Of a stretch of 64,000 bases of DNA, positions 1 through 64,000 are shown piece by piece. Source of the stretch: Phaeosaccion multiseriatum (lineage: Eukaryota; Protista; Ochrophyta, other classes); the NCBI GenBank assembly GCA_965112735.1, contig OZ218954.1, positions 1,922,001 to 1,986,000 on the forward strand, written 5' to 3'. The position numbers and the translations under genes are program-made. Within the stretch, counting starts at the first letter, position 1; the number at the start of each line of letters is the position of its first letter. Under the pieces are notes generated by a model. That model was given only the letters and a program-made list of their open reading frames with translations, was not told the DNA's origin and made no database searches.

Positions 1-250
1 AAGCAGGTCAGTCAGTCGGTCAGACAGACAGGCGGTCAGTCAGTCAGGTAGTCAGTCGGTCAGTCAGTTAGACAAATCGATTAGGTCAGTCAATCGGTCA
101 GACGTCAGACAGACTGTCGGTCGGTCAGTTAGAGGGTCAGTCAGAAGTAAGGCAGACAGTCTTTTGATCAATCAATCCCGTCAGTCATTCAGTCAGTCAA
201 TCAGTCAGTCAGTCAGTCAGTCAGTCAGTCAGTCAGTCAGTCAGTCGGAC
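1..250. repeat. (TCAG)n microsatellite, intronic
   Basis: Degenerate to perfect agtc/tcag tandem. Confidence 0.9.
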
Positions 251-448
251 AGTGGAAGGACGCACATGAATCTCACTTGTTTGCCTTTTCTATGTACTGA
301 TAGGGGCGAGCGGCGGTGGTAGGAAGGCGACTTTTCTAACGCATGTCTCCTCCACGCCCCTCCCTCTTTCTTTTCTATGGCATCTCTCTCTCTCCCTGTG
401 CGCGCGTGTGTGTGCCTGCTTCTGCGCCCACGCAGCAGCAGTGGTCAG

Positions 449-3400
449 GTGGTGCAGTCCATCATGCATGAGCTCGAGCTGCTCTTGCCCTACGTCATTG
501 ATGACTTTGACACTGACGAGATGCAGGAGTTCTCCCACATGTCGTTGGGACTGCAGCTGCTGGCCTGCCCCCTGCTCAACGCCAGGATCAAGGGCATCAC
601 CATGATTAACGATGTTGTGGACATGGTCCAGAGAGCAGACACCAGCAAGAAGGGTGGCGGGATGGGAACGGGTAGGTGGGGGGGAGGGGGAATCGGAAAC
701 GGTTACTCGTCGTCTTCGTATGGAACGGCCTTCTCAAAGGGAAGTACGGGCGGGAGCTGGTATAGCTCACGGAGAGCAGGATACAGGAAGAAGAACGACT
801 CAAAGTTTGGCTCGTCTCACGGCCCCAGGTGGGTGACGAGGCCCATACTCTTGCAGTGGCTGGAGGAGGAGGGAGTCGTGGATCTGGTGCTGGGCAGCGT
901 GACCGAGGGCGATAAGAAGAAGCTCCAGCAGCAGGGCACTGGCGCTGACGCCGGCGCTGGCAGCGAAGGAAACGAGAGGGAAGGAGAGGCACTAGCAGTG
1001 GCAGCGGCAGCAACAGGCAGCGGCGGCGGCAGCGGTGGTGGTGGTGGTGGTGGTGGTGGTGGTGGTGGTGGAGGAGGAGGAGGTGGAGGGGGCGTGGAGA
1101 CGACAGCTCATGTCGAGGTCTTGCGACGCGCTCAAAGCCTGCTTTGCTTCGTGGCAGAGAGCGCCGCTGCGAACAACGCTGACTGTGAGCGCGTGGGCTA
1201 CAAGGGCCTGTCAGAGAGGCATCTGGAGCAACTGTGGGCCGCCACGGAAGGCCAGCCAGAAGCGCAAGTACGCATGGTGTATCAGTTGCTGCAAACGGTG
1301 AGTCAGTCCGAGGAGGGGTCGATTGGCCCTTCTGCTGTCCTCAGGGGCCGACGCGCCGCCGCCCATTGTGTCTCCTCTGCATAAGCCTGATGATAGCACC
1401 TGTGTGCTGTGTGGCTGGCTGTGATCCCAACGCTCAACAAGCAAAACACATCCCCTCTCCCTCTCCCAGGCGAGCGTACATTTGAGCAAAAGCGGCCTGG
1501 ATGTGCTGTATCGGCGAATCCGGAGCATTCCGTGCAGCCAGTACGAGGAGCACCACATCGAGCTCATCAAGGCCTTCGCGCAGAGCTGCTATAGCGCGCC
1601 GGCCTCCTCAGGTAAAGCTTGTGTTGGCATGTCTGCGCTATGTGATTTGCCTGCTTGATAGCCCCACAAAACCCGCGCCCTTTTTATTAAGAGTTTTTCG
1701 GCGGAGCGCCATCACTTGCTCCTCCCCTGTATCTTCTCTTACCCTTCTGTCTCTCATCCCCAGATGAGGACACGCGATCGATCTTCGGCTATGGCCTGGA
1801 GCTGTTGTGGGATGCGATTCAGGATGGGGCACCGGTGACACCTCACATTACCGATATCTCTTCCAAGGCTCTGGCGGAGCTCCTCAGTGGACAAGACACC
1901 GTCCCGTCCCCCTCTTCCTCCCTCTTTCCATCCTCCTCCTCTTCCTCTTCCTCGCAAGGGTTGCCCCAGGCCAAGCCTCACTTCAAAGAGCAGCTTATCT
2001 TCCTAATGGACATGTGCTTAGATAACCTCCGCAAGGGCAGCAGCGTCCAGGAGAACTTGAAACTGCTGCAGCGCCTGGGAGAGGCCCAGCCGGACGCGCG
2101 ATCGTCTTCCTCCGACATCAGCAAGGACCGCCTTCTCATGAACATGGACAGGGAGGGTGGGGTGATACAGCTTGTGGTGGGAGAGCTGCTACAAGGCCTG
2201 CCACGCGATCAGACGGCAGTCGGCGATTCAGCGGCAGCAGCAGCAGCAGCAGGAGGAGGAGGAGGAGGAGACTTGGACGAGCGCGTGCGGTCGATGGAAA
2301 CGGAAACGACGCCTCGTTCTCCAGAACAGGCTGCTGACGTAGTAGCGGGGACTCTTCCCGCTGTAGGAAGTGCTGTGGGGCGAGGACGAAAGAAGGACGG
2401 CATTGACGATGAAGGCATCGTCACGCGCTTGGGCTTCCTGTCCTTTGTGGTGCAAAACTCGCCGTCCGAGCTGCCCTTCGCCACGATACACCAGCTCTGG
2501 GAGGGCTTCTTGGGAGGAGGAGAGGCGGGGGGGGGGGAGCAGCACTCAGAGGTGGTGGGTTCAGCAGCAACGGGCGGAGTGGTGCCTCACGAGCATCAGG
2601 AGACATTTTTCGAGTGGCTGGGGAGTGTGGTGCCGGATAGTGGTGGTAGCGGCGGGGTAGGCAAGGCCCAGGGGTATGCAAGCATGAGCGAGGCGACTCT
2701 CCTGCGAGTGTTTCAGGTGCGTGGCAGGGGGTATGGAGAGGGAGGAGGGGGGCTGAAGGGGGGGAGGGGTGGAGAGGGAAGGACCGTGCGGGGCGGTGCA
2801 TCCGCGGAGAAGAGCTCCTCGACCTTCACGCAAATGCCAATGAAAAAGATCTTCACGCAAATGCCAATGAAAAAGATCTTCACGCGAATGCTAACGAAAA
2901 AGATCTTCACGCGAATGCTAACGAAAAAGATCTTCACGCAAATGCCAATGAAAAAGATCTTCACGCGAATGCTAACGAAAAAGCATCCCACTACAGATCG
3001 ACCCCCTCATTCTCCATTCGTCCCTCCTCGCCATTTGTGACGCTCTTCCACCCCCTGCTGAACCCCTCTCGGCCTCTTGTCCCGCAGGAGCTCTTGTGCC
3101 AGGCACTCGAATACCGCGGGCTGGGCCATCAGGGCTACCGCTGCCTGGAGACGTACTTCATGGCGGTGAACTCTCGCAGAGGCGCCATTAGCAACGTTTC
3201 TACTGTGCACCACTTCAAGGTAGAGAGGGACATACATGTGGACGTTACGTCTGGACGTAGAATGGGCATTTTTTGTGTGTGCATGGATACAAAACAATTA
3301 CACCGAACTTCGCCCCCCCCCCCACACACACAACACACACACACACACAAATACATACTCTTCGGTTGATTACCCATAAGTTACAGCGTGCCCCCCACCC

Positions 3401-5538
3401 TCACAAATACATACTCTTCGGTTGATTCCCATAAGTTACAGCGTGCCCCCCACCCTCACAAATACATTCTCTTCGGTTGATTCCCATAAGTTATAGCGTG
3501 CCCCCCACCCTCACAAATACATACTCTTCGGTTGATTCCCATAAGTTATCGCGTGCCCCCCACCCTCCTCAAACAGGTGGATCGCTTCGAAGAGCTCTTG
3601 GGGCTGGACACGCTCTGGGGAGTTTGCTTGCACACGGCGGACACGGGTGTGTCGTCCGCCGCCGCGCTGTTCTTCATCCAGCTGCACATGCGGGTGACAA
3701 AGAAACGGACCGTGTGGGTAAGCTTCATCCATCGGTGCATGCAAGTCATCCACCTGCGCTATGGGGCGGTGGGGCACACGGCAGGAGCGGCGGAAGGCAG
3801 ACGACGAGGTCGACGGCGGCAAAGAGGAGCGGAGGAGCAAGGAGGGGAGAGGACGGGGAAGGAGCAAGAGGAGCAAGAGGATCCAGAGGAAGAGGAGAGT
3901 CTACGGCGAAAGATCGCTGGGGTAGCGGCGATGAGAGTGTGCGAGCGAGTAGTATGTCTCCTTCGCGGCTTCCTGGGCTCAGTCGAGCGGCCGACTCTGT
4001 CCCACAGCAGCAGCACGGGCGGAGGGGGGGGAGGGTGGGAGTCTGGTGGTGGAGGCTGGAGCAGCGTAGCTGCGGGGGGGAAGGCGCTCACGATGGGAGA
4101 GAACCACGTCAGCGTGTACCTGACGCGAGGGGAGGGCATGGTGTGGCAGCGCAAGACGCTCACCCTGTCCTACGTCTTCAAGAAGGGCGCCGTCTCGGTG
4201 GGCGAGCTGAGGGGGAGAATTGCGAAACAACTCGGTAAGTACATATAAGCGCGTGCGTTTCCGAGCAAAGGGTGTGGTGTGTGTTTTGAACATGTACCGC
4301 GCATCGTGGATGCCCTCCGCCAGAGCTGTACACGGGTTTTGCACACGCCTTTTTGGGGGGGAGGGAGAAGGCGAAGCACATGTCTTGAGCATTGCAGGAT
4401 TCTGAACAAGGTCCTTGAACTCTGACCCATGTGTCCAGGTGTGCCTCCCACGAGGATAAGACTGCAGCAGCAGTACGCAAAGCTGCCGCTGGTGTCCCCC
4501 GATTCCGACTCCCTTTCTCTGGAAAAGGTGAAGATGACTGGTGTCGCCAATGCCGTGCTACTGGACGAGCCACAAGAAGACACTCAAGGCTACCGAGCGG
4601 TGCCTTGGACCAAGACAGCGACGGGAGACCTCCGCAACTTTCCGCGGCAGCTGCTGAGCGGAAACCTTCGCCGTGCTCCTCGCAGTCCGGCGGCGGGGGT
4701 GGGGGCATGGGGGGAAAAGGCATGGGCAAGCAGCGGCCTGTCTCCGGACGGCAGAGGAGCCGACGAGAAGAAGGGGGGGGCGGAGAAGGAGGAGGAGGAG
4801 GAGGAGGAGGAGGAAGAGGAGGAGTTCGACTACTTTGGCCTCCTCTTCAGTATGCTCACTCAAACGGGCAGGGACCCATCCGGCAGTAGCCAGCAGGAGC
4901 AGCAGGAGCAACAGGACCTCGAAGGGAAGTTGGTGTCGGAGACGTGGGCGCTCTTGGAGAAGCTACCGGTGAATGAAGGCATAGAGCGAGAGCTCAAGAC
5001 TTTGGGAGGCGCGCTACCCACCCCAAGCAGCTGCAGCCCCTCCGAGAACGGCGACACAGGCATCCAGTGGGGCGCCACTGCTGTATCACCAACTGCTGCT
5101 CCTGTAACTGCTGATTGGGGCCTTCTTCTGAATGGGCAATGCACGCTGGGGCTCTTTTATCGGCTCCAAATCGTGTACGAGCTCGTGCGACCCTCATTTG
5201 AAGAGTTTGTTGTGGAGGACGAGAGGCTTGAGTCGCTTCAGTGGTGCGCCGGTTTTGTCGCCCTGGGGGGTGTACAGCACTTGCTTCGGCTGCTTCTGCT
5301 CTCGCCACAGCCTTCTATCGGAGACGGTGGCGGAGGTGGTATTGGCGAGGACAAAGCGGACTGTGGTGTGGCGTTTGACCTGTCGCTGTCCGTCCATCGA
5401 TCGTGCATGGCTGCTCTGATGAAGCTCATAACCCACTTCACCCTCTCGTCTCGGCCGGCGGAAGAGGAGCCCCTCCAGATCGGCGGACTACACGTGGAGG
5501 GAGACGACGAGAGCAAGGGTCAGGATCAGGATCAGGAT

Positions 5539-5573
<35 letters not shown>

Positions 5574-5865
5574 AGAGGATGGTAGGGTTGTTAGGGGAAG
5601 CAGCGACGACGCCCCCGACCCCCCCACGGCAGCGGAGGGCGAAGGAGGAGGATTGGTAGCGGAGGCGCCTCCTTCTCCTTCCCCTTCGTCTTCCTCGGGG
5701 TCCTCTTGCCCGCCCCCTTTATCTGCAGACGGTTCTGAAGGCTCTGAAGGGCCTCTCTCGCAGGTTGTGTGTCGTGTGCAGCGTCTGGACGGTACTGACC
5801 TGCGGCAGCTGGTGGAGAGACTACTCGTCGTGCTACATGACGTGGCCACGATTGCAGGCAACGAC

Positions 5866-5900
<35 letters not shown>

Positions 5901-5910
5901 GACCGACTTG

Positions 5911-5949
<39 letters not shown>

Positions 5950-8900
5950 GGCAGCAGTGATGGCCAGGCGGACTTGTTGGCCTTCGCGGGCAGCACCAGC
6001 CCTCCACCCGACGCTGATGTTGTGCGTCACACCATGTCCCTCTTGGTGGCACTGACGCTGCACGACCACAGTCTCCTTGACCCGATCCTGACCTCTCCGG
6101 ACCTGTCGGCCAGTCTGCGCTACAGCATGCTGCAGACGCCGGAGTGCCTGGTGCGGAGGGAAGTGGCAGAGGGTCTGACCCGCATGTGCGAGCAGCTTCG
6201 AGCAGACACTGAGGTGAGGGAGGGAGGGACGGAGGGAAGGAAGAAGGGAGGGCCATCGCCATCCGAGGGTGAATAACTCGAGATATGTGTCTCCGTTGCT
6301 GGTGCTGAGCCCACGTGCTGACCCTGACCCTCGCCGCTTGTGTCTTTTGCGTTGTGTGCGCTTGTGTCTCTTGTTATGTGTGTGCACGCATCACAGGTCA
6401 GCCACCCGCAAGACCCTGTGGCGTTCTTCATGAGCGTCTTGCTGGAGGCGCTGCCCCTCGTGGGGAGGTTTGAGTCCTCCTCGGCCGAGTACCTTGCCCT
6501 CTTGTCGCGCCTGGCCGGGCTGGGCGGTGCTCTGGTCTCTGCTTCAGAGCAGAGCGGCTTGAGCTCCAAGCTTGCGGAGATGATTGTAAACAGGCCCGTC
6601 AGGGAGGGGAGTGACGAGGAGCAGGACGAAGTGCTGGGAGGCTACCTGCAGCTGTGCGAGGTGGTCATCCGCGGACTCGATGCGTCTGTGGAAGAAGAGC
6701 TCAAGGCGGCTCTGGGGGAGCAGCTGCTGGACGAGCTGCTTCATCACTGCTTGTTCTACCAAAAGGTAACAAGAGAAGCGGGGGGGGGGGGGGGATGGCT
6801 GCAGGAGGGGTGGGATGGGGGGAGCTAGCGCTCAGCTATGCTACATGGACCCATAATCAACACCTACTGCTTCGAAGCAGATTCTCTCTCTCTCTCTCTC
6901 TGTAGGGCTTCACAGAATTACCCCGTCTGACACCCTCTGCAACCCGCAACCCATCTGCCCGCACCCACCTTCTCCTGATAGCGAAACGCGCAGCTCCAGC
7001 AGCCGGTGCCGCTGAATGTGGCCCACAGCTTAGGCAGGGACGGCAAGGGGCTCGTCCCCCCCCCCCGGTGCAAGCACCAGACTACACGAGCACTGGCCTT
7101 TGCTCTCCTAGCGGAGCTCACGCACGGCTGCCCCGCCAACCTCGCGCGGACCGTGGCGGTGCTGCACACGCACCATCACCTGCACAGCACGGCGGAGGAG
7201 AGGCAAAGGCTGCGGAGGGGCAGGCCTCGGGCGGCGAGGAAGGGACTTGTCACGGGTGCTCTGAAGGTGTGTGTGCGCAGAGCCTGGTTGGTTCAGCTGC
7301 AGCCCCCACCTACTGAATGACCAACGAGTACGAACACTGTCTGTGATTTCCCCCCTCTTTCCTTTGTGAGCAGGGTTCAAGCAAGAAGGGGGCCACGACC
7401 TTTCCGTTGACGCACTATGGGCAAAGCGCTCTCGTCAGGCATAAGAGTGGGTATGTGGGCCTGAAGAACCTCGGCTGTATCTGCTACATGAACAGCACCC
7501 TGCAGCAGCTGTTTATGGTGGGCAAGTTCAGGGAAGGGGTGCTGTCCTTCCAAGAGGACGAGGGGGAGGGTCACAGCGAGGAGGAGAGGGGTGACGCGGC
7601 AGGAGAGGAAGATGACGTGGACAGGGAGAGCAGGAGGGCGAGCTCGCTCATGTGGCAGCTGCAGAATCTGTTTGCGCACTTGCAGGAGTCGGAGAGGGCG
7701 TTTTTCGACACTAAAGGTTTCTGTGGCGCTCTACGAGACTGGGGGGGAGAGCCTATTGACACCATGGTGCAGCATGACGCCAGTGAGTTCATCTCCATGT
7801 TCTTCCAGCAAGTTGAGGCGCGAGTCATGGGCACGAGGAAGGAGGACATTATCAAGGAATCCTTCGGGGGCGTGCTGAGCAGCGAACTCCTGGCAGAAGA
7901 GACCACCGAGGAGGAGGCAGAGGAGGGAGGCGGAGGAAAAGGGGGTGGTGGCAACGGGACTGGTGCTGGGGAGGGGGGCGAGTATCAGCGGTACTCGGAG
8001 AGCCTTCAGCCGTTCTCGTACATAAGCCTCGAGATGAAGAACAAGGGCAGCTTGTACGAGGCCCTGGACAGCTACATTGAGGGCGACATGGTGGACTACA
8101 CTTGGGAGAAGAAGGATAAGGAGACTGGGGAGGTGGTGAAAACGTCGCTGCCCACCCTCAAGCGGCTGTCAGTCAAGACGCCCCCGCAGCACCTCATTCT
8201 CCATCTGCAGAGATTCGAGTTCGACTTTGAGCGGATGGAGCAAGTCAAGATAAACGACCGCTTCGAGTTTCCCTCCGATCTAGATCTGTATCCGTACACC
8301 AAAGATGGCAGAGGAAGCAGCAGCAGCAGCAGCAGCCGCGGTGGCGGCGGCGGCGGCGGAGAGTCGGGGGCTGCGCTGACGCAGACTGAAGAGATGAAGG
8401 CGCTTGAGGGTGGGGATGAAGGTGCGGGCGACGGTGAGGGGGGCGACGTGTTGACAAGGGACCAGTGTCGTTACCAGCTGGCGGGCGTTGTGGTGCACAT
8501 GGGAACGGCAAACAGCGGACACTATTATTCCTTCATCCGGGAGAGGTGCGGGGAGAAGAAGTGGTACGAGTTTAACGATACCATGGTCACAGAGTTCAAC
8601 CCTGACGACCTGGGGGTCGAGTGTTTCGGGGGCGGCAGCAGCGACAAGAGAATGGCCACGTCCTCGCGTAACAGGAACGCCTTTATGCTCTTCTATGACC
8701 GCGTGACGCCCAGCCATAGTCCGTCCAAGACTGGCCAGGGGGCGGCGGAGGAGACGCACAGGGCAAGCATTCCCGGAGAGATTATGGGGGCGCTCGCCAA
8801 GGAGAATGCCGAGCTCTGGAGGGAAAAGTATGTGCTGGAACCTTTGTACTATGACTTCATGGAGCAGGTGCTGATGAGGGGTGGTGGTGGTGATGGTGGT

Positions 8901-11093
8901 GGTGAGGGAGAGAGTTACGGCAAAGAGATGGTAGAGAGAGGGCCATCAGCAGAGGGGGAGGAGGGTGGAAGAGGAAGAGGTTCAGGAGTGAGTATTGAAG
9001 CCATTAAGTTGGCTGCAAGCTTCACTCTGGGGTCTCTCGCGCAAGCGAAGGAGAAGGACCACATTTCTGGGTGGTGCCGATGGCTGGGGGCAGTGTTGGA
9101 GGGAGACGCCACGGCGGCTGAGTGGTTGCTCCAGGAGCTGCTGGAGAATCCGGCCACGCTCGAGAACTTGGTGCTATTGGGTGTGGATGACCCAATTGCT
9201 AGAGTGGAGATTGGCTCTGTGCTTGGGAGGGCTGTCAAGGGGAGCGTGCGCGGCGGGAGGAGGTGCACCAGCAGCAGCAACAGTGGGGAGCCAGGAACAG
9301 GAACTGGTGAGGCGGGCAGCCAGGGACCTGGCGCACTTGATGGTGATCCCCCTGCTGTGCCTGCAGTCTTGTCTTCGCATAGCACCGTGCATGCTCCTCC
9401 ACCACCACCACCACCAGCAACACGTATTGGCGGGCCCGAGGAAGAGTCTGTGGGAGACTGTTCGACGGAAGACTCTGCTGGTCTGCAGCTGGTGACTGCT
9501 CTCCTGGCGCTCCTCCCCAGTGCGCACGCCGAGCGGCAGTGCCTGGGGCACTTCTTCATCCCCGTGCGAGCTTTCTGCGAGAGCGGGGGAGGAGAGACCC
9601 TGTTGAAGCGCGGCTATTTGCGACCGTTGCTCCACTTTTTCCTGCAGAGCGGCGAATTTGCGCCGCCGCCATCACGCAACCGCGACCGGATCGGCCATTA
9701 CCCATACAGCAGTACTAGTGGCAGCGTTGAGCAGCCGTCAGACAACGAGGCCTTGTTGGCGGTGATCTGCAGCCTCTCCCTGGCCCTCTTACGCAGAGCT
9801 CAGGCGCAGCGCCCCGAGAACCAAGGCGGAGAGGGACTGGGCGAGGGAGGCGAGGGAGGCGAGGGAGGCGAGGGGCCAGCAGCAGCAGCACCAGCAATAG
9901 AAGCAGCGGAGAGAGAAGAGACTGACAGCCAAAGGTCACTGGCAATGCTCAGTGGACCCGCCTTCCTCGGCAAGCTGGTGTCGCAGGGGAAGGGCGAGGC
10001 CGAGGGGTCTCATTGGGCCCTTCTGCTGTCTGGTCTATGCTGTGACAAGAAGGCCGCCACGAAACATTGTCTGGACGCAATTGTCGAGGGCATTGAGGTG
10101 AGGGTGACTATCGCTCAATGGAGGCCAAAATTTTCTCTTTTCCTTTTATGCACCCACCCCCTCTTACGCTCCTCTCCCTCCCTTCCTCCCTCCCTCCTTC
10201 CCTCCCTCCCTCCCTCCTTCCCTCCCTCCCTCCCTCCCTCCCTCCCTCCCTCCCTCCCTCCCTCTCTCCGTCTCTTATCTCTCTTAACCTTTTGTCTTTC
10301 TCTCGCGCCCCCTCCCTCTCATTCTCTCCCTCTCCCTGTCTCTCTCCTTCGCCCTCTCTCTCTCTCTCTCACTCTCTAGGAGTCTGACTCGTTAGTACCT
10401 CCTCAGCAGTACTTCCAATCCCTCATGATCCTCCTGGCTATCCGAGACAGCCTCACTACCTGGCGGGTGGACTTGTGCCTCTCAGCCGTGCTCGGGGCAA
10501 TGGAGGGCCAGAGCAAGGGCAAGAACAAGCACCTCAGCGCCACGCAGGAAAGCCTTGAACTACTGTTCCACGCAGCCGATGCCTCGGAACAAGTGTCAAG
10601 CTGGCTGACCACGCACACAGACCGTTGCGAGTGGATTCTTCGGTGGCTGGAAGAAGCCAACAAGAAAGGGAAGTTGGGGGTTGGCGGGGCGAGGTTGAGG
10701 GAGGGGGGGGTGACCGCAGGGAGCGTGAGGAAGACGGGCAGCAGTGGTGGAGCAGCTCGTGTCGCTAAGGTGAGAAGGGAAGGGAAAAGGGAACGAGCAT
10801 GCCTGCAGGCGGTACATGGCAGTGTGGGACCGGTATTCAATGTGAGGTGTTTCGTAGGAGCACCTGCCCCTGCTCTGCTCTGCCCTGCCCTTGCTTGCTT
10901 GCAGGGCTCTGAAGTCTTTCTTCCCCTCTCCTCTGTCTCGCCCTCCACCCCCTCCCCTCCCCTCCCCCCCGCATCCCCTTCACGGCCGTTGGAGCAGCTG
11001 GAGAATGCGGTCAAGTCAGAGGCGCCACTCAAGGGCCTTTACTCGATGCTGGCGGGTGGGACTGAGAGCGCTGAGCCGATGAAGGAAGATTGA
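449..11093 (+). CDS. Large ubiquitin C-terminal hydrolase, USP9X/USP24/USP34-like (peptidase C19); multi-exon, 5' part lies upstream of the window
   Basis: The catalytic domain is in the large exon at ~7374-10097. It has a Cys box GYVGLKNLGCICYMNSTLQQLF, QHDASEF, LILHLQRFEFD...KINDRFEFP, and a His box YQLAGVVVHMGTANSGHYYSFI...WYEFND...NAFMLFYDR. Upstream helical-repeat exons are joined by GT-AG introns (approx. 449-1297, 1470-1611, 1764-2716, 3088-3219, 3577-4233, 4439-6213, 6396-6764, 6981-7266). The exact 3' end is uncertain (11093; further small exons to ~11481 are possible). Confidence 0.9.
2824..2983. repeat. 27-bp minisatellite x~6, two unit variants, in a USP intron
   Basis: Units cttcacgcaaatgccaatgaaaaagat and cttcacgcgaatgctaacgaaaaagat. 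Confidence 0.95.
3346..3567. repeat. 55-bp minisatellite x4 abutting a 3' splice site
   Basis: Unit cacaaatacatactcttcggttgattcccataagttacagcgtgccccccaccct. Confidence 0.95.
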
Positions 11094-11721
11094 AGATAGG
11101 TTTCCTCTCCTGTCAGTCGTCGGTCCTGCCGCCTTTGTAAAGAGGGAGCTGACAGCTTTCGGGCGAAGGAGTGGCGCAGAATCGATCGAGCGGGGGAACT
11201 GTGAGCACTGGCTGATGGTGTGTGTGATGGGGCCAAAGCACTCGCTCTCACCAGTACGATGCTCCACTCCTCCTTCCTTCCCCTCCCCCGGGGCGACCCG
11301 TGACTATCTGACTGGGCTGACCGCGAGGTGGATGGTGAGCACGGAGGTGGCGTGTGCGGTGCAGGGTCGTGTGCAGAGACGGGGCAGGCAGCTCTTGTCG
11401 TGTGAGAGCAAATCTGTAGCAAGCCTGCAGGAGAGATACAATAGACAAATAGACGATTACTCTTCGCTCCCTGTGGACTAGTCAGACTAGTTGTCGAGTC
11501 CTCGACCCCTGACGTGCTACCGACCACATTACATTCTCGATACAACTAGCACGCCGGCTGAACTAACACCTGATGGCAGATGGATCATCGAGGATCAGAT
11601 GGCACGGGGCGGGCATCCTGAAACTCCACTTCTCGCCCCTCAAGGCTTTCTGGCCTGGCGCCCAAAAGAAAGAGAGCAGAGCTCTTGCTCAGGAGAATTA
11701 CAACGGAGTACGCCCAGCGCC

Positions 11722-13152
11722 ATGCTGCTTCGTCTACTGCTGCTGCTCCAGCTGGTCTGTTGCGCGATGTTGGCCGCTGTGCTGACTCGTAATAGCAGCA
11801 GGGTTAATGCCTTTCAGGGTGTCATGCGTGGCGTGGCAAGAAGCCAGGGACGGAGCAGTAGTAGGAGCAGCAGTAGTAGTAGGAAAGGTGTCTCGAGGGC
11901 TCTCTGGCCCTCATGGGTAGTGTCTCCGTCGGTAGATCTACCACGGTCAGGACCTTCAACGAGCGGCAGAGCTTGTGGCGTCACTCGGGCGATGACTTCA
12001 GCTTCTATGGAAGAAGCAGCATCATCTGCTCCGACAGCGGCGCCCACTGAAGCTGTAACAGGAGGGGCGAGAGTGAAGAGGACCAAGGTGCGTACCTGCT
12101 GCTACTGATTGCAAAGCACCCTTGAGTACGTCCTGTTGTGTCTTTCTTTACCCTCCTCTTCTGGCTCTCACTGCATCCGACTGCTTCTACTCCACTAACC
12201 GGCGCCAGGTTAAGGCTATCATGGGCGGAGCGGATGAATTGCTAGGGCAGGAGGTGGTGGTCAAAGGCTGGGTGAGGACGAAGCGTGACCAGAAGGCCTT
12301 CGCCTTTCTGGAGGTGAACGATGGGTCCTGCATGAAGGGGCTGCAGGCGGTGTGCGATAGCGGTATCGACAGCTTCTCAGAGGTGGGTGGCCGCTGAGAT
12401 GTGTGCATATGGAGTCTTTCCTCTTCCTCGTACTTGCTGCTGCTGTTGTTGTTGTTGCTGCTGCTGCTGCTACTGCTACTGCTGTAGTCATCCCATGCTC
12501 GACATTCGAGACCAACGCATTTCTCTAAAATCGCGCTCCGATTTTATCTATTTTTTTTCTCAGTCGCTCTCTCTCTCTCTCTTTCTCTCCCTCTCTCTCC
12601 CTCTTGTATGACTCGGCTGGCCTCGACAACACCAGCTTGATAGAATTACTACGGGAGCTTCTGTCGCGGTCACAGGGACGATTGTGGAAAGCCCTGGGAA
12701 GGGTCAAAAGTTTGAGGCAAGTGTTGAGGCAGGCAGCATCAGTGCCGCACTTTTTTCCAGCGCGGGATGGGATGACTCCCCATTCCCCAATCGCCGTGCC
12801 GATATGCTTGTTTGTCTCCCAACATGGAGCCGAGAAGGGGCCCGGACAACCGTGCCATCCCACAATGAGAGAGTCGTGTATTTGCTGCGCACCACACTCA
12901 CCCTCTGCCCGCTGTGTCCCCTCGGCCTTCACCCCGTTACCCTGAGCATACACTATGCTATGCGACCCTGAGCCTCCCTCTCACGCCCTTGGCCCTTGGT
13001 GTGTGTCCTCCCTCTCTCTGCCTCGCTCCCGCTCGGGGGGCCCGCTCATTCTCCTCTCCCTGCGTCTCCTTCTCCCCTTCCGCAGCTCAAGGCCTCACAC
13101 GTTGAAGTGTTGGGGGAATGTCCCTCTGACTACCCTCTCCAGAAGAAGGTAC

Positions 13153-13236
<84 letters not shown>

Positions 13237-14293
13237 GTCTGTCTGTCTGCCTGCCTGTCTATCTGTCTATCCATCTGTCTACCTGCCTGCCTGTCTGTCT
13301 ATCTGTCTGTCGGTCTGTCCGTTTCGACTCTCTCCAATTGTGTTTGACTCTCCTCCTGTCGCTGCATGCATGACCCCTCCCCCCCCTTTTATACTATTAA
13401 CGACCCCTGCCCCTTGACACCCCTCTGCCATCCGCCCCTGCCTCTCTCCTCCTCACCCCTGCCCCTGTTCTGCCCATACCCCTCCCGTTCATATCCTATC
13501 CTACCATACCCTACTCCCACATAACCCCCCCCCCCCCAGCGCCATTCGCAAGAGTTCCTGCGTGGCATTGCCCACCTTCGACCCCGTACCAACACCATCG
13601 CCGCCGTCGCCAGAGTTCGCTCGGCCCTGGCCTATGCAACACACGACTTCTTTCAGGGCGAAGGTGAGCAGAGGCAGGGAAGGCAGGGGGAGGAGAGGCA
13701 GAGGCGCGGTCTTTGTGTTTTCTCTGGAAGAACCTTCCATCTGGAAGGGAAAAGGGGAAGGGGAAGGGTGGGACAGGAGGGGAAGGAATAGGAGGAGTCT
13801 TGCGAAAGAAGAGGGGGAAGGGAAAGGGTGGGACAGGAGGGGAAGGAATGGGAGGAGTCTTGCGAAAGAAGGAGAGCGGTCAGTGCACCTGGCCCTGTTG
13901 TATATTCTGTAACGGTCAATGCACCTGGCCCTGTTGTATATTCTGTAACGGTCAGTGCACCTGGCCCTGTTGTATATTCTGTAACGGTCAATGCACCTGG
14001 CCCTGTTGTATATTCTATAACGGTCAGTGCACCTGGCCCTGTTGTATATTCTGTTGCGTTGTGTCCTGGTCTGGCTTGCTCCTGTTGTTACTGTTGCGTT
14101 GCTCAAAGGGGTAACTCCCCTCTGTCACCGCTCATTCACAACCGTTGGCTGTACACTGTGCACGTCAGCGTCGAGCGAAGATGCTTTGCGCATTGGCCGC
14201 AGCAGACAAGCCATCGAGCACTGCGCGTCTCCCTCTTTTTGTCTCCTGTCCCTTGACTGTGCACAGGCGCCTCTTCACTGCCCGTCGCACCCA

Positions 14294-14336
<43 letters not shown>

Positions 14337-14387
14337 GTTCTGATGCCGACAGCTCGTTCCCCACGTTCCTCTTCCCATTCTTCTCTG

Positions 14388-14445
<58 letters not shown>

Positions 14446-14446
14446 G

Positions 14447-14487
<41 letters not shown>

Positions 14488-15160
14488 TTGGCTCCCTCTC
14501 TCTAACTCTCTTGCGAAGGTTTTCATTACTTGCAAAGCCCCGTGGTGACGGCGAGCGATTGCGAAGGGTGAGTTGAGGTCGAATGATCTCGTCTACTCTC
14601 GGGGGAGGGGATAGCGCCTGAGCTGAGCGCGGCTGCTTTGCTTCGCGGGCTACGAATACTGGGCCGCGCACACGGTTGCACACACCACCCGCAGCATGCA
14701 GCATTAGCAGCTTTAGCACCGGTCCCTCAGGCCCCGACTGCCAGCAAGCAGAAACACGAGAGGCGCCTGCAGCACCTGCAATGCCTGTAACGCCTGTAAC
14801 GCCTGTAACGCCTGGAACGCCTGCAGAGGAGGGCTGACACGTGCTCCAAGCCCGCGCAAAGAGCGCAGACCGCTTTGTCTTTTCCCTCGCCTCGACTCAG
14901 CAGTGAAAGCCCCTCTCTTCCCTTCCATGCCCCTACTGACTCCCCCTCCCTCCCTTTCAATGTCCTCCATCCTCCCGTCCCGTCCCGTCACGTCCCCTCC
15001 CCTCATTGGCTCGTGTGTCGGGCGTCCTCCTGCGTGGGGCAGAGCGGGCGAGATGTTCAGGGTGACGACCATTGTGCCGGGCAGCGGGAAGGTGGATGCC
15101 ATCCCTACGGACAAAGAAGGCAACATTGATTACACGAAGGTGGGCATGAGGATAAGGACA

Positions 15161-15220
<60 letters not shown>

Positions 15221-15255
15221 GTGATGATGATGGTGATGATGATGATGATGATGAT

Positions 15256-15286
<31 letters not shown>

Positions 15287-15531
15287 GATGATAATGATGA
15301 TGATGATGATGATGACGATGGTGATGGTGATGATGATGATGATGATGGATGATGATGATGATGATGATGATGACGGCTCTTGTCCACTTGGGGTGCAACC
15401 GTGCTCTGCTCACCCAGGCTTGAGCAATCCTTTGCTCTGCACAAGTGTAGTACGGAAGCCGCTGGGGTGTTAGGAATGTTCCCCACCTCATCCCTCGCCT
15501 CGCCCCCCCTCCTCCTTCGCGCCGAGTCATT

Positions 15532-15578
<47 letters not shown>

Positions 15579-18500
15579 CAAACCCGGTCATTCGTCCTTC
15601 TCCCTCTCCTTCTCCTTCTCCCTTTGCCTGTCCCCGTCCTGTGGTCCTGCCTGACCCTGCACTTACTTGCTTGCCCCTCCCTCCCTCCCTCTGAACAGGA
15701 TTTCTTTGGCAAGCCAGCGTATCTCACTGTGTCTGGGCAGCTCTCGGCGGAGACGCATGCGTGTGCCCTAGGCGATGTGTATACCTTCGGCCCGACCTTC
15801 AGGTGAGAAGGGCGGGCAGGCAGCAGCAGGGCAGGCAACAAGGCAGCAGATACTAAGGGGGAAAGGGCCTTGCGGTACTCGCTTTACTCGCCCCCGCACA
15901 TGCCACTGCCAACGCCACTGCCAATGCTGCTGCTGCTGCGGGCGGTGATATGGTGGTGGTATGGTGGTGAAGTTGATGGTGATACGCGGACCTCACACTA
16001 CCCCACACTCCGCTCCGGCCGTTATGTTCCGACCCACCCACCAGAGCCGAGAATAGCCAAACCACCCGCCACCTGGCAGAGTTTCAGATGATCGAGCCTG
16101 AAATGGCTTTCGCCGATTTAGAGGTGAGTATTGCATATGCAACACTCCGTTGGGGTTAACGTAGCACTTCGTTGGGGTTAACGTATCACTCTGTTAGGGT
16201 TAACGTAGCACTCCGTTGGGTTTAGTAGGGAAGGCCTACCATGTGTCTTGTTTGGCACTGAGCTGTGCTTGGGTAATTTTTCCGTCGTAAGGCAGTGATG
16301 GATGCATCTTGGTAACTTGTCCGTCTCGTAAGGCAGTGATGGATGCATCTTGGTAACTTGTCCGTCTCGTAAGGCAGTGATGGATGCATCTTGGTAATTT
16401 TTCCGTCGTAAGGCAGTGATGGATGCATCTTGGTAACTTGTCCGTCTCGTAAGGCAGTGATGGATGCATCTTGGTAACTTGTCCGTCTCGTAAGGCAGTG
16501 ATGGATGCATCTTGGTAACTTGTCCGTCTCGTAAGGCAGTGATGGATGCATCTTGGTAACTTGTCCGTCTCGTAAGGCAGTGATGGATGCATCTTGGTAA
16601 CTTGTCCGTCTCGTAAGGCAGTGATGGATGCATCTTGGTAACTTGTCCGTCTCGTAAGGCAGTGATGGATGCATGTTGGTAACTTGTCCGTCTCGTAAGG
16701 CAGTGATGGATGCATCTGCATGTGTTCGTTGTGCTACGCGTTCCCCTCTCCCCACCCCCCGCTCTTCTCTTGCTCTCGCCCCTCTTTTCCTGGTGCCCTG
16801 TGATATACGCTAAATGCCGTACGCCCCTTGCGTTTCTCAATGCTGTACGCCCCTGATGTTGCAATGCTGCACGCCCATCACGTTTCCATCCCTTACGTTT
16901 CAATGCCTTACGTTTCAATGCCTTACGTTTCAATGCTGTACGCCTCTTTACGTTTCATCACAGGACAACATGGACAACGCAGAGGCTTTCGTGAGGCACG
17001 TTGTGGCCTACGCCATGGAGCAATGCCAAGACGACATTGTTTTTTTTACAAAGGTGAGAGAGGAGAGGAGGAGGAGGAGGAGGAGGAGAGGGAGGGGCCC
17101 TTTATTCTCCTCCCTTGGCCTCCCTGCGTTGGAGGGGAGGAGAGAGTGTTATGTTAGGCTTTCCTCTGCTGATCCCCGCACAAGTATGGACGGAGGGGAG
17201 GGGAGAAGAGAGGGGAGGGGAGGAGAAGGGAGGGGAGGAGAAGGGAGGGGAGGGGAGAAGAGAGGGGAGGGGAGGAGAAGGGAGGGGAGGGGAGAGGGAG
17301 GGGAGGGGAGAAGAGAGGGGAGGGGAGGAGAAGGGAGGGGAGGGGAGAGGGAGGAGAGCGAGGTGCTCATTAAAAGTGACCCCTGCCCCCACACCACAGG
17401 GGGGAGGGGAACAGAGAAAGTGAGTCTTGTTACTGCCCTGTCTGGTTGCTGCCCCCCCCCACCCTTTTTGGTACGGGGGCAGGAGACTGCTCTTGTGCCC
17501 GCCGCCATCACACCTTCCTCTCTCTCACCTCTCGCCCGTTCTTTTTCTTATTCTTATTCTTATTCTTGTGCTTGGCCTTGTGCTACGGTATCGTCGGTCC
17601 CATCACTTGCCATGCCCATATACATTCAGTTCGTGGAGAAGACCCTTCCCGAGCGGCTGGGCGACATTCTCAACAAGCCCTTCGCGAGAGTGAGCTACAC
17701 GGAGGCAGTGGATATGCTGCAGAAGGAGATCGCCAAGGTGAGCAGCAGCAGTTGGTGGTACAGCAGCAGCAGTTGGTGGTACAGCAGCAGCAGTTGGTGA
17801 CACAACAGCAGCCATGTCCGTGAAAGGGTGGGGAGGCGGTGAGGCCGGTGTCTGACTCCGACGTCGACACGTCTTATCCATCTGGTAACCCTCTCCTATT
17901 CCATAGCTGAACTCTCTCCTGTTGCTCTCCTGCAGGACCCGTCGAAGTGGCAGTATCCTGACGTCAGCTTCGGGACGGACCTGCAAACAGAGCACGAGAG
18001 GTGGCTGGCAGAGGCAAGTGTGCGAGGGAACGCCTTCTCTTTCTCTCTTCGTCTCTTCCACAGCTTCACGTATTGTCGGTGGTCTCTTCACAAGCCCGCT
18101 AGGCTCAACTGCCCCACCCCCTCCCTTCCCCTCCCTTCCCCTCCCTTCCGCTCCCTTCCCCTCCCTTCCCCTCCCTTCCCCTCCCTTCCCCTCCCCTCCC
18201 CTCCCCTCCCCTCCCCTCCCCTCCCCTCCCCTCCCCTCCCCTCCCCTCCCTTCCCCTCCCTTCCCCTCCCCTCCCCTCCCCTCCCTTCCCCTCCACTCCC
18301 TTCCCCTCCCTTCCCTTCCCCTCCCCTCCCTTCCCCGCCCCTCCCTTCCCCTCCCTTCCCCTCCCTTCCCTTCCCATCCACTTCATTCCCCTCCCCTCCC
18401 CTCCCCTCCCCTCCGCTCCCCTCCGCTCCCCTCCGCTCCCCTCCGCTCCCCTCCCCTCCCCTCCCCTCCCCTCCCCTCCGCTCCCCTCCCCTCCCCTCCC

Positions 18501-19092
18501 CTCCCCTCCCCTCCCCTCCGCTCCGCTCCCATCCCCTCCCCTCCCCTCCCCTCCCCTCCTATCCCTGCACCGCCCATGTACCCGCATTCATTCCTCTGCG
18601 GTGGTGTGGATATTTTGATTGTGGAGCAGGTCCAGTTCGGTACAGCCACCTTCGTTTACAACTACCCGCGGGGCATCAAGGCCTTCTACATGCGCGACAA
18701 CCCCGACGGAAAGACAGTGGCAGCAATGGATCTGTTGGTGCCGGGGATAGGGGAGCTCATTGGAGGCTCGCAGAGGGAAGAACGCCTAGAGGGTAAGTGT
18801 GGGGAGGGGAGGGAGAGGGGGAGGGGGGAGGAAGAAGAGCAGGGGGAGGGGGAGGGAGGGGGAGGGGGAGGGAGGGGGAGGGGAGGGGGAGGGAGGAGGA
18901 AGCAGGGCAAGCAGCCCCCCCCCGGTTGGGGTCTTGGGGGTTTCGGGTAGTCTTGGTTGTCCTGAATGTCCTGAATGACCTGACCCCTTGTGTTGAAATG
19001 ATGTGACCGGAAAGAAGGGGACGGAGCTCGGCGAGGGGCGGGGGGGGCGTGGTACTGCCGCATCATCAATCCCTTTCCTTTGGTACTTGTGG

Positions 19093-19128
<36 letters not shown>

Positions 19129-19467
19129 GTTCCGTTTTTACATTCATGTCAACTCTCTCGCCCCTCTCGTACTTAACAACACCTGCCATCCCCTGCTTTC
19201 CTCGCTACCCCCCCCCCCCCCCACACACACACACACACATGCATACACATATATGCATCCATATCTGCAGTACTCGAAGCCAAGATGGTGGAGCTCGATC
19301 TAAACCCCTCCGACTATTGGTGGTACAATGACCTCCGCAAGTACGGCAGCGTGCCGCACTCCGGCTACGGCCTCGGCTTCGAGCGACTCGTGTGCTACGT
19401 GACCGGAATTGAGAATATCCGAGACGCGGTGGCCTTCCCTCGTTACCCCGGTAGCGCGGAGTTCTAG
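11722..19467 (+). CDS. asnS: Asparaginyl-tRNA synthetase, bacterial/organellar type, probably plastid-targeted; ~14 exons
   Basis: The spliced product contains [25 protein letters not shown] (OB-fold), [82 protein letters not shown] (motif 2), [20 protein letters not shown] and [12 protein letters not shown]...[13 protein letters not shown] (motif 3). The N-terminus [20 protein letters not shown]...VNA|FQ followed by a Ser/Arg-rich stretch is a bipartite plastid-type leader. Confidence 0.95.
13877..14053. repeat. 36-bp minisatellite x~5 in an AsnRS intron
   Basis: Unit cggtcagtgcacctggccctgttgtatattctgtaa. Confidence 0.95.
15162..15373. repeat. (GAT)n microsatellite, intronic
   Basis: Direct inspection. 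Confidence 0.95.
16272..16717. repeat. 41-bp minisatellite x11 (two 39-bp variant units) in an AsnRS intron
   Basis: Unit ggtaacttgtccgtctcgtaaggcagtgatggatgcatctt; no spacers. Confidence 0.95.
18113..18560. repeat. (CCCTC/CCCTT)n polypyrimidine pentanucleotide tract, intronic
   Basis: Direct inspection. Confidence 0.95.
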
Positions 19468-20597
19468 GCGTGTCAGCGGGGAGGGGGTTCTTGCTAATTG
19501 CTTCTTGTAGCGCCATAGCGCCATTACTGCTGCTGCTGCTGCTGCTCCTTAAACAGATTTTGCGGGGTGGGATGGGATGGGATGGGTGGCCGTGTAGTGA
19601 CGGGTAGGGCGAGGAACGCAGGAGAGGAGAGCGGAGGAGAGGAGAGGAGAGGAGAGGGGAGGAGAAGGAAGGGCTCTCCCGATGCATTATGCTGCGACAT
19701 CCCAGCGTGTGCATGCACCGCAGCGGCTGCAGAGGGGCTGCTGCATGCGTAGAGAAGAGGGGAGGAAGAGGAGCAAGTGAAGCAAAGTTGAAGTTGAAGT
19801 TGGTGGAGGTTCAACGCTGAGAGGCACAGAGCCGGTGTGTGTGGGTGTGATTTCCCCTCTTCTCCCTCCGTCGCCTTGCTTAGGGGGCTTTTCCTTCCAG
19901 CAAGAAAGCATCGGCCATGGCTCAATGTTCCATGGCTCAATGGTCGCAATAGATTCTCATTATTAACATTCCACCACCGCACCCAAGCAAGTAAGCTTAC
20001 GTAAGTAAGTATGCGAGCACCGCCCAACCTATACAAATACAGTGAAACGCCACATCCGGCCCCCTTGCCCTGCCTCCTCCTCCCAATAGTCCATAGTAGC
20101 ATCCCCCCCCCCACCTCCCCTCTCTCTCTCTCCCTCTCCCCGTGCTCTGACTGGCACTGATGAAACCACAACCCGTCCATAGTAAGTGGCACAGGCCCGG
20201 ACATGTCTGGGCCTCCCTCCCCTCCCGTCTCCAGCCCTCCCTTCCCTTCCCTTCTCTTCTCTTCTCTTCCTGCCTTCCCTTGATGGGCAGAATCTGGCTC
20301 TCTGGATGCTGTTGCTGCTGCTGTTGCTGCTGCTGTTGCTGCTGCTGAGACTCCAAGCGCTACCTTCCCCTTGTGGCTGTGTCGCCCCCCCTTTGTACAA
20401 GACATGCCCTTCCCTCCTCCCTCCGCCCCCCCTGGATCGATCACCTCCCCGTCTCGCAAAGCTCTGCACTTTATCTCCCCTCAACCCCCGAAGATTAAGA
20501 ACATTCCCCAGCTCGGCGCCGAGCAGGCATATATCGACACATCGACATGTCGACATTATCGACCATCTCGACATATTATCGACCATCTCGACATGGA

Positions 20598-22241
20598 CTA
20601 CTCGGAATCATCGTCGATGACGATGATTCTGGCTCTGCGCTTCTTCCCGGGGGGCTTGTTCGTCTCGCCTCCTCCGTCCTCCCCTGCTGCTCTTCGCTTC
20701 TTGACACGAGGCGAGGCCTTCTTCTTGGGCGCGGCCTTGCCCTTGGTGTGTGTGGCTGTCGCCGCCGCCGGTCGTCTTGCCGCAGGCTTCTTCTTGTTCG
20801 CCTTCGTGGTCGTTGCCGCCGGGGGGGTATGGTCGGGCTCTTGGGTGAGGCTTGCCGGCCCATACCCCGCCGCGCGTGCCCTATCTTCTGCCGATGCCAA
20901 CTCACGCAGCCTCTTGGAGTTGCCGCCGTAGCCACTGGAGAAGGAGGTGATCTTCACGTCTGGCTTGTACTCCTCAATGCTTCCTGCTGTCGCGCCTTCT
21001 CCTCCTCCTTCCAAGCGTAGCTTCAAGTCGTGCAACGTCATGAGCGTAATTTTGGAGCTTGCTCGCGCTTTGGACACTTTGGAGAAGCCTGGCTCCTTGC
21101 CCACCAGCAAAATGTCCGTCACTCCAGAGATAGCCGTCGTCACCCTGCCCCCCAGACTTCTGATCAACGCCTTGGTCCTCTCCTTCCCCAGGTTGAGGCC
21201 CACGCCGCCCCCCACCTCCGGGAACAAGCCCGTGAGGACAAAGGTCTTGCCAGCGAGGGGATGGGGGTTGATGGCTTGAATCTGAAACTGTCTTCCTCCA
21301 GTGGTGGTCATAGCCGTGGAGGCCGGGTGCTGAACAAGCTCACTACTGCCAGCGCGGGCAGCAGCCGCGCCGCCAGTCTCACCGCCAGCCGCGCTGGAGC
21401 TGCTAGCACCGGCAGGATGCGCCCCATACTGCTGCTGCTGCGGCTGCGGCTGCTGCTCCGGCTCCGGCACTGGCTTGGCCTTGGCTTTGGTCAAGCGCGC
21501 CCAACAGGACCTGTCCATGACTCGGTTGATCACCTCTCGCCGGGCCGCGGGCGGGAGTACGTTAAAACCACAGAGCAGAATCTCATTCATACTCAGCAGC
21601 GCGGCCTCGAACAGCTTCATGTCTTGACAAACGTCCGGGTCGGGCAGCCCCAGCCAGATCTTGCTGGGCACCCTCCAGCAGCGCAAGTGGACGAAGCGGC
21701 CGTACCCTCCGCTCTGGGCATCCAGAGAGCCGATCCGAATGCCTCCCTTGGGAATGGGCTCATCTGGCGTTTCACAGTGCCTGTACTTGCACACGCTACG
21801 CCCCGACACTGCCAACTCCACCCGGTAGGAGGGCATCTCCTCTTGGGCCGCTTGGGAGTAGTAGTCCCAAGGCTGCGTCGGCGGGACTTCGGTGGAGTCC
21901 CAAGTGGTGTCGTCCACATCATAGTCCTCGTAACCCTCCTCGTAGCCCTCCTCATAGTCCTCGTCCTGTTCCTCCTCACGAGCCACGCGGCTCTTGCTCT
22001 TCATGGCGGCGGCAAAGGATGTCTTGATACGCCCCGACGTGAACATCTCCCGCACAATTTCGAAAGATGTCTGAATCTCTCGAAACTCAGCAGGGTCGCC
22101 TCCCTTGTCGGGGTGGGCCGAGAGGATCTTCTTAAAGTAGGATTTTTTCACCTTGGAGAACTCATCCTTCAGTCCGGCGCATCCATCCAGGTCCCCCGCG
22201 CTCACCCCCAGGCACCCGAGCAGTTGGCTGAGGCTCTTCAT
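20598..22241 (-). CDS. Intronless protein with J-domain (HPD), PARP-type zinc finger, BRCT domain and basic C-tail
   Basis: Single ORF, first ATG at 22241. J-domain: VKKSYFKKILSAHPDKGGDPAEFREIQTSFE (HPD at 22115-22107). zf-PARP: YRVELAVSGRSVCKYRHC...IPKGGIRIG...FVHLRCW (~21827-21675). BRCT: LAGKTFVLTG...LGGRVTTAISGVTDILLVGKEPGFSKVSKA (~21257-21010). Confidence 0.85.
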   Translation of the reverse strand: MKSLSQLLGCLGVSAGDLDGCAGLKDEFSKVKKSYFKKILSAHPDKGGDPAEFREIQTSFEIVREMFTSGRIKTSFAAAMKSKSRVAREEEQDEDYEEGYEEGYEDYDVDDTTWDSTEVPPTQPWDYYSQAAQEEMPSYRVELAVSGRSVCKYRHCETPDEPIPKGGIRIGSLDAQSGGYGRFVHLRCWRVPSKIWLGLPDPDVCQDMKLFEAALLSMNEILLCGFNVLPPAARREVINRVMDRSCWARLTKAKAKPVPEPEQQPQPQQQQYGAHPAGASSSSAAGGETGGAAAARAGSSELVQHPASTAMTTTGGRQFQIQAINPHPLAGKTFVLTGLFPEVGGGVGLNLGKERTKALIRSLGGRVTTAISGVTDILLVGKEPGFSKVSKARASSKITLMTLHDLKLRLEGGGEGATAGSIEEYKPDVKITSFSSGYGGNSKRLRELASAEDRARAAGYGPASLTQEPDHTPPAATTTKANKKKPAARRPAAATATHTKGKAAPKKKASPRVKKRRAAGEDGGGETNKPPGKKRRARIIVIDDDSE

Positions 22242-22466
22242 CGTGGAGGTGCTCTGTCCCAAGCGAGAACCCAAGCCTCTTCTTAGAGCGCTTCCCTTCA
22301 AGCTCTCTCCTGCTCCCCTTCTTTCTTTAGAGGAGCTTCTTCAAGCTCTTTCCTGCCGCCTCCCTTTTGCTCCCTCAATTTAGTTTTGACAGACACCAAA
22401 TTGCAAAAAAAAGAGCCTTCCATTTGGCGTTCGTATCACCAACTGCCTCACATCAAACGGAAATAG

Positions 22467-22503
<37 letters not shown>

Positions 22504-22558
22504 TCCCTCTCCCCCCCTCTCTCTCTCACCCGGCCTATAACATAGCGTCTTGATCATC

Positions 22559-23920
22559 ATGTTTCGTGTGTCCACCTTACCACCAACCTTGCGCGAAGAG
22601 CTGAAGGACATGCGAGTGAGTCTTCTCGCCTTGAGGAAGGAGCAAGCTCTCGCACAGAGAAAGATGGACACTGTGCAGGAGGACGTCAAGGAGCTGAAGC
22701 AGGCCTTCCTCATGCTGTGCGATCTAATGGTGGGAGAGCTCCAGGTGCGTCGTGGTGGGGCTTGGCATCGAGGTCCGTGTTGGCTATACCTCATTTTGCC
22801 CACATCTTTATACTTTATTCTCTTTGCAGAGGGTGGATAGGGAGGGCCGTTCAAGATGTCGACGGTTAGCGGCGGGTACAAAGAGGCTGCTTCTGGAGGA
22901 GAAGGGGGAGAGAGAGCTTTGGCAAGCCACAACCATGAGCAGCAGCAGCAGCAGCAGCAGCAGGAGTTGCAGCAGCACCCCCACCACCACCACCTTCTCG
23001 CAGGAACAGGATAATGATCAGGATATCGACGAGAATGGAGATTGCACGACCGTCGTCCACAGGAGTGTCAGCAGTTCCCCACCCCCAGTCAACAAGACGG
23101 ACGCTCCGTCGTCCACGGCCGATATGAGCCCCGCACGCAAGACAAGCAGTGGTAGCAGGAGCCCACCTCCGCGACGGCGCAGTCAGCCCCTCCACGAGAG
23201 ATGTGATGCCTGCTCAGGCTGCAGGGAGCGCTGGCAAGCCATGTCTGTGTGGCAAAGTCAAGAAGAAGGGGAAGGGGAGGATGTGAAGGAGAGGTTGCAG
23301 CACCTGGAGCGCGGCCTCAAGTACCTTCGCAAGCAGCGGGTGCGAGACTTCGAGGTGCGAGAAAGGGCAGGACAGTGCGGTGGTGGTGGATCGGCATAGT
23401 GATGACGGAGGGGAGACCTACAGAGTGCCCAATAGTTGCTTGCGTGGGGGTCGCCTTTTTAAGCGCTGTCCCTGGTCGCTCTGTCGTAGCAAGCTAGCAA
23501 CCACAGTGATTTTTGCAAATGTACACTCGTTCTTCCCCTTTTGCCAGGCCTCATTTACCCCCCTCCCCTCCTTCTCCCCAAAACTCCCCCCCAACCGGTC
23601 CAAACACGCAGCTTCTTCACAAGGCTCTGGCACCGCAAAAGCCCTACAAGGGTCTCCTCAGGCAAAGTCTTTCGCACAAGCAGCAAATGACCGCCATGGA
23701 GGAGCGGCTGCGCTCGCTGGAGAAAGGATTGAGACAGGCGCAGAAAGACAGCAGACCCGTTCATGCGGAGGGGGGCGGGGAGGCGCTCTGCAGCAGCAGT
23801 CCTAAGACAGACGAGGCGGTAACAAGACCCGCAGCAGCAGCAGCAGAAGCAGAAGCAGAAGCATCAGCACCAGCAGCACCAGTAGCAATAGTATCGGATA
23901 CCACGCGGGGACAAGAATAG
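22559..23920 (+). CDS. Hypothetical coiled-coil protein, 3 predicted exons
   Basis: Three phase-compatible GT-AG exons (~22559-22745, 22830-23354, 23612-23920). Heptad-like segments LREELKDMRVSLLALRKEQ, VKERLQHLERGLKYL and MEERLRSLEKGLRQ. No recognisable family. Confidence 0.55.
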
Positions 23921-24143
23921 CGTACTACTCTGTCATGAAGCAAAGCCAAAGCAAAGTCAGCACCGCAAGAGGAGACGCGGCGGCGGTGGAGCGGCCAAGA
24001 TGTGTATCACAAAGAAAACGTGCGGTTGTTGGGGAGCAGATGACATCCGATGTATGCGTGCTTCGAAAAGAAAACACATGTACTTTAGACACACCCAGGC
24101 GGTGAGGCAGTCAGGCAATCACACAAAATCAGGCAGCGGCACG

Positions 24144-26261
24144 TCAAAGCATGCTGCGCCCCTCGTCTACACCCTGCCCTGCCGCGGCTCTGGGAGGAGA
24201 GGCTGACCCCCTCGATTCCATCGTCCAGCCATTGACCCTGGGCAGCTCTTGCTCGTGCTCATGCTCGTGCTCTTGATCTTGCTGCAAGCGGCTGTGTCCG
24301 AGGCGGGAGGAGGCCCCAGGCCCACCAAAGCGCTTAAACTCCCTCACGAGCAGCACCACAAGCAGGATGGCGAGGCTGGCCCCCGCCGCCCCTAGACAAG
24401 CCGCTGTACCGTTGGACATGACATTACTACTTGTCGGCACCACAGGGCTGGTCGATGTCGTAGTCTGAGGCGTCTCAGTGGGAGGAGGTGGTGAACCAGC
24501 GCTACCCCGGCCCCCTCCGCCTCCTCCCCGCTCTGGCGATGGTGCCGTGGTCCCTGCTGCAGCGCCATTGTCGCCTGCCCTTCCGCCTCCGTCCCTCCCT
24601 CCCTTGGGCGTCTCGTGGTGGATCGAAATACTCAAGTCAGCCTCACACAGATCGGACTGCCTCTCTCCACTCTCTACCGACTCAGCGAAGCCAATCTTCC
24701 TATTGGAGTAGTCAAAGGCCGTGTAGTACTGTCTCAAGAACGTGTCCCCGAGTATCCAGGCGTCGCCTTCCTGCCCCTGCATGGCAACAATACACAAGGC
24801 ATCGGTTCCTTCCGACTCGCTGTCAGTGGTTAAAAAGTCGTCCAATGGTATGACCAAATCGCTCCCCGACAGCGAAAGCATCATTCCTCCGACTTCCATT
24901 TCGATTGTGCCCAGGGGTTGAGAGCATTCCACAGCGAGGATCGCTCCAGCCTCCCCACAGTCCACAGTTTTCTCTACGGCTGAGCTTGAGCGGCCGTACA
25001 CCCCTTCCTCCACCATAAAGCACAAGACTTGTCCCAGCTGGTCGGCCACCTTTCCGATGGCAGCATACGGTCCTATGAGCATGCTGGTACCTGTGTCCAC
25101 CATTGCCTCACTCGGTCCCGTCGTCACGGGCGCATTGCCTCCCCCCACGCGCAGCGAGTCAATCACCACCGACCAATACCCTAGACCGAAGCTGGTGAAG
25201 AGCGGCACGTCACACCAATGGAGACACCCCTCGTACCTGCTCTGGTCCACCGCTCCCAGCGTCAGCTCTCCTTTCATGACCGCCCCGTCTAAAGCTGCTG
25301 CTGCTCCTGCTGCCTCGTCGACGTCAATGTCCCCAAGGTACACCCCAAAGACCCCGGAAGGCACCACCCCTTGCTCCACCAGCTCGCCGAAGGGCGGCAT
25401 GGTTTGGGTGGTAGACAGCTCCGTGAAGCCCAGTCCCATCACACCATCCACACCCCCACAACCGCCCACCAGGGTCAGAGAGGCCAGCTCCCCGAACGTG
25501 ACGGGCGCCGCGACCCCGCCCCACTCCAACACGTCGATGGACAGAAAGCCTCTAGCGGTGGTGCCATCTTGGTACTCAGCTGCAAAAGGGGTACCGACGG
25601 GCTCGTAGGTGGACGTGGCGGAGGAATCGTAGAGTTTCTGACCTGCGTCACAACCGTCGGTGCAGGAAACGGAGGGGACCCACAGGTCTGCACTCCCCGT
25701 GTCGAACAGCACGTTGAAGGAAACCTGTGTGGGGAGTGAGGATGGCAACAGAGCGAAGAGTGAGAGAGGGAGACGAAGGTTTGCGGAAGACAGAGAGAAA
25801 AGAGAGGAAGGAAGAGAAATGCACGCATGCATCTTGTCGCAAACGTACCGGGGGTGTGCCCAAGGCGATCTGTCCATAGTATTCCATGTTTTCGCAGTCC
25901 ATGAGCTGAAGCTGCCCTGGAAGATGAAGCCCAAAACGAAACGGGGGTCACGGGTTAGTCTATACTTACAAGAGCAGAGCGCGCGAGAAAAGCATACACA
26001 CAGCGTTATCTTTCCATCCTCGCCCTTCTCCCGTACACGTCCCCTACCTGCTGCTGTTCCAGTCTCTCCAGAGAGCGAGCGGGCAAGTGATTTCCACAAG
26101 CGGTCTCCCTTCTTCCTCGAATGAAGAGGGACAGACATGGCCTCGCCACCGGTGGTTAGCTTCCTTTTCTTAGAGGTAGACCGAGCCCCTGGTCGGGAAG
26201 CTGCTGCTGCCCCATATACCGCTGCAGGGGCTGTCGCTATCGGAAAATACGGATGCTGCAT
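24144..26261 (-). CDS. Pepsin-family (A1) aspartic protease with C-terminal transmembrane anchor; 5' end uncertain
   Basis: NMEYYGQIALGTPP|VSFNVLFDTGSADLWV, DGVMGLGF, second catalytic motif AMVDTGTSMLIGP and WILGDTFLRQYY.AFD..N.KIGFA. These are followed by a Ser/Thr linker and the TM segment AACLGAAGASLAILLVVLLV. Introns at ~26048-25918 and ~25848-25725. No signal peptide was found downstream of an ATG. Confidence 0.88.
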   Translation of the reverse strand: MQHPYFPIATAPAAVYGAAAASRPGARSTSKKRKLTTGGEAMSVPLHSRKKGDRLWKSLARSLSGETGTAAGRGRVREKGEDGKITLCVCFSRALCSCKYRLTRDPRFVLGFIFQGSFSSWTAKTWNTMDRSPWAHPRYVCDKMHACISLPSSLFSLSSANLRLPLSLFALLPSSLPTQVSFNVLFDTGSADLWVPSVSCTDGCDAGQKLYDSSATSTYEPVGTPFAAEYQDGTTARGFLSIDVLEWGGVAAPVTFGELASLTLVGGCGGVDGVMGLGFTELSTTQTMPPFGELVEQGVVPSGVFGVYLGDIDVDEAAGAAAALDGAVMKGELTLGAVDQSRYEGCLHWCDVPLFTSFGLGYWSVVIDSLRVGGGNAPVTTGPSEAMVDTGTSMLIGPYAAIGKVADQLGQVLCFMVEEGVYGRSSSAVEKTVDCGEAGAILAVECSQPLGTIEMEVGGMMLSLSGSDLVIPLDDFLTTDSESEGTDALCIVAMQGQEGDAWILGDTFLRQYYTAFDYSNRKIGFAESVESGERQSDLCEADLSISIHHETPKGGRDGGGRAGDNGAAAGTTAPSPERGGGGGGRGSAGSPPPPTETPQTTTSTSPVVPTSSNVMSNGTAACLGAAGASLAILLVVLLVREFKRFGGPGASSRLGHSRLQQDQEHEHEHEQELPRVNGWTMESRGSASPPRAAAGQGVDEGRSML

Positions 26262-26305
26262 GTGTCTTTCTTCGGTTTTCTCTTCATTCCCCCCCCCCCC
26301 CCCCA

Positions 26306-26991
26306 TTCCTTCGCCAACTGTGAGTATCGCGGGCGGGCGGGGGCTTTTGACTTGAGCGAGTTGGGCCGCCCATACCACCCCCCTCCAGGCTTCGAGCTTT
26401 AAAAGCTTCTGGCCGCAGGCCAGCGGTCTGGGCTTCAGGCTTCTCAGGGGGGCTCAGGGGGGCTCAGGGGGGGGGGGGGGAGAGATTATGCAGGCTTCTG
26501 GCCGCAGGCCAGCCCCGGGCTTCTTGCTTTCGGCCGCAGGCCGCCTCAGCCAGGCTTCTTCTGCTTATCGGGGGGGGGGGGCAGAGAAGCCTCGCGGGGA
26601 GCCGATCCGATCCCTACAGTTTCGCTCAGTTTATAAGGTGATTCCTATTAAGCAATTTTCCCTACAAGAAGCAACAAGTGACCAAGAGCGTGGTACGGGA
26701 GGAGGGAGTGCAGGACCAGCTCCGCGGTTGAGCCGACCCAGGAAGGCGCGCTCTCGCTCCGAGAGCCACATCTGGTGGCTGCAGCTCTGCAGCTGACGAG
26801 ACGGCGAAGTCTGGTCAGGACGTGGCCCTTGGTGGTGGAGGAGCCAGTGCGGCCAGTGCGGGAGACCACGTGCTCGGCGAGTGCGTGTAGGAGCGATGGC
26901 ACGTCCTGACCAGACTTCGCAGTCTCGTCAGCTGCAGAGCTGCAGCCACCAGGAAAGAAAAACGCTGGCAGTTCCTTCGCCAACTGTGAGT
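26306..26991. repeat. Perfect 20-bp direct repeat TTCCTTCGCCAACTGTGAGT at 26306-26325 and 26972-26991, 666 bp apart
   Basis: Exact sequence match seen. It encloses G-runs, three GCA-loop mini-hairpins and the 53-bp inverted repeat. Confidence 0.8.
26772..26952. ncRNA. Long inverted repeat (53-bp arms, 1 mismatch, 75-nt loop); candidate pre-miRNA/hairpin RNA
   Basis: 26772-26824 (ctggtggctgcagctctgcagctgacgagacggcgaagtctggtcaggacgtg) is the reverse complement of 26900-26952 except at one base. The fold is directly visible; an RNA function is inferred. Confidence 0.45.
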
Positions 26992-27068
26992 CTCTCATGT
27001 CGCTCGCTCGCTCTTCTTGCTTCTACACTGTAACTCCCCCATGTCAACATCGAGTCCAGCCACAACAG

Positions 27069-27103
<35 letters not shown>

Positions 27104-27231
27104 AGCAGCAGGAGGGGATAGTCCCTTCACCTTCGCTCCGACTGGCTCACGGCCTCCTTCCCCGAAGGCTCAGACCCACCCCACCCCCCTGCCGGCCTCT
27201 GACTGCCTGACTGCCTCTTCCTCTCCTCCTC

Positions 27232-28339
27232 TCAGGCCCACCCCGCCTTGCTCAGCAGCGCCCAAGCGATCCTCCTGCGCTGCGCCGTCATGTCCGCCTG
27301 ACGCACCTCAGTAATGGGCAGGTCCTCGCTGATGTAGCTGGCGAAGGACACGGCGAACACCCCGCAGTCGCAGCCGTTCTGCTGCTGCGGGGTGTTGGCG
27401 GGGGGTGGGAGTGACTGCCAGCCGGTGGTGTCCATGGGCCCTGCACACGATAAAGAGTAGAGCAGATGAGAGAGGGTGTAGAGGAGGGAACACAACGCAG
27501 CACACCAGGCTTGTTGGTATACGAGTATAGTATGTAGCAGTCCAGTCATTTGGTCTACACTACATGATGAATGTGAAGCACAAAACACATCCATCTACCG
27601 TCGACTTACTCTTGAGCTTGTCCACGTGCTCGTCCGCGAGCCAGCGCATGAGGGCTTTGCGCGCTCCCTCCCCACTGCCCCCCATGCTGTCGTAGTACTG
27701 CACCACCTTCTTCTGCACGTAGATGACCGCCAGGCACCAATGCATGTTGCCCACATTCACCGGTATGATGACCTTGTCGCACTTGAAGATGTCGCCCCCC
27801 ACCACCTTGTTGCCCCTTGTCCACCTGCGCACTCCCATGAAGTTGTAGCCGTCCTCAGTGAGCTTGGCGAAGAAGAAGGAGTTGAAGAAATGGCTGGGGA
27901 GCCGCTTGTCGTCCAGCTTGCACAGCGCCTTGTCGTCCTCGCCCATGAGCTGAATGTACAGGTTGATCACCTCGTCGTTCAGCCACGTCAGGGGCAGCAG
28001 GCAGCGGAACTTCTCGCGGGAAATATCGGCGTTGAACAGCGTAAACAGGAGCTCGTGGGCGGGCCCACCCTCTAAGGCCCTGTCGATGGCTGCATCTGCT
28101 TCGGCTGGCAGCCCCCTCTTCCTCTTGCGTAGGGCCTTGTTCCGCTGCCCCTCCCCTGCTGCTGCCGCCGCTGCCACTGCCGCCCGCTTCGCCTCTGCTG
28201 CCACTGCTTCTCGCGCAGCCTTTATTTTCATCCTCTCATCCACTGAGTGGATCACATCCTCGGTGCTGTGGCTGTAAGATCTGGGCAGGTAGAGACTGGA
28301 GAGCTTGGCGGTGAGCGAACCCACGGAAGGTTCCGCTGT

Positions 28340-28371
<32 letters not shown>

Positions 28372-29053
28372 GTGCGGGTGCTGCTACTGCTGCTACTGCT
28401 GTGGCCTCTCCTCCTTCTCCTGCTGCTCCGGGGGCCGGCGCCACCGACGCCCCAGCATCTCCCGTCTTGGGCGATACGGCTGACGACGCCCGAATCGCCT
28501 CGATCTCAGCGAGTCTGGCCTCTATTTCGGAGTTGTCATACTCAGCTGGGGCTCTCCTGATGGGGCTCCGGACGGGATACCTATCACTGTTGCTCCCGCC
28601 ATCACCTTCTCCCGTAGATACGTCCCCCGACCCCGTCCCCCATTTGGCTCCCGCCCGAAAGTTCAGGCTCTCAATGTTGCCATACGCTTTGGAAAAGAAG
28701 GAGTCAAGCGATGGCGTTGGCTGCGAGGCTTGCCTCTTCTCCGCCAGCTGGTATTCGTCTAATAGGATCACAGCGTTAAAGGGGACCGGGGGAGGGGAGC
28801 ACGTGAGCGAAAGCAATCTCGATGAGAACCTGGGTGAGACACCCTCACCTCGACTCGAGACAAGTCTCACAGAGTTTATGTTCTGTGTGAGCAGGTCCAT
28901 GAGGCCTGCCCGACTGAGGGGCGCCGCCCTGCCCCCGACGCCTTCGCCGCTACGTGAGGTTGAGGGAGGCATGAAAACACGAAAACACAAAGTGGCACAC
29001 ATGCTCACACCCCGTCAAGGTTACGTAAGCTTAGGTTGATTGCCATAAGTCAT
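27232..29053 (-). CDS. Ulp1/SENP-family SUMO protease (peptidase C48)
   Basis: WLNDEVINLY, HFFNSFFFAKL, VRRWT, IIPVNVGNMHWCLAVI (catalytic His), YYDSM (Asp) and PQQQNGCDCGVF (Cys). Intron at 27609-27441. A short first exon MTYGNQPKLT (29053-29025, intron 29024-28950) is phase-compatible but tentative. Confidence 0.92.
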
Positions 29054-29216
29054 TGATCCTGGCGGGCTCCACGCCCCACACACCTTCAGCGCCTTTGACA
29101 GCGAGGGAGCGCTGGACGGGGAGGAAGCGAAGCTTTGGAGCACGGAGGATCGACGTGCACGTGTTGGGGCTCCGGCGCGTGCTTACCAAGCCCAGAAAGA
29201 GGGAGACAGGAGCACC

Positions 29217-32200
29217 ATGCTTGGCACCAGTGGGAGCCGGAGGCGAAGACGGGCTTCAACGTGCGGCGAGGTAGAGGCTGGCTGGGAGGGCTCGAGGAGC
29301 AGGCCGCCTCTCCCTCCACGGCCGCCGCTGTTCCGACGACCAATAGCTGCTGCTGCCGCTCTGCGATGGAGCCTCGCCGTGTGTTTGAGCCTGGGACACT
29401 TGACCGAGGCATGGGTGCCTGCGGCTCCTTCACTACTCGGCGGGAGGGGTGTTAGATCTTCGCCAGGGGTGAAGCAGCGCTGGATTGGCGGCGGCGGCAG
29501 CAGCCGGTGGTGTTATAGTGGCAGCTCGCGGACTCTTCAAGGCAGCTGCGGAGGCCAGACAAGAGGCGATAGCAGGACTGGCAGGAATGGGTTTGGCGAT
29601 CGCGGCAGTAGGCGGAGAAGCAGTCTCTTCGACAGCTCGAGTCACCGGGAGCCGCGCAACGCGGTGTCGCCTCCTTCGCCCCCAGCAGCTGAGCGAGAAG
29701 TAGGAGCAGCGGCGGGAGGAGGAGGTGGACGGGGGGGCGGGGGAGACGACTCCGATGCCCTGGTGAAAAACGCAGAGAAGATGTTGGAAGGCCTCAAGGT
29801 ACCACAGCTGAAGGAGCTATACCGCAAGGCCGGTGGCAGGCCTGGCTCTCTGCGCAAGTCTGAGTTGGTCGATTCGCTGGCCTCCATCATGGCCGCCAAG
29901 CAGGTCCAGGCGTGGGCAGCGAAGCGCGAAGACACAGCAGCAGACTTACCGCCGCAGCAGGAGAAGAAGACGGAGGAGGAGAGCAAGGACAAGGCACCGC
30001 CAGACCTGTCGCCGCGCCTCCAGCAGCAGCGGTTTCAGAAAGGGGACAGGAGGCACGACACTAGAGGGCATCAGCAGCAGCAGCAGCAGCAGCAGAGACC
30101 AGGACCAGGGATGGGGTATCAGACAGTGGGGCGGCAGCGTCGGCTGCAGCAGCAGCACCACCAGCAGCAGAGGCAGCTGTATCCATCCGGCCCGCACCAA
30201 AGTCAGAACCAGAGGCCACCGCAGAACCAACAACAGCAGCACCGACAGCAGAATCAGAATCAGTATCAGTATCAGTATCAGTATCAGCAGCAGCAGCAGC
30301 AGCAGCAGCATGGAGGCCGACAGCAGCACCAGCGGCGCCCCCCGCGCAGGCTACCTCCGATACCCAACGAGTGGGCCGTGGGCGAGTTTCGAGGCTACCC
30401 CCAATGGCAAGAGGAGAGCTGGGCGTGCCAGGCGTCGGTCAACGCCACCAAATTCCACCTGGAGGGCATGGGTTCCCTCCAGCGCCGCACCAGCAACAAC
30501 TACCGAGACATGCCCGAGAACAATTTGGACGTTGTATTCCTCGGAACGGCCTCCTGTGTGCCCAGCGTGACACGGGGGACGCAGGCCATCTGTCTGCGGA
30601 GGAAGGGCGAGGTGTGGATGTTCGACGCAGGGGAAGGGACACAGATCCAACTGCAGAGATCCTGCATCCGAGCCACGCGCATCAACAAAATCTTCATCAC
30701 CCACGCCCACGGCGACCACTCCTTCGGCCTGCCAGGGCTCATGTGCCTACTGGGGCAGGACCGGGCCCGTATCCGCAAGGAGCCGCTGGAGATTTATGGC
30801 CCCAAGGGGACACGAGACTACCTCCGGGCGGCCCTCCGCTACACCTACGCGCGCATCACTCCGCCCTACGTGGTGCACGAGCTGCACGACATTGCCTTCC
30901 TGCACGGGGATTACTCACGCCCGCCCTTGGACTACAAGATCCATCTCGAGGTCGACGCCATGTATGGGGAGAGGGCCGGCGGAAGGGACATTTACCCGGA
31001 CGAGAGGGGCGTGTATCATGTGTTTGGGGACGAGGAGGTGGACGTGTATGCCGGCCCGATGAAGCATACTGTGCCCTGCGTTGGGTTTGTGGTGCACGAG
31101 AAGCCCAAGCAGGGGACGCTGCGCGCGGAGCTGCTGCAGCCCTTTGTCGATGAGTTCCGAGACGCCATCGTGGTGAGGAGGAGGAGGAGGAGGAGGAGGT
31201 GGAGGAGCGGGGGGGGGCGGGAGGAAGGGGAAGAGTGTGAGAGGGAGGGGTGAAGAACGAACAAGACGAGACGAAGGAATCATCACGCGCTTGTCTGCGG
31301 TGCGGTTCCATACACCCGCTTTTGTCTTTTTCTTGTCCCTTGCGGCGAGCGACCTTCTTTCTCGAGGCTGTGAAGGGACATACATACCACTTCAGGGCGC
31401 CCCCCCCTCTTTGCTGCGCCTGCGATGGCTCAACTCAACTACCCTGCCCCCTTTTCTCTCCCTCTCTCTCTCTTCGCCCCCCCCCCCCCCCCCCTTGCTT
31501 CCTTCGCGCACCACCACAGAAAGAGAAGGGCTACCGCAACCCCAAGATGATCTTTCAGGACATTAAGAGGCTCAAGCCGGGAGAGACGTTCACCTTCCCT
31601 GGCGACGACCGCGTTTGGGAGTATGACGAGGTTGTGAGCCCGAGCGAGGACGGCCGCAAAGTGGTCCTTATGGGTGACACTTGTGACGCCTCGTCGCTGC
31701 TAGAGCTGGCGCAGAATGCGGACATTCTCGTCCACGAGGCCACCAACGCCCTTATACAGCCCTTCGACAACGGAAAGGACTACGGCACCGTCGAGCACGA
31801 AGCGGTCATGCACGGGCACAGTACGGTAAGGAGAAGATGAAAGAAGAAGGATGATGGCAATGTTGATGGTGGTGATGATGATGATAATGTGATGATGATG
31901 ATGATGATGATGATGTTGATGATGACAATGTTGATGATGATGTGATGATAATGATGCAGCCACCGCTTCTTTTGCCAGCTTGGTCGTGCCTGACTCTCCC
32001 CATCGCTCTGCTCGTCGCCCTGCCCCCCCCCCCCCCCCCCTCACTCCTCTGTTCCGCTGGGCTCTGCCTCTGTTTTGTGCTGTGGCGTGTGTGCTTGCGC
32101 CCCCCCTTCCTCCCTTCCCTTCCCTTCCCTTCCCTTCCCTTCCCTTCCCTTCCCTTCCCTTCCCTTCCCTTCCCTTCCCTTCCCTTCCCTTCCCTTCCCT

Positions 32201-32958
32201 TCCCTTCCCTTCCCTCCCCTTCCCTTCCCTTCCCTTCCCTTTCCTTCCCGTCCTCCCTTCCCTTCCCTTCTCTTCCCTTCCCTTTCCTTCCCTTTCCTTC
32301 CCTTCCCTTCCCTTCCCTTCCCTTCCCTTCCCTTCCCTTCCCTTCCCTTCCCTTCCCTTCCCTTCCCTTCCCTCCCCTTCCCTTCCCTCCCCTTCCCTCC
32401 CCTCCCCTTCCCCTCCCTTCCCTTTCCTTCCCTTCCCTTCCCTCCCCTTCCCTTCCCTTCCCTTTCCTTCCCTTCCCTTCCCTCCCCTTCCCTTCCCTTC
32501 CCTTCCCTTCCCTTCCCTTCCCTTCCCTTCCCTTCCCTTCCCTTCCCTTCCCTTCCCTTCTCTTCCCTTCCCTTTCCTTCCCTTCCCTTCCCTTCCCTTC
32601 CCTTCCCTTCCCTTCCCTTTCCTTCCCGTCCTCCCTTCCCTTCCCTTCCCTTCCCTTCCCTTCCCTTCCCTTCCCTTCCTTTCCCTTTCCTTCCTTCCCT
32701 TCCCTCCCCTTCCCTCCCCTCCCCTTCCCCTCCCTTTCCTTCCCTTCCCTTCCCTCCCCTTCCTTTCCCTTCCCTTCCCTCAGCCTCAAATGGCGGGGCG
32801 CTTCGCGAAGAGAATCAACGCCCGCCAGCTTGTACTCTCCCACTTCAGTCCGCGCTACAGAGGAGACGATTCTCCAGAGAGCCGTGAGTGCATGACTGCC
32901 CTTCCTCCTTGTCTTCTCGGCAGGGTGAATACCTGGCTGCCTACCTGCGTATCGGGAC

Positions 32959-33004
<46 letters not shown>

Positions 33005-34184
33005 TGTGTGTGTGTATGTGTGTGTGTGTGCGTGTGTGTGTGTGTGCGTGTGTGCGTGTGTGTGCGTGTGCATGGAAATGCCCGCTTTTGCAGAGTTACG
33101 CCTGGCAGGACTGTGTCGAGGGGAGGGTGATTAGAGAGGAAAGAGAGAAGAGAGAGGAGAGAGGAGAGGAGGGGAGGGGAGGGGAAAGAAGAGAGAGAAG
33201 AGAATGAGGGGAGGGAAGAGAAGGGAGAGGAGGAGAAGGGATAGAAAACAAAGGAGAGGAGAGGCGAGGCGAAGGAGAAGTCCGGCTATATTGGTGCAGA
33301 GCCTTGTGTACTTCCCACAGTACTAACCCTCCCTCTGTCCCTCCCTCCCTCCCTCCCTCCCTCCCTGTCCCTCCCTCCCTTCCTCCTTCCCTCCCTCCCT
33401 CTCTCCCTCCCTTCCTCCCTCTGTCCCTCCCTCCCTGTCCCTCCCTCCCTCCCTCCCTCCCGCCCTCCCTTCCTCCCTCTGTCCCTCCCTCCCTTCCTCC
33501 CTCCCTTTCTTTCTCCCTCCCTCCCTCCCTCCCATCCTTCCTCCCTCTGTCCTCCCTCCCTTCCTCCGTCCCTTTCTTCCTCCCTCCCTCCCTCCCTCCC
33601 TCCCTCCCTCCCTCCCTCCCCTCCCCCTTGTTATGTCTCGGTGCTTGCAGTTGCCGTCATGCGACGGATCGAGGAACAGGCCAGGGCTGTAGGTGTGTGC
33701 CCGTTCGAAATCCTTGTGTCGGGTGGGGAGGCTTGTTTTTTTTTGTCACACCCCTTCATGCACTGGCTGCTTCGTGGTGGCCTGTCTCCTCTGACAAGCA
33801 TTGCCCTCTTGGCGTCGCCCCCCTCTCTTGGGTCTTTTCCCTTCCCTCACACAACCAACTGCGTCCGCTTCCTTGACCACCACAGCCGGCCTCCAACCCT
33901 ACGAGGTCATTGCTGCTTGGGATATGATGAAACTGTCCGTGCTGCCCAAAGAAGCCTACGAGGAGTGGTCGGTGGAGGCACAGCGGGCCATCGAGCAGGA
34001 GGACAAAGACACCGCAGAGGTTGTGGCTGCCTCCAGAACGCAGTTCGAAGAGTGGTTAAGCGCACGGGATGGGGGGCACGCGCTGAGTCAAGAGGAAGCG
34101 CTCGAGGAGGAGCTCGCCAAGACACGGGGGGAGGGGGGAGGGGAGGAGGGCAAGGAGGAGGACGACTTTACCTACGAGTTTTGA
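29217..34184 (+). CDS. tRNase Z (RNase Z, metallo-beta-lactamase), probably plastid-targeted, with N-terminal SAP-like domain and Gln-rich linker
   Basis: VVFLGTASCVPSVTRG, WMFDAGEGTQ, IFITHAHGDHSFGLPG (His motif), KHTVPCVGF, GRKVVLMGDT, DILVHEAT, HGHST|PQMAGRFA, LVLSHFSPRY and AWDMM. Exons approx. 29217-31171, 31520-31825, 32784-32883, 33651-~33690, ~33883-34184. Leader ...WSLAVCLSLGHLTEA|WVP. Confidence 0.92.
32113..32780. repeat. (CCCTT)n tract of ~670 bp running into a 3' splice site
   Basis: Direct inspection. Confidence 0.95.
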
Positions 34185-35053
34185 GCTTTTGGAGCAGCAG
34201 CATTTGCTTTGTTGCCCAAAGGCTTGGGGGATTCTGTGATTTTCAAGATAAATTCCTTTCCAAAAACTCCTCCTCGACGATTCGACTTCTACTTTTGAAG
34301 AAGGAAGTGCAATTGTCGTTCGTTCGTTCGTTCCAGAGGGCGTCATCCTCGTCACCCACACACCTGGGGCAAGCCGTCCGTGTTACATTTTTTTTGTTTT
34401 TTATTTTTTTGAAGTAGAACAATAAGTATAGCTGATTCAGCCGCTTCTCGTTACTGTAGTGCTCCATCCTCCATCCATCTGTGAATGATGGAGGACCACA
34501 CAGTGAGATTCGCTTCACACTGACTGACTGATGCGTCCTGCGCTGGCCTGGCCTTGGCCTTGGCCCAAGCAGTCTATCCCCCTCCTTGGACCCCTCCTTG
34601 GACCCCTTCCCCTTGCAGCCACCACTCCCATCTCCACAGCGTCGACGTGGTAAACAGGCGGGCGGGCGGCACTCAGAGGTAGAGAGTCCTCGGAGGCTTC
34701 GCTACTGCCCGTATGATGCCTGTATGGTATCACGCTTGTCGCATGCGGCGCTATAAGACCTCCTCTTTAACAATCCTCACAGCCAGCCCCACCTTCTGGA
34801 CGGTTTCGTGCTTACCTCGCCTCAGTACACGCCCACAATAGCGAGCAAGTACCGTGGAGAGACTGGGTGTACTGTTCTTCCCATGTGCCTCCACATGCTC
34901 ATCGGCGCTTGCTCCGGAGGTAACAAGAGCTCAAACCCCGCAAGCGCCGAGGCCAGGCAACCCCAAGAGAAGAGGCTTTGGGATTGTTGCGGGAGATGGA
35001 ATGAATGGAGAAAGGGCCCGCTGAGGAGGGAGTAAGGAGCCCACACCACCGCC

Positions 35054-35217
35054 ATTGATGTGTGCGTCAAGACCAGTCAACACTTGGAGGCATTGGGCTT
35101 ATTGAGGGAGATGAAGGAAGACGTGCTGCGGTCTTCCTACCTTCAACGGTCTTGCTTCATCTCCTTCAATAAACCCAATGCCTCCAAGTGATGACCGGTC
35201 TTGACGCACACACCAAT
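35054..35217 (-). ncRNA. Long foldback (69-bp arms, 26-nt loop); strong pre-miRNA-like candidate
   Basis: 35054-35122 pairs with 35149-35217 with no bulges and 6 non-Watson-Crick positions. Three of these become G-U on the minus strand versus one on the plus strand. It lies 155 nt downstream of the glyoxalase II stop codon, on the same strand. Confidence 0.55.
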
Positions 35218-35371
35218 AAAGTGATGGTATTGTGGTTGTAACTGTAAGACCCTCCTTGTTCATACGGTCTAGCGGGTCCAGGGACTTGGATCGAGTCAGT
35301 CAGTCGTTCGTCGCGTCTCACTGCCCCATGCTACGCATGAGGAGCTTGACGAGAGGAGCGACTGCGCGCCA

Positions 35372-36747
35372 TCAGAGGCCATCCTTCATGTCTCTGAGCC
35401 GCTGAGGGAGGAGAGGAAAGGGGGCAGGGGGAGGAGGAGGAGGAGGAGGAGGAGAGAGGGGAGGAGGGGGAGAGGGAAGCGGCAGGGGTAAACGCAATGA
35501 GAGAGGGGGGCAAACGGGAAAACTCAATGAGAGAGGGAGACAGGACACAATTGGGGGAGGGTAAGAGGGCGGGCGGGAGGACAGGGGGAGGGGGAGGGGG
35601 AGGGAGGGGAAGGGCCAGCCACGTCCGGCACAAAAGTATTGTAAGACCAGACTTTAGCGACGCAGTTAGTCAGTTCCTCCCCCCCCCCCCCCTTCCCTGC
35701 TTCCCTGCTTCCTTGCCCTGCCTATCCTCGTAATAGCACCACCACGACACCTCACCTGTAGGGTCTGCGCCGGGGTGGCGTCGTCGCCAAGCCCAGTCTT
35801 GGCTCGGATGGCGGCATTGTTGACACGCAAAAAAGGGTTGGTGACCAGCTCCTTGGCGATCCTGGCAAGGCATCGGCACGCGCATCGAGGTCAGGCATGG
35901 ATCGAGGTCAGGCATGCACGATGGCAATTTTCAATGGGGACGAATCACCGAGCCAATTCATTTCCCGTTTACCCCCCCCTGTGCCGTAACAAGGCGTAAG
36001 TAAGCGTAAGTAAGCGGGCATGTACAGACCAAAAACTCAAGGCCTCGAGGCAAATGTCCCACTCCATGTCCTCCTCTCCCCCCCCACCGCTGCCGCTGCT
36101 GCTGCTGTATTACCAACTGCTGTACCACCAACTGCCGCTGCTGCTGCTGCTGCTGCTTCTTCTCCTCCTTGACTCACGTGCTGGGGATGGTGAAGTGACC
36201 GTTTATTCTTTGCCTTTCGGCCCATGCCACTGCAGCCTTCAGCTCCTCGTTATCTGTCGAGAGCGAGCGGATTGCCACAAGCAGTAGAAGCAGAGTGCAT
36301 CTGTCAGCGTTTTGGTGGCTGCAACAAACGCTAAGAGGTAGGCAGTCCCACACGCGGGGCAATATCACGAGAGATGACATTCACTGGTGACCCTGAGGCT
36401 GGAGGGAGCCCTGTCTGTCTGTGCCTGCCTGTGCACACACCAGGGTCGATCTTGGAGGCGAATTTGTAGTTACTCAGTGTGTATTCGTGGCCGCAGTACA
36501 CCTTCGTGTCCGGAGGTAACTATGGTGGAATTTGAATTGAAGATGGGAGATCAGAGGCGGTGGGAGGGAGGGAGACATGAGAGAAGCGAGGGCGGGTCAG
36601 GCGGGTTTCCGTGTTGGTGTGCTAATGCCTTTGGCACATGCCGACGCAGAGACAGCACCCACCTCGGAGAGCTTGGTAAGCGATGGATACACGACGTCTC
36701 CAGTACCTTCAAAGAACTTGCCAACCCTGAGTGCGAGGTAGAGAAAT

Positions 36748-36778
<31 letters not shown>

Positions 36779-37721
36779 AGGAGGAGGAGGCGAGGTAGAG
36801 GAGTGAGGAAGAGAGAGGAGGAGGAGGCGGAGGAGGCGGCGGAGGAGGAGGAGGAGGAGGCGAGGGTCTCTGCGTCTACTAACCCGCCGACGAAGAGGGT
36901 ATCCCCCGTAAACACGGCGTTTTGGTCTCCCTCCACAGCGTAGTAGCAAATATGGCCCATTGTGTGGCTGTGAGCATGCGCATAGAGGCAGACAAGGACA
37001 GAGAAAGAGGAGAGAGAGAGAAGAGAAGTCCAGAATGGGGAGATCGTGAGGGAGGCGAACTTACTACTGGCACCACAGACCCCACACTCAAGCACACACG
37101 CCTTCACTGCCCATGCTGGGCGCTGCAAGAGTGGCGAATGCAGGAGCAGAGAGGGTCCAGGATCAAGACAGCCCCCTGTCATGCGGTGCTTTCGTGCCGT
37201 CCACTGCTCTGCACTCACCCAGGCGTATGGAGGCACTTGACCTGGATGCCCCCCTCCTCTCCCGCAATGGTGAGCACATCCCCGTCCTCCACCAGCCTCG
37301 TGCAGGCCTCCACGTGCTCTGTCTTGCCGCCAAGCACGCTCACCCCCGGGACCAGCTTCGCGAGCTTGGAGTTTCCGCCGGAGTGGTCCTGATGTGGAGC
37401 GCATTAGAATAGAGACACATTCCCCTCCTTCCCTCTCTTCCACTTACCCAGTGCTTGTGTGTGGCCAACAGCGTTGTGATGGTAACGCCTTCCTCCTCTG
37501 CCGCTTTGAGGATCTGCGGATCCAAATAGAGAGTAGACGATGAGGATGTGTGCAAAGAGGAGGAGGAGGAGGAGGAGAGGAGGAGGAGGAAACCCTTTTC
37601 TTTCTTTTTGCCTTACCTTCTCTGGTTCGGCTGGATCGATCACCGCCGCTAGCCTTGAAGGCTCATGGATAAGAAGGTACCCATAGTTGTCTTCGAGCAA
37701 TGGGACGGAAACGACTTTCAT
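35372..37721 (-). CDS. Hydroxyacylglutathione hydrolase (glyoxalase II); ~9 exons
   Basis: Spliced product: [33 protein letters not shown]|DHSGGN, LHTPG|[20 protein letters not shown]|[29 protein letters not shown]|[12 protein letters not shown], and final exon RLRDMKDGL* (35401-35372). Confidence 0.93.
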
Positions 37722-37871
37722 AACAACAACAAAGTGGGTGTATTGGGGAAAGTTTGGAATGGGGTTTTACTATTACCTCCACGATCCCTCCACCCCCCAA
37801 GTCGTTCCAGGGTCCTTTTTCTCCCCTCGGGCAGACGATCGCGGACTGCCGACACACACACCAAGAAAACG
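37722..37871. promoter_or_regulatory. Putative bidirectional promoter (glyoxalase II / DGK)
   Basis: Only 150 bp lie between the two divergent ATGs. Confidence 0.5.
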
Positions 37872-38374
37872 ATGGCAGATACGTCGCAACAGCCTGATGG
37901 AGGGGGGGGGGAGGCCCTAGCTGTGGCGGAGAAGGTCCAGCAAGAAGCGCGTCTCGCAGAAGACCAGCACGAGGGGAAGGAAACTCAGAAAGAGGAAAAG
38001 GAGAACCCAGCAGCACAGCAGATGGTCGAGGTGTCTCTCGCTGAGGAGGGAGGGGAGAAAGGGGCGGGCGCGGCAGGCGAAGAGGCGAAGGCTGTCGATG
38101 AGGGAGGAGAGGGAGTCGAGAAGGAGAAGTGGACGAACATTATCGTATTTTTCAACAGCAAGTCTGGTGGACAGGTTGGGCCCATCGTGGAGAAGGCCAT
38201 GAAGGCGCACTTACCCGCGGACAGGTATGGCAGGGCGCAAAGGGGGGGGAGAAAGGGATGCTGGTGGGCTTGCTTCCTCTCTCCCCTCTCTCTCTCTTCC
38301 CTCCGCCTTCTTTTTCACCTCCTTCTCTTGCTCCTGCCCTCTCTCTAGTCTCGTACCTCTCCCTCTCTCGCTCT

Positions 38375-38413
<39 letters not shown>

Positions 38414-40477
38414 TATATATATATATATGTGTGTTTGTGTGTGTCGCTTTCTCCCGCCTCCTCTCCTTAACCCCCCATCTCTCTCTCCACCCATGTGGCT
38501 TGTGTCCTCACTCGCCGTCCCCACCCCCCCCCTGCACACACCAATGCCCTCAGAATCTTCGATCTGGCCAAGAGTCGTAAGGAGGGCTGGAGGCCGCAGG
38601 ACAAGCTGCGATTGTTCAGGGACGTGCCGAACCTGCGCGTGCTGGCGTGTGGTGGGGACGGCACCATGGGCTGGATCTTCTCGTGTATCGATGGAGTGCA
38701 GCACGAACTGAAAATGAACAGGTACGATACGTGTTGCGCACACCTCACGCGTTGATTTGCTTCTTTCATGTGTCAACTAATTTGGTACTGACTCATAACA
38801 GACGCACAAAATGCACCAAGAAGAGCCCACTAACAACGACGTTCCGTTCCCTTCCCTTCCGTCCTTTCATGGATCAACTGCTTGGCTGGGTGGATGGGCC
38901 TGCCTCCCCCTCTTTTTGCTCCGATCACACAGATCCCCAGACGCCCCTGCGGCGAATGACATGTGCGAGTTTCCGCTGGCCATGATGCCCCTAGGGACGG
39001 GCAACGACTTGTCGAGGTCCTTCCGCTGGGGAACGCGCTTCCGCACAAAGATGCTCAAGCCTAGATTCCTTGACAAGGTCGAGAGCGCCACCACGCACAC
39101 TCTCGACAGGTGGGTGGGTGGGTGCGTGCGTGCGTGTGTCGGAGAGAGGGAGCGTATGTGGCCCAGGGGAGACGGAGAGGAATGGAGGGAGAGAGGGAAG
39201 GGAGGGGAGGACGGATGGGAAGGAAGGAGGAAAGAAAGGTGGGACGGAAGAGGGAAGGAACCACGTGGAAGGAGGCGGTGGTTAGCGTGATGGAACGCGC
39301 AGGAGGCCCTATGGCTTTGTGGTGGTAGTGCCTTTTGCGTCCACCCCTCCCCCCTTTCCCTTCAGGGTAGGTGGTGACCGTGTGTGTGTGTGTTTTTCTC
39401 ACCTTCCTACCTCGCCTTGTCTGTGAATAGCTGCCCTGCCACTTGTGGCTCGGCTGCGCTGTCGTTGGGCCGGACTGGGCTCGAACTCCTCCATCTCAGC
39501 TGCTCGTCTCTTGGTACCTTGTGTCTTGTATCGTCTCTCTCTCTCTCTCTGTGTGTGTGTGGCGGTGGTGGTGCGGCCCATCGGACGATACACAGGTGGC
39601 TCATCTGTGTCATGCCATACGATCCCGTCGGTGACAAGAAGAAAATTGAAGAAAATCTGCCCCCAACGTTCACGGTGCACTCCTACACCGAGGGGAAGGC
39701 AGGAAGGTGAGTGAGTGAGCCTTCTTGCGACAGGAGAGGACAAGGAGGGAGGAAGGAGGAGGAAGGAGGAGGAGCGACAAGGCGGACGAGTGAGGGGCAC
39801 GGAAAGCATTGGGAAAGCATGGGGTCCTGGAATCACCTCGATTCGTCTTCATCGTCTCTCAATTTGCTGACTCTCTTCCCTTTGTTCCCCTTTCTCCACC
39901 TCTGCCTACCCACCCACCTACCTACCCACCTGCCTGCCTGCCTGCCTGCCTGCCTGCCCATACGCCCGCCTGCCTGCCTGCCCCGGCTGCTGTCTATCTC
40001 CCAACCATTCGACGCGTGTCCTCTCTCTGTCCCTCACCCCATCTCCTCTTGTTCGTTTGTTTGTTGTTTTGTGTTTTCTCAGCGCGATGATTCAAGGTAC
40101 CACGTACTCGGAGGCGGCGGCATCAGAAGCTCGCAGGTTGGCACAGCAGGACCACAAGCAGAGGAAGGAGAGACAGCAGACAGAGGGAGAGGATGCACTC
40201 AATGATTCAGACTCGGACTCTGACCAAGACGACAAGGGGGAGGAGAAGAAGAAGGAAGAGGCGGAGACAGGCCAGGTGCGAAATTGTTCCCAACGACATG
40301 ACAGCCAACACGCCCACACACAACCATTGTGCCACACCACATTTGGTATCAATGTCCCTTTCAGGAGGCAACAAGAGGGATGGAGGCATATAGGCACAGT
40401 CGTGAGGCGCTCAGCGGGGCGAAGTTGGAGGAAAGCTTTTCAATTTGTCCGTCACAGTGCTTGCCGCTGTTCCCACC

Positions 40478-40509
<32 letters not shown>

Positions 40510-42932
40510 TCTCTACCACTCTCACTCTGTCTCTCACTCTATCTCTTCTCACACGTTCCCCGATTCGTGCACACTCCTATGTATGTGCCGCGCCTGCTCA
40601 TCGTACTTGGGTTGGGCCCACAGACAGTAGAGGAGGGAGGACAGGTGAAGGAGGAGGAGGCAGTCGGGATGGTCGCAGAGATTGGCGGGAAGAAGGTGCG
40701 CATGGTGGAAGTGACGGAGAATCCCCCAAAGCCGGACGAAGGTAAGCTTTAAGCTCTTGTGCCGGGCGAGGGCTTGGCTTGTTGGAGTGTGTGCTTTGGA
40801 GAGACTTTTTAATCTTCAGTCGCTCTCTAGGGCGGTGTGTGTGGTGGGAGGGAGAAGAGGGGGAGTTGCGAGGGAGGGTGGGAGGCGGGGGCTCTGACTT
40901 GACACTAGGCACTCCATCCACTGACCAGCAGCAGCCTTGACCGCCGACGGACTCATTGACGCGTTCATGTATGTGTGCGTGCGTGTGCGTAAGCGTGTGC
41001 GTGAGCGTGTGCGTGTGCGTGAGCGTGTGCGTGTGCGTGTGCGTGAGCGTTCTTTGACACGCGACACACACAAATGAATGCGCATATGAATGACGTATGC
41101 GTTCGTCTTTCCTCTGTGCCGGCGTGGGGCCTCCCTTCCATCTATCTGCTACCACCATCGTACCTACACTGCCCTCACCCTATCACCCTATCCCTGACTA
41201 CCCCACTACCCCCCACACTCCCCCCACCCCTCCATCCATCCCTCCCTCCCTCCCTCCCTCCCTCCCTCTCTCCCTCCCTCCCTCTCTCCCTTTCTCTCCC
41301 CATCTCTCTCTCCATCCCTCCCTTCCTCCCTCTCTCCCTCCCTCCCTCCCTCTCTCCCTTTCTCTCCCCATCTCTCTCTCCCTCCTTCCCTCCCCCCCTC
41401 CCTCCCTCCCAGTTCTGGACGTGCGGCCTGAACTACACCCCATGCCATCGGAGACAGTGCTAACCACTCACAACACCTGGGAAAGCTATGATGGTACGTA
41501 CGTCACTTTGATCAAACTGCTTCTTAGATCTGTCCTCCCTCCCTCCCTTCCTTCCTTCCTTCCTTCGTTCGTCCCCTTCCTTTCTTCCTCCCCTTCCGTC
41601 TCCCCTTCGTCCTTGACTCCTTCATTCATTCATTCCCTCCTCCTTCACGCACCCCCCTCCTTCCCTCCCTCCCTCCCTCCCTCCTTTCGTTCCTCCCTCT
41701 CTTCCTGCATAGGCGTGTTTTGCAACTACTTCTCACTGGGCGTGGACGCAGTGGCGGCCGGGGCCTTTCACGAGTACCGAGAAGAGCACCCCGAGAAGTT
41801 CACTTCCCCCACCAAGAACAAGCTCTGGTGAGTGAGGCAGGCATATGGGCAGACAGACAGACAGACAGGCAGGCAGGCAGGCAGGTAGACAGGCAGGCAG
41901 GCAGGTAGACAGGCAGGCAGGCAGGCAGGCAGGCAGGTAGCCAGGCAGGCAGACAGGTAGGTAGACAGGCAGGCAGGCAGGTAGACATGTGGACAGGCAG
42001 GCAGGTAAGCAGGTAGACAGGCCGGTAGGCCGGTAGGCGGTTAGTCAAGCAGTGACATTGGTCAATGATACCAGCCAGGCACCCCCCCAAGCGCTGCTTT
42101 GTCCTACGCGAAGGGAGATACCCGAAGGGAGAGGGTGTGTACCCCGGAGGCGGGTGGCCTCTGACGCGTCGTCTTCGTCGTCTTGTTTTTCACCTGTCCT
42201 GCCTGTTCTGCCCCGCCCCCCCCCCTCTTAATCCCTCGCGCTAATATTCATTTGGCGTTACCACAGGTACGTTCTCAAGGGCTTTCCGGCGGCGGGAGGC
42301 ATGCCCTGCTGCGTCCCCCCACCGGCACCTATCAAGAGGTACGTAACAGTACATAATATTACATGCCGTTGCCAGAGCTCTTCTTGTGCAGGCTCTCGCT
42401 GGCGGAGGAGGATGGGAGTAAGGTAGGAGCACCGCCCCTCCTCCTCCTCCTCCTCCTCCTCCTCCTTCTCCTCCTCCTCCTCCTCCTCCTCCTGCTGCTG
42501 CTGCTGCTGCTGATGCCGCTGTGCATCAATGTAACTGCTTTGAGGTGAAGGAGAGGAGACATCGAGAGAGGCGGCCCTGAGCCGAACCCGAAGGGGGTGT
42601 GCTCCTGCGCTCTGCGGCCCTCTGTCGTAGGTGATGTGCTTCTTCGTCTCCCTCACCCTAACCTCCCTGTTGTACTCCTTATTACTTATTATTACTTATG
42701 TCTATCTGGCTGGGCAGATATCTGACCATGCAGATCAAGCCTGTGGGCGGGGGCGAGTGGGAGGATGTGAAGCTGTCTTCAGGCTTAAGGGGGCTCATCG
42801 TGCTCAACTTGCAGGTCAGTCCCGTGCTCCATGGGAGGGGAGGGATGTGGTGCCTTCGGGTGTTACGGGTATTGAAGAGAGGATGCCAAGAGTGAGTGCG
42901 ATCTGTGGATCTTACTGCCTGCTGTATCACCA

Positions 42933-42964
<32 letters not shown>

Positions 42965-43934
42965 ACCCTAACCGACCTGGGTTTTGGGGGTGAGGAAAGC
43001 GTATCTTGTTTTTCACGTCCTTCGCCCCAACCCAATCCAATCCTTCTCCTCCACAACCTCTGTCTCTCTCTGTCCTCCCCAGAGCTACGCCGGAGGGAAG
43101 AACCTGTGGGGCGATGACAAGGGTCGATTTAAGACCGGTACGATGACAAGTTCAAGCCAGCTGTCCTGCAGCTGTCCCCGGGGTGGAGAGGGACAGGCTA
43201 AGGGCTTTCTCTTGGGTGCTGATGCCGGTGCCTTCCTGTGTCTCTTGGGTGCTGATGCCGGTGCCTTCCTGTGTCTCTTGGGTGCTGATGCCGGTGCCTT
43301 CCTGTGTCTCTTGGGTGCTGATGTCAGTGCCTTCCTGTGTCTCTTGGGTGCTAATGCCAGTGCCTTCCTGTGTCTCACTCATTTCCCTCATGCATCTCGT
43401 GTCAATGGGTCTCAATTGGTCTGTCACGTTCGCTGCGCGATGGTAGCGGATGGTAGCGTGCTTGCATCAGTGGTGTGGAGAGCCATCCATTCATCCATTC
43501 ATCCATTAATGTGTGTGTAGAATGAGATTTTGCGCTGACAGAAGCCTGGAGGGTGTCGACTCACCTGCTGCATTCCCCCCTTATCATCTCAATGCATGCT
43601 GTACCCCCCCCTCCCTCTCTCTCCCCCTCTCCTCCCTTTCTTTCTTTCTTTCTTTCTTCTGTCTCTCTCTCTTCTCTCTTTCTCTCTCTCCCTCCCTATC
43701 TTTCCTCTCTCTCTTCTCTCTCTCTCTCTCGGTGCACACAGCGCTCCCCAACGACGGTTGCCTGGAGGTGGTGGGCGTGGGCAACATTTACGGCCTCGGC
43801 ATCACGCTCGGCATGAACAAGATGGGCAAGCACGCAGCGAGGATCTGCCAGGTAAGGAGGGGAGTGCGTGCCCTGCGTGCCCTGTCTGTGTCAATGTCTG
43901 TGCTGCGAGGTCTTGGGGAGGCAGCCAATCAGGA

Positions 43935-43983
<49 letters not shown>

Positions 43984-44532
43984 TGCTCTCTCTGTGTCGA
44001 TCTCTCTCTCTCTCTCTCTCTCTGCCGTCTTCGTCAAGGGCAAGGGAAGGGCGAGGGGGTCCCCGCTGCCCATGTTGCAGTTACGGATCCCTCTCTCGAG
44101 ACCCACCGTTGCTATCGTAGAGCAGGATATCGTTGTTTTGGTCATTTGGCATTCTCCCGCTGTGCTTACTCTCTCTGCCGCTGCTTGCCCCCCTCTCTCT
44201 TCTCTCGAATATGGCGTCCTTTTTTGGATGAATGCTGCATGTTTTGCTCTCTGTGGCTATAACACCGACCCTGCTGCCGTACCCCGCCTTCCTCCCCTGT
44301 GGTGTGGTGTGCCTTTTGGACTTGGGGGGTTGGGATATATACCCAAACATCTCTGCACATACGCACAAACGCACCTTCACGCCAGGCTTCGGAGATTAAG
44401 ATCAGAATGCGCGATTCTGTGTACATGCAGTGTGACGGAGAGCCGTGGAAGCAGAACAAGGCCACAATTCACATCAAGCACTACGGCCGCAGCTCTTGCC
44501 TAGTGCAGAAGAAGAAAACGGTGAACTTCTGA
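37872..44532 (+). CDS. Diacylglycerol kinase (catalytic + accessory domains); ~13 exons
   Basis: [68 protein letters not shown]|[19 protein letters not shown] and [11 protein letters not shown]. All introns predicted as GT-AG. Confidence 0.93.
43208..43375. repeat. 33-bp minisatellite x5 in a DGK intron
   Basis: Unit tctcttgggtgctgatgccggtgccttcctgtg. Confidence 0.95.
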
Positions 44533-45158
44533 TTCTGATTCAAATCTCATTCGCTGCTGTGGGCGAAAAGTCGTCCAGCCGCTTCAAACCCATATGCCTC
44601 CATCGCTCGGGGGAGGGGCGAACGGATCGAGAACGGCCGCACGTTTAGATCTCTCCTACGGCAGGGAGGTGTTGCGCTTGTTGACTTAGGAGTGCGCTTG
44701 TTGACTTAGGAGTGCCTCGACTGAGTGGGCAGGTGGGGTGTGCGTGTATGATGCGGGCACCTCTGAGGGGGAGGGGCGGAGGCGCCTACAGACATCGAAA
44801 CAGCCATGGAACCTTTCGGGGCCGCAAAAGAAGAAAAAGAAAAGAAAGAGGCACACGACGACTCGAGAAAGGAAGGCATTAAGGCATTTGCTTCTGCGGT
44901 GAGGGTGCGTTTTGAAGAGAGGCACGGCGCCAGTGTTGGACTTTTGTTGTTGATTGCATCAGGATCCGCTCGGACACGGCATATAGAAGCATTCGATGTT
45001 CTCTTACCGACATCGACATTACATTACAGTTACACACCTCTGACTCAGACTCATTTAGGGCCTGAACTAAGAATATACATGGATCGACCCCAAATATCGG
45101 ACCAAGGCCAACAGGGGATACATTTTTTTTAATTAAAAACATGCGTGTTGTTTTGGGA

Positions 45159-45191
<33 letters not shown>

Positions 45192-45340
45192 CTGCTGCTG
45201 CTGAAGCTTCCATGCTCGCCCCTCCCGCATGCTCTGCTCAAAGCAAAAAGCTCAATCCCTCATGTGCCGTCACCACCACCACTGGATCGGCCTCTCTCAA
45301 GGAGGGGCCAGTGCAAGGCCGTTACATTACAAATATTCAC

Positions 45341-46851
45341 TCATGCCATGTCCTTGTAGCACTGGATACTCACGTCATTTCGACACGCCCTAGCCACACA
45401 ATCCTCCACGCTGATTGGATAGAAGCGGACAACAGAGATACGAGAATGGCATGGGTGGTGATGGTGGGGGGGGAGGGGAATGAGGAGGAGGGGGAGGAGG
45501 ACGAGGAGGAGGAGGAGGAGGGAGGAGGGAGAGGCGGAGGAGGAGGAGGGAAAGGAGGGAGAGGCGGAGGAGGAGGATGAGGAGGGGGAGAAGGAGGAGG
45601 AGGAGGGGGAGGAGGAGGAGGGGAGGAGGAGGAGGCGCTGGAGGAGGAGGCGCAGGAGGAGAAGCAGCCGCAGCAGGAGCAGCAGCAGGAGGAGGCGGAG
45701 ACGGAGGAGAACGAGGAAGAGGCGGAGGAGGGGAGGAGGAGGGGGAGGAGGAGGAGGAGAACGAGGAGGAGGAGGAGGAGGAGGAGGAGGAGGAGGAGGA
45801 GGAGGAGGAGGAGGAGGAGGAGGAGGAGGAGGAGGAGGAGGAGGAGGAGGAGGAGGAGGAGGAGGAGGAGGAGGAGGAGGAGGAGGAGGAGGAGGAGGAG
45901 GAGCAGGACCGTGGAGGAGGAGGAGCAGGACCGTGGCAAGAACGCGCCAACGATACCGGGGGGCGGCGATAGTACAAGCAAGCTCACCTCTGCTTGGTGC
46001 CGACCGCCTGAGTGTCGCACAGCTGCAGCACATCGGTGCGATAGAGGCCCCTTATGAGCGCTGTGTAGTGTGCCGCCAGGAAGGGATCTCTCTATGTTGG
46101 CAGACACAACACACAGACAAGAAGGGGGGGGGGGCAGCTTCAGGAAGGGAGCAAAAGCAACAAAGGGGCAAGCACCACACAGGGGAAGAGATGAAGGCTG
46201 AGAGGAGAGGAGGGCCATGTGTGTCAGCTGAGGGGGGGGAGGAGGCCAGTCTGTTGATTGATTGTCGTGTCTTACATCAAGTTCGGCAGACGCCAGGGCG
46301 ATGGAGGGGGCAGAGGCATCCGGAGTCGCGTACGTGTCCTGTAGAGAGAGTAGAGGGCAGGCGGATGGACAGGCAGCGAGCAGGAGCAGCAGTTGGTGAT
46401 ACAGCAGAGCGCTTGGCCTTTTGTTGAGCACTTGGCAGGTCGCTGTACGCTCTCTGTGCGTTTCCACCCGCCCATACAAAGCGTGCTCGAGCGTTATCAA
46501 ATCCGTTACCTTGAAACTGTAAAGCGGCTTCCATGCAGAAACAAGAGCGGAGGAAATGGAGGCAGGCTCCGCGCTGGGGGCGTCGGGAACACTGGGCAGG
46601 CGAGAGACAGTGTGGGAAGGACAGAGGTGTACACAAGGGGGCAGGGACCTGCATCAGATGTAAAAGAGCACCAGCAAGAGCACAAAAGTAGCGCTTGATA
46701 CTTCGGCTGGGGTGGGCCGGGGTAGAAAGCGACCGGGACGGACAAGGGAAAGCTCGGGTGCTGTTATGCGACCCTCAGCTCCTGATGTGTGTAGCTCACG
46801 GGCCCACAGGGGTTAGATCGCAACTGGCACCGACTTACAACACGAACTGTG

Positions 46852-46903
<52 letters not shown>

Positions 46904-49900
46904 TTTGATGTCCAAGTAGTGGGTGATGAGATCTGCCAACAGATGGCTCCGCGGTCCCTTCTCCCCGCCCTCCCTCTCCCCAAGGTCCAGCTTCAGCTTT
47001 AGCTGAGCGAAGCCCGGGTTGACAGCCTGTTTCTCCTTCTGAACCTTGCGCGGGTCACCACCTTTGCTCCATGTTGGGCGCAAAAAATGGCAAGTGAGAG
47101 GGAGCGAGCCGAGGCATGAGGGGCGGCGGGTTGTAGGCGAGTCGCATTCGTTCGCAATGTATAGAGTGCCGTGCACATTCGCAGAGTCTATGTCTCATAT
47201 CTGCATACCACTCCCCATCGCACGCACGCACGATCGCAAGCACGCACGCATGCACGCACGCACGCACGCACTCACTTCCCCGCACCTCCTTGAAAGACAA
47301 AGCAGGCAAGCACTGCATGTAAGGAAAGACAGCTCCGCACCACACCACGCTACCACCCACTCAACACGTGAGCGAGTCACCGCCCTTTGCCCCGGCCAGT
47401 AATACCAGTAATACCCCACCCTACGCCATTCCCTGCCCCCTCTCGTGGCCCAGTCCCTTCCACCACCCACCTCCTTGGGGCGTGAGTCCCACGCTGACGA
47501 AGGCACCCACATCGGCAGCAAGACTGCGCACCAGCTCCTTGCTGTGATGGCCGTAGTTCTGAGCCACGATGACGTGCGCGAATTGCGAGCAGAGCGAAAT
47601 GTACTCTTCCAGGTACTCTGGCAGCCACTCGAACTGGAGCGAAAGACAGAGGGAGAAAGGGAGAGAGAGGGAAGGAGAGAGACAGAGAGAGGGAGAGTGA
47701 GACAGAGAGAGGGAGAGTGAGACAAAGGGAGAGAGAAGAGAGAGAATGAGGCACATACAGACAGAGAAGGAGAGAGATGAGACAGAGAAAGACAGAGAGG
47801 AAAGGGAGAAGAGAGAGATAGAGAGAGCAAGAGAGAGAGAAGACAGAGAGGGAGAAGAGAGAGACAGACACACAAGAGAGACATGGAGTGAAGTTGCGGC
47901 AGAGACACGCGTGGAGACAGAGGGGCAAGGAGGTTTGTCTCTATAAGATAGAATGAAGAAGAAGAAGAAGAAGAAGAAGAAGAAGGAGCAGAAGAAGAAG
48001 AAGAAGAAGAAGAAGAAGAAGAAGAAGAAGAAGGAAGAAGAAGAAGAAGAAGAAGAAGAAGAGGACGACGAAGAAGAGAAGGAAGAGGAGGAGGAGGGGG
48101 AGGAGGAGGAGGAGGAGGAGGAGGAGGAGGAGGAGGAGGAGGAGGAGGAGGAGGAGGAGGAGGAGGAGGAGGAGGAGGAGGAGGAGGAGGGCGAACAGTG
48201 CAAATTATCAGGACGAGGTCATAAGGCAACGCAAGACAAGATGGTCTTACGATAGGGCAATGTCAGACACGTGTTTGCCTCCCCGTGAAGCCCACGTCCA
48301 AAGAGAATGAAAGTTGGGGAGTCCAATCACCCGATAGCCCGACGATACACTCCCACACGTACCCGCAACCAATCACTCACGCACTCACGCACTCTCTCCC
48401 TCCCTCACTCCCTCCCTCACTCATTCACTCACTCACTCGCTCACTCACTCACTCACACACTCACTCACCCACCCACTCACTCACCCACCCACTCACTCAC
48501 TCTCTGACTCATTCACTCACTCACCCACTCACTCACTCACTCACCCACTCACTCACCCACACACTCACTCATTCTCTGAACTCATTCTCTGAACTCACTT
48601 TGAAGCCGACCAATCCTGGGGGTATATGACCGATCAGCAGAACGGCTTCTCCGCCTGCCTCGGCCTCCTGCAGCTGCTCCGCCATCCACTCGAGCTGCGA
48701 GAGGGGGGCTATGGTACTTGGAGAAGCGAGGGGGGGCTTGGCGAGGAACATGAGGCTGTTGATGGACAGCACGCGGCACCGCACCAGCGGTAAGCGGTAT
48801 GCGTAGTACCCTGGGGTGGACGATTGGTGGGAACACACACACGCACACGCACATTTACATACACACACACACACACACATCAAGTTGCAGATCTCAGACG
48901 AAAGGAAGGAAGGAAGGAAGGAAGGAAGGAAGGAAGGAAGGAGGGAGGGAGCCACCGTCCCTGGGAAAGTGGAGAACAATGGCCTCGCTTGCCTTCAGTG
49001 GGCGCACACTTGGATCCTCTTGGCAGTGGGTCGCGCTGGGCAGTTACCGCCCGCCGTCCACACCGTCTGCCTCGGACCCCCCACCCCCCCAAACCCCGCT
49101 CCCCTCTCCTCCTCTGCATCACACCAAATTTGAAGGAAAGGAAAGGCCTCGTGACGTGCGACGCACCTCCGGCCTTGAAGGTGGCCTCGTTTTTGGGGTC
49201 GCTGAGGATGCCGTCGGCGGTGGTGAGAGAGACGCCGTCACCGAGAATACCCGCTGCGACGGCCGCTGCATCTTCTCGCTCCAGCTCCTTCTCCCCTGCC
49301 AGAAGGCGCCACAGCCGCTCGTACTCTTCGGCCTTGCCTTTCTGCTTGGATGACGGGTGGGGTGGGGGGGGAGGAGCAGGCATGATCAGGAAAGGCCGGA
49401 GGGGTGAACAAACCCAGTCAGTCGACTGCGCCCTGCTACAGTTACCTCCCTCCCCCGAAGCTCCTTGACTTGCGGCATGACTTGTGTCTCTTCTTGCACG
49501 CTCTGTGGGAAGTGCTACCACCATACTGCCTGCAGTCCCCAATATATATATATAATATTTATATATACATACATCATATGTATAGTATGTATACACCCCC
49601 AATCCCAACGGTGCCTCGCTCCTCCTATCTCTGCTGTCGGGGACTTTCTCCCATCCTCTCCGATCTCAGGAGCTGATTTTCCTTCCCTTCCCTTCCCTTC
49701 CTCTTCGCGCTCCGTACCTCCGTCGTCTGCCTCGCATCAAGCAGGTCGTTATTCCCAACGGCGTAGACCACCGGAGTACTGGGCAGATAGATAGGGGGAA
49801 GGGGAGTGACAACACAAGCACAGCGCAAGCACAGCACAAGCACAGGCAGCCAGGCAGCGAGGGAGGCATTGCGGTCAGTGGCTCGAGTGCGAGCGAAACT

Positions 49901-50131
49901 CTCTCCCGTGCAAGCGTTGACGCACAACGACACACCTGGGGAAGGCGTTGGCGATACGCTCCAGGACCACGCGCTGCGCTGCTGCCAGTTGAGCCAAATC
50001 TGAGAGAGCACAACAAACGCAGCATGATGGGACTCGACTCGCTAACTGATGTGACAGTCCAGAGACGAAGCTTAAAACAATATCACCCTCCTCTGCGCAA
50101 TAAGAGTGCTTTCGCTGCCCCCATGACACCA

Positions 50132-50162
<31 letters not shown>

Positions 50163-50922
50163 TAGTGGATGGACCAAAGATGTCGGACCAGCTTACAGCG
50201 TCCGCTGAAAAGTAGCAGGAGCTGCTCACCAACGATGGAATGCGCAGGGAGGTCCCCACCAAGGAGAATCGCAGCGGGGGAGGGGTCGATGGCTTTCATG
50301 TACTCGAGAGTTGCCTCCAAGAGAGACAGGGGGGCGTCACAGCCCTGCAACGGCATCAGCTCAAGGTCACTTTCGGTGAAGTTCGCCACGCAAATAGGTA
50401 GTCCAGGATCCACATCGTCTGCAGGGGAGGGGAGGGGAGGGGAGGATGAGCCCACGATGGGGAGAAGAAACGGGCGGGGATTAAGAGGCGGAGCAGAGGA
50501 GATGTTTTGCTGCTTGAGTACTCACGTTTGGAGGGCGCCTGACATGCAGGCACCCGACACTTGCTACTGCTGAAGTCAAACCTGTCCTGCTTCTTGACGT
50601 CGGCGGTGGCCTTGAGATGGTTCCTTTTGACCGAGAAGTACTCCCCGCTGGAGCGGTCGAAGAAAGGCTCAACGTGCATGTCTGTGAGGAAGAAGACGTT
50701 CTTCTCTTTCAAAGAAGCCTCTCCTGATAAACCAAGCTCCTGTCCGTCTGGGACAGACGCTGGTGTTGATAGTCCCCCAGTGGTCAGGAGAGCCCCACAT
50801 GCAGCTCCAACGAGAAGAACTGCCCCAAACTTGAGCACATTGCACCATTGCTCCCGTCCCGGATTGTAGTTGCTACCACCGACGGTAGCCCTAACGTTCC
50901 CCTCTTCCACAGCTCCGTACAT
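45341..50922 (-). CDS. Calcineurin-like metallophosphoesterase, endopolyphosphatase Ppn1 / acid-sphingomyelinase-like, with N-terminal TM anchor; ~12 exons
   Basis: FFLTDMHVEPFF, GCDAPLSLL, ILLGGDLPAH, YAVGNNDL, GGYY, LSINS, QLEWMAEQLQEA, LLIGHIPPG, AQNYGHHSKE, NPGF, WKPLYSF..TY...D.S, ending VEDCVARACRNDVSIQCYKDMA*. TM segment FGAVLLVGAACGALL near the N-terminus. Confidence 0.85.
45480..45925. repeat. (GGA)n tract in the last intron of the phosphoesterase gene
   Basis: Direct inspection. Confidence 0.95.
47954..48190. repeat. Compound (GAA)n(GAG)n tract, intronic
   Basis: Direct inspection. Confidence 0.95.
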
Positions 50923-52540
50923 AATATCTGGGCATGAATCTTCGCAGCAAGAGATGTTGCGGATACCAGGCCACAAAAAAGCAGCACCTCTGAACAAAAA
51001 GGAGATGCACAAGCAATAAAAGGCAGACGGGGGAATTTGCGTAGTACATTCAAGAAAGCCAACTGTGAACTTGAACTTAAAAAACTTGGGCGCGGCGCTG
51101 CCTCTATCCTCTCAGTGGCCACTGTACCTCCACCGCAGCACTCCCCCTGGAATGGCGCGCCTTTGGCTGGGCCCGACGGGGACGCTCCTCGCGCCGCCGC
51201 CGCACGGCCTCCCGCACGGATCCACTTGGCGACCTCTTCGGCGTGTCGTGGCATGGCGTTCTCGTCGTTTGGACCGTCACTACACCCTCCTTCCGTCCGC
51301 CCTTCTGCTGGTGGCTGACCCTCCGCGACCTACGAGAGGCCCTCGGGTGCCCCCGCGCCCACTACTGGGGTGACGAACCACCGGCCTGGCAAGCTGCCAA
51401 CCCTCTGCACCTCCGCCCCGATCACCCGGGCCTCTGCGAGGACGGCTGCGTTGAAGAGGGACGCTACCTGGCGGAAGACCCCGGACGCTATCTGGGTCAG
51501 GCATATTCGATGCCAGGGTGAGGTGCCATTTCCAGGGGTTGGGAGGTGGGCTGATGACCCCGGAAGGAGGTGATGTAGGACACGCAGTACGAGACGACCC
51601 CCTGTAGGGCCCACCCGGCAGGGGGACGGCGCGTCTCTCGCCGCTTGCCCGCCCCCAAGAGTTTTAGTGGGTATACCCTCGCCGGTGACCCCCACATAAC
51701 CACCCTCACCGGTGTGTATCTGTAACGGATTTCTCTTGGGCAGTGCAGCGACGGTCGTCACGACGACCTGCCCCGGCGGATGCTCTAGGCCTCGGCCGAT
51801 GAGGAGCGCTCCCCCGGGGTGCGGGTTTTCCCTCCTTCGCAACCCAAGCAACAGCGCAAGGAGGGCCTTTTTCCCCCGTGCCCGAACACCTCCCCCTGGC
51901 TGTCTTCCGGGCGAAGTCTTGGTGATGTGGACTGCTACGACTGAGAGTCTGAATGCATACCACGGACCTCATCCGGAGGACTACCGGGTGAGTGGGCGAG
52001 CGCCTTTTTACAGGAAGGAGGCAGCGCACGAGACACATTGGCCCTGTGGAGATGTGCGATTCCGGGGGGAGGCCTGCATAAAAAAAATATGCAGGCCTCC
52101 CCCCGGTATCGCGCATCTACACAGGGCCAATGTGTCTCGTGCGCTGCCTCCTTCCTGTGATCTCAGCCTGGTGCTGAGTCTGAATGCATACCGCGGACCT
52201 CATCCGGAGGACTACCGGGTGAGTGGCCGAGCAGAGCAGTGTCGCCCTAGAGAGGCAGAGAGAGAGAGAGAGAGAGAATACCTTCTCTTTTTTCCATCAA
52301 TCCTAACTTTTTTAAAGAATTCTATCCCTCGGGGGACGAGGACGTCCAACGGCGCGGTATGACCCCGACCAGAGCCTGGTATATCCGTGGAGCCTACCTC
52401 CCTCAGTCATTAGCCGGGGAGTGGCACTCAGGGGATGTAACGTCTTCTGTGAGTCTTTATTTCTGACTTGCTCCACCCCAACGCTCACTGTCGTACAAAA
52501 CATCAAATTAAGATGTCTACAAAGGACCATCCCAGGGTCT

Positions 52541-54772
52541 TCAATCCGACCATTCTTCGTCCGAGTCAAGGATGGGCGCGCAATCCACCGCAACTGCTCG
52601 GATCCCTGGCCCCGCCGCTGCCCCTGCCGTCGACCGGTTGGGGTGGAAGGTGGCGTTCTCGTTAGCCAGCCTAGAGAGGCGGGTAAACTCGTCTTGCCGC
52701 TGGGCCTCGAGCCTCTCTCGCTCATCAATCTCGGCTCTGAACTGCGCAACCTTGGAGGGCTTCCCGGAACCGGCACCTCCTTCGGAACCTTCCATGACTC
52801 GGCTCGATAAGAGAGGCATACCTTCCGGACACAGGGAAATGTACGCCGGAACAGGGAATGGGACGCGTGTCTCCTGGCCCTGTTGGTTGTACGCCAGCCA
52901 CTCCTCCGATGTGCAGGCGGGTTTGTTCTGCCTCACAGGGCCATATACATCGTCTTGGAAAAACTCCTTCAGCGCCTGTGAGAAAGAAAGCCCATGCCAA
53001 TTCACGTCAGGAGGCGAGGGCGGAGTAAGAGCAGAGCAGAGCAGAGCAGGGGGTCAAGGAGTGCGTGGTCCATGTAGAAATATGGACGCTCGAAAGACCG
53101 ATAGAGGGGGAGAAGAGAACGAAACCGGCCGCTGTGGAATACACAGACCGACTATATCTATCATCCTTTACGAACGAGTAGTAACCAGTGTAGGCCAAGC
53201 GAGCTGCTCGTGCCTTTTCAAAGCCTGTGAGCAGCGCTTGCGCTTCCCCTCCACCATTCAGCAACCCCTTCATCGCCACCACTCACCACCACTCTACCAC
53301 CACTACCACCATAAGCCTTCCCACTTCTCTTTCCTCCCTCACCTTTGACCGAGGCAGCCAGAAGGTGATGGGTTCGACAGTCTGCTGCGAGAGGCGCAAG
53401 AGCCTCGCTAGCTCGACCTGCTCCACGGCCAGGCAGCCCTGGCAGCGCTGGGGAGCCATCACCACGCCGCACATGCCGTCGGAGGAGCCCACCCCCTTGA
53501 ACTCACTGCAAAAGGAAACGCTGACAGCTGCTGTATCACCAACTGCTGCTGTTGCTGCTGTTGTGGTCTCTGTAATGTCTGGCTGGTGGGGAGTTATGAT
53601 CTCGAATACTTTGAGAGACAAGTCACCCCGACCGGCCACCACCACTGCACGGGGGATGGAGGCGTGAGAGGAGAGGGGCAAAGAGCAGGGGGGTGTCAGA
53701 GGAAGGAGAGGAGAGGCGAGGCAAAAGAGATAGAGAGAAGTAAGCTAAGCTGACAAATAGGAGAGGAGAGGCGAGGCAAAAGAGATAAAAAGTATGCTGG
53801 CAAATAGGCCCGGGTTGGCAGTGGCAAGCAAAGAGGGCGAGAGGCTTGCCAGAAAGTCCGTATGTGTGGGCAAGGGCACTAAAACGGAAACTACTTAAAG
53901 GAAACGACCGTCGGTTCCTTGGAAGAGCCCTTCGAGTGGGCTTGGTGTGGGCTTGGCGAGGGCGGTTACGTTGGCCGTTGGAACACACAAGAAGGAAAAA
54001 ACAGAAAGGAAAAAGGAGGGGAAGAAACAACAAGAAGAAGAGCGTCAGCTCCCAAACCACACTCCCCCCCCACCCCCCACCCCCCCTGGCCGTGTCTTTT
54101 TTCACTCTTTGCGTCACTGCTCCACTGCGCTTAACTCACATAATCCTGATGACTCGGCAACGGTCGGAAACAAGATGCCGCTGGAGTAGTCCACAACGAT
54201 GCTGCATAAAGGCGCCGAGAGGTCCCGCGGACTCCACACCCGCACCTGCCGGTCCGATGCCTGAATGAGGGAGGGCAGTGGAGGGGGCGGGGTGAGAGGG
54301 CCCGTCAAGTCAGTGAAACATTGCCCCAAGTCGTCCCTGCTAGCTTCGCCTTTCACAGAAAAGCTTACCTTTCCAAAGCCTGTAGTGACCAGCAGCTCGC
54401 CCCCCTCGCCTCCCGTCGCTGCCCCTCCCGATGCCGCCGCCGAAGGATGATGCCAGAAGGTTACTTGCTGGGCCTTGGTACCGCTCCCCTCGTGCCCAAC
54501 ACCACTGGATACCATCGCGCACTCGCACACGCACCCACGTCCCTCCCCGTCATCTTCCACGGCTACCGTTTCTTCCCCGCTACTACTGCTGCTGCTGCTG
54601 CTGACACATGACGTGGTGTCAAAGCAGCGGATGTGACCGTCACGACAAGAGGTAGCGAGGAGGGAACCGTGACGAGAGAGGGCCATGCTGTGGACGGCGT
54701 CAGGGTGGGTCGCGATGGTCTGCACGGGCACCGAAGGGTCAGCAGACGCCAGATCGAAGATGCTGGGACAAC

Positions 54773-54807
<35 letters not shown>

Positions 54808-56067
54808 GGACAGACACATCGTGATTGGGGGGGGGGGAGGGGGCAGAAGGGGAGGGTCGCAGTTAGCATTACATGAACAGGGGGGGGGGTAGTTCAAGAT
54901 TTTTGGTGTTCTTGGGGTACGACACGCGGACCCCAACGGGGAAGAAAGGCTGAGGTAAATAAGCCAATGACCAGCAGTGAATGAGCAGTGAATGGACAAG
55001 TAGGATGGCACTCTACCACCCTCCTCCTCCTCCTCCTCCTCCTCCTCCTCCTCCTCCTCCTCCACTCGCGATAAGGAAAGTGTTGGCTCTGCCACTCCTC
55101 CTTCCATTCTTCCTTCCCAGACAGCACCGAGACCACAGAACATGCACGCTGCACCCACCGAATAGAGTAGTCTGCCCCTGCTGTGTAGAGCAGGTCCTTG
55201 GCGGTGGGGTGGAACAGCACGTGCTTTACCGCTGTGTCGTGACCTCGAATGTCGAGTGTCGCGTCGGAGGCGCTCATGTGTGACGTCAGCGCCCCACCCT
55301 CGGGGAGGCGCCACAGCTTGAGAGAGGAGAAAGAACAGAGAGACAGGCACACACGCATACATATGGTTTCGGTTTCAGAATATGAACGGGGCGGCAGGTA
55401 TTGCAGGAAGGACGCCGCGCCCCCAGGGGACAGGGGCCTTTTCCCCCTCTCACGATGGTTCTCATTGGTCTCCAAGGGAAGGAGGGAAAGAAGGAAGGAA
55501 CTCATTCTGTCCGTTCTACTGTTCGCCCGCCGTTGCTCCTCGGCCCCCCTCTCCTCCGTCCGCCCTCTTCATTCCTCCAAGCCCGGCCTCTTTTCCGTCC
55601 TTTCGCGCGCTCTCTCGATCTCTGTGTGTCCCCTTCCCATCCTGAGCTGTGTCTCTCGCCCCTTACTCCGCTATACCCTATACCGCATACGCTATACCCT
55701 ACACCCTTTACCCCATACCCTTTACCCTATACCCTAAACCCCATAGGATATCCTACATCCTACACTCTATATCCTGTACCCTTTGCCCTATGCCCTATAT
55801 CCTATACCTCAAACCTCATATAATATAGCCTTTACTCCATGCCCTGTATATATATATACTTTACACCAAATACCCAATATCCTATACACTATTTATCATA
55901 CCCCATATACCCTATAACCTATACCCCATATACCCTATACCCACCTTGATGGTGTGGTCCTCGCTCCCTGTGGCCATGATGGAGGCGTCGAAGGGGCTGA
56001 AGGCGATGGAGTGCACAGGCCCGCGGTGGCCGTTGACGAGGAAGCAATCCGGCTCCACCTTTCCCTG

Positions 56068-56151
<84 letters not shown>

Positions 56152-56363
56152 ATGGCCACCATGGCCACCCCCCGACCCCGATTGTGTGAGGGCAAGGGAA
56201 ATGGACTCTTTTCTTTCACGGCGCTCTGCGGGCGCAATACCTTGTGCCAGCCCTCTCGCAATACCTTGTACCTGTTCCAGCCCTCTCGCAATACCTGGTA
56301 CAGTTCCAGCCTTCTCGTCTCTCTCTGTCTCTCTTTCTTCTCGCTCTCCCTCACCCTCTCTCT

Positions 56364-56396
<33 letters not shown>

Positions 56397-56438
56397 GCTC
56401 TCTCTGTCTCTCTTTCTTGTCGCTCTCCCTCACCCTCT

Positions 56439-56473
<35 letters not shown>

Positions 56474-59255
56474 TGCTCATCAGCCCATCCAAGAACAAAA
56501 GTCTCCGAATACACAAGACGCCTGTCACAGCATCACAACGTCGGTGCCTGTCTCTTTGTTGCTCTCGCCCCACCCACCCACCCACCTGCGAGCCTTCCCC
56601 CTGGAGGGGACACACAAAGACAGGCCCCCCTCCTCCCACCCAAGGAACCGCCCAATACGCTGAGCTGCACGCCAGAATGGGGCTCTCCAGTGACGTCAGC
56701 AGCGGTTTCAAGTTGAAGCTGGACTGCTGCGCGGGGACCCCCTTGCCATACACGTGCTTGAAGCGGCTCCTCGGCGGCTGCTTTAGAGGAGTGGGAGGGT
56801 TGCGGCTGGACTCTGATGGCGCCGCTGGCGGGGGGGGCGCGTCGTCTTCTTCTTGCCTTGCCCCTCCCAGGGGGACTGGGGGGCTTGAGCTTGCCTCTGT
56901 AACTGATGTAACTGTTGTAACTGATGTAACTGATGTAACTGATTGGGGGGCAGATTCGGAGCCTTTCTCGTCCTCAACAGTGCGCGAGGAGGGTCCATCC
57001 GCAGCAACATCGCCCAGGGGAGAATCAGCAGCAGCAGCGGCAGCACTACCATCCTCATCCTCCTCCTCCTCCTCCGCAGTAGCAGCGCCAGCAGCAAGAG
57101 TGGCAACCGCAGCACCAGTAGTACCAACAGCAACAGCGGCAGCGGCAGCGGCATTCCCACTCCCATCCGCAGCTCCCTTCACAGCCACGGCCGTGGAAGG
57201 ATTAATCGCGGGCTTGGAGGGCTTGACGCTGGCTTCCACCATGTAAGGCCCCAGCGTTTGACCCCCGTATAACCAATCATCCCCGGTCAGCGACGGGTAC
57301 CTGCCTGGGCAGGCGGGGTATAGGTCAGCGTGGAAACCCCGTTTGTCCCTCCGTGGCACCTCGACTCGCACGGGCTGAATGCCGCCGCTCACCAACTTAA
57401 ACAGCCGCGCCACCTCACATCCCATCATATCGCAGTCTTCGCGAGGCAGACTCGCATAGCCCTTTGCCAGACCGCCGCCCACAGCCGCATTACAGATGGA
57501 GTGCACCTCCGCTCCGCCCCCCCCTCCCAAGTGAGTCTCTTGACCCGCCGCTTGTGCCCCTCCCCCTAAGACCCCTAGTGCCCCTGCCCTATCCTGTTGG
57601 CCCTCCGTGTGCGTGTGCGTGAGGCCTCCTGCCGTAAACTCGTGGACACGAATGCTGCTGTCTCCCGTGCCACAGAGGAAGACGAGGTTGGTTCCGTAGT
57701 CGACAATGGGAAGGAGGGCTCCGGTGCTGCTGCTGCCGCTCAGACGCTCACGGCTGGTGGGGCCATGGGACAGAGCTCGAGAGTCCTGTGCGCCATGGTA
57801 GTACATGGTTATACGTAGTCATAGCCGCCAATTGTAAGCAGGCAGCAGAGAACCATAACTTCACAAACAAAAAAAAAGGCGAAAAACCCCAAGCCACGAC
57901 AAGAAACGACATGATGTACATGCAACATGAAAGCCTCCGCCCTCTCTCCCCCCCCCTCCTCCACCCCCCCTTCTCTCTTCCACCCAGCCTCGGTCTCCCA
58001 TGGCAGTCGTACTCACCCACAGTGCGAGCTCTCGGGTGTGCATCTTGTCCGTCCCTGTGGTGATGAAGCAGGGGCTGCTGTTGCACCACGCCACCCTTGT
58101 CGTACCGGAGCCGGAGTGAACATCGGACACAGACGCTACCAGAGCTAGGGATGGCGATGGCGATACAAGGCATAGCATAGCGATAAGGCACAGCGATAAG
58201 GCATAGCGATAAGGCACAGCGATAAGGCATAGCGATAAGGCACAGCGATAAGGCATAGCGATGAGGCACAGCGATAAGGCATAGCGATAAGGCACAGCGA
58301 TAAGGCATAGCGATGAGGCACAGCGATAAGGCATAGCGATGAGGCACAGCGATAAGGCATAGCGATGAGGCACAGCGATAAGGCATAGCGATGAGGCACA
58401 GCGGAGGAGAGCACCACGCGACGCGGCGTAGCGATAAAAGGCATAGACGAGAGCACAGAGCAAAGCCATGCATAAAAGCACACACACACACACACAATGC
58501 ACAAAGCAATGCATAAAAGCAATGAAAAGCAAGACGGCGAGAGATGAGGCACAGCGGAGAGCACGAACCAAAGGATGAAAAAGGCATAATACATACAAGA
58601 AGCAGCGGGCCGTGTGTAAGAAATGGCTGCTTCCTTCCCCATTCAAAGTGTGGCACCGACGTGAATTGTGGTGAGCTTCCCACTAAAAGAACAGAACAGG
58701 CACAGGCACAGGCCCCACACTCGGGAACACGAACACATGAGGTCCCACACTGGCACCACAACACCACAACACTATAGCCCCTCTCCTGTGCCCCGGCCTT
58801 ACCCTCTCCTCCCTCCCCTGCCGGTAGGCGAGGGTCAAAGAGCCTGAGCTGCTTGCTCTTATCCGTGGTGGCAATGGTGTCGCCCATGTACGACCAACAC
58901 ATGTGGCACAGATCGGCGCTCCATTTGTGATGCTCTAGAGGCAGCCCGGGCACGTCCGGACGGGTGATGTCCCACACCTGACGTGCAGCAGCAATTGGTG
59001 ATACAGCAAGAAGGGCAGGAGGGGGTGGCTCGTTGGGTAAGAGTGGAGGTTAGGGAAGGATCAAGGATGGGGGAGTACGTCCGTTTTTCAAGCCACCCCT
59101 GGGGCGTGTGATCCATGAGTTGATGTCGCGCAGGACATCTAGTCCAATAACCGGGAAGGGTGCGCAGAGCGGCTGCTAACATGTCAACATGGCCACCGCC
59201 CTGCAGCACTGCCAGTGACTCTTTATCCTCCTTCCCCTGATCCTCCAGAGGCTGT

Positions 59256-59288
<33 letters not shown>

Positions 59289-60618
59289 ACTGCACTGCAT
59301 ACCTGCATGGAGCGGACGCCTCTGGAGAGAAGAATGGACGACGCCGACGGGTGGAATAGGACTCCTCGCTGCGCCGAGCCGCTGCATTGCGATGTGGGCA
59401 GGACGGCCCGGGTACACACGGTTACACACGGTTACACACGGTTACACACGGTTACACACGGTTACACACGGTTACACACGGTTACACACGGTAACGCACG
59501 ACGCGTTGAAACTTACCCCACGCTCAGAGCAGAGAGGAGAAGATGGGGATGGGGATCGCAGGTGCAACGCAAGAGAAGAGGGGCATATAGTAAAGGGGAG
59601 AGGTCTGTGAGGTGTGTGCAGACAGACCCTTCACCCACACCCTCCGTACTCTCGCTGACTCACCTGCCCGAGCGATAGAGCCCCACATTTTCCATCACAT
59701 CTGTAGATTACATGTCCCCCATGGAGAGTACAGCCAGTAGAGCAGTGGAGAGGGGATAGGAAAGGTGATAGGAAAGGTGAACAGCGAATAACAAACTCTC
59801 GTCGCTCATCAGGGAGCGGCCAGCAGCGGCACCAACACAAAAGTCCTCCAAGCGTCGATCCCTACCGCACCTACTGACAGAGGAGCATCGGTGGGCAGAT
59901 CCCAAAGCTTGACGCTTCCATCCGAAGAGGCTGTGGCGAGCTGGCCGGGCACGAAGGGGTTCCACGCCAGACCCGTCACCTCGCCGCCCACGCGGACCAC
60001 TGGCCGGCGACCTACAAGAGGACCGACGACAAGGACCCAGAGGGCAGAGAGGACAGAGAAGAGAGCCCGTGAGTCACTCCTCATATCATACATGCAGAGA
60101 CGATAGGAAGGGAGGGAGAGGGATGCTTGTCCTCCTCTCTCCTTTTCCTCCTCCCTCCTCCTCCTCCTCCTCCTCCTCCTCCTCCTCATCCTCCTCCTCC
60201 TCCTCCTCCTCCTCCTCCTAGTCCCCCTCCTCCTCCTCTCCTCCCCCTCCATTTCGAGGGAGAAAACTAGGCAGCAGAGACACTTCTTCTTACCTTTGCC
60301 CGCTCGGCCGAGTGCATTGACAGGCACTACTCCAACACCACTCCCTCCTGCGGCTGACTCCACGTAGGCCAGCACTCCGTCCAGCCCGGCAGCTATGAGA
60401 TTCGTGTCCGAGGCAACCGCCTCGCGAGGGTCCAGCTCCGAGTAGTACGCGTCGGGGCTGCTGGGGGCTGAGGGAACAGAGGGTGACAATGGTTTGGGAC
60501 ATTAAAAATGCATTTCTCCCTCCACGATTTTCCTTTCCACCTCTCCTCGCTCACCTGTGAGGAGGATGTGCCTAAAGAGGCTTTGCCTAACAACTCCCTT
60601 GCTCTTAAAGGACGCCAT
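52541..60618 (-). CDS. Tandem (two-propeller) coronin, coronin-7/POD-1 type; ~14 exons
   Basis: First half starts MASFKSKGVVRQSLFRH and includes WNPF...LATASSDGSVKLWD, LRLFDPR, GTGDSSIRVHE, CEVARLFKL and VPRRDKRGFHADLYP. Second half starts RSRFKHVYG and includes GHRGPV..FSPFD...ATGSEDHTIK, FHPTA, LATSCRDG.IR, GRGD.SLKVFE, ELARLLRL and FFQDDVY. C-terminal acidic DSDEEWSD*. Confidence 0.9.
58171..58402. repeat. 13-bp minisatellite (gcayagcgatrag)n in a coronin intron
   Basis: Alternating gcatagcgataag and gcacagcgataag units. Confidence 0.95.
59412..59493. repeat. 10-bp tandem (ggttacacac)n, intronic
   Basis: Direct inspection. Confidence 0.9.
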
Positions 60619-60784
60619 GGCGTTGGCGTACTCCACTGGAGAGAAGGGAATAAAGATGGGAAAAAATACTCGAATAAGTCAACAATCCGAATCGAATTTG
60701 ATCTCCCCCGTCGTTACGATACATATCACGCCTTTTTAGAAGCGGAGATCCCCGAGCTGGAGGCTACGCTGCTGCTGGTCCTTT
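60619..60784. promoter_or_regulatory. Putative bidirectional promoter (coronin / fucosyltransferase)
   Basis: 166 bp lie between the two divergent ATGs. Confidence 0.5.
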
Positions 60785-63700
60785 ATGAAGCCTCTAAAGA
60801 GCATTGTCGTGGTGCTGCTGGCACTCTCAGCAGCAGCTACGGCGGCCGAAGAACTCGCAAGGGATGGAGGGTTCCGAGGCGATGTTGTTGGTGCTGGTGC
60901 TGCTGGTGCTGATGCTGGTGCTGGTGGTGCTGCTGTTACTGCTGAGGGCGATGGTGATGCTGGTGGTGGTGGCGGTGCAGCAAGTGCTAGAGGGAGGCAG
61001 GCTCGCGAAGGCGTCAACCCCCCCACAATGGCAACGCTCGACTGCCGTTCGGTGGAGAAGGGGGAGGGGCGGGACAAGATCCTGAACATTGCTTATTGGC
61101 AGGACAACGTGGGCGATTTTGAGGCCGTCAAGGATAACCCCATTGCCAAGCTGGGCCCTCCCAAGAAATTTGTCACTTTCGCTCCCGATCGGGCGGGATG
61201 GAATAACTGCAGGTTCGTGACAGCCTTCATGCACTCATGGATGCCTTCCTTTGTGTTTGTAACGCCCTGGCCGTAATTCCATCGTTCCTTTACTGCGCTG
61301 TTCCTACTGGCAGGATGACGCTGGAAACCGTGTTTTTCTTCGCCCTTCACACGGGTCGGACGGTGGTTATGCCGCCTTCACTGACTATGGACCACTTCAA
61401 GAGCGGCAGGTTTCAGCTCTTCTACCCCACGGAAGAGCTTGAGCGAAGGGTACGGATCATCACCGTAGAAGAGTGAGTGCTGCTGGCAACGTCTGATGTT
61501 GACGAAGAACGATGAGCAAGCCAGCCATCCACCTCCCTTCCCTCTGTGATTGGTTGGTCACAAGTTCAACCCGGGTCGAGTGAAGGAGAGCCGTCATGGT
61601 GGCACTGACTCTATTCGCTGCACCGAATGAAAGCATACGTATAGCGCCTGAACGCACCTTCTCCGGGGCTGCGCAGAGAGAGAGAGAAAGAGAAAGGGGG
61701 AGAGAGCTTCTCTCGCCTCCTCTCCTGTCTCCCCCAGCCCAAACTTTTTGTCCCCCGTGGCTTACGCCTTCTCGCTGTTTCTGTTTCCTGCACTGTCAAC
61801 GAACGCAGGTATGTGAAAGAGATCCTCCACTTCCCAGAGCTGAAGCAGCTCCCGAAGGATCGCCTGTCAAAGCTGAGCATGGTAAGTGCAACGCCTCGTG
61901 CCACGCGTACTTTTTTAGTGCTGCCATGCCATGACTCTCAAGAGCAAGCAAGCAACAGACGCTTAACGCTTCACTTTGGACTCTTGCCGCCCTCCTCCTC
62001 TGTGCATTGGGACGTGCCCTTAGAATCTAAGCTCTGGGAAGGTCCATGTGCAGGGCTTCCTCCAGCAAGTGGCCGCTCTAAATCCCACAGGGTGAGTCAG
62101 CAGAGAGTATGAGGGGAGGGCAGTTCAAGCAGTCAGCGAGGGAGGGAAAAGAGGCGACCACGAGTGGACTTCACACAAAGAGAGACAGTGAGAGGGCGAC
62201 TCTCTCCCATGTTGCAAGTGTGGTGTGGTATTTTCCCTTCCTCTGACCTTTCCTTTCCTCCTCATCTCTCGTCTGGCTGGCCTACAGCATGGGTGTCCCC
62301 GGTATCAAGCCCAGCAAGAACGGGCTACTCATGCCCAAGGATTCAGGTGTGACCCACTCCGACGACGACCTACAGGACCCTTCCCTCGTGGACCCTTGGT
62401 AAGAGAGGGGACGGGCGGGTATCGGGTACACCGGGAGCGAATGCTTGTTGTTGCGCGAAGAAGCTGCGAGGGCCTGCTTGTGGGAGAGTCCTTGCTTGTG
62501 TGTGGCATGTGGCATCGTATTGTGTTTCAGGAGGAGGCCGCTGGAGTGGGAGAGAGGCCCTTGGACGATAAGACGCCCGGGCTGGTACTGAAACTGAAAC
62601 TGAAACTGAAACCGGAACCGAAACTGCCACTTTCTTATTCTCTTGTACTCACCAACAGGGTGCCGTCCTGGATGCACAAACGTGAGCCGCGGCACTACGA
62701 CACATCGATGCAGCAGGCTGCCGCGATACACTTCCCCAACTCTGACCAAAGCGTGCGGCTGCTCACGCACTACTACACGTTTGTGGCCAACACAGACAGA
62801 AAGAGGAACAACCTCATGCTCCGGACGATGCGGGACACTCTGCATTATGATGATAAGCTCTTCTGCAAAGCCAGCCAGGTATATGGGCAAGGGAGGGGGA
62901 GCAGGGAGGGAGGGAGGGAGGGAGGGGGCCGGCCCAAGCCACTTTCAGTTTCAGTTCCACAGCCTTGTGAAGGAGTCGGCGAGGCAGGCGGGGAAGAGAG
63001 GGGCTCTGGTGTCCACTGCTTTGGGTCTGCTGTGGGAAACTGTTGGGCAGTGACCATTCATTATCTCGTCGTCCTCCTGTGCTTCTGCTGCTGTTGCTGC
63101 TTTGGTAGATCATATCGCTGCTGAAGGAGGATGCTGCGGATGGAAGCTTCAGCACATTCCACGTGCGAAGAGGGGATTTTCTGAAGGCAATGAAGATGGC
63201 CGTCAAGTCGGGGGAGAAGTTTTTCTCAATGTCCAAAAAGTACCTCAATGTGAGTGAGAGAAAGTCCCCACTCTGTCTGCGCGCTCTCTCTCTCTTTCTC
63301 TTTGACACCGACCGTCGGAAGGAGCCAAAAAGAGGGGTCCAGCAAGAGAGCCGACGAGGGAGGGTGGGGGGGGGGGGGCACAGAAAGGCGATGGCGCTGG
63401 TAGGCGACGCTGCCGCCTTCCAGTGCCATCTCCCAAGGGCGAGAGGACGTGGGTGGCTCACCAAGGGGTGGGCGGGTGTCAGGACAAGGGGTGGGTGGAT
63501 GTCAGGACAGGGCGGGGGGCTGAACAGCTCGTGTTTGCCCTTTGACCCCCGTCTCGGCTTCTCCGTGCTTCTCCCCCGCCCTCCCCGCCCCCTTCCCCTA
63601 CTGCCTTCCCCTGCCTTCTCCTATGGAGCCATGGGTGTGAAACCGGGCGTTGTCTCTTGGTACATGCATGCATTTTCTCAACACCCACCCCATCCATCTA

Positions 63701-64000
63701 CCAACCAACCAACCAATCAACCAACCAGACAACCCACGAACCAACCAACAAACCAACCAACCAATCAACCAACCAGACAACCAACCAACCAACCAACCAA
63801 TCAACCAACCACCCAATCAACCAACCAGACAACCAACCACTCAACCAGACAACCAACCACTCAACCAGAAAACAAGACAACCAACCAACCAATCAACCAA
63901 CCAACCATCCAACCAACCAACCCACCCACCCACCCACCTACCGACCCCTGCAGGAGGGCGAGTTGATCTACATTGCCACCGATGAGAAGAACTCCTCGTA
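60785..64000 (+). CDS. GDP-fucose protein O-fucosyltransferase-family (GT65/68-like) protein; 3' end beyond the window
   Basis: N-terminal signal/anchor [17 protein letters not shown]. Motifs [16 protein letters not shown]|[23 protein letters not shown]...[26 protein letters not shown] and ELIYIATDE. Confidence 0.8.
63700..63935. repeat. (CCAA)n degenerate microsatellite, intronic
   Basis: Direct inspection. Confidence 0.9.

Follow-up and report, generated by a model that had tools for sequence, protein, structure and literature searches.

Does the locus at positions 20598..22241 of the Phaeosaccion multiseriatum window (the whole stretch of DNA analyzed here, 64,000 nucleotides) encode a protein that would bring Hsp70 to broken DNA? 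A single open frame of 547 codons ran uninterrupted through the locus on the minus strand, a placement absent from an earlier, sequence-only reading of this DNA. The coding sequence was complete, with 547 aa in one frame between a start ATG at 22241 and a TAG stop at 20598-20600. The open reading frame as listed began upstream at a TTG (22301), and the consensus of the protein family began at the same ATG as the coding sequence (22241). The HPD J-domain, acidic linker, zinc finger, BRCT domain, basic tail and terminal IIVIDDDSE that the sequence-only reading had seen in one uninterrupted ORF were all present. Its remark that no other gene of the window consisted of a single exon was doubtful, because a neighboring 744-aa ORF (24144-26378, minus strand) included an entire aspartyl-protease domain within one frame. 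The only public runs containing the locus were genomic contigs from one sample, with no splice joints among them; no RNA run was found for this species, and an exact-sequence look-up of the 547-aa protein returned no record.

A conserved three-domain family

The taxonomic spread and the orthologues of the protein were investigated by an exhaustive HMM search, which showed that the architecture was conserved and that the family was sharply delimited, with 599 representatives at E<=1e-30. The best 150 of these 599 all had E<1e-99, and the architecture was stable. Named members came from diatoms, other stramenopiles, green and red algae, chytrids and the ichthyosporean Sphaeroforma, and orthologues were also seen in several transcriptome data sets (MMETSP names). 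The HPD motif, the arginines aligned with R18 and R34 of PARP1, and the phosphate-pocket residues of the BRCT were each about 90-100% conserved. Among the matches of the exhaustive HMM search, none joined the core to an enzyme. Optional extra domains were readers of DNA or chromatin, namely SAP in seven members and PHD, zf-CW, chromo or extra BRCT domains in a few. One match of 1255 aa had an N-terminal part without a Pfam match and may be a merger of gene models. The tree was star-like with weak deep nodes, and therefore it cannot separate vertical descent from transfer.

Feature and shape searches of the ESM Atlas returned only the family's own cluster, together with LigA and RFC1, which were reached via the BRCT. 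The orthologues from Seminavis and Porphyridium were named 'DNA ligase', and Pfam found no ligase domain in them; ligase adenylation and OB domains were likewise absent by Pfam from the query and its 90 relatives. We rejected this name, which had been transferred to some orthologues from the BRCT alone, and the database names of several orthologues are corrected accordingly. No published description of a J-domain, zf-PARP and BRCT architecture was found in the literature searched, in keeping with the sequence-only reading, which knew of no characterized protein of this kind.

J-domain, PARP-type zinc finger and BRCT domain

When the query alone was compared with Pfam, all three domain scores were weak, and zf-PARP (22.5 bits against a cut-off of 39.3) and DnaJ (20.0 against 27.8) lay under the curated cut-offs, while BRCT scored 21.7 against 21.3. 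A profile built from 90 homologues was then compared with PDB sequences, and all three domains matched solved structures (E 6e-13 to 4e-8). Together with structure comparison, these data upheld the J-domain, zf-PARP and BRCT calls made earlier. The AF2 (AlphaFold) model had a pLDDT of 86-98 within all three domains; its pTM of 0.58 is on its own not interpretable for inter-domain packing. Pfam found no domain in the query beyond DnaJ, zf-PARP and BRCT, and a match to PF14812, located on the acidic linker, was discarded as a low-complexity artefact. The PARP catalytic domain and WGR were absent by Pfam from the query and its relatives, and every ordered part of the model had an assignment. No catalytic domain was found, which agrees with the earlier description of the protein as non-catalytic.

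The J-domain (aa 1-70; 22032..22241, minus strand) was identified by Pfam, profile, Foldseek and pLDDT, and contains helices I-IV, a basic helix II (KVKKSYFKK) and the motif HPDKGGD at aa 43-49, with the HPD codons (aa 43-45) at 22107..22115 on the minus strand. The Pfam DnaJ match of the query had an E-value of 8e-4. The family profile matched the J-domains of Sis1 and DNAJB at E 4e-8 and those of T antigens, in which the HPDKGGD form of the motif also occurs, at about 1e-5. Foldseek aligned the domain with Tim14 (TMt 0.68, rmsd 2.6 A), and the helices of the model spanned residues 4-10, 24-42 and 50-68 at a pLDDT of 86-93. HPD was intact in 89 of 91 sequences (H, P and D singly in 89-90 of 91), and K32, K33, K37 and K38 of helix II were mostly K or R among the relatives. 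Across the whole family, the columns conserved most strongly included HPDKGGD, helix II with its basic residues, and the F-R of helix III. A G/F region, a zinc-finger-like region and a DnaJ C-terminal domain, the marks of classes A and B, were absent by Pfam. By its sequence the protein would be of the class C (type III) J-domain type, and stimulation of the Hsp70 ATPase is predicted.

Two disordered linkers flank the zinc finger. The acidic, Tyr-rich linker (about aa 86-120; 21882..21986, minus strand) was recognized by its charge and a pLDDT below 50; the net charge was -13 over 49 aa and was also negative in about 70% of the relatives. It is followed by a conserved pre-finger helix (aa 122-133; 21843..21878, minus strand) with the family motif TPSWEYYxEAA. 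The linker behind the finger (aa 249-318; 21288..21497, minus strand; pLDDT 30-58) is of low complexity, rich in Q, A, S and G with a CAG-type repeat, and was not conserved; tandem repeats lay at 21429-21468.

The PARP-type zinc finger (aa 136-245; 21507..21836, minus strand) was complete according to Pfam, profile, structure and column counts, with the zinc ligands C151, C156, H185 and C188 and the further key residues R148, R169 and Y180. Pfam zf-PARP matched the query at E 2e-4 and 74 of the 91 relatives at E<=1e-3, the top relative scoring 39.2 bits against a gathering score of 39.3, and the family profile matched the F1 finger of PARP1 at E 3e-10. By VIA-align, aa 136-243 of the model superposed on PARP1 Zn1 bound to DNA (3oda_B) with Z 9.5 and 1.8 A over 80 aa. 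The fold is shared with PARP1 Zn1, and also with Zn2 and the DNA ligase III finger, at 27-29% identity and with CCHC ligands. The HMM alignment paired R148 and R169 with PARP1 R18 and R34, which contact DNA in studies of Zn1 on DNA, and the loop before the His likewise kept an aromatic or aliphatic residue at its tip. Among 91 sequences, R148 was conserved in 89, R169 in 90, Y180 in 89, and G178 and W189 in all 91; the zinc ligands were lost in a few relatives. The first knuckle was C-x4-C in the query, as the sequence-only reading had written, and C-x8-C in most relatives, whereas that of PARP1 is C-x2-C. PARP1 has a pair of fingers and this protein only one, to which a helix inserted at aa 208-218 and the conserved pre-finger helix are added in comparison with PARP1. 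Behind the finger there is no WGR, catalytic or ligase domain, unlike in PARP1 and ligase III.

The BRCT domain (aa 319-415; 20997..21287, minus strand) was assigned by phmmer, profile and VIA-align to the RFC1/NAD-ligase type, with T337-G338, K353 and K388 as its pocket residues. The query alone matched 1l7b by phmmer at 4.5e-6, and the family profile matched the LigA BRCT (1l7b) at E 6e-13, and RFC1 at 7e-12 (2ebu, 6.5e-12). By VIA-align, the closest agreement was with the Rfc1 BRCT in RFC:PCNA on gapped DNA (7u1a_A; Z 10.7, 1.6 A, 86 aa, 30% identity). The RFC1 N-terminal BRCT and the C-terminal BRCT of bacterial NAD-dependent DNA ligase were thus the best matches in both sequence and structure, and family profile, HMM alignment and structure comparison agreed on the class named in the sequence-only reading. 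T337, G338, K353 and K388 were paired by the HMM alignment with RFC1 T415, G416, R423 and K458, which contact DNA in studies of the RFC1 BRCT on DNA, and these positions were kept in the family: T337 was found in 85 of 91 sequences (S in 5 more), G338 in 90, K353 in 88 and K388 in 89. The BRCT is joined to an AAA+ clamp loader in RFC1 and to a ligase in LigA; here it is joined to a J-domain and a zinc finger.

A Gly-rich insertion (aa 339-352, LFPEVGGGVGLNLG; 21186..21227, minus strand) lies in the beta1-alpha1 loop and follows immediately on the TG of the phosphate pocket. It amounts to 8-9 residues relative to LigA and RFC1, whose BRCTs are without this loop (FPEVGGGxGL), and the motif TG.FPE.GGG was present in 84 of 91 relatives. 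The loop defines a subtype of BRCT and, by its position at the pocket, could shift binding to another ligand such as poly(ADP-ribose) or a phosphopeptide. Binding of DNA by RFC1 needs an extension N-terminal to its BRCT. By profile, the pre-BRCT family motif FVxPVPGxNGA aligned with Rfc1 residues 106-135; it was almost invariant in the relatives, and five of its residues were missing from the query. Behind the BRCT, a conserved extension (aa 427-460; 20862..20963, minus strand; pLDDT 82-94) carries the motif I..FS.GY.GN and two helices.

Basic tail and terminal motif

The remainder of the protein is a disordered basic tail (aa 461-538; 20628..20861, minus strand) with NLS-like KKRR at 514-517 and 533-536; a pattern scan gave PRVKKRR at aa 511-517 and KKRRAR at aa 533-538. 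The net charge was +12 over 101 aa, and the tails of 88% of the relatives were net positive; the nuclear-import type of tail proposed earlier is common in the family.

The C-terminal IIVIDDDSE (aa 539-547; 20601..20627, minus strand) was lineage-specific. It fits the pattern of a SUMO-interacting motif (SIM), with a hydrophobic core of three to four V, I or L and an acidic flank at the extreme predicted C-terminus, and a run of this kind arose in just 0.2% of shuffles of this protein. However, no counterpart was found in 90 aligned relatives, and loose scattered matches were seen in 10 of 91 tails. A TCGA-rich tandem repeat (20533..20594; period 20, 2-3 copies) begins 4 nt past the stop codon, and TCGA occurred 8 times in 120 nt, compared with 2.7 per kb across the window. 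The IIVIDDD codons adjoin this repeat and share its ATCGAC/GTCGAT motif, which suggests from the sequence that the motif is a by-product of repeat DNA. It is therefore quite improbable that IIVIDDDSE acts as a SIM and draws the protein to SUMOylated repair complexes, and the SUMO interaction claimed in the sequence-only reading was not borne out.

Proposed function and alternative explanations

We infer a nuclear class C J-protein that, once bound at a nick, a gap or a 5'-phosphate end, would load Hsp70 onto the proteins there, a reading that we prefer with caution and consider, on balance, probable. Its targeting part would consist of two sensors for DNA strand breaks. The zinc finger would occupy a nick or an exposed end of the DNA, with R148 and R169 gripping the backbone and the loop around Y180 capping the bases at the break, and the BRCT would hold a 5'-phosphate or a recessed 5' junction via T337-G338, K353 and K388. 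The Rfc1 BRCT contributes to a second DNA-binding site, which takes 5' duplex ends (PMC9293004). The long disordered linkers may let the N-terminal J-domain reach proteins at the same lesion, where the HPD loop would trigger ATP hydrolysis by Hsp70, which would then clamp onto lesion-bound proteins and remodel or evict them. Stalled or trapped repair and replication factors are hypothetical clients. The basic tail would direct nuclear import and probably also add non-specific affinity for DNA. As for the earlier proposal that an adaptor recruits Hsp70 to broken DNA or SUMOylated complexes, its first part is favored by the near-invariance of HPD and of the residues aligned with PARP1 R18/R34 and RFC1 T415, G416, R423 and K458, whereas its second part is not supported, the motif being absent from the relatives and adjoining repeat DNA.

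The same design might instead work at replication, on the 5' ends and nicks of unligated Okazaki fragments or on post-replicative gaps, with Hsp70 recycling clamp, clamp-loader and polymerase complexes. PARP-type fingers bind any nick, and nothing in the sequence separates this role from one in damage. The closest BRCT structures were those of Rfc1 on gapped, nicked or 5'-recessed DNA (PMC9293004), but the conserved blocks of the family contained no PIP-box-like motif, and we give a role at replication a modest chance. The Gly-rich loop beside the pocket, conserved here and absent from RFC1 and LigA, bears on another possibility, that the ligand of the BRCT is a phospho-protein or poly(ADP-ribose), as for XRCC1 BRCT1 or the TopBP1 BRCTs, so that recruitment of the protein would be second-hand and the finger the sole direct sensor of DNA. 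The T-G...K pocket is identical to that used by other BRCTs for phosphate groups, and phosphopeptide-binding BRCTs (MCPH1, TopBP1, Rad4) were matched at Z 8.5-9.5. Nevertheless, significant E-values were obtained solely with the LigA/RFC1 class, to which identity was 27-35%, compared with 10-18% to phosphopeptide-binding BRCTs, and such a ligand for the BRCT is improbable.

The sub-threshold Pfam DnaJ score of the query would suit a J-domain that is no chaperone switch, in a plain scaffold or regulator at breaks like XRCC1. The strong conservation of HPDKGGD, of helix II with its basic residues and of the F-R in helix III opposes this; contact with Hsp70 is implied, because the constraint on the J-domain is otherwise hard to explain, and a plain scaffold is thus extremely improbable. 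An origin from a virus or mobile element, or a product serving organelle DNA, was suggested by a single exon within an intron-containing genome and by the patchy, algae-rich spread of the family. This explanation was largely refuted and is scarcely credible: a scan of IMG/VR with family-specific patterns gave only unrelated BRCT proteins, such as a phage exonuclease-BRCT, GC content was even across the whole window, and the orthologues were ordinary chromosomal genes with housekeeping neighbors and small introns on large contigs. Service in an organelle is opposed by the NLS-like tail and by a J-domain that starts at residue 1, with no space left for a transit peptide.

The preferred reading, a J-protein that loads Hsp70 at strand breaks, follows the logic of DNAJC2/ZRF1 (SANT), DNAJC9 (histone binding), polyomavirus large T (J-domain and origin-binding domain) and E. 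coli CbpA, in which an Hsp70-activating J-domain is tethered to a site-choosing module. To our knowledge, none of these four has a zf-PARP, a BRCT or strand-break targeting. XRCC1 is similar in being non-catalytic, BRCT-containing and NLS-bearing, with long disordered linkers, and in acting at single-strand breaks, but it is recruited by poly(ADP-ribose), scaffolds enzymes, and has neither a zinc finger nor a J-domain.

For two decades, co-precipitation and stimulation experiments have connected Hsp70 with base-excision repair and with the repair of single-strand breaks, and we know of no factor that places it at a lesion. The conserved fusion of an Hsp70 switch with two break-sensing modules is a testable candidate for this missing link, and the family is present in transformable organisms, such as diatoms and Sphaeroforma. 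In human cells, Hsp70 is linked to the repair of single-strand breaks through its binding to PARP-1 and XRCC1 and its stimulation of APE1 and Pol beta (review PMC7313471). Tentatively, and with more doubt than confidence, we suggest that an ancient eukaryotic route delivers Hsp70 directly to nicks and gaps via a break-reading J-protein, stripping or resetting stuck proteins, and that it survives in algae, chytrids and ichthyosporeans and was lost in animals, Dikarya and land plants. If true, this route would be the chaperone counterpart of the p97 extraction of trapped PARP1 or topoisomerase adducts in animals.

Gene structure and locus

The J-domain/zf-PARP/BRCT gene was an uninterrupted frame of 547 aa on the minus strand, running from an ATG at 22241 to a TAG at 20598-20600. 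A mechanical ORF list placed the start at an upstream TTG (22301); alignment with the 90 homologues showed that the family N-terminus coincides with the ATG at 22241. Because every conserved block sits in one frame, the coding part appears to be a single exon. The sequence-only reading had called this the only single-exon gene in the window, which is doubtful because a eukaryotic aspartyl protease domain (PF00026, E 4e-59) lies complete within the single frame of a 744-aa ORF (24144-26378, minus strand). The four public runs containing the locus came from one sample and behaved as genomic DNA, and their contigs were collinear through intergenic sequence, with no joints. Relatives of the protein were present in transcriptome collections (MMETSP names).

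All four genomic runs had G where the window shows C (20787) and T (20813). They change two residues of the disordered tail (K485N and T477P), as would be expected of an allele or strain difference. Contig word-depth was about 2.6x higher at 20354-21084 (the gene's 3' third) and 23894-25400 (the aspartyl-protease gene) than at 21055-22459 (the 5' two-thirds), probably owing to haplotype differences splitting the assembly graph. The contigs broke at the low-complexity stretches, and one bridged 21012 and 25295 with 28 unrelated low-complexity letters. Upstream of the start codon, at a distance of about 230 bp, is a (CT)n microsatellite (22469-22527, about 30 units); a (TGC)n/(TGCTGT)n array (20307-20347) follows the stop after about 250 bp. 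Another ORF (17922-18950, plus strand) weakly matches class II aminoacyl-tRNA synthetase (PF00152, E 4e-7) and probably represents an exon belonging to a larger gene.

Domains, predicted structure and conserved residues

The elements named by the sequence-only reading were present: the HPD of the J-domain (aa 43-45), a strongly acidic, Tyr-rich linker (49 aa with a net charge of -13), the zf-PARP motif YRVELAVSGRSVC followed by C-x4-C ... H-x2-C (zinc ligands C151, C156, H185 and C188), GKTFVLTG with the remainder of the BRCT, and a Lys/Arg-rich tail with two KKRR clusters. Pfam analysis of the protein alone gave three weak, mutually independent matches, to zf-PARP (E 1.9e-4; 22.5 bits against a cut-off of 39.3), BRCT (E 2.3e-4; 21.7 against 21.3) and DnaJ (E 7.6e-4; 20.0 against 27.8). 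In phmmer searches of PDB sequences it matched the BRCT of Thermus NAD-ligase (4.5e-6), the RFC1 BRCT and Sis1-type J-domains. A profile of the family (alignment A1, 91 sequences) settled the reality of the three domains, with E-values of 6.1e-13 for the LigA BRCT, 6.5e-12 for the RFC1 BRCT, 3e-10 for PARP1 fingers and about 4e-8 for Sis1 and DNAJB J-domains.

An AlphaFold2 model built from the same alignment had pLDDT 86-98 in aa 1-80, 130-250 and 320-460, with disorder between. Its domains superposed on PARP1 Zn1 (TMt 0.67-0.69), the RFC1 BRCT (TMt 0.69) and the Tim14 J-domain (TMt 0.68) in Foldseek. By VIA-align, the model matched the yeast Rfc1 BRCT in RFC:PCNA on gapped DNA (7u1a_A; Z 10.7, rmsd 1.6 A, 86 aa, 30% identity), the human RFC1 BRCT (Z 10.1, rmsd 4.0 A, 95 aa, 27% identity) and PARP1 Zn1 bound to DNA (3oda_B; Z 9.5, rmsd 1.8 A, 80 aa, 29% identity). 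Since the PARP1 Zn1 superposition ran through model residues 136-243, the stretch past H-x2-C is predicted to complete an ordinary PARP finger as its second half, into which one helix is inserted, and a separate domain at this place was rejected.

Residue conservation was counted by column over the 91 aligned sequences. In the J-domain, H43 and P44 were each conserved in 89, D45 and F53 in 90 and R54 in 86, and helix II was mostly K or R. In the zinc finger, C151, G178 and W189 were invariant (91/91), followed by R169 (90), R148 and Y180 (89 each), H185 (78) and C188 (76). HMM alignment to PARP1 F1 paired R148 with R18 and R169 with R34, the pair that makes the 'phosphate backbone grip' of Zn1-DNA structures; Y180 presumably lies in the loop stacking on the exposed base pair. 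The BRCT residues T337 (85/91, plus 5 S), G338 (90/91), K353 (88/91) and K388 (89/91) paired, by RFC1 alignment and chain numbering, with RFC1 T415, G416, R423 and K458, which reportedly bind the 5' phosphate in NMR work on the RFC1 BRCT with DNA. The composition, fold and selective constraint of the protein are matters of observation.

Several features set the family apart from PARP1, RFC1 and LigA, in which they had no counterpart: a helix (TPSWEYYxEAA) ahead of the finger, an extended first zinc knuckle, a glycine-rich loop of 8-9 residues (FPEVGGGxGL) inserted so that it directly follows the TG in the BRCT pocket, and a conserved post-BRCT segment (I..FS.GY.GN) with two helices. The window's protein lacked five residues (PxPGx) of the near-invariant pre-BRCT motif FVxPVPGxNGA (21243-21287, aa 319-333), which is unusual within the family.

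Distribution and architecture of the family

A word search returned 126 homologues, 34-49% identical across about 80% of the length. Because the word search was blind to longer fusions, 1.84 billion representatives were also searched exhaustively with an HMM; this gave 599 proteins at E<=1e-30, and the best 150 of these 599 all had E-values <1e-99. Named members were found in diatoms (Seminavis, Attheya, Cyclotella, Stephanocyclus), other stramenopiles (an ochromonad, Chrysoparadoxa, Aureococcus, Pelagophyceae sp. CCMP2097, the brown alga Nemacystus, MAST-3), green algae (Cymbomonas, Pyramimonas, Chloropicon), the red alga Porphyridium, the fungi Chytriomyces and Hyaloraphidium, and the ichthyosporean Sphaeroforma arctica (Holozoa). 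Animals, land plants and dikaryan fungi were absent from the named members, most members being without a name. Database names were 'hypothetical protein', 'J domain-containing protein', 'BRCT domain-containing protein' and 'DNA ligase', the last of which is wrong.

The three-domain architecture is stable across the aligned members. HPD[KR] was present in 89/91 and the BRCT motif TG.FPE.GGG in 84/91, and Pfam at E<=1e-3 recognised BRCT in 84, zf-PARP in 74 and DnaJ in 69. Optional extra domains were SAP (7), additional BRCTs (4), and PHD, zf-CW, chromo and WW (1 each), all except WW being DNA or chromatin readers. The exhaustive search supplied another 108 representatives, many fragmentary; 67 of them had all three motif sets, and no enzyme domain was found in the ten longest.

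The maximum-likelihood tree from alignment A1 was star-like, and the window's protein had no close relative (best identity 50%). The diatom members split into two well-separated clades, which suggests an old duplication with the clades as old paralogues; an extra BRCT (PF12738/PF16589) is present in the Cyclotella/Stephanocyclus clade. In Aureococcus and Chytriomyces the orthologues have small introns and ordinary nuclear gene surroundings, on chromosomal contigs of large size. The immediate neighbour of the Aureococcus orthologue (locus L004, 6492-7926) is Tfb2 (TFIIH p52), a nucleotide-excision-repair and transcription factor, a single case that is probably chance.

An IMG/VR scan found no family members. 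A 405-aa protein on a phage contig (L003, 4050-5267) has membrane helices at its N-terminus, an exonuclease-like central part and a LigA-type BRCT at its C-terminus; it was rejected as a member, being unrelated to the family except through the BRCT.

C-terminal peptide and proposed function

The terminal IIVIDDDSE (aa 539-547) had been proposed as a SUMO-interacting motif. The peptide is present and fits the usual pattern, and composition alone gave such a run in 0.2% of shuffles. However, it had no counterpart among aligned relatives, whose tails end mostly in basic clusters or SAP domains, and the codons of IIVIDDD (ATC ATC GTC ATC GAC GAT GAT) share the ATCGAC/GTCGAT unit with a TCGA-rich tandem repeat (20533-20594; period 20, 2-3 copies, unit about ATGTCGAGATGGTCGATAAT on the gene's strand) that begins four bases past the stop. 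A 120-nt stretch here contained 8 TCGA, compared with 2.7 per kb for the window, and GTCGAT had 4 copies in the repeat, against only 14 in the whole 64 kb. A SUMO-binding role is improbable, and the peptide may be a young, repeat-born tail. About 5 kb from the gene, a 482-aa ORF (27560-29008, minus strand) encodes a Ulp1/SENP SUMO-protease catalytic domain (PF02902, E 1e-19); its closeness is most likely a coincidence.

The most economical reading, which we favour by a modest degree, takes the protein for a J-domain co-chaperone of class C, with a targeting part that recognises DNA interruptions. Most of the remaining probability is shared by two close variants, a replication-coupled role and recognition of poly(ADP-ribose) or phosphoproteins by the BRCT. 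DNA binding, Hsp70 activation and the clients are what we infer. For the break-targeted co-chaperone, the finger would sit on a nick or end and the BRCT would take the 5'-phosphate side of the interruption; by cryo-EM, the Rfc1 BRCT contributes to a second DNA-binding site, which takes 5' duplex ends (PMC9293004). The J-domain, on its flexible tether, would activate Hsp70 on any protein occupying the lesion, and the basic tail would serve nuclear import. Tails were net positive in 88% of relatives and K[KR]x[KR]-type clusters occurred in 62/91, which fits such import. This reading agrees with published links of Hsp70 to single-strand-break and base-excision repair, in which it binds PARP-1 and XRCC1 and stimulates APE1 and Pol beta (review PMC7313471).

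The family proteins are already in public databases, as uncharacterised entries. The sequence-only reading knew of no characterised protein with this architecture; likewise, no paper on it was found in a full-text library that covers few subscription journals, which does not prove absence, and PARP-family surveys did not mention it. The protein is a putative J-domain adaptor whose targeting module appears to be undescribed.

Follow-up and report, generated by a model that had tools for sequence, protein, structure and literature searches.

The foldback examined here lies in a window of 64,000 nt (the whole stretch of DNA that was analysed), between the ends of two convergent genes: an open reading frame on the plus strand, which ends at 34184, and a glyoxalase II gene on the minus strand, to which the foldback is much nearer. 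Read down the minus strand from 35235 to 35041, the hairpin starts 137 nt past the inferred glyoxalase II stop codon and on the same strand as that gene, in agreement with an earlier sequence-only reading which had placed it just 3′ of glyoxalase II and on the glyoxalase II strand. The coordinates of the individual features are collected in Table 1. The exons of glyoxalase II were searched singly against the Pfam HAGH_C profile and the spliced model is a putative one. The matches are colinear on the minus strand, with profile positions 1–16 in 36331–36501, positions 11–41 in 36177–36299 and positions 42–73 in 35756–35860. Splice-like motifs are also present around the hairpin, namely GTGAGA at 35321 and ctccctcctcag at 35021, and a 3′-UTR intron running from 35321 to 35021 and enclosing the hairpin is possible; the acceptor-like motif may be a chance product of GA-rich sequence, and the hairpin itself may lie beyond the end of the glyoxalase II mRNA.

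Table 1. Features of the foldback and of the adjoining 3′ part of the glyoxalase II gene (positions in the window)
Feature	Position	Strand	Basis
Degenerate PPR relic: most of one unit and a unit junction	34939–35053	+	tblastn with PPR-SMR protein, blastn with unit consensus, gapped alignment
Acceptor-like motif ctccctcctcag|CGG, just past the hairpin	35018–35032	−	87% identical to the last-exon acceptor at 35399–35413
Whole foldback with weak basal extension	35041–35235	−	RNAfold, base composition
Left arm, PPR sense on + (AIDVCVKTSQHLEALGLLREMKED), unit positions 28–96	35054–35122	+	Repeat search, translation, unit alignment
26-nt loop, in which GGAAGAC and GTCTTCC could form a small pairing	35123–35148	.	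Sequence, repeat search, fold
Right arm, inverted copy of the left arm, PPR sense on − (IGVCVKTGHHLEALGLLKEMKQD), clear arm-specific changes	35149–35217	−	Repeat search, alignment
Last glyoxalase II coding exon (RLRDMKDGL), stop TGA at 35372–35374, acceptor ctcctccctcag	35372–35401	−	Inferred from frame, splice motifs and colinear HAGH_C exons
Glyoxalase II exon (...AQTLQ), HAGH_C positions 42–73, donor CAG|GTGAGG at 35756	35756–35851	−	HAGH_C, E = 2.2e-5
Glyoxalase II exon, HAGH_C positions 11–41	36177–36251	−	Pfam HAGH_C

Low-complexity sequence is found on both sides of the foldback. The last glyoxalase II intron carries a purine-rich (GGA/GGG)n tract at 35406–35480, which pairs imperfectly with a pyrimidine tract at 35675–35704. 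On the other side, at 31806–33140, lies a very strand-biased low-complexity repeat of about 1.1 kb. Its two strands translate as (GKGRE)n and (PFPSL)n, a (GT)n tract comes next, and the repeat has no evident function; the segment 32001–34000 has a GC skew of −0.42 and an AT skew of −0.53.

The repeat search returned the foldback with exactly the coordinates and geometry that had been described for it, with two bulge-free arms of 69 nt each, 91% complementary to one another across a 26-nt gap, in which six of the 69 positions are non-Watson–Crick. When 35041–35235 was folded with RNAfold, a free energy of −126.3 kcal/mol (z −17.2) was obtained for the plus strand and one of −137.9 kcal/mol (z −18.2) for the minus strand, the glyoxalase II strand, which is the more stable of the two, and none of 200 dinucleotide shuffles folded as well. 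The weak basal extension that had been proposed (ccaca/tgtgg) is paired in both folds. The suggested preference for the minus strand likewise holds, as the six mismatches include three G·U pairs on this strand versus one on the plus strand, and the hairpin is indeed richer in AT than its surroundings (GC 0.50 versus about 0.60 in both flanks). Folding of the 522 nt that follow the glyoxalase II stop codon also retains the hairpin. A stable hairpin precursor without large bulges is a structural criterion for miRNAs (PMC4513859), and the stem has a structure of this kind.

The sequence of the foldback had also been taken to be unique and non-repetitive, and here the genome-wide copy-number search gave a different picture, in which nothing but the inverted arrangement of the arms is unique. 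Across the 67.1 Mb and 22 contigs of the genome there are 602 matches to the query 35041–35235, and nearly all of the 150 matches listed, the locus itself aside, fall on the left-arm part of the query, with identities of 81–89%. The matches listed form tandem arrays with a period of 105 bp on contigs C1, C3, C4, C7, C10, C12 and C15, and this period corresponds to 35 codons, that is, to one pentatricopeptide repeat (PPR) unit of 35 aa. The left arm translates to TAIDVCVKTSQHLEALGLLREMKED and the reverse complement of the right arm to IGVCVKTGHHLEALGLLKEMKQD, both with PPR helix motifs. One of the arrays (L003:905–3004, minus strand) holds an ORF of 699 aa consisting of near-identical 35-aa repeats (SYNATIDACAKASQHVEALGLLREMKAEGIKPD) and a C-terminal Smr domain, and the array protein matches the Pfam profiles PPR_2 (E = 2e-209) and Smr (E = 8e-6). 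Compared with the PPR unit consensus, the left arm is 86.7% identical over 35043–35117 (75 nt) and the right arm is 81% identical over 63 nt. The arms are thus fragments of PPR units of the PPR-SMR family.

Searches with tblastn and blastn and a gapped alignment place the left arm at the 3′ end of a dead PPR relic of about 1.7 units, which occupies 34939–35122 on the plus strand. The part of the relic that adjoins the arm contains frame-breaking insertions and an in-frame stop (LLREME*), and its gapped alignment with a 49-unit family consensus shows identity at 78 of 99 aligned columns, with four insertions. With its 1.7 or so units, its in-frame stop and its four insertions, the relic offers no ORF with tandem 35-aa motifs such as a functional PPR gene would have. 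Only the last 70–80 bp of the relic are repeated, in inverted form, as the right arm, and there is no symmetry past the arms, the alignment score of the outer flanks being 15 versus a shuffle mean of 16. The 69 arm columns comprise 53 that are identical in both arms and in the PPR consensus, ten differences shared by the two arms and six positions at which the arms differ from each other. These column counts, together with the lack of outer symmetry, point to a local event in which the end of a PPR fragment that had already diverged was duplicated in inverted orientation, and we consider it very probable that the foldback arose by inverted duplication of a PPR pseudogene fragment. An assembly artefact or palindrome was judged improbable and rejected, since the arms differ at six of 69 positions.

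A miniature foldback transposon (MITE) would have the same shape, and the window does contain a genuine MITE-like foldback family, at 26772–26952. However, the arms are homologous to PPR coding units, and the left arm is continuous with further PPR relic sequence, the PPR homology running on through the left boundary of the foldback. On reading the sequence, no flanking direct repeat (target-site duplication) is visible at 35041/35235 or at 35054/35217. When the 67 Mb were searched for two conserved cores, each as an inverted pair, this locus was the only one to have them (controls, 0–1); the census used exact cores of 10–11 nt, misses diverged hairpins and thus gives a lower bound. With a single locus and coding-derived arms, in place of the many copies and the target-site duplications by which MITEs are recognized, this reading was rejected, and its probability is close to nil. 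A role in cis is also conceivable, in which the structure would serve as an RNase III site that destabilizes the glyoxalase II mRNA or would aid the termination of convergent transcription. Its location between convergent gene ends (the plus-strand ORF end at 34184 and the minus-strand stop at 35372), near the glyoxalase II stop, would suit such a role, but the PPR origin of the arms would be incidental to it, and we regard this explanation as highly improbable.

A second PPR-derived hairpin locus is found 73 kb upstream on the same contig (C5:1883653–1884031; L009:4654–5032). It is an array with 52-nt inverted repeats and 23-nt loops, in which at least two tandem hairpins lie 252 bp apart. 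The arms encode a PPR unit junction (GTKAEGLNPDVCSFNAT), a tblastn search with the PPR-SMR protein matches both strands, and the inverted cores of the array are unique in the genome; no intact PPR gene was found near it within the sampled flanks. Both loci, which share a contig, are hairpins of inverted PPR fragments away from intact PPR genes, whereas the arms of the array represent the junction MKAEGLNPDVCSFNAT and are tandemly repeated, and those of the studied hairpin represent the helix part AIDVCVKT...LLREMK and form a single hairpin. No DNA similarity was found between the array and the hairpin at 35041–35235, so the two appear to be independent events, and a common origin is not supported. 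In a non-redundant sample of 264 kb, PPR homology was found at these two loci only, in both cases as an isolated fragment in hairpin form; the sample is a small one, composed of the window, L009 and twenty 10-kb pieces, and it contains the second locus by prior choice and not by chance. That both of the isolated PPR fragments sampled are hairpins is suggestive.

As to the capacity of this genome for small-RNA pathways, profile matches gave an Argonaute candidate with a PAZ match at C13:416749–416892 and Piwi matches at C13:419594–420865, which lie 2.8 kb apart on the same strand and look like one Argonaute gene (C13:416749–420865). An RdRP is found on C1 (C1:3767137–3770084), and RNase III domains are found on C1, C2 and C4 (C1:4947333, C2:3563452 and C4:3820038). 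At the C2 locus a full RNase III domain comes after a second, weak match to RNase III (E = 0.008). None of the three loci with RNase III domains showed a clear, full Dicer architecture, and none has a PAZ domain beside the RNase III domain. About 6 kb from the C2 RNase III gene, at C2:3569791–3570483, are PPR units that do not keep a steady period of 105 bp but are spaced irregularly (81, 105 and 107 bp, for example), a closeness that is probably a coincidence. With Argonaute, RNase III and RdRP genes in the genome, a small-RNA precursor is still a tenable hypothesis for the foldback.

The explanation that we favour begins with the dead PPR fragment of about 1.7 units on the plus strand between the two convergent genes, the last 70–80 bp of which were very probably duplicated in inverted orientation 26 nt away, giving the 69-bp foldback. 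If the glyoxalase II transcript or read-through from it covers the foldback, the stem would be a substrate for the RNase III/Argonaute machinery, and its processing would be expected to yield a mixture of siRNAs of about 21 nt, corresponding to a hairpin-RNA or 'proto-miRNA' stage and not to a mature, precise miRNA. Of the two arms of a minus-strand transcript, the 3′ one is antisense to PPR mRNAs and could guide silencing of the expanded PPR-SMR family. The best reading of the locus, which we hold with about even confidence, is that of a candidate hairpin-RNA (proto-miRNA) locus born by inverted duplication of a fragment of its target family. That small RNAs are produced from the foldback seems a little short of an even chance, and a selected regulatory role for it is unlikely.

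The potential targets were followed with two 21-mers of the left arm, which have 88 and 204 sites in the genome at up to two mismatches, versus none for reversed-pattern controls; the sites listed, apart from the hairpin's own two arms, are all in PPR arrays. This complementarity to PPR genes is due to homology and is hence not independent evidence for targeting. A scan of 33500–37000 against Rfam with permissive thresholds returned only sub-threshold generic miRNA-hairpin matches. Those on the hairpin score 24.6–28.2 bits versus gathering scores of 69–90, and no known miRNA family lies above threshold. The strongest hits of the scan, at 35557–35735 (MIR2118, 42.6 bits versus 85), fall on a low-complexity purine/pyrimidine inverted repeat and are almost certainly spurious. 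A 20-nt piece of the loop had no exact match in metagenome contigs, and two small ORFs, one spanning the hairpin and the other from a glyoxalase exon, had no exact protein match in public, possibly transcript-derived contigs, the records of this genome itself being excluded.

The sequence-only reading had proposed a pre-miRNA or hairpin RNA hosted in the 3′ UTR. The proposal is partly supported: the structure, the strand preference and the position in the probable 3′ region of glyoxalase II hold. The derivation of the arms from PPR-coding fragments had escaped that reading and alters it, and no Rfam family scores above threshold. Since the arms are PPR-coding fragments, heterogeneous siRNAs (of a hairpin RNA or proto-miRNA) directed against PPR genes are predicted, and not a canonical precise miRNA. 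A canonical microRNA gene, releasing one precise miRNA/miRNA* duplex with 2-nt 3′ overhangs from an intronic or 3′-UTR hairpin as in brown algae, would be compatible with the size of the foldback (about 165–195 nt, within the range for Ectocarpus, where the average is 170 nt), with its location on the strand of the host gene, as for most Ectocarpus loci (PMC4513859), and with the flanking splice-like motifs. However, a near-perfect stem of 69 bp typically gives rise to heterogeneous siRNAs and not to one duplex (PMC1790633), the best Rfam score on the hairpin is 28 bits versus a cut-off of 90, and the arms are coding-derived, whereas no resemblance to coding genes is seen in the miRNAs of brown algae (PMC4513859, PMC5381526). 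We therefore consider a canonical microRNA gene very improbable.

A more serious alternative is that the foldback is an inert by-product, namely template-switch debris of repair or replication in a decaying PPR pseudogene fragment, which is untranscribed or has products without effect and which will decay. The adjoining relic is clearly dead, with its stop and indels, and the divergence between the arms has already reached 9%. Selection was tested in two ways, neither with a significant result. Compared with the consensus of one gene, the six differences between the arms are all changes in the right arm (6:0), which would be the non-guide arm on a minus-strand transcript; compared with 43 distinct units from three arrays, four differences are clear in this direction, none is opposite and two are ambiguous, which is not significant, and the asymmetry was dropped as a sign of selection on the target-complementary arm. 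The arm is identical to the family consensus at 60 of 68 columns versus 78 of 99 for the adjoining relic (p = 0.15, not significant), and this pattern of preservation mirrors the position-wise variability of the family itself (0.90 versus 0.82), so that better preservation of the arm was also dropped, the family variability accounting for the difference. The sole hint of preservation that is left comes from indels, of which there are none in the arms versus four insertions in the adjoining relic. This hint counts against an inert by-product, as do the position of the foldback only 137 nt past the stop of a housekeeping gene and on its strand, the hairpin form of both isolated PPR fragments in the 264-kb sample, and the Argonaute, RNase III and RdRP genes, with which a transcribed stem of 69 bp would likely be diced. 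We judge an inert origin to be a substantial possibility, though one to which we would not give an even chance.

Among known systems, the candidate hairpin-RNA locus comes closest to the young MIRNA or hairpin-RNA loci of plants that arise by inverted duplication of a fragment of a target gene. In Arabidopsis, 16 loci are reported to have been born in this manner (Fahlgren et al., 2007; PMC1790633), MIR161 and MIR163 being the examples of the 2004 model of such births (PMC1790633), and large near-perfect foldbacks first give heterogeneous siRNAs and need a nearby promoter (PMC1790633). The criteria of this model (Allen, 2004) include arms that resemble the coding family beyond a single small-RNA site, a local inverted layout that can be transcribed as one self-complementary RNA, and complementarity to members of the donor family. 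At the present locus both arms resemble the coding family over their whole length and not just over a 21-nt site, they are inverted around a short loop of 26 nt in a long near-perfect stem that could be transcribed as one RNA, and the complementarity to the donor family is present as a potential. The model also asks for transcription near a working promoter and for processing by a Dicer-type enzyme, to which the location 137 nt past the glyoxalase II stop on the same strand and the Argonaute, RNase III and RdRP genes relate only indirectly. The donor family is, moreover, the PPR family, which is targeted by miR161, miR158 and miR400 in Arabidopsis (PMC1790633). The studied hairpin differs from the plant loci in that it is found in a stramenopile alga, in another eukaryotic supergroup, and is known from sequence alone, in that it has no evident promoter except for possible co-transcription with glyoxalase II, and in that the donor here is a PPR-SMR family with near-uniform repeats.

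The miRNA loci of the brown algae Ectocarpus and Saccharina offer a second comparison, possibly within the same broad lineage as the host of the studied hairpin. Convincing miRNAs among stramenopiles are those of brown algae only, diatoms being without canonical ones (PMC5381526). The brown-algal foldbacks are long (mean of 170 nt in Ectocarpus) and lie mostly inside host genes and on the host strand (PMC4513859), and the studied hairpin is likewise a long foldback next to or in a host gene and on its strand. The pre-miRNAs of Ectocarpus and Saccharina, however, show no resemblance to protein-coding genes (PMC4513859, PMC5381526), whereas the studied hairpin is coding-derived, which makes the analogy imperfect; they are also mostly intronic and supported by sequencing, whereas the studied hairpin is located in a 3′ region and has been read from genomic DNA.

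A wider proposal would be that hairpin genes made of PPR fragments, the present locus and the array on C5 among them, dampen a fast-expanding PPR-SMR family through small RNAs, and that an arrangement like that of plants has evolved independently in a stramenopile microalga. We hold this to be improbable; if it were true, target-derived silencing-RNA genes would exist in a group whose known miRNAs are so far confined to brown algae, where none derives from coding genes. Plants police their PPR family with miRNAs and secondary siRNAs. Births by inverted duplication have been documented for land plants; for brown algae it is stated explicitly that none were found. Should small RNAs arise from the foldback, it would be a snapshot of the earliest stage in the birth of a silencing-RNA gene from its target gene; should none arise, it would simply be a scar, now decaying, of a rearrangement in a very dynamic gene family.

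The second long foldback of the window, at 26772–26952, has 53-nt arms that are 98% complementary and a 75-nt spacer. It has 79 matches in the genome, with about 40 copies of a unit of about 133 bp at 88–92% identity on at least 14 contigs, and many copies of the family have an internal inverted match of their own. As judged from these copies, this foldback is a MITE-like element and not a unique miRNA candidate. It resembles the PPR hairpin in being a foldback of similar size in intergenic DNA, but differs from it in having at least 40 dispersed copies, the PPR hairpin being single-copy and coding-derived. Apparently 'unique' foldbacks of this genome should hence be compared first with its PPR repeat and MITE families.
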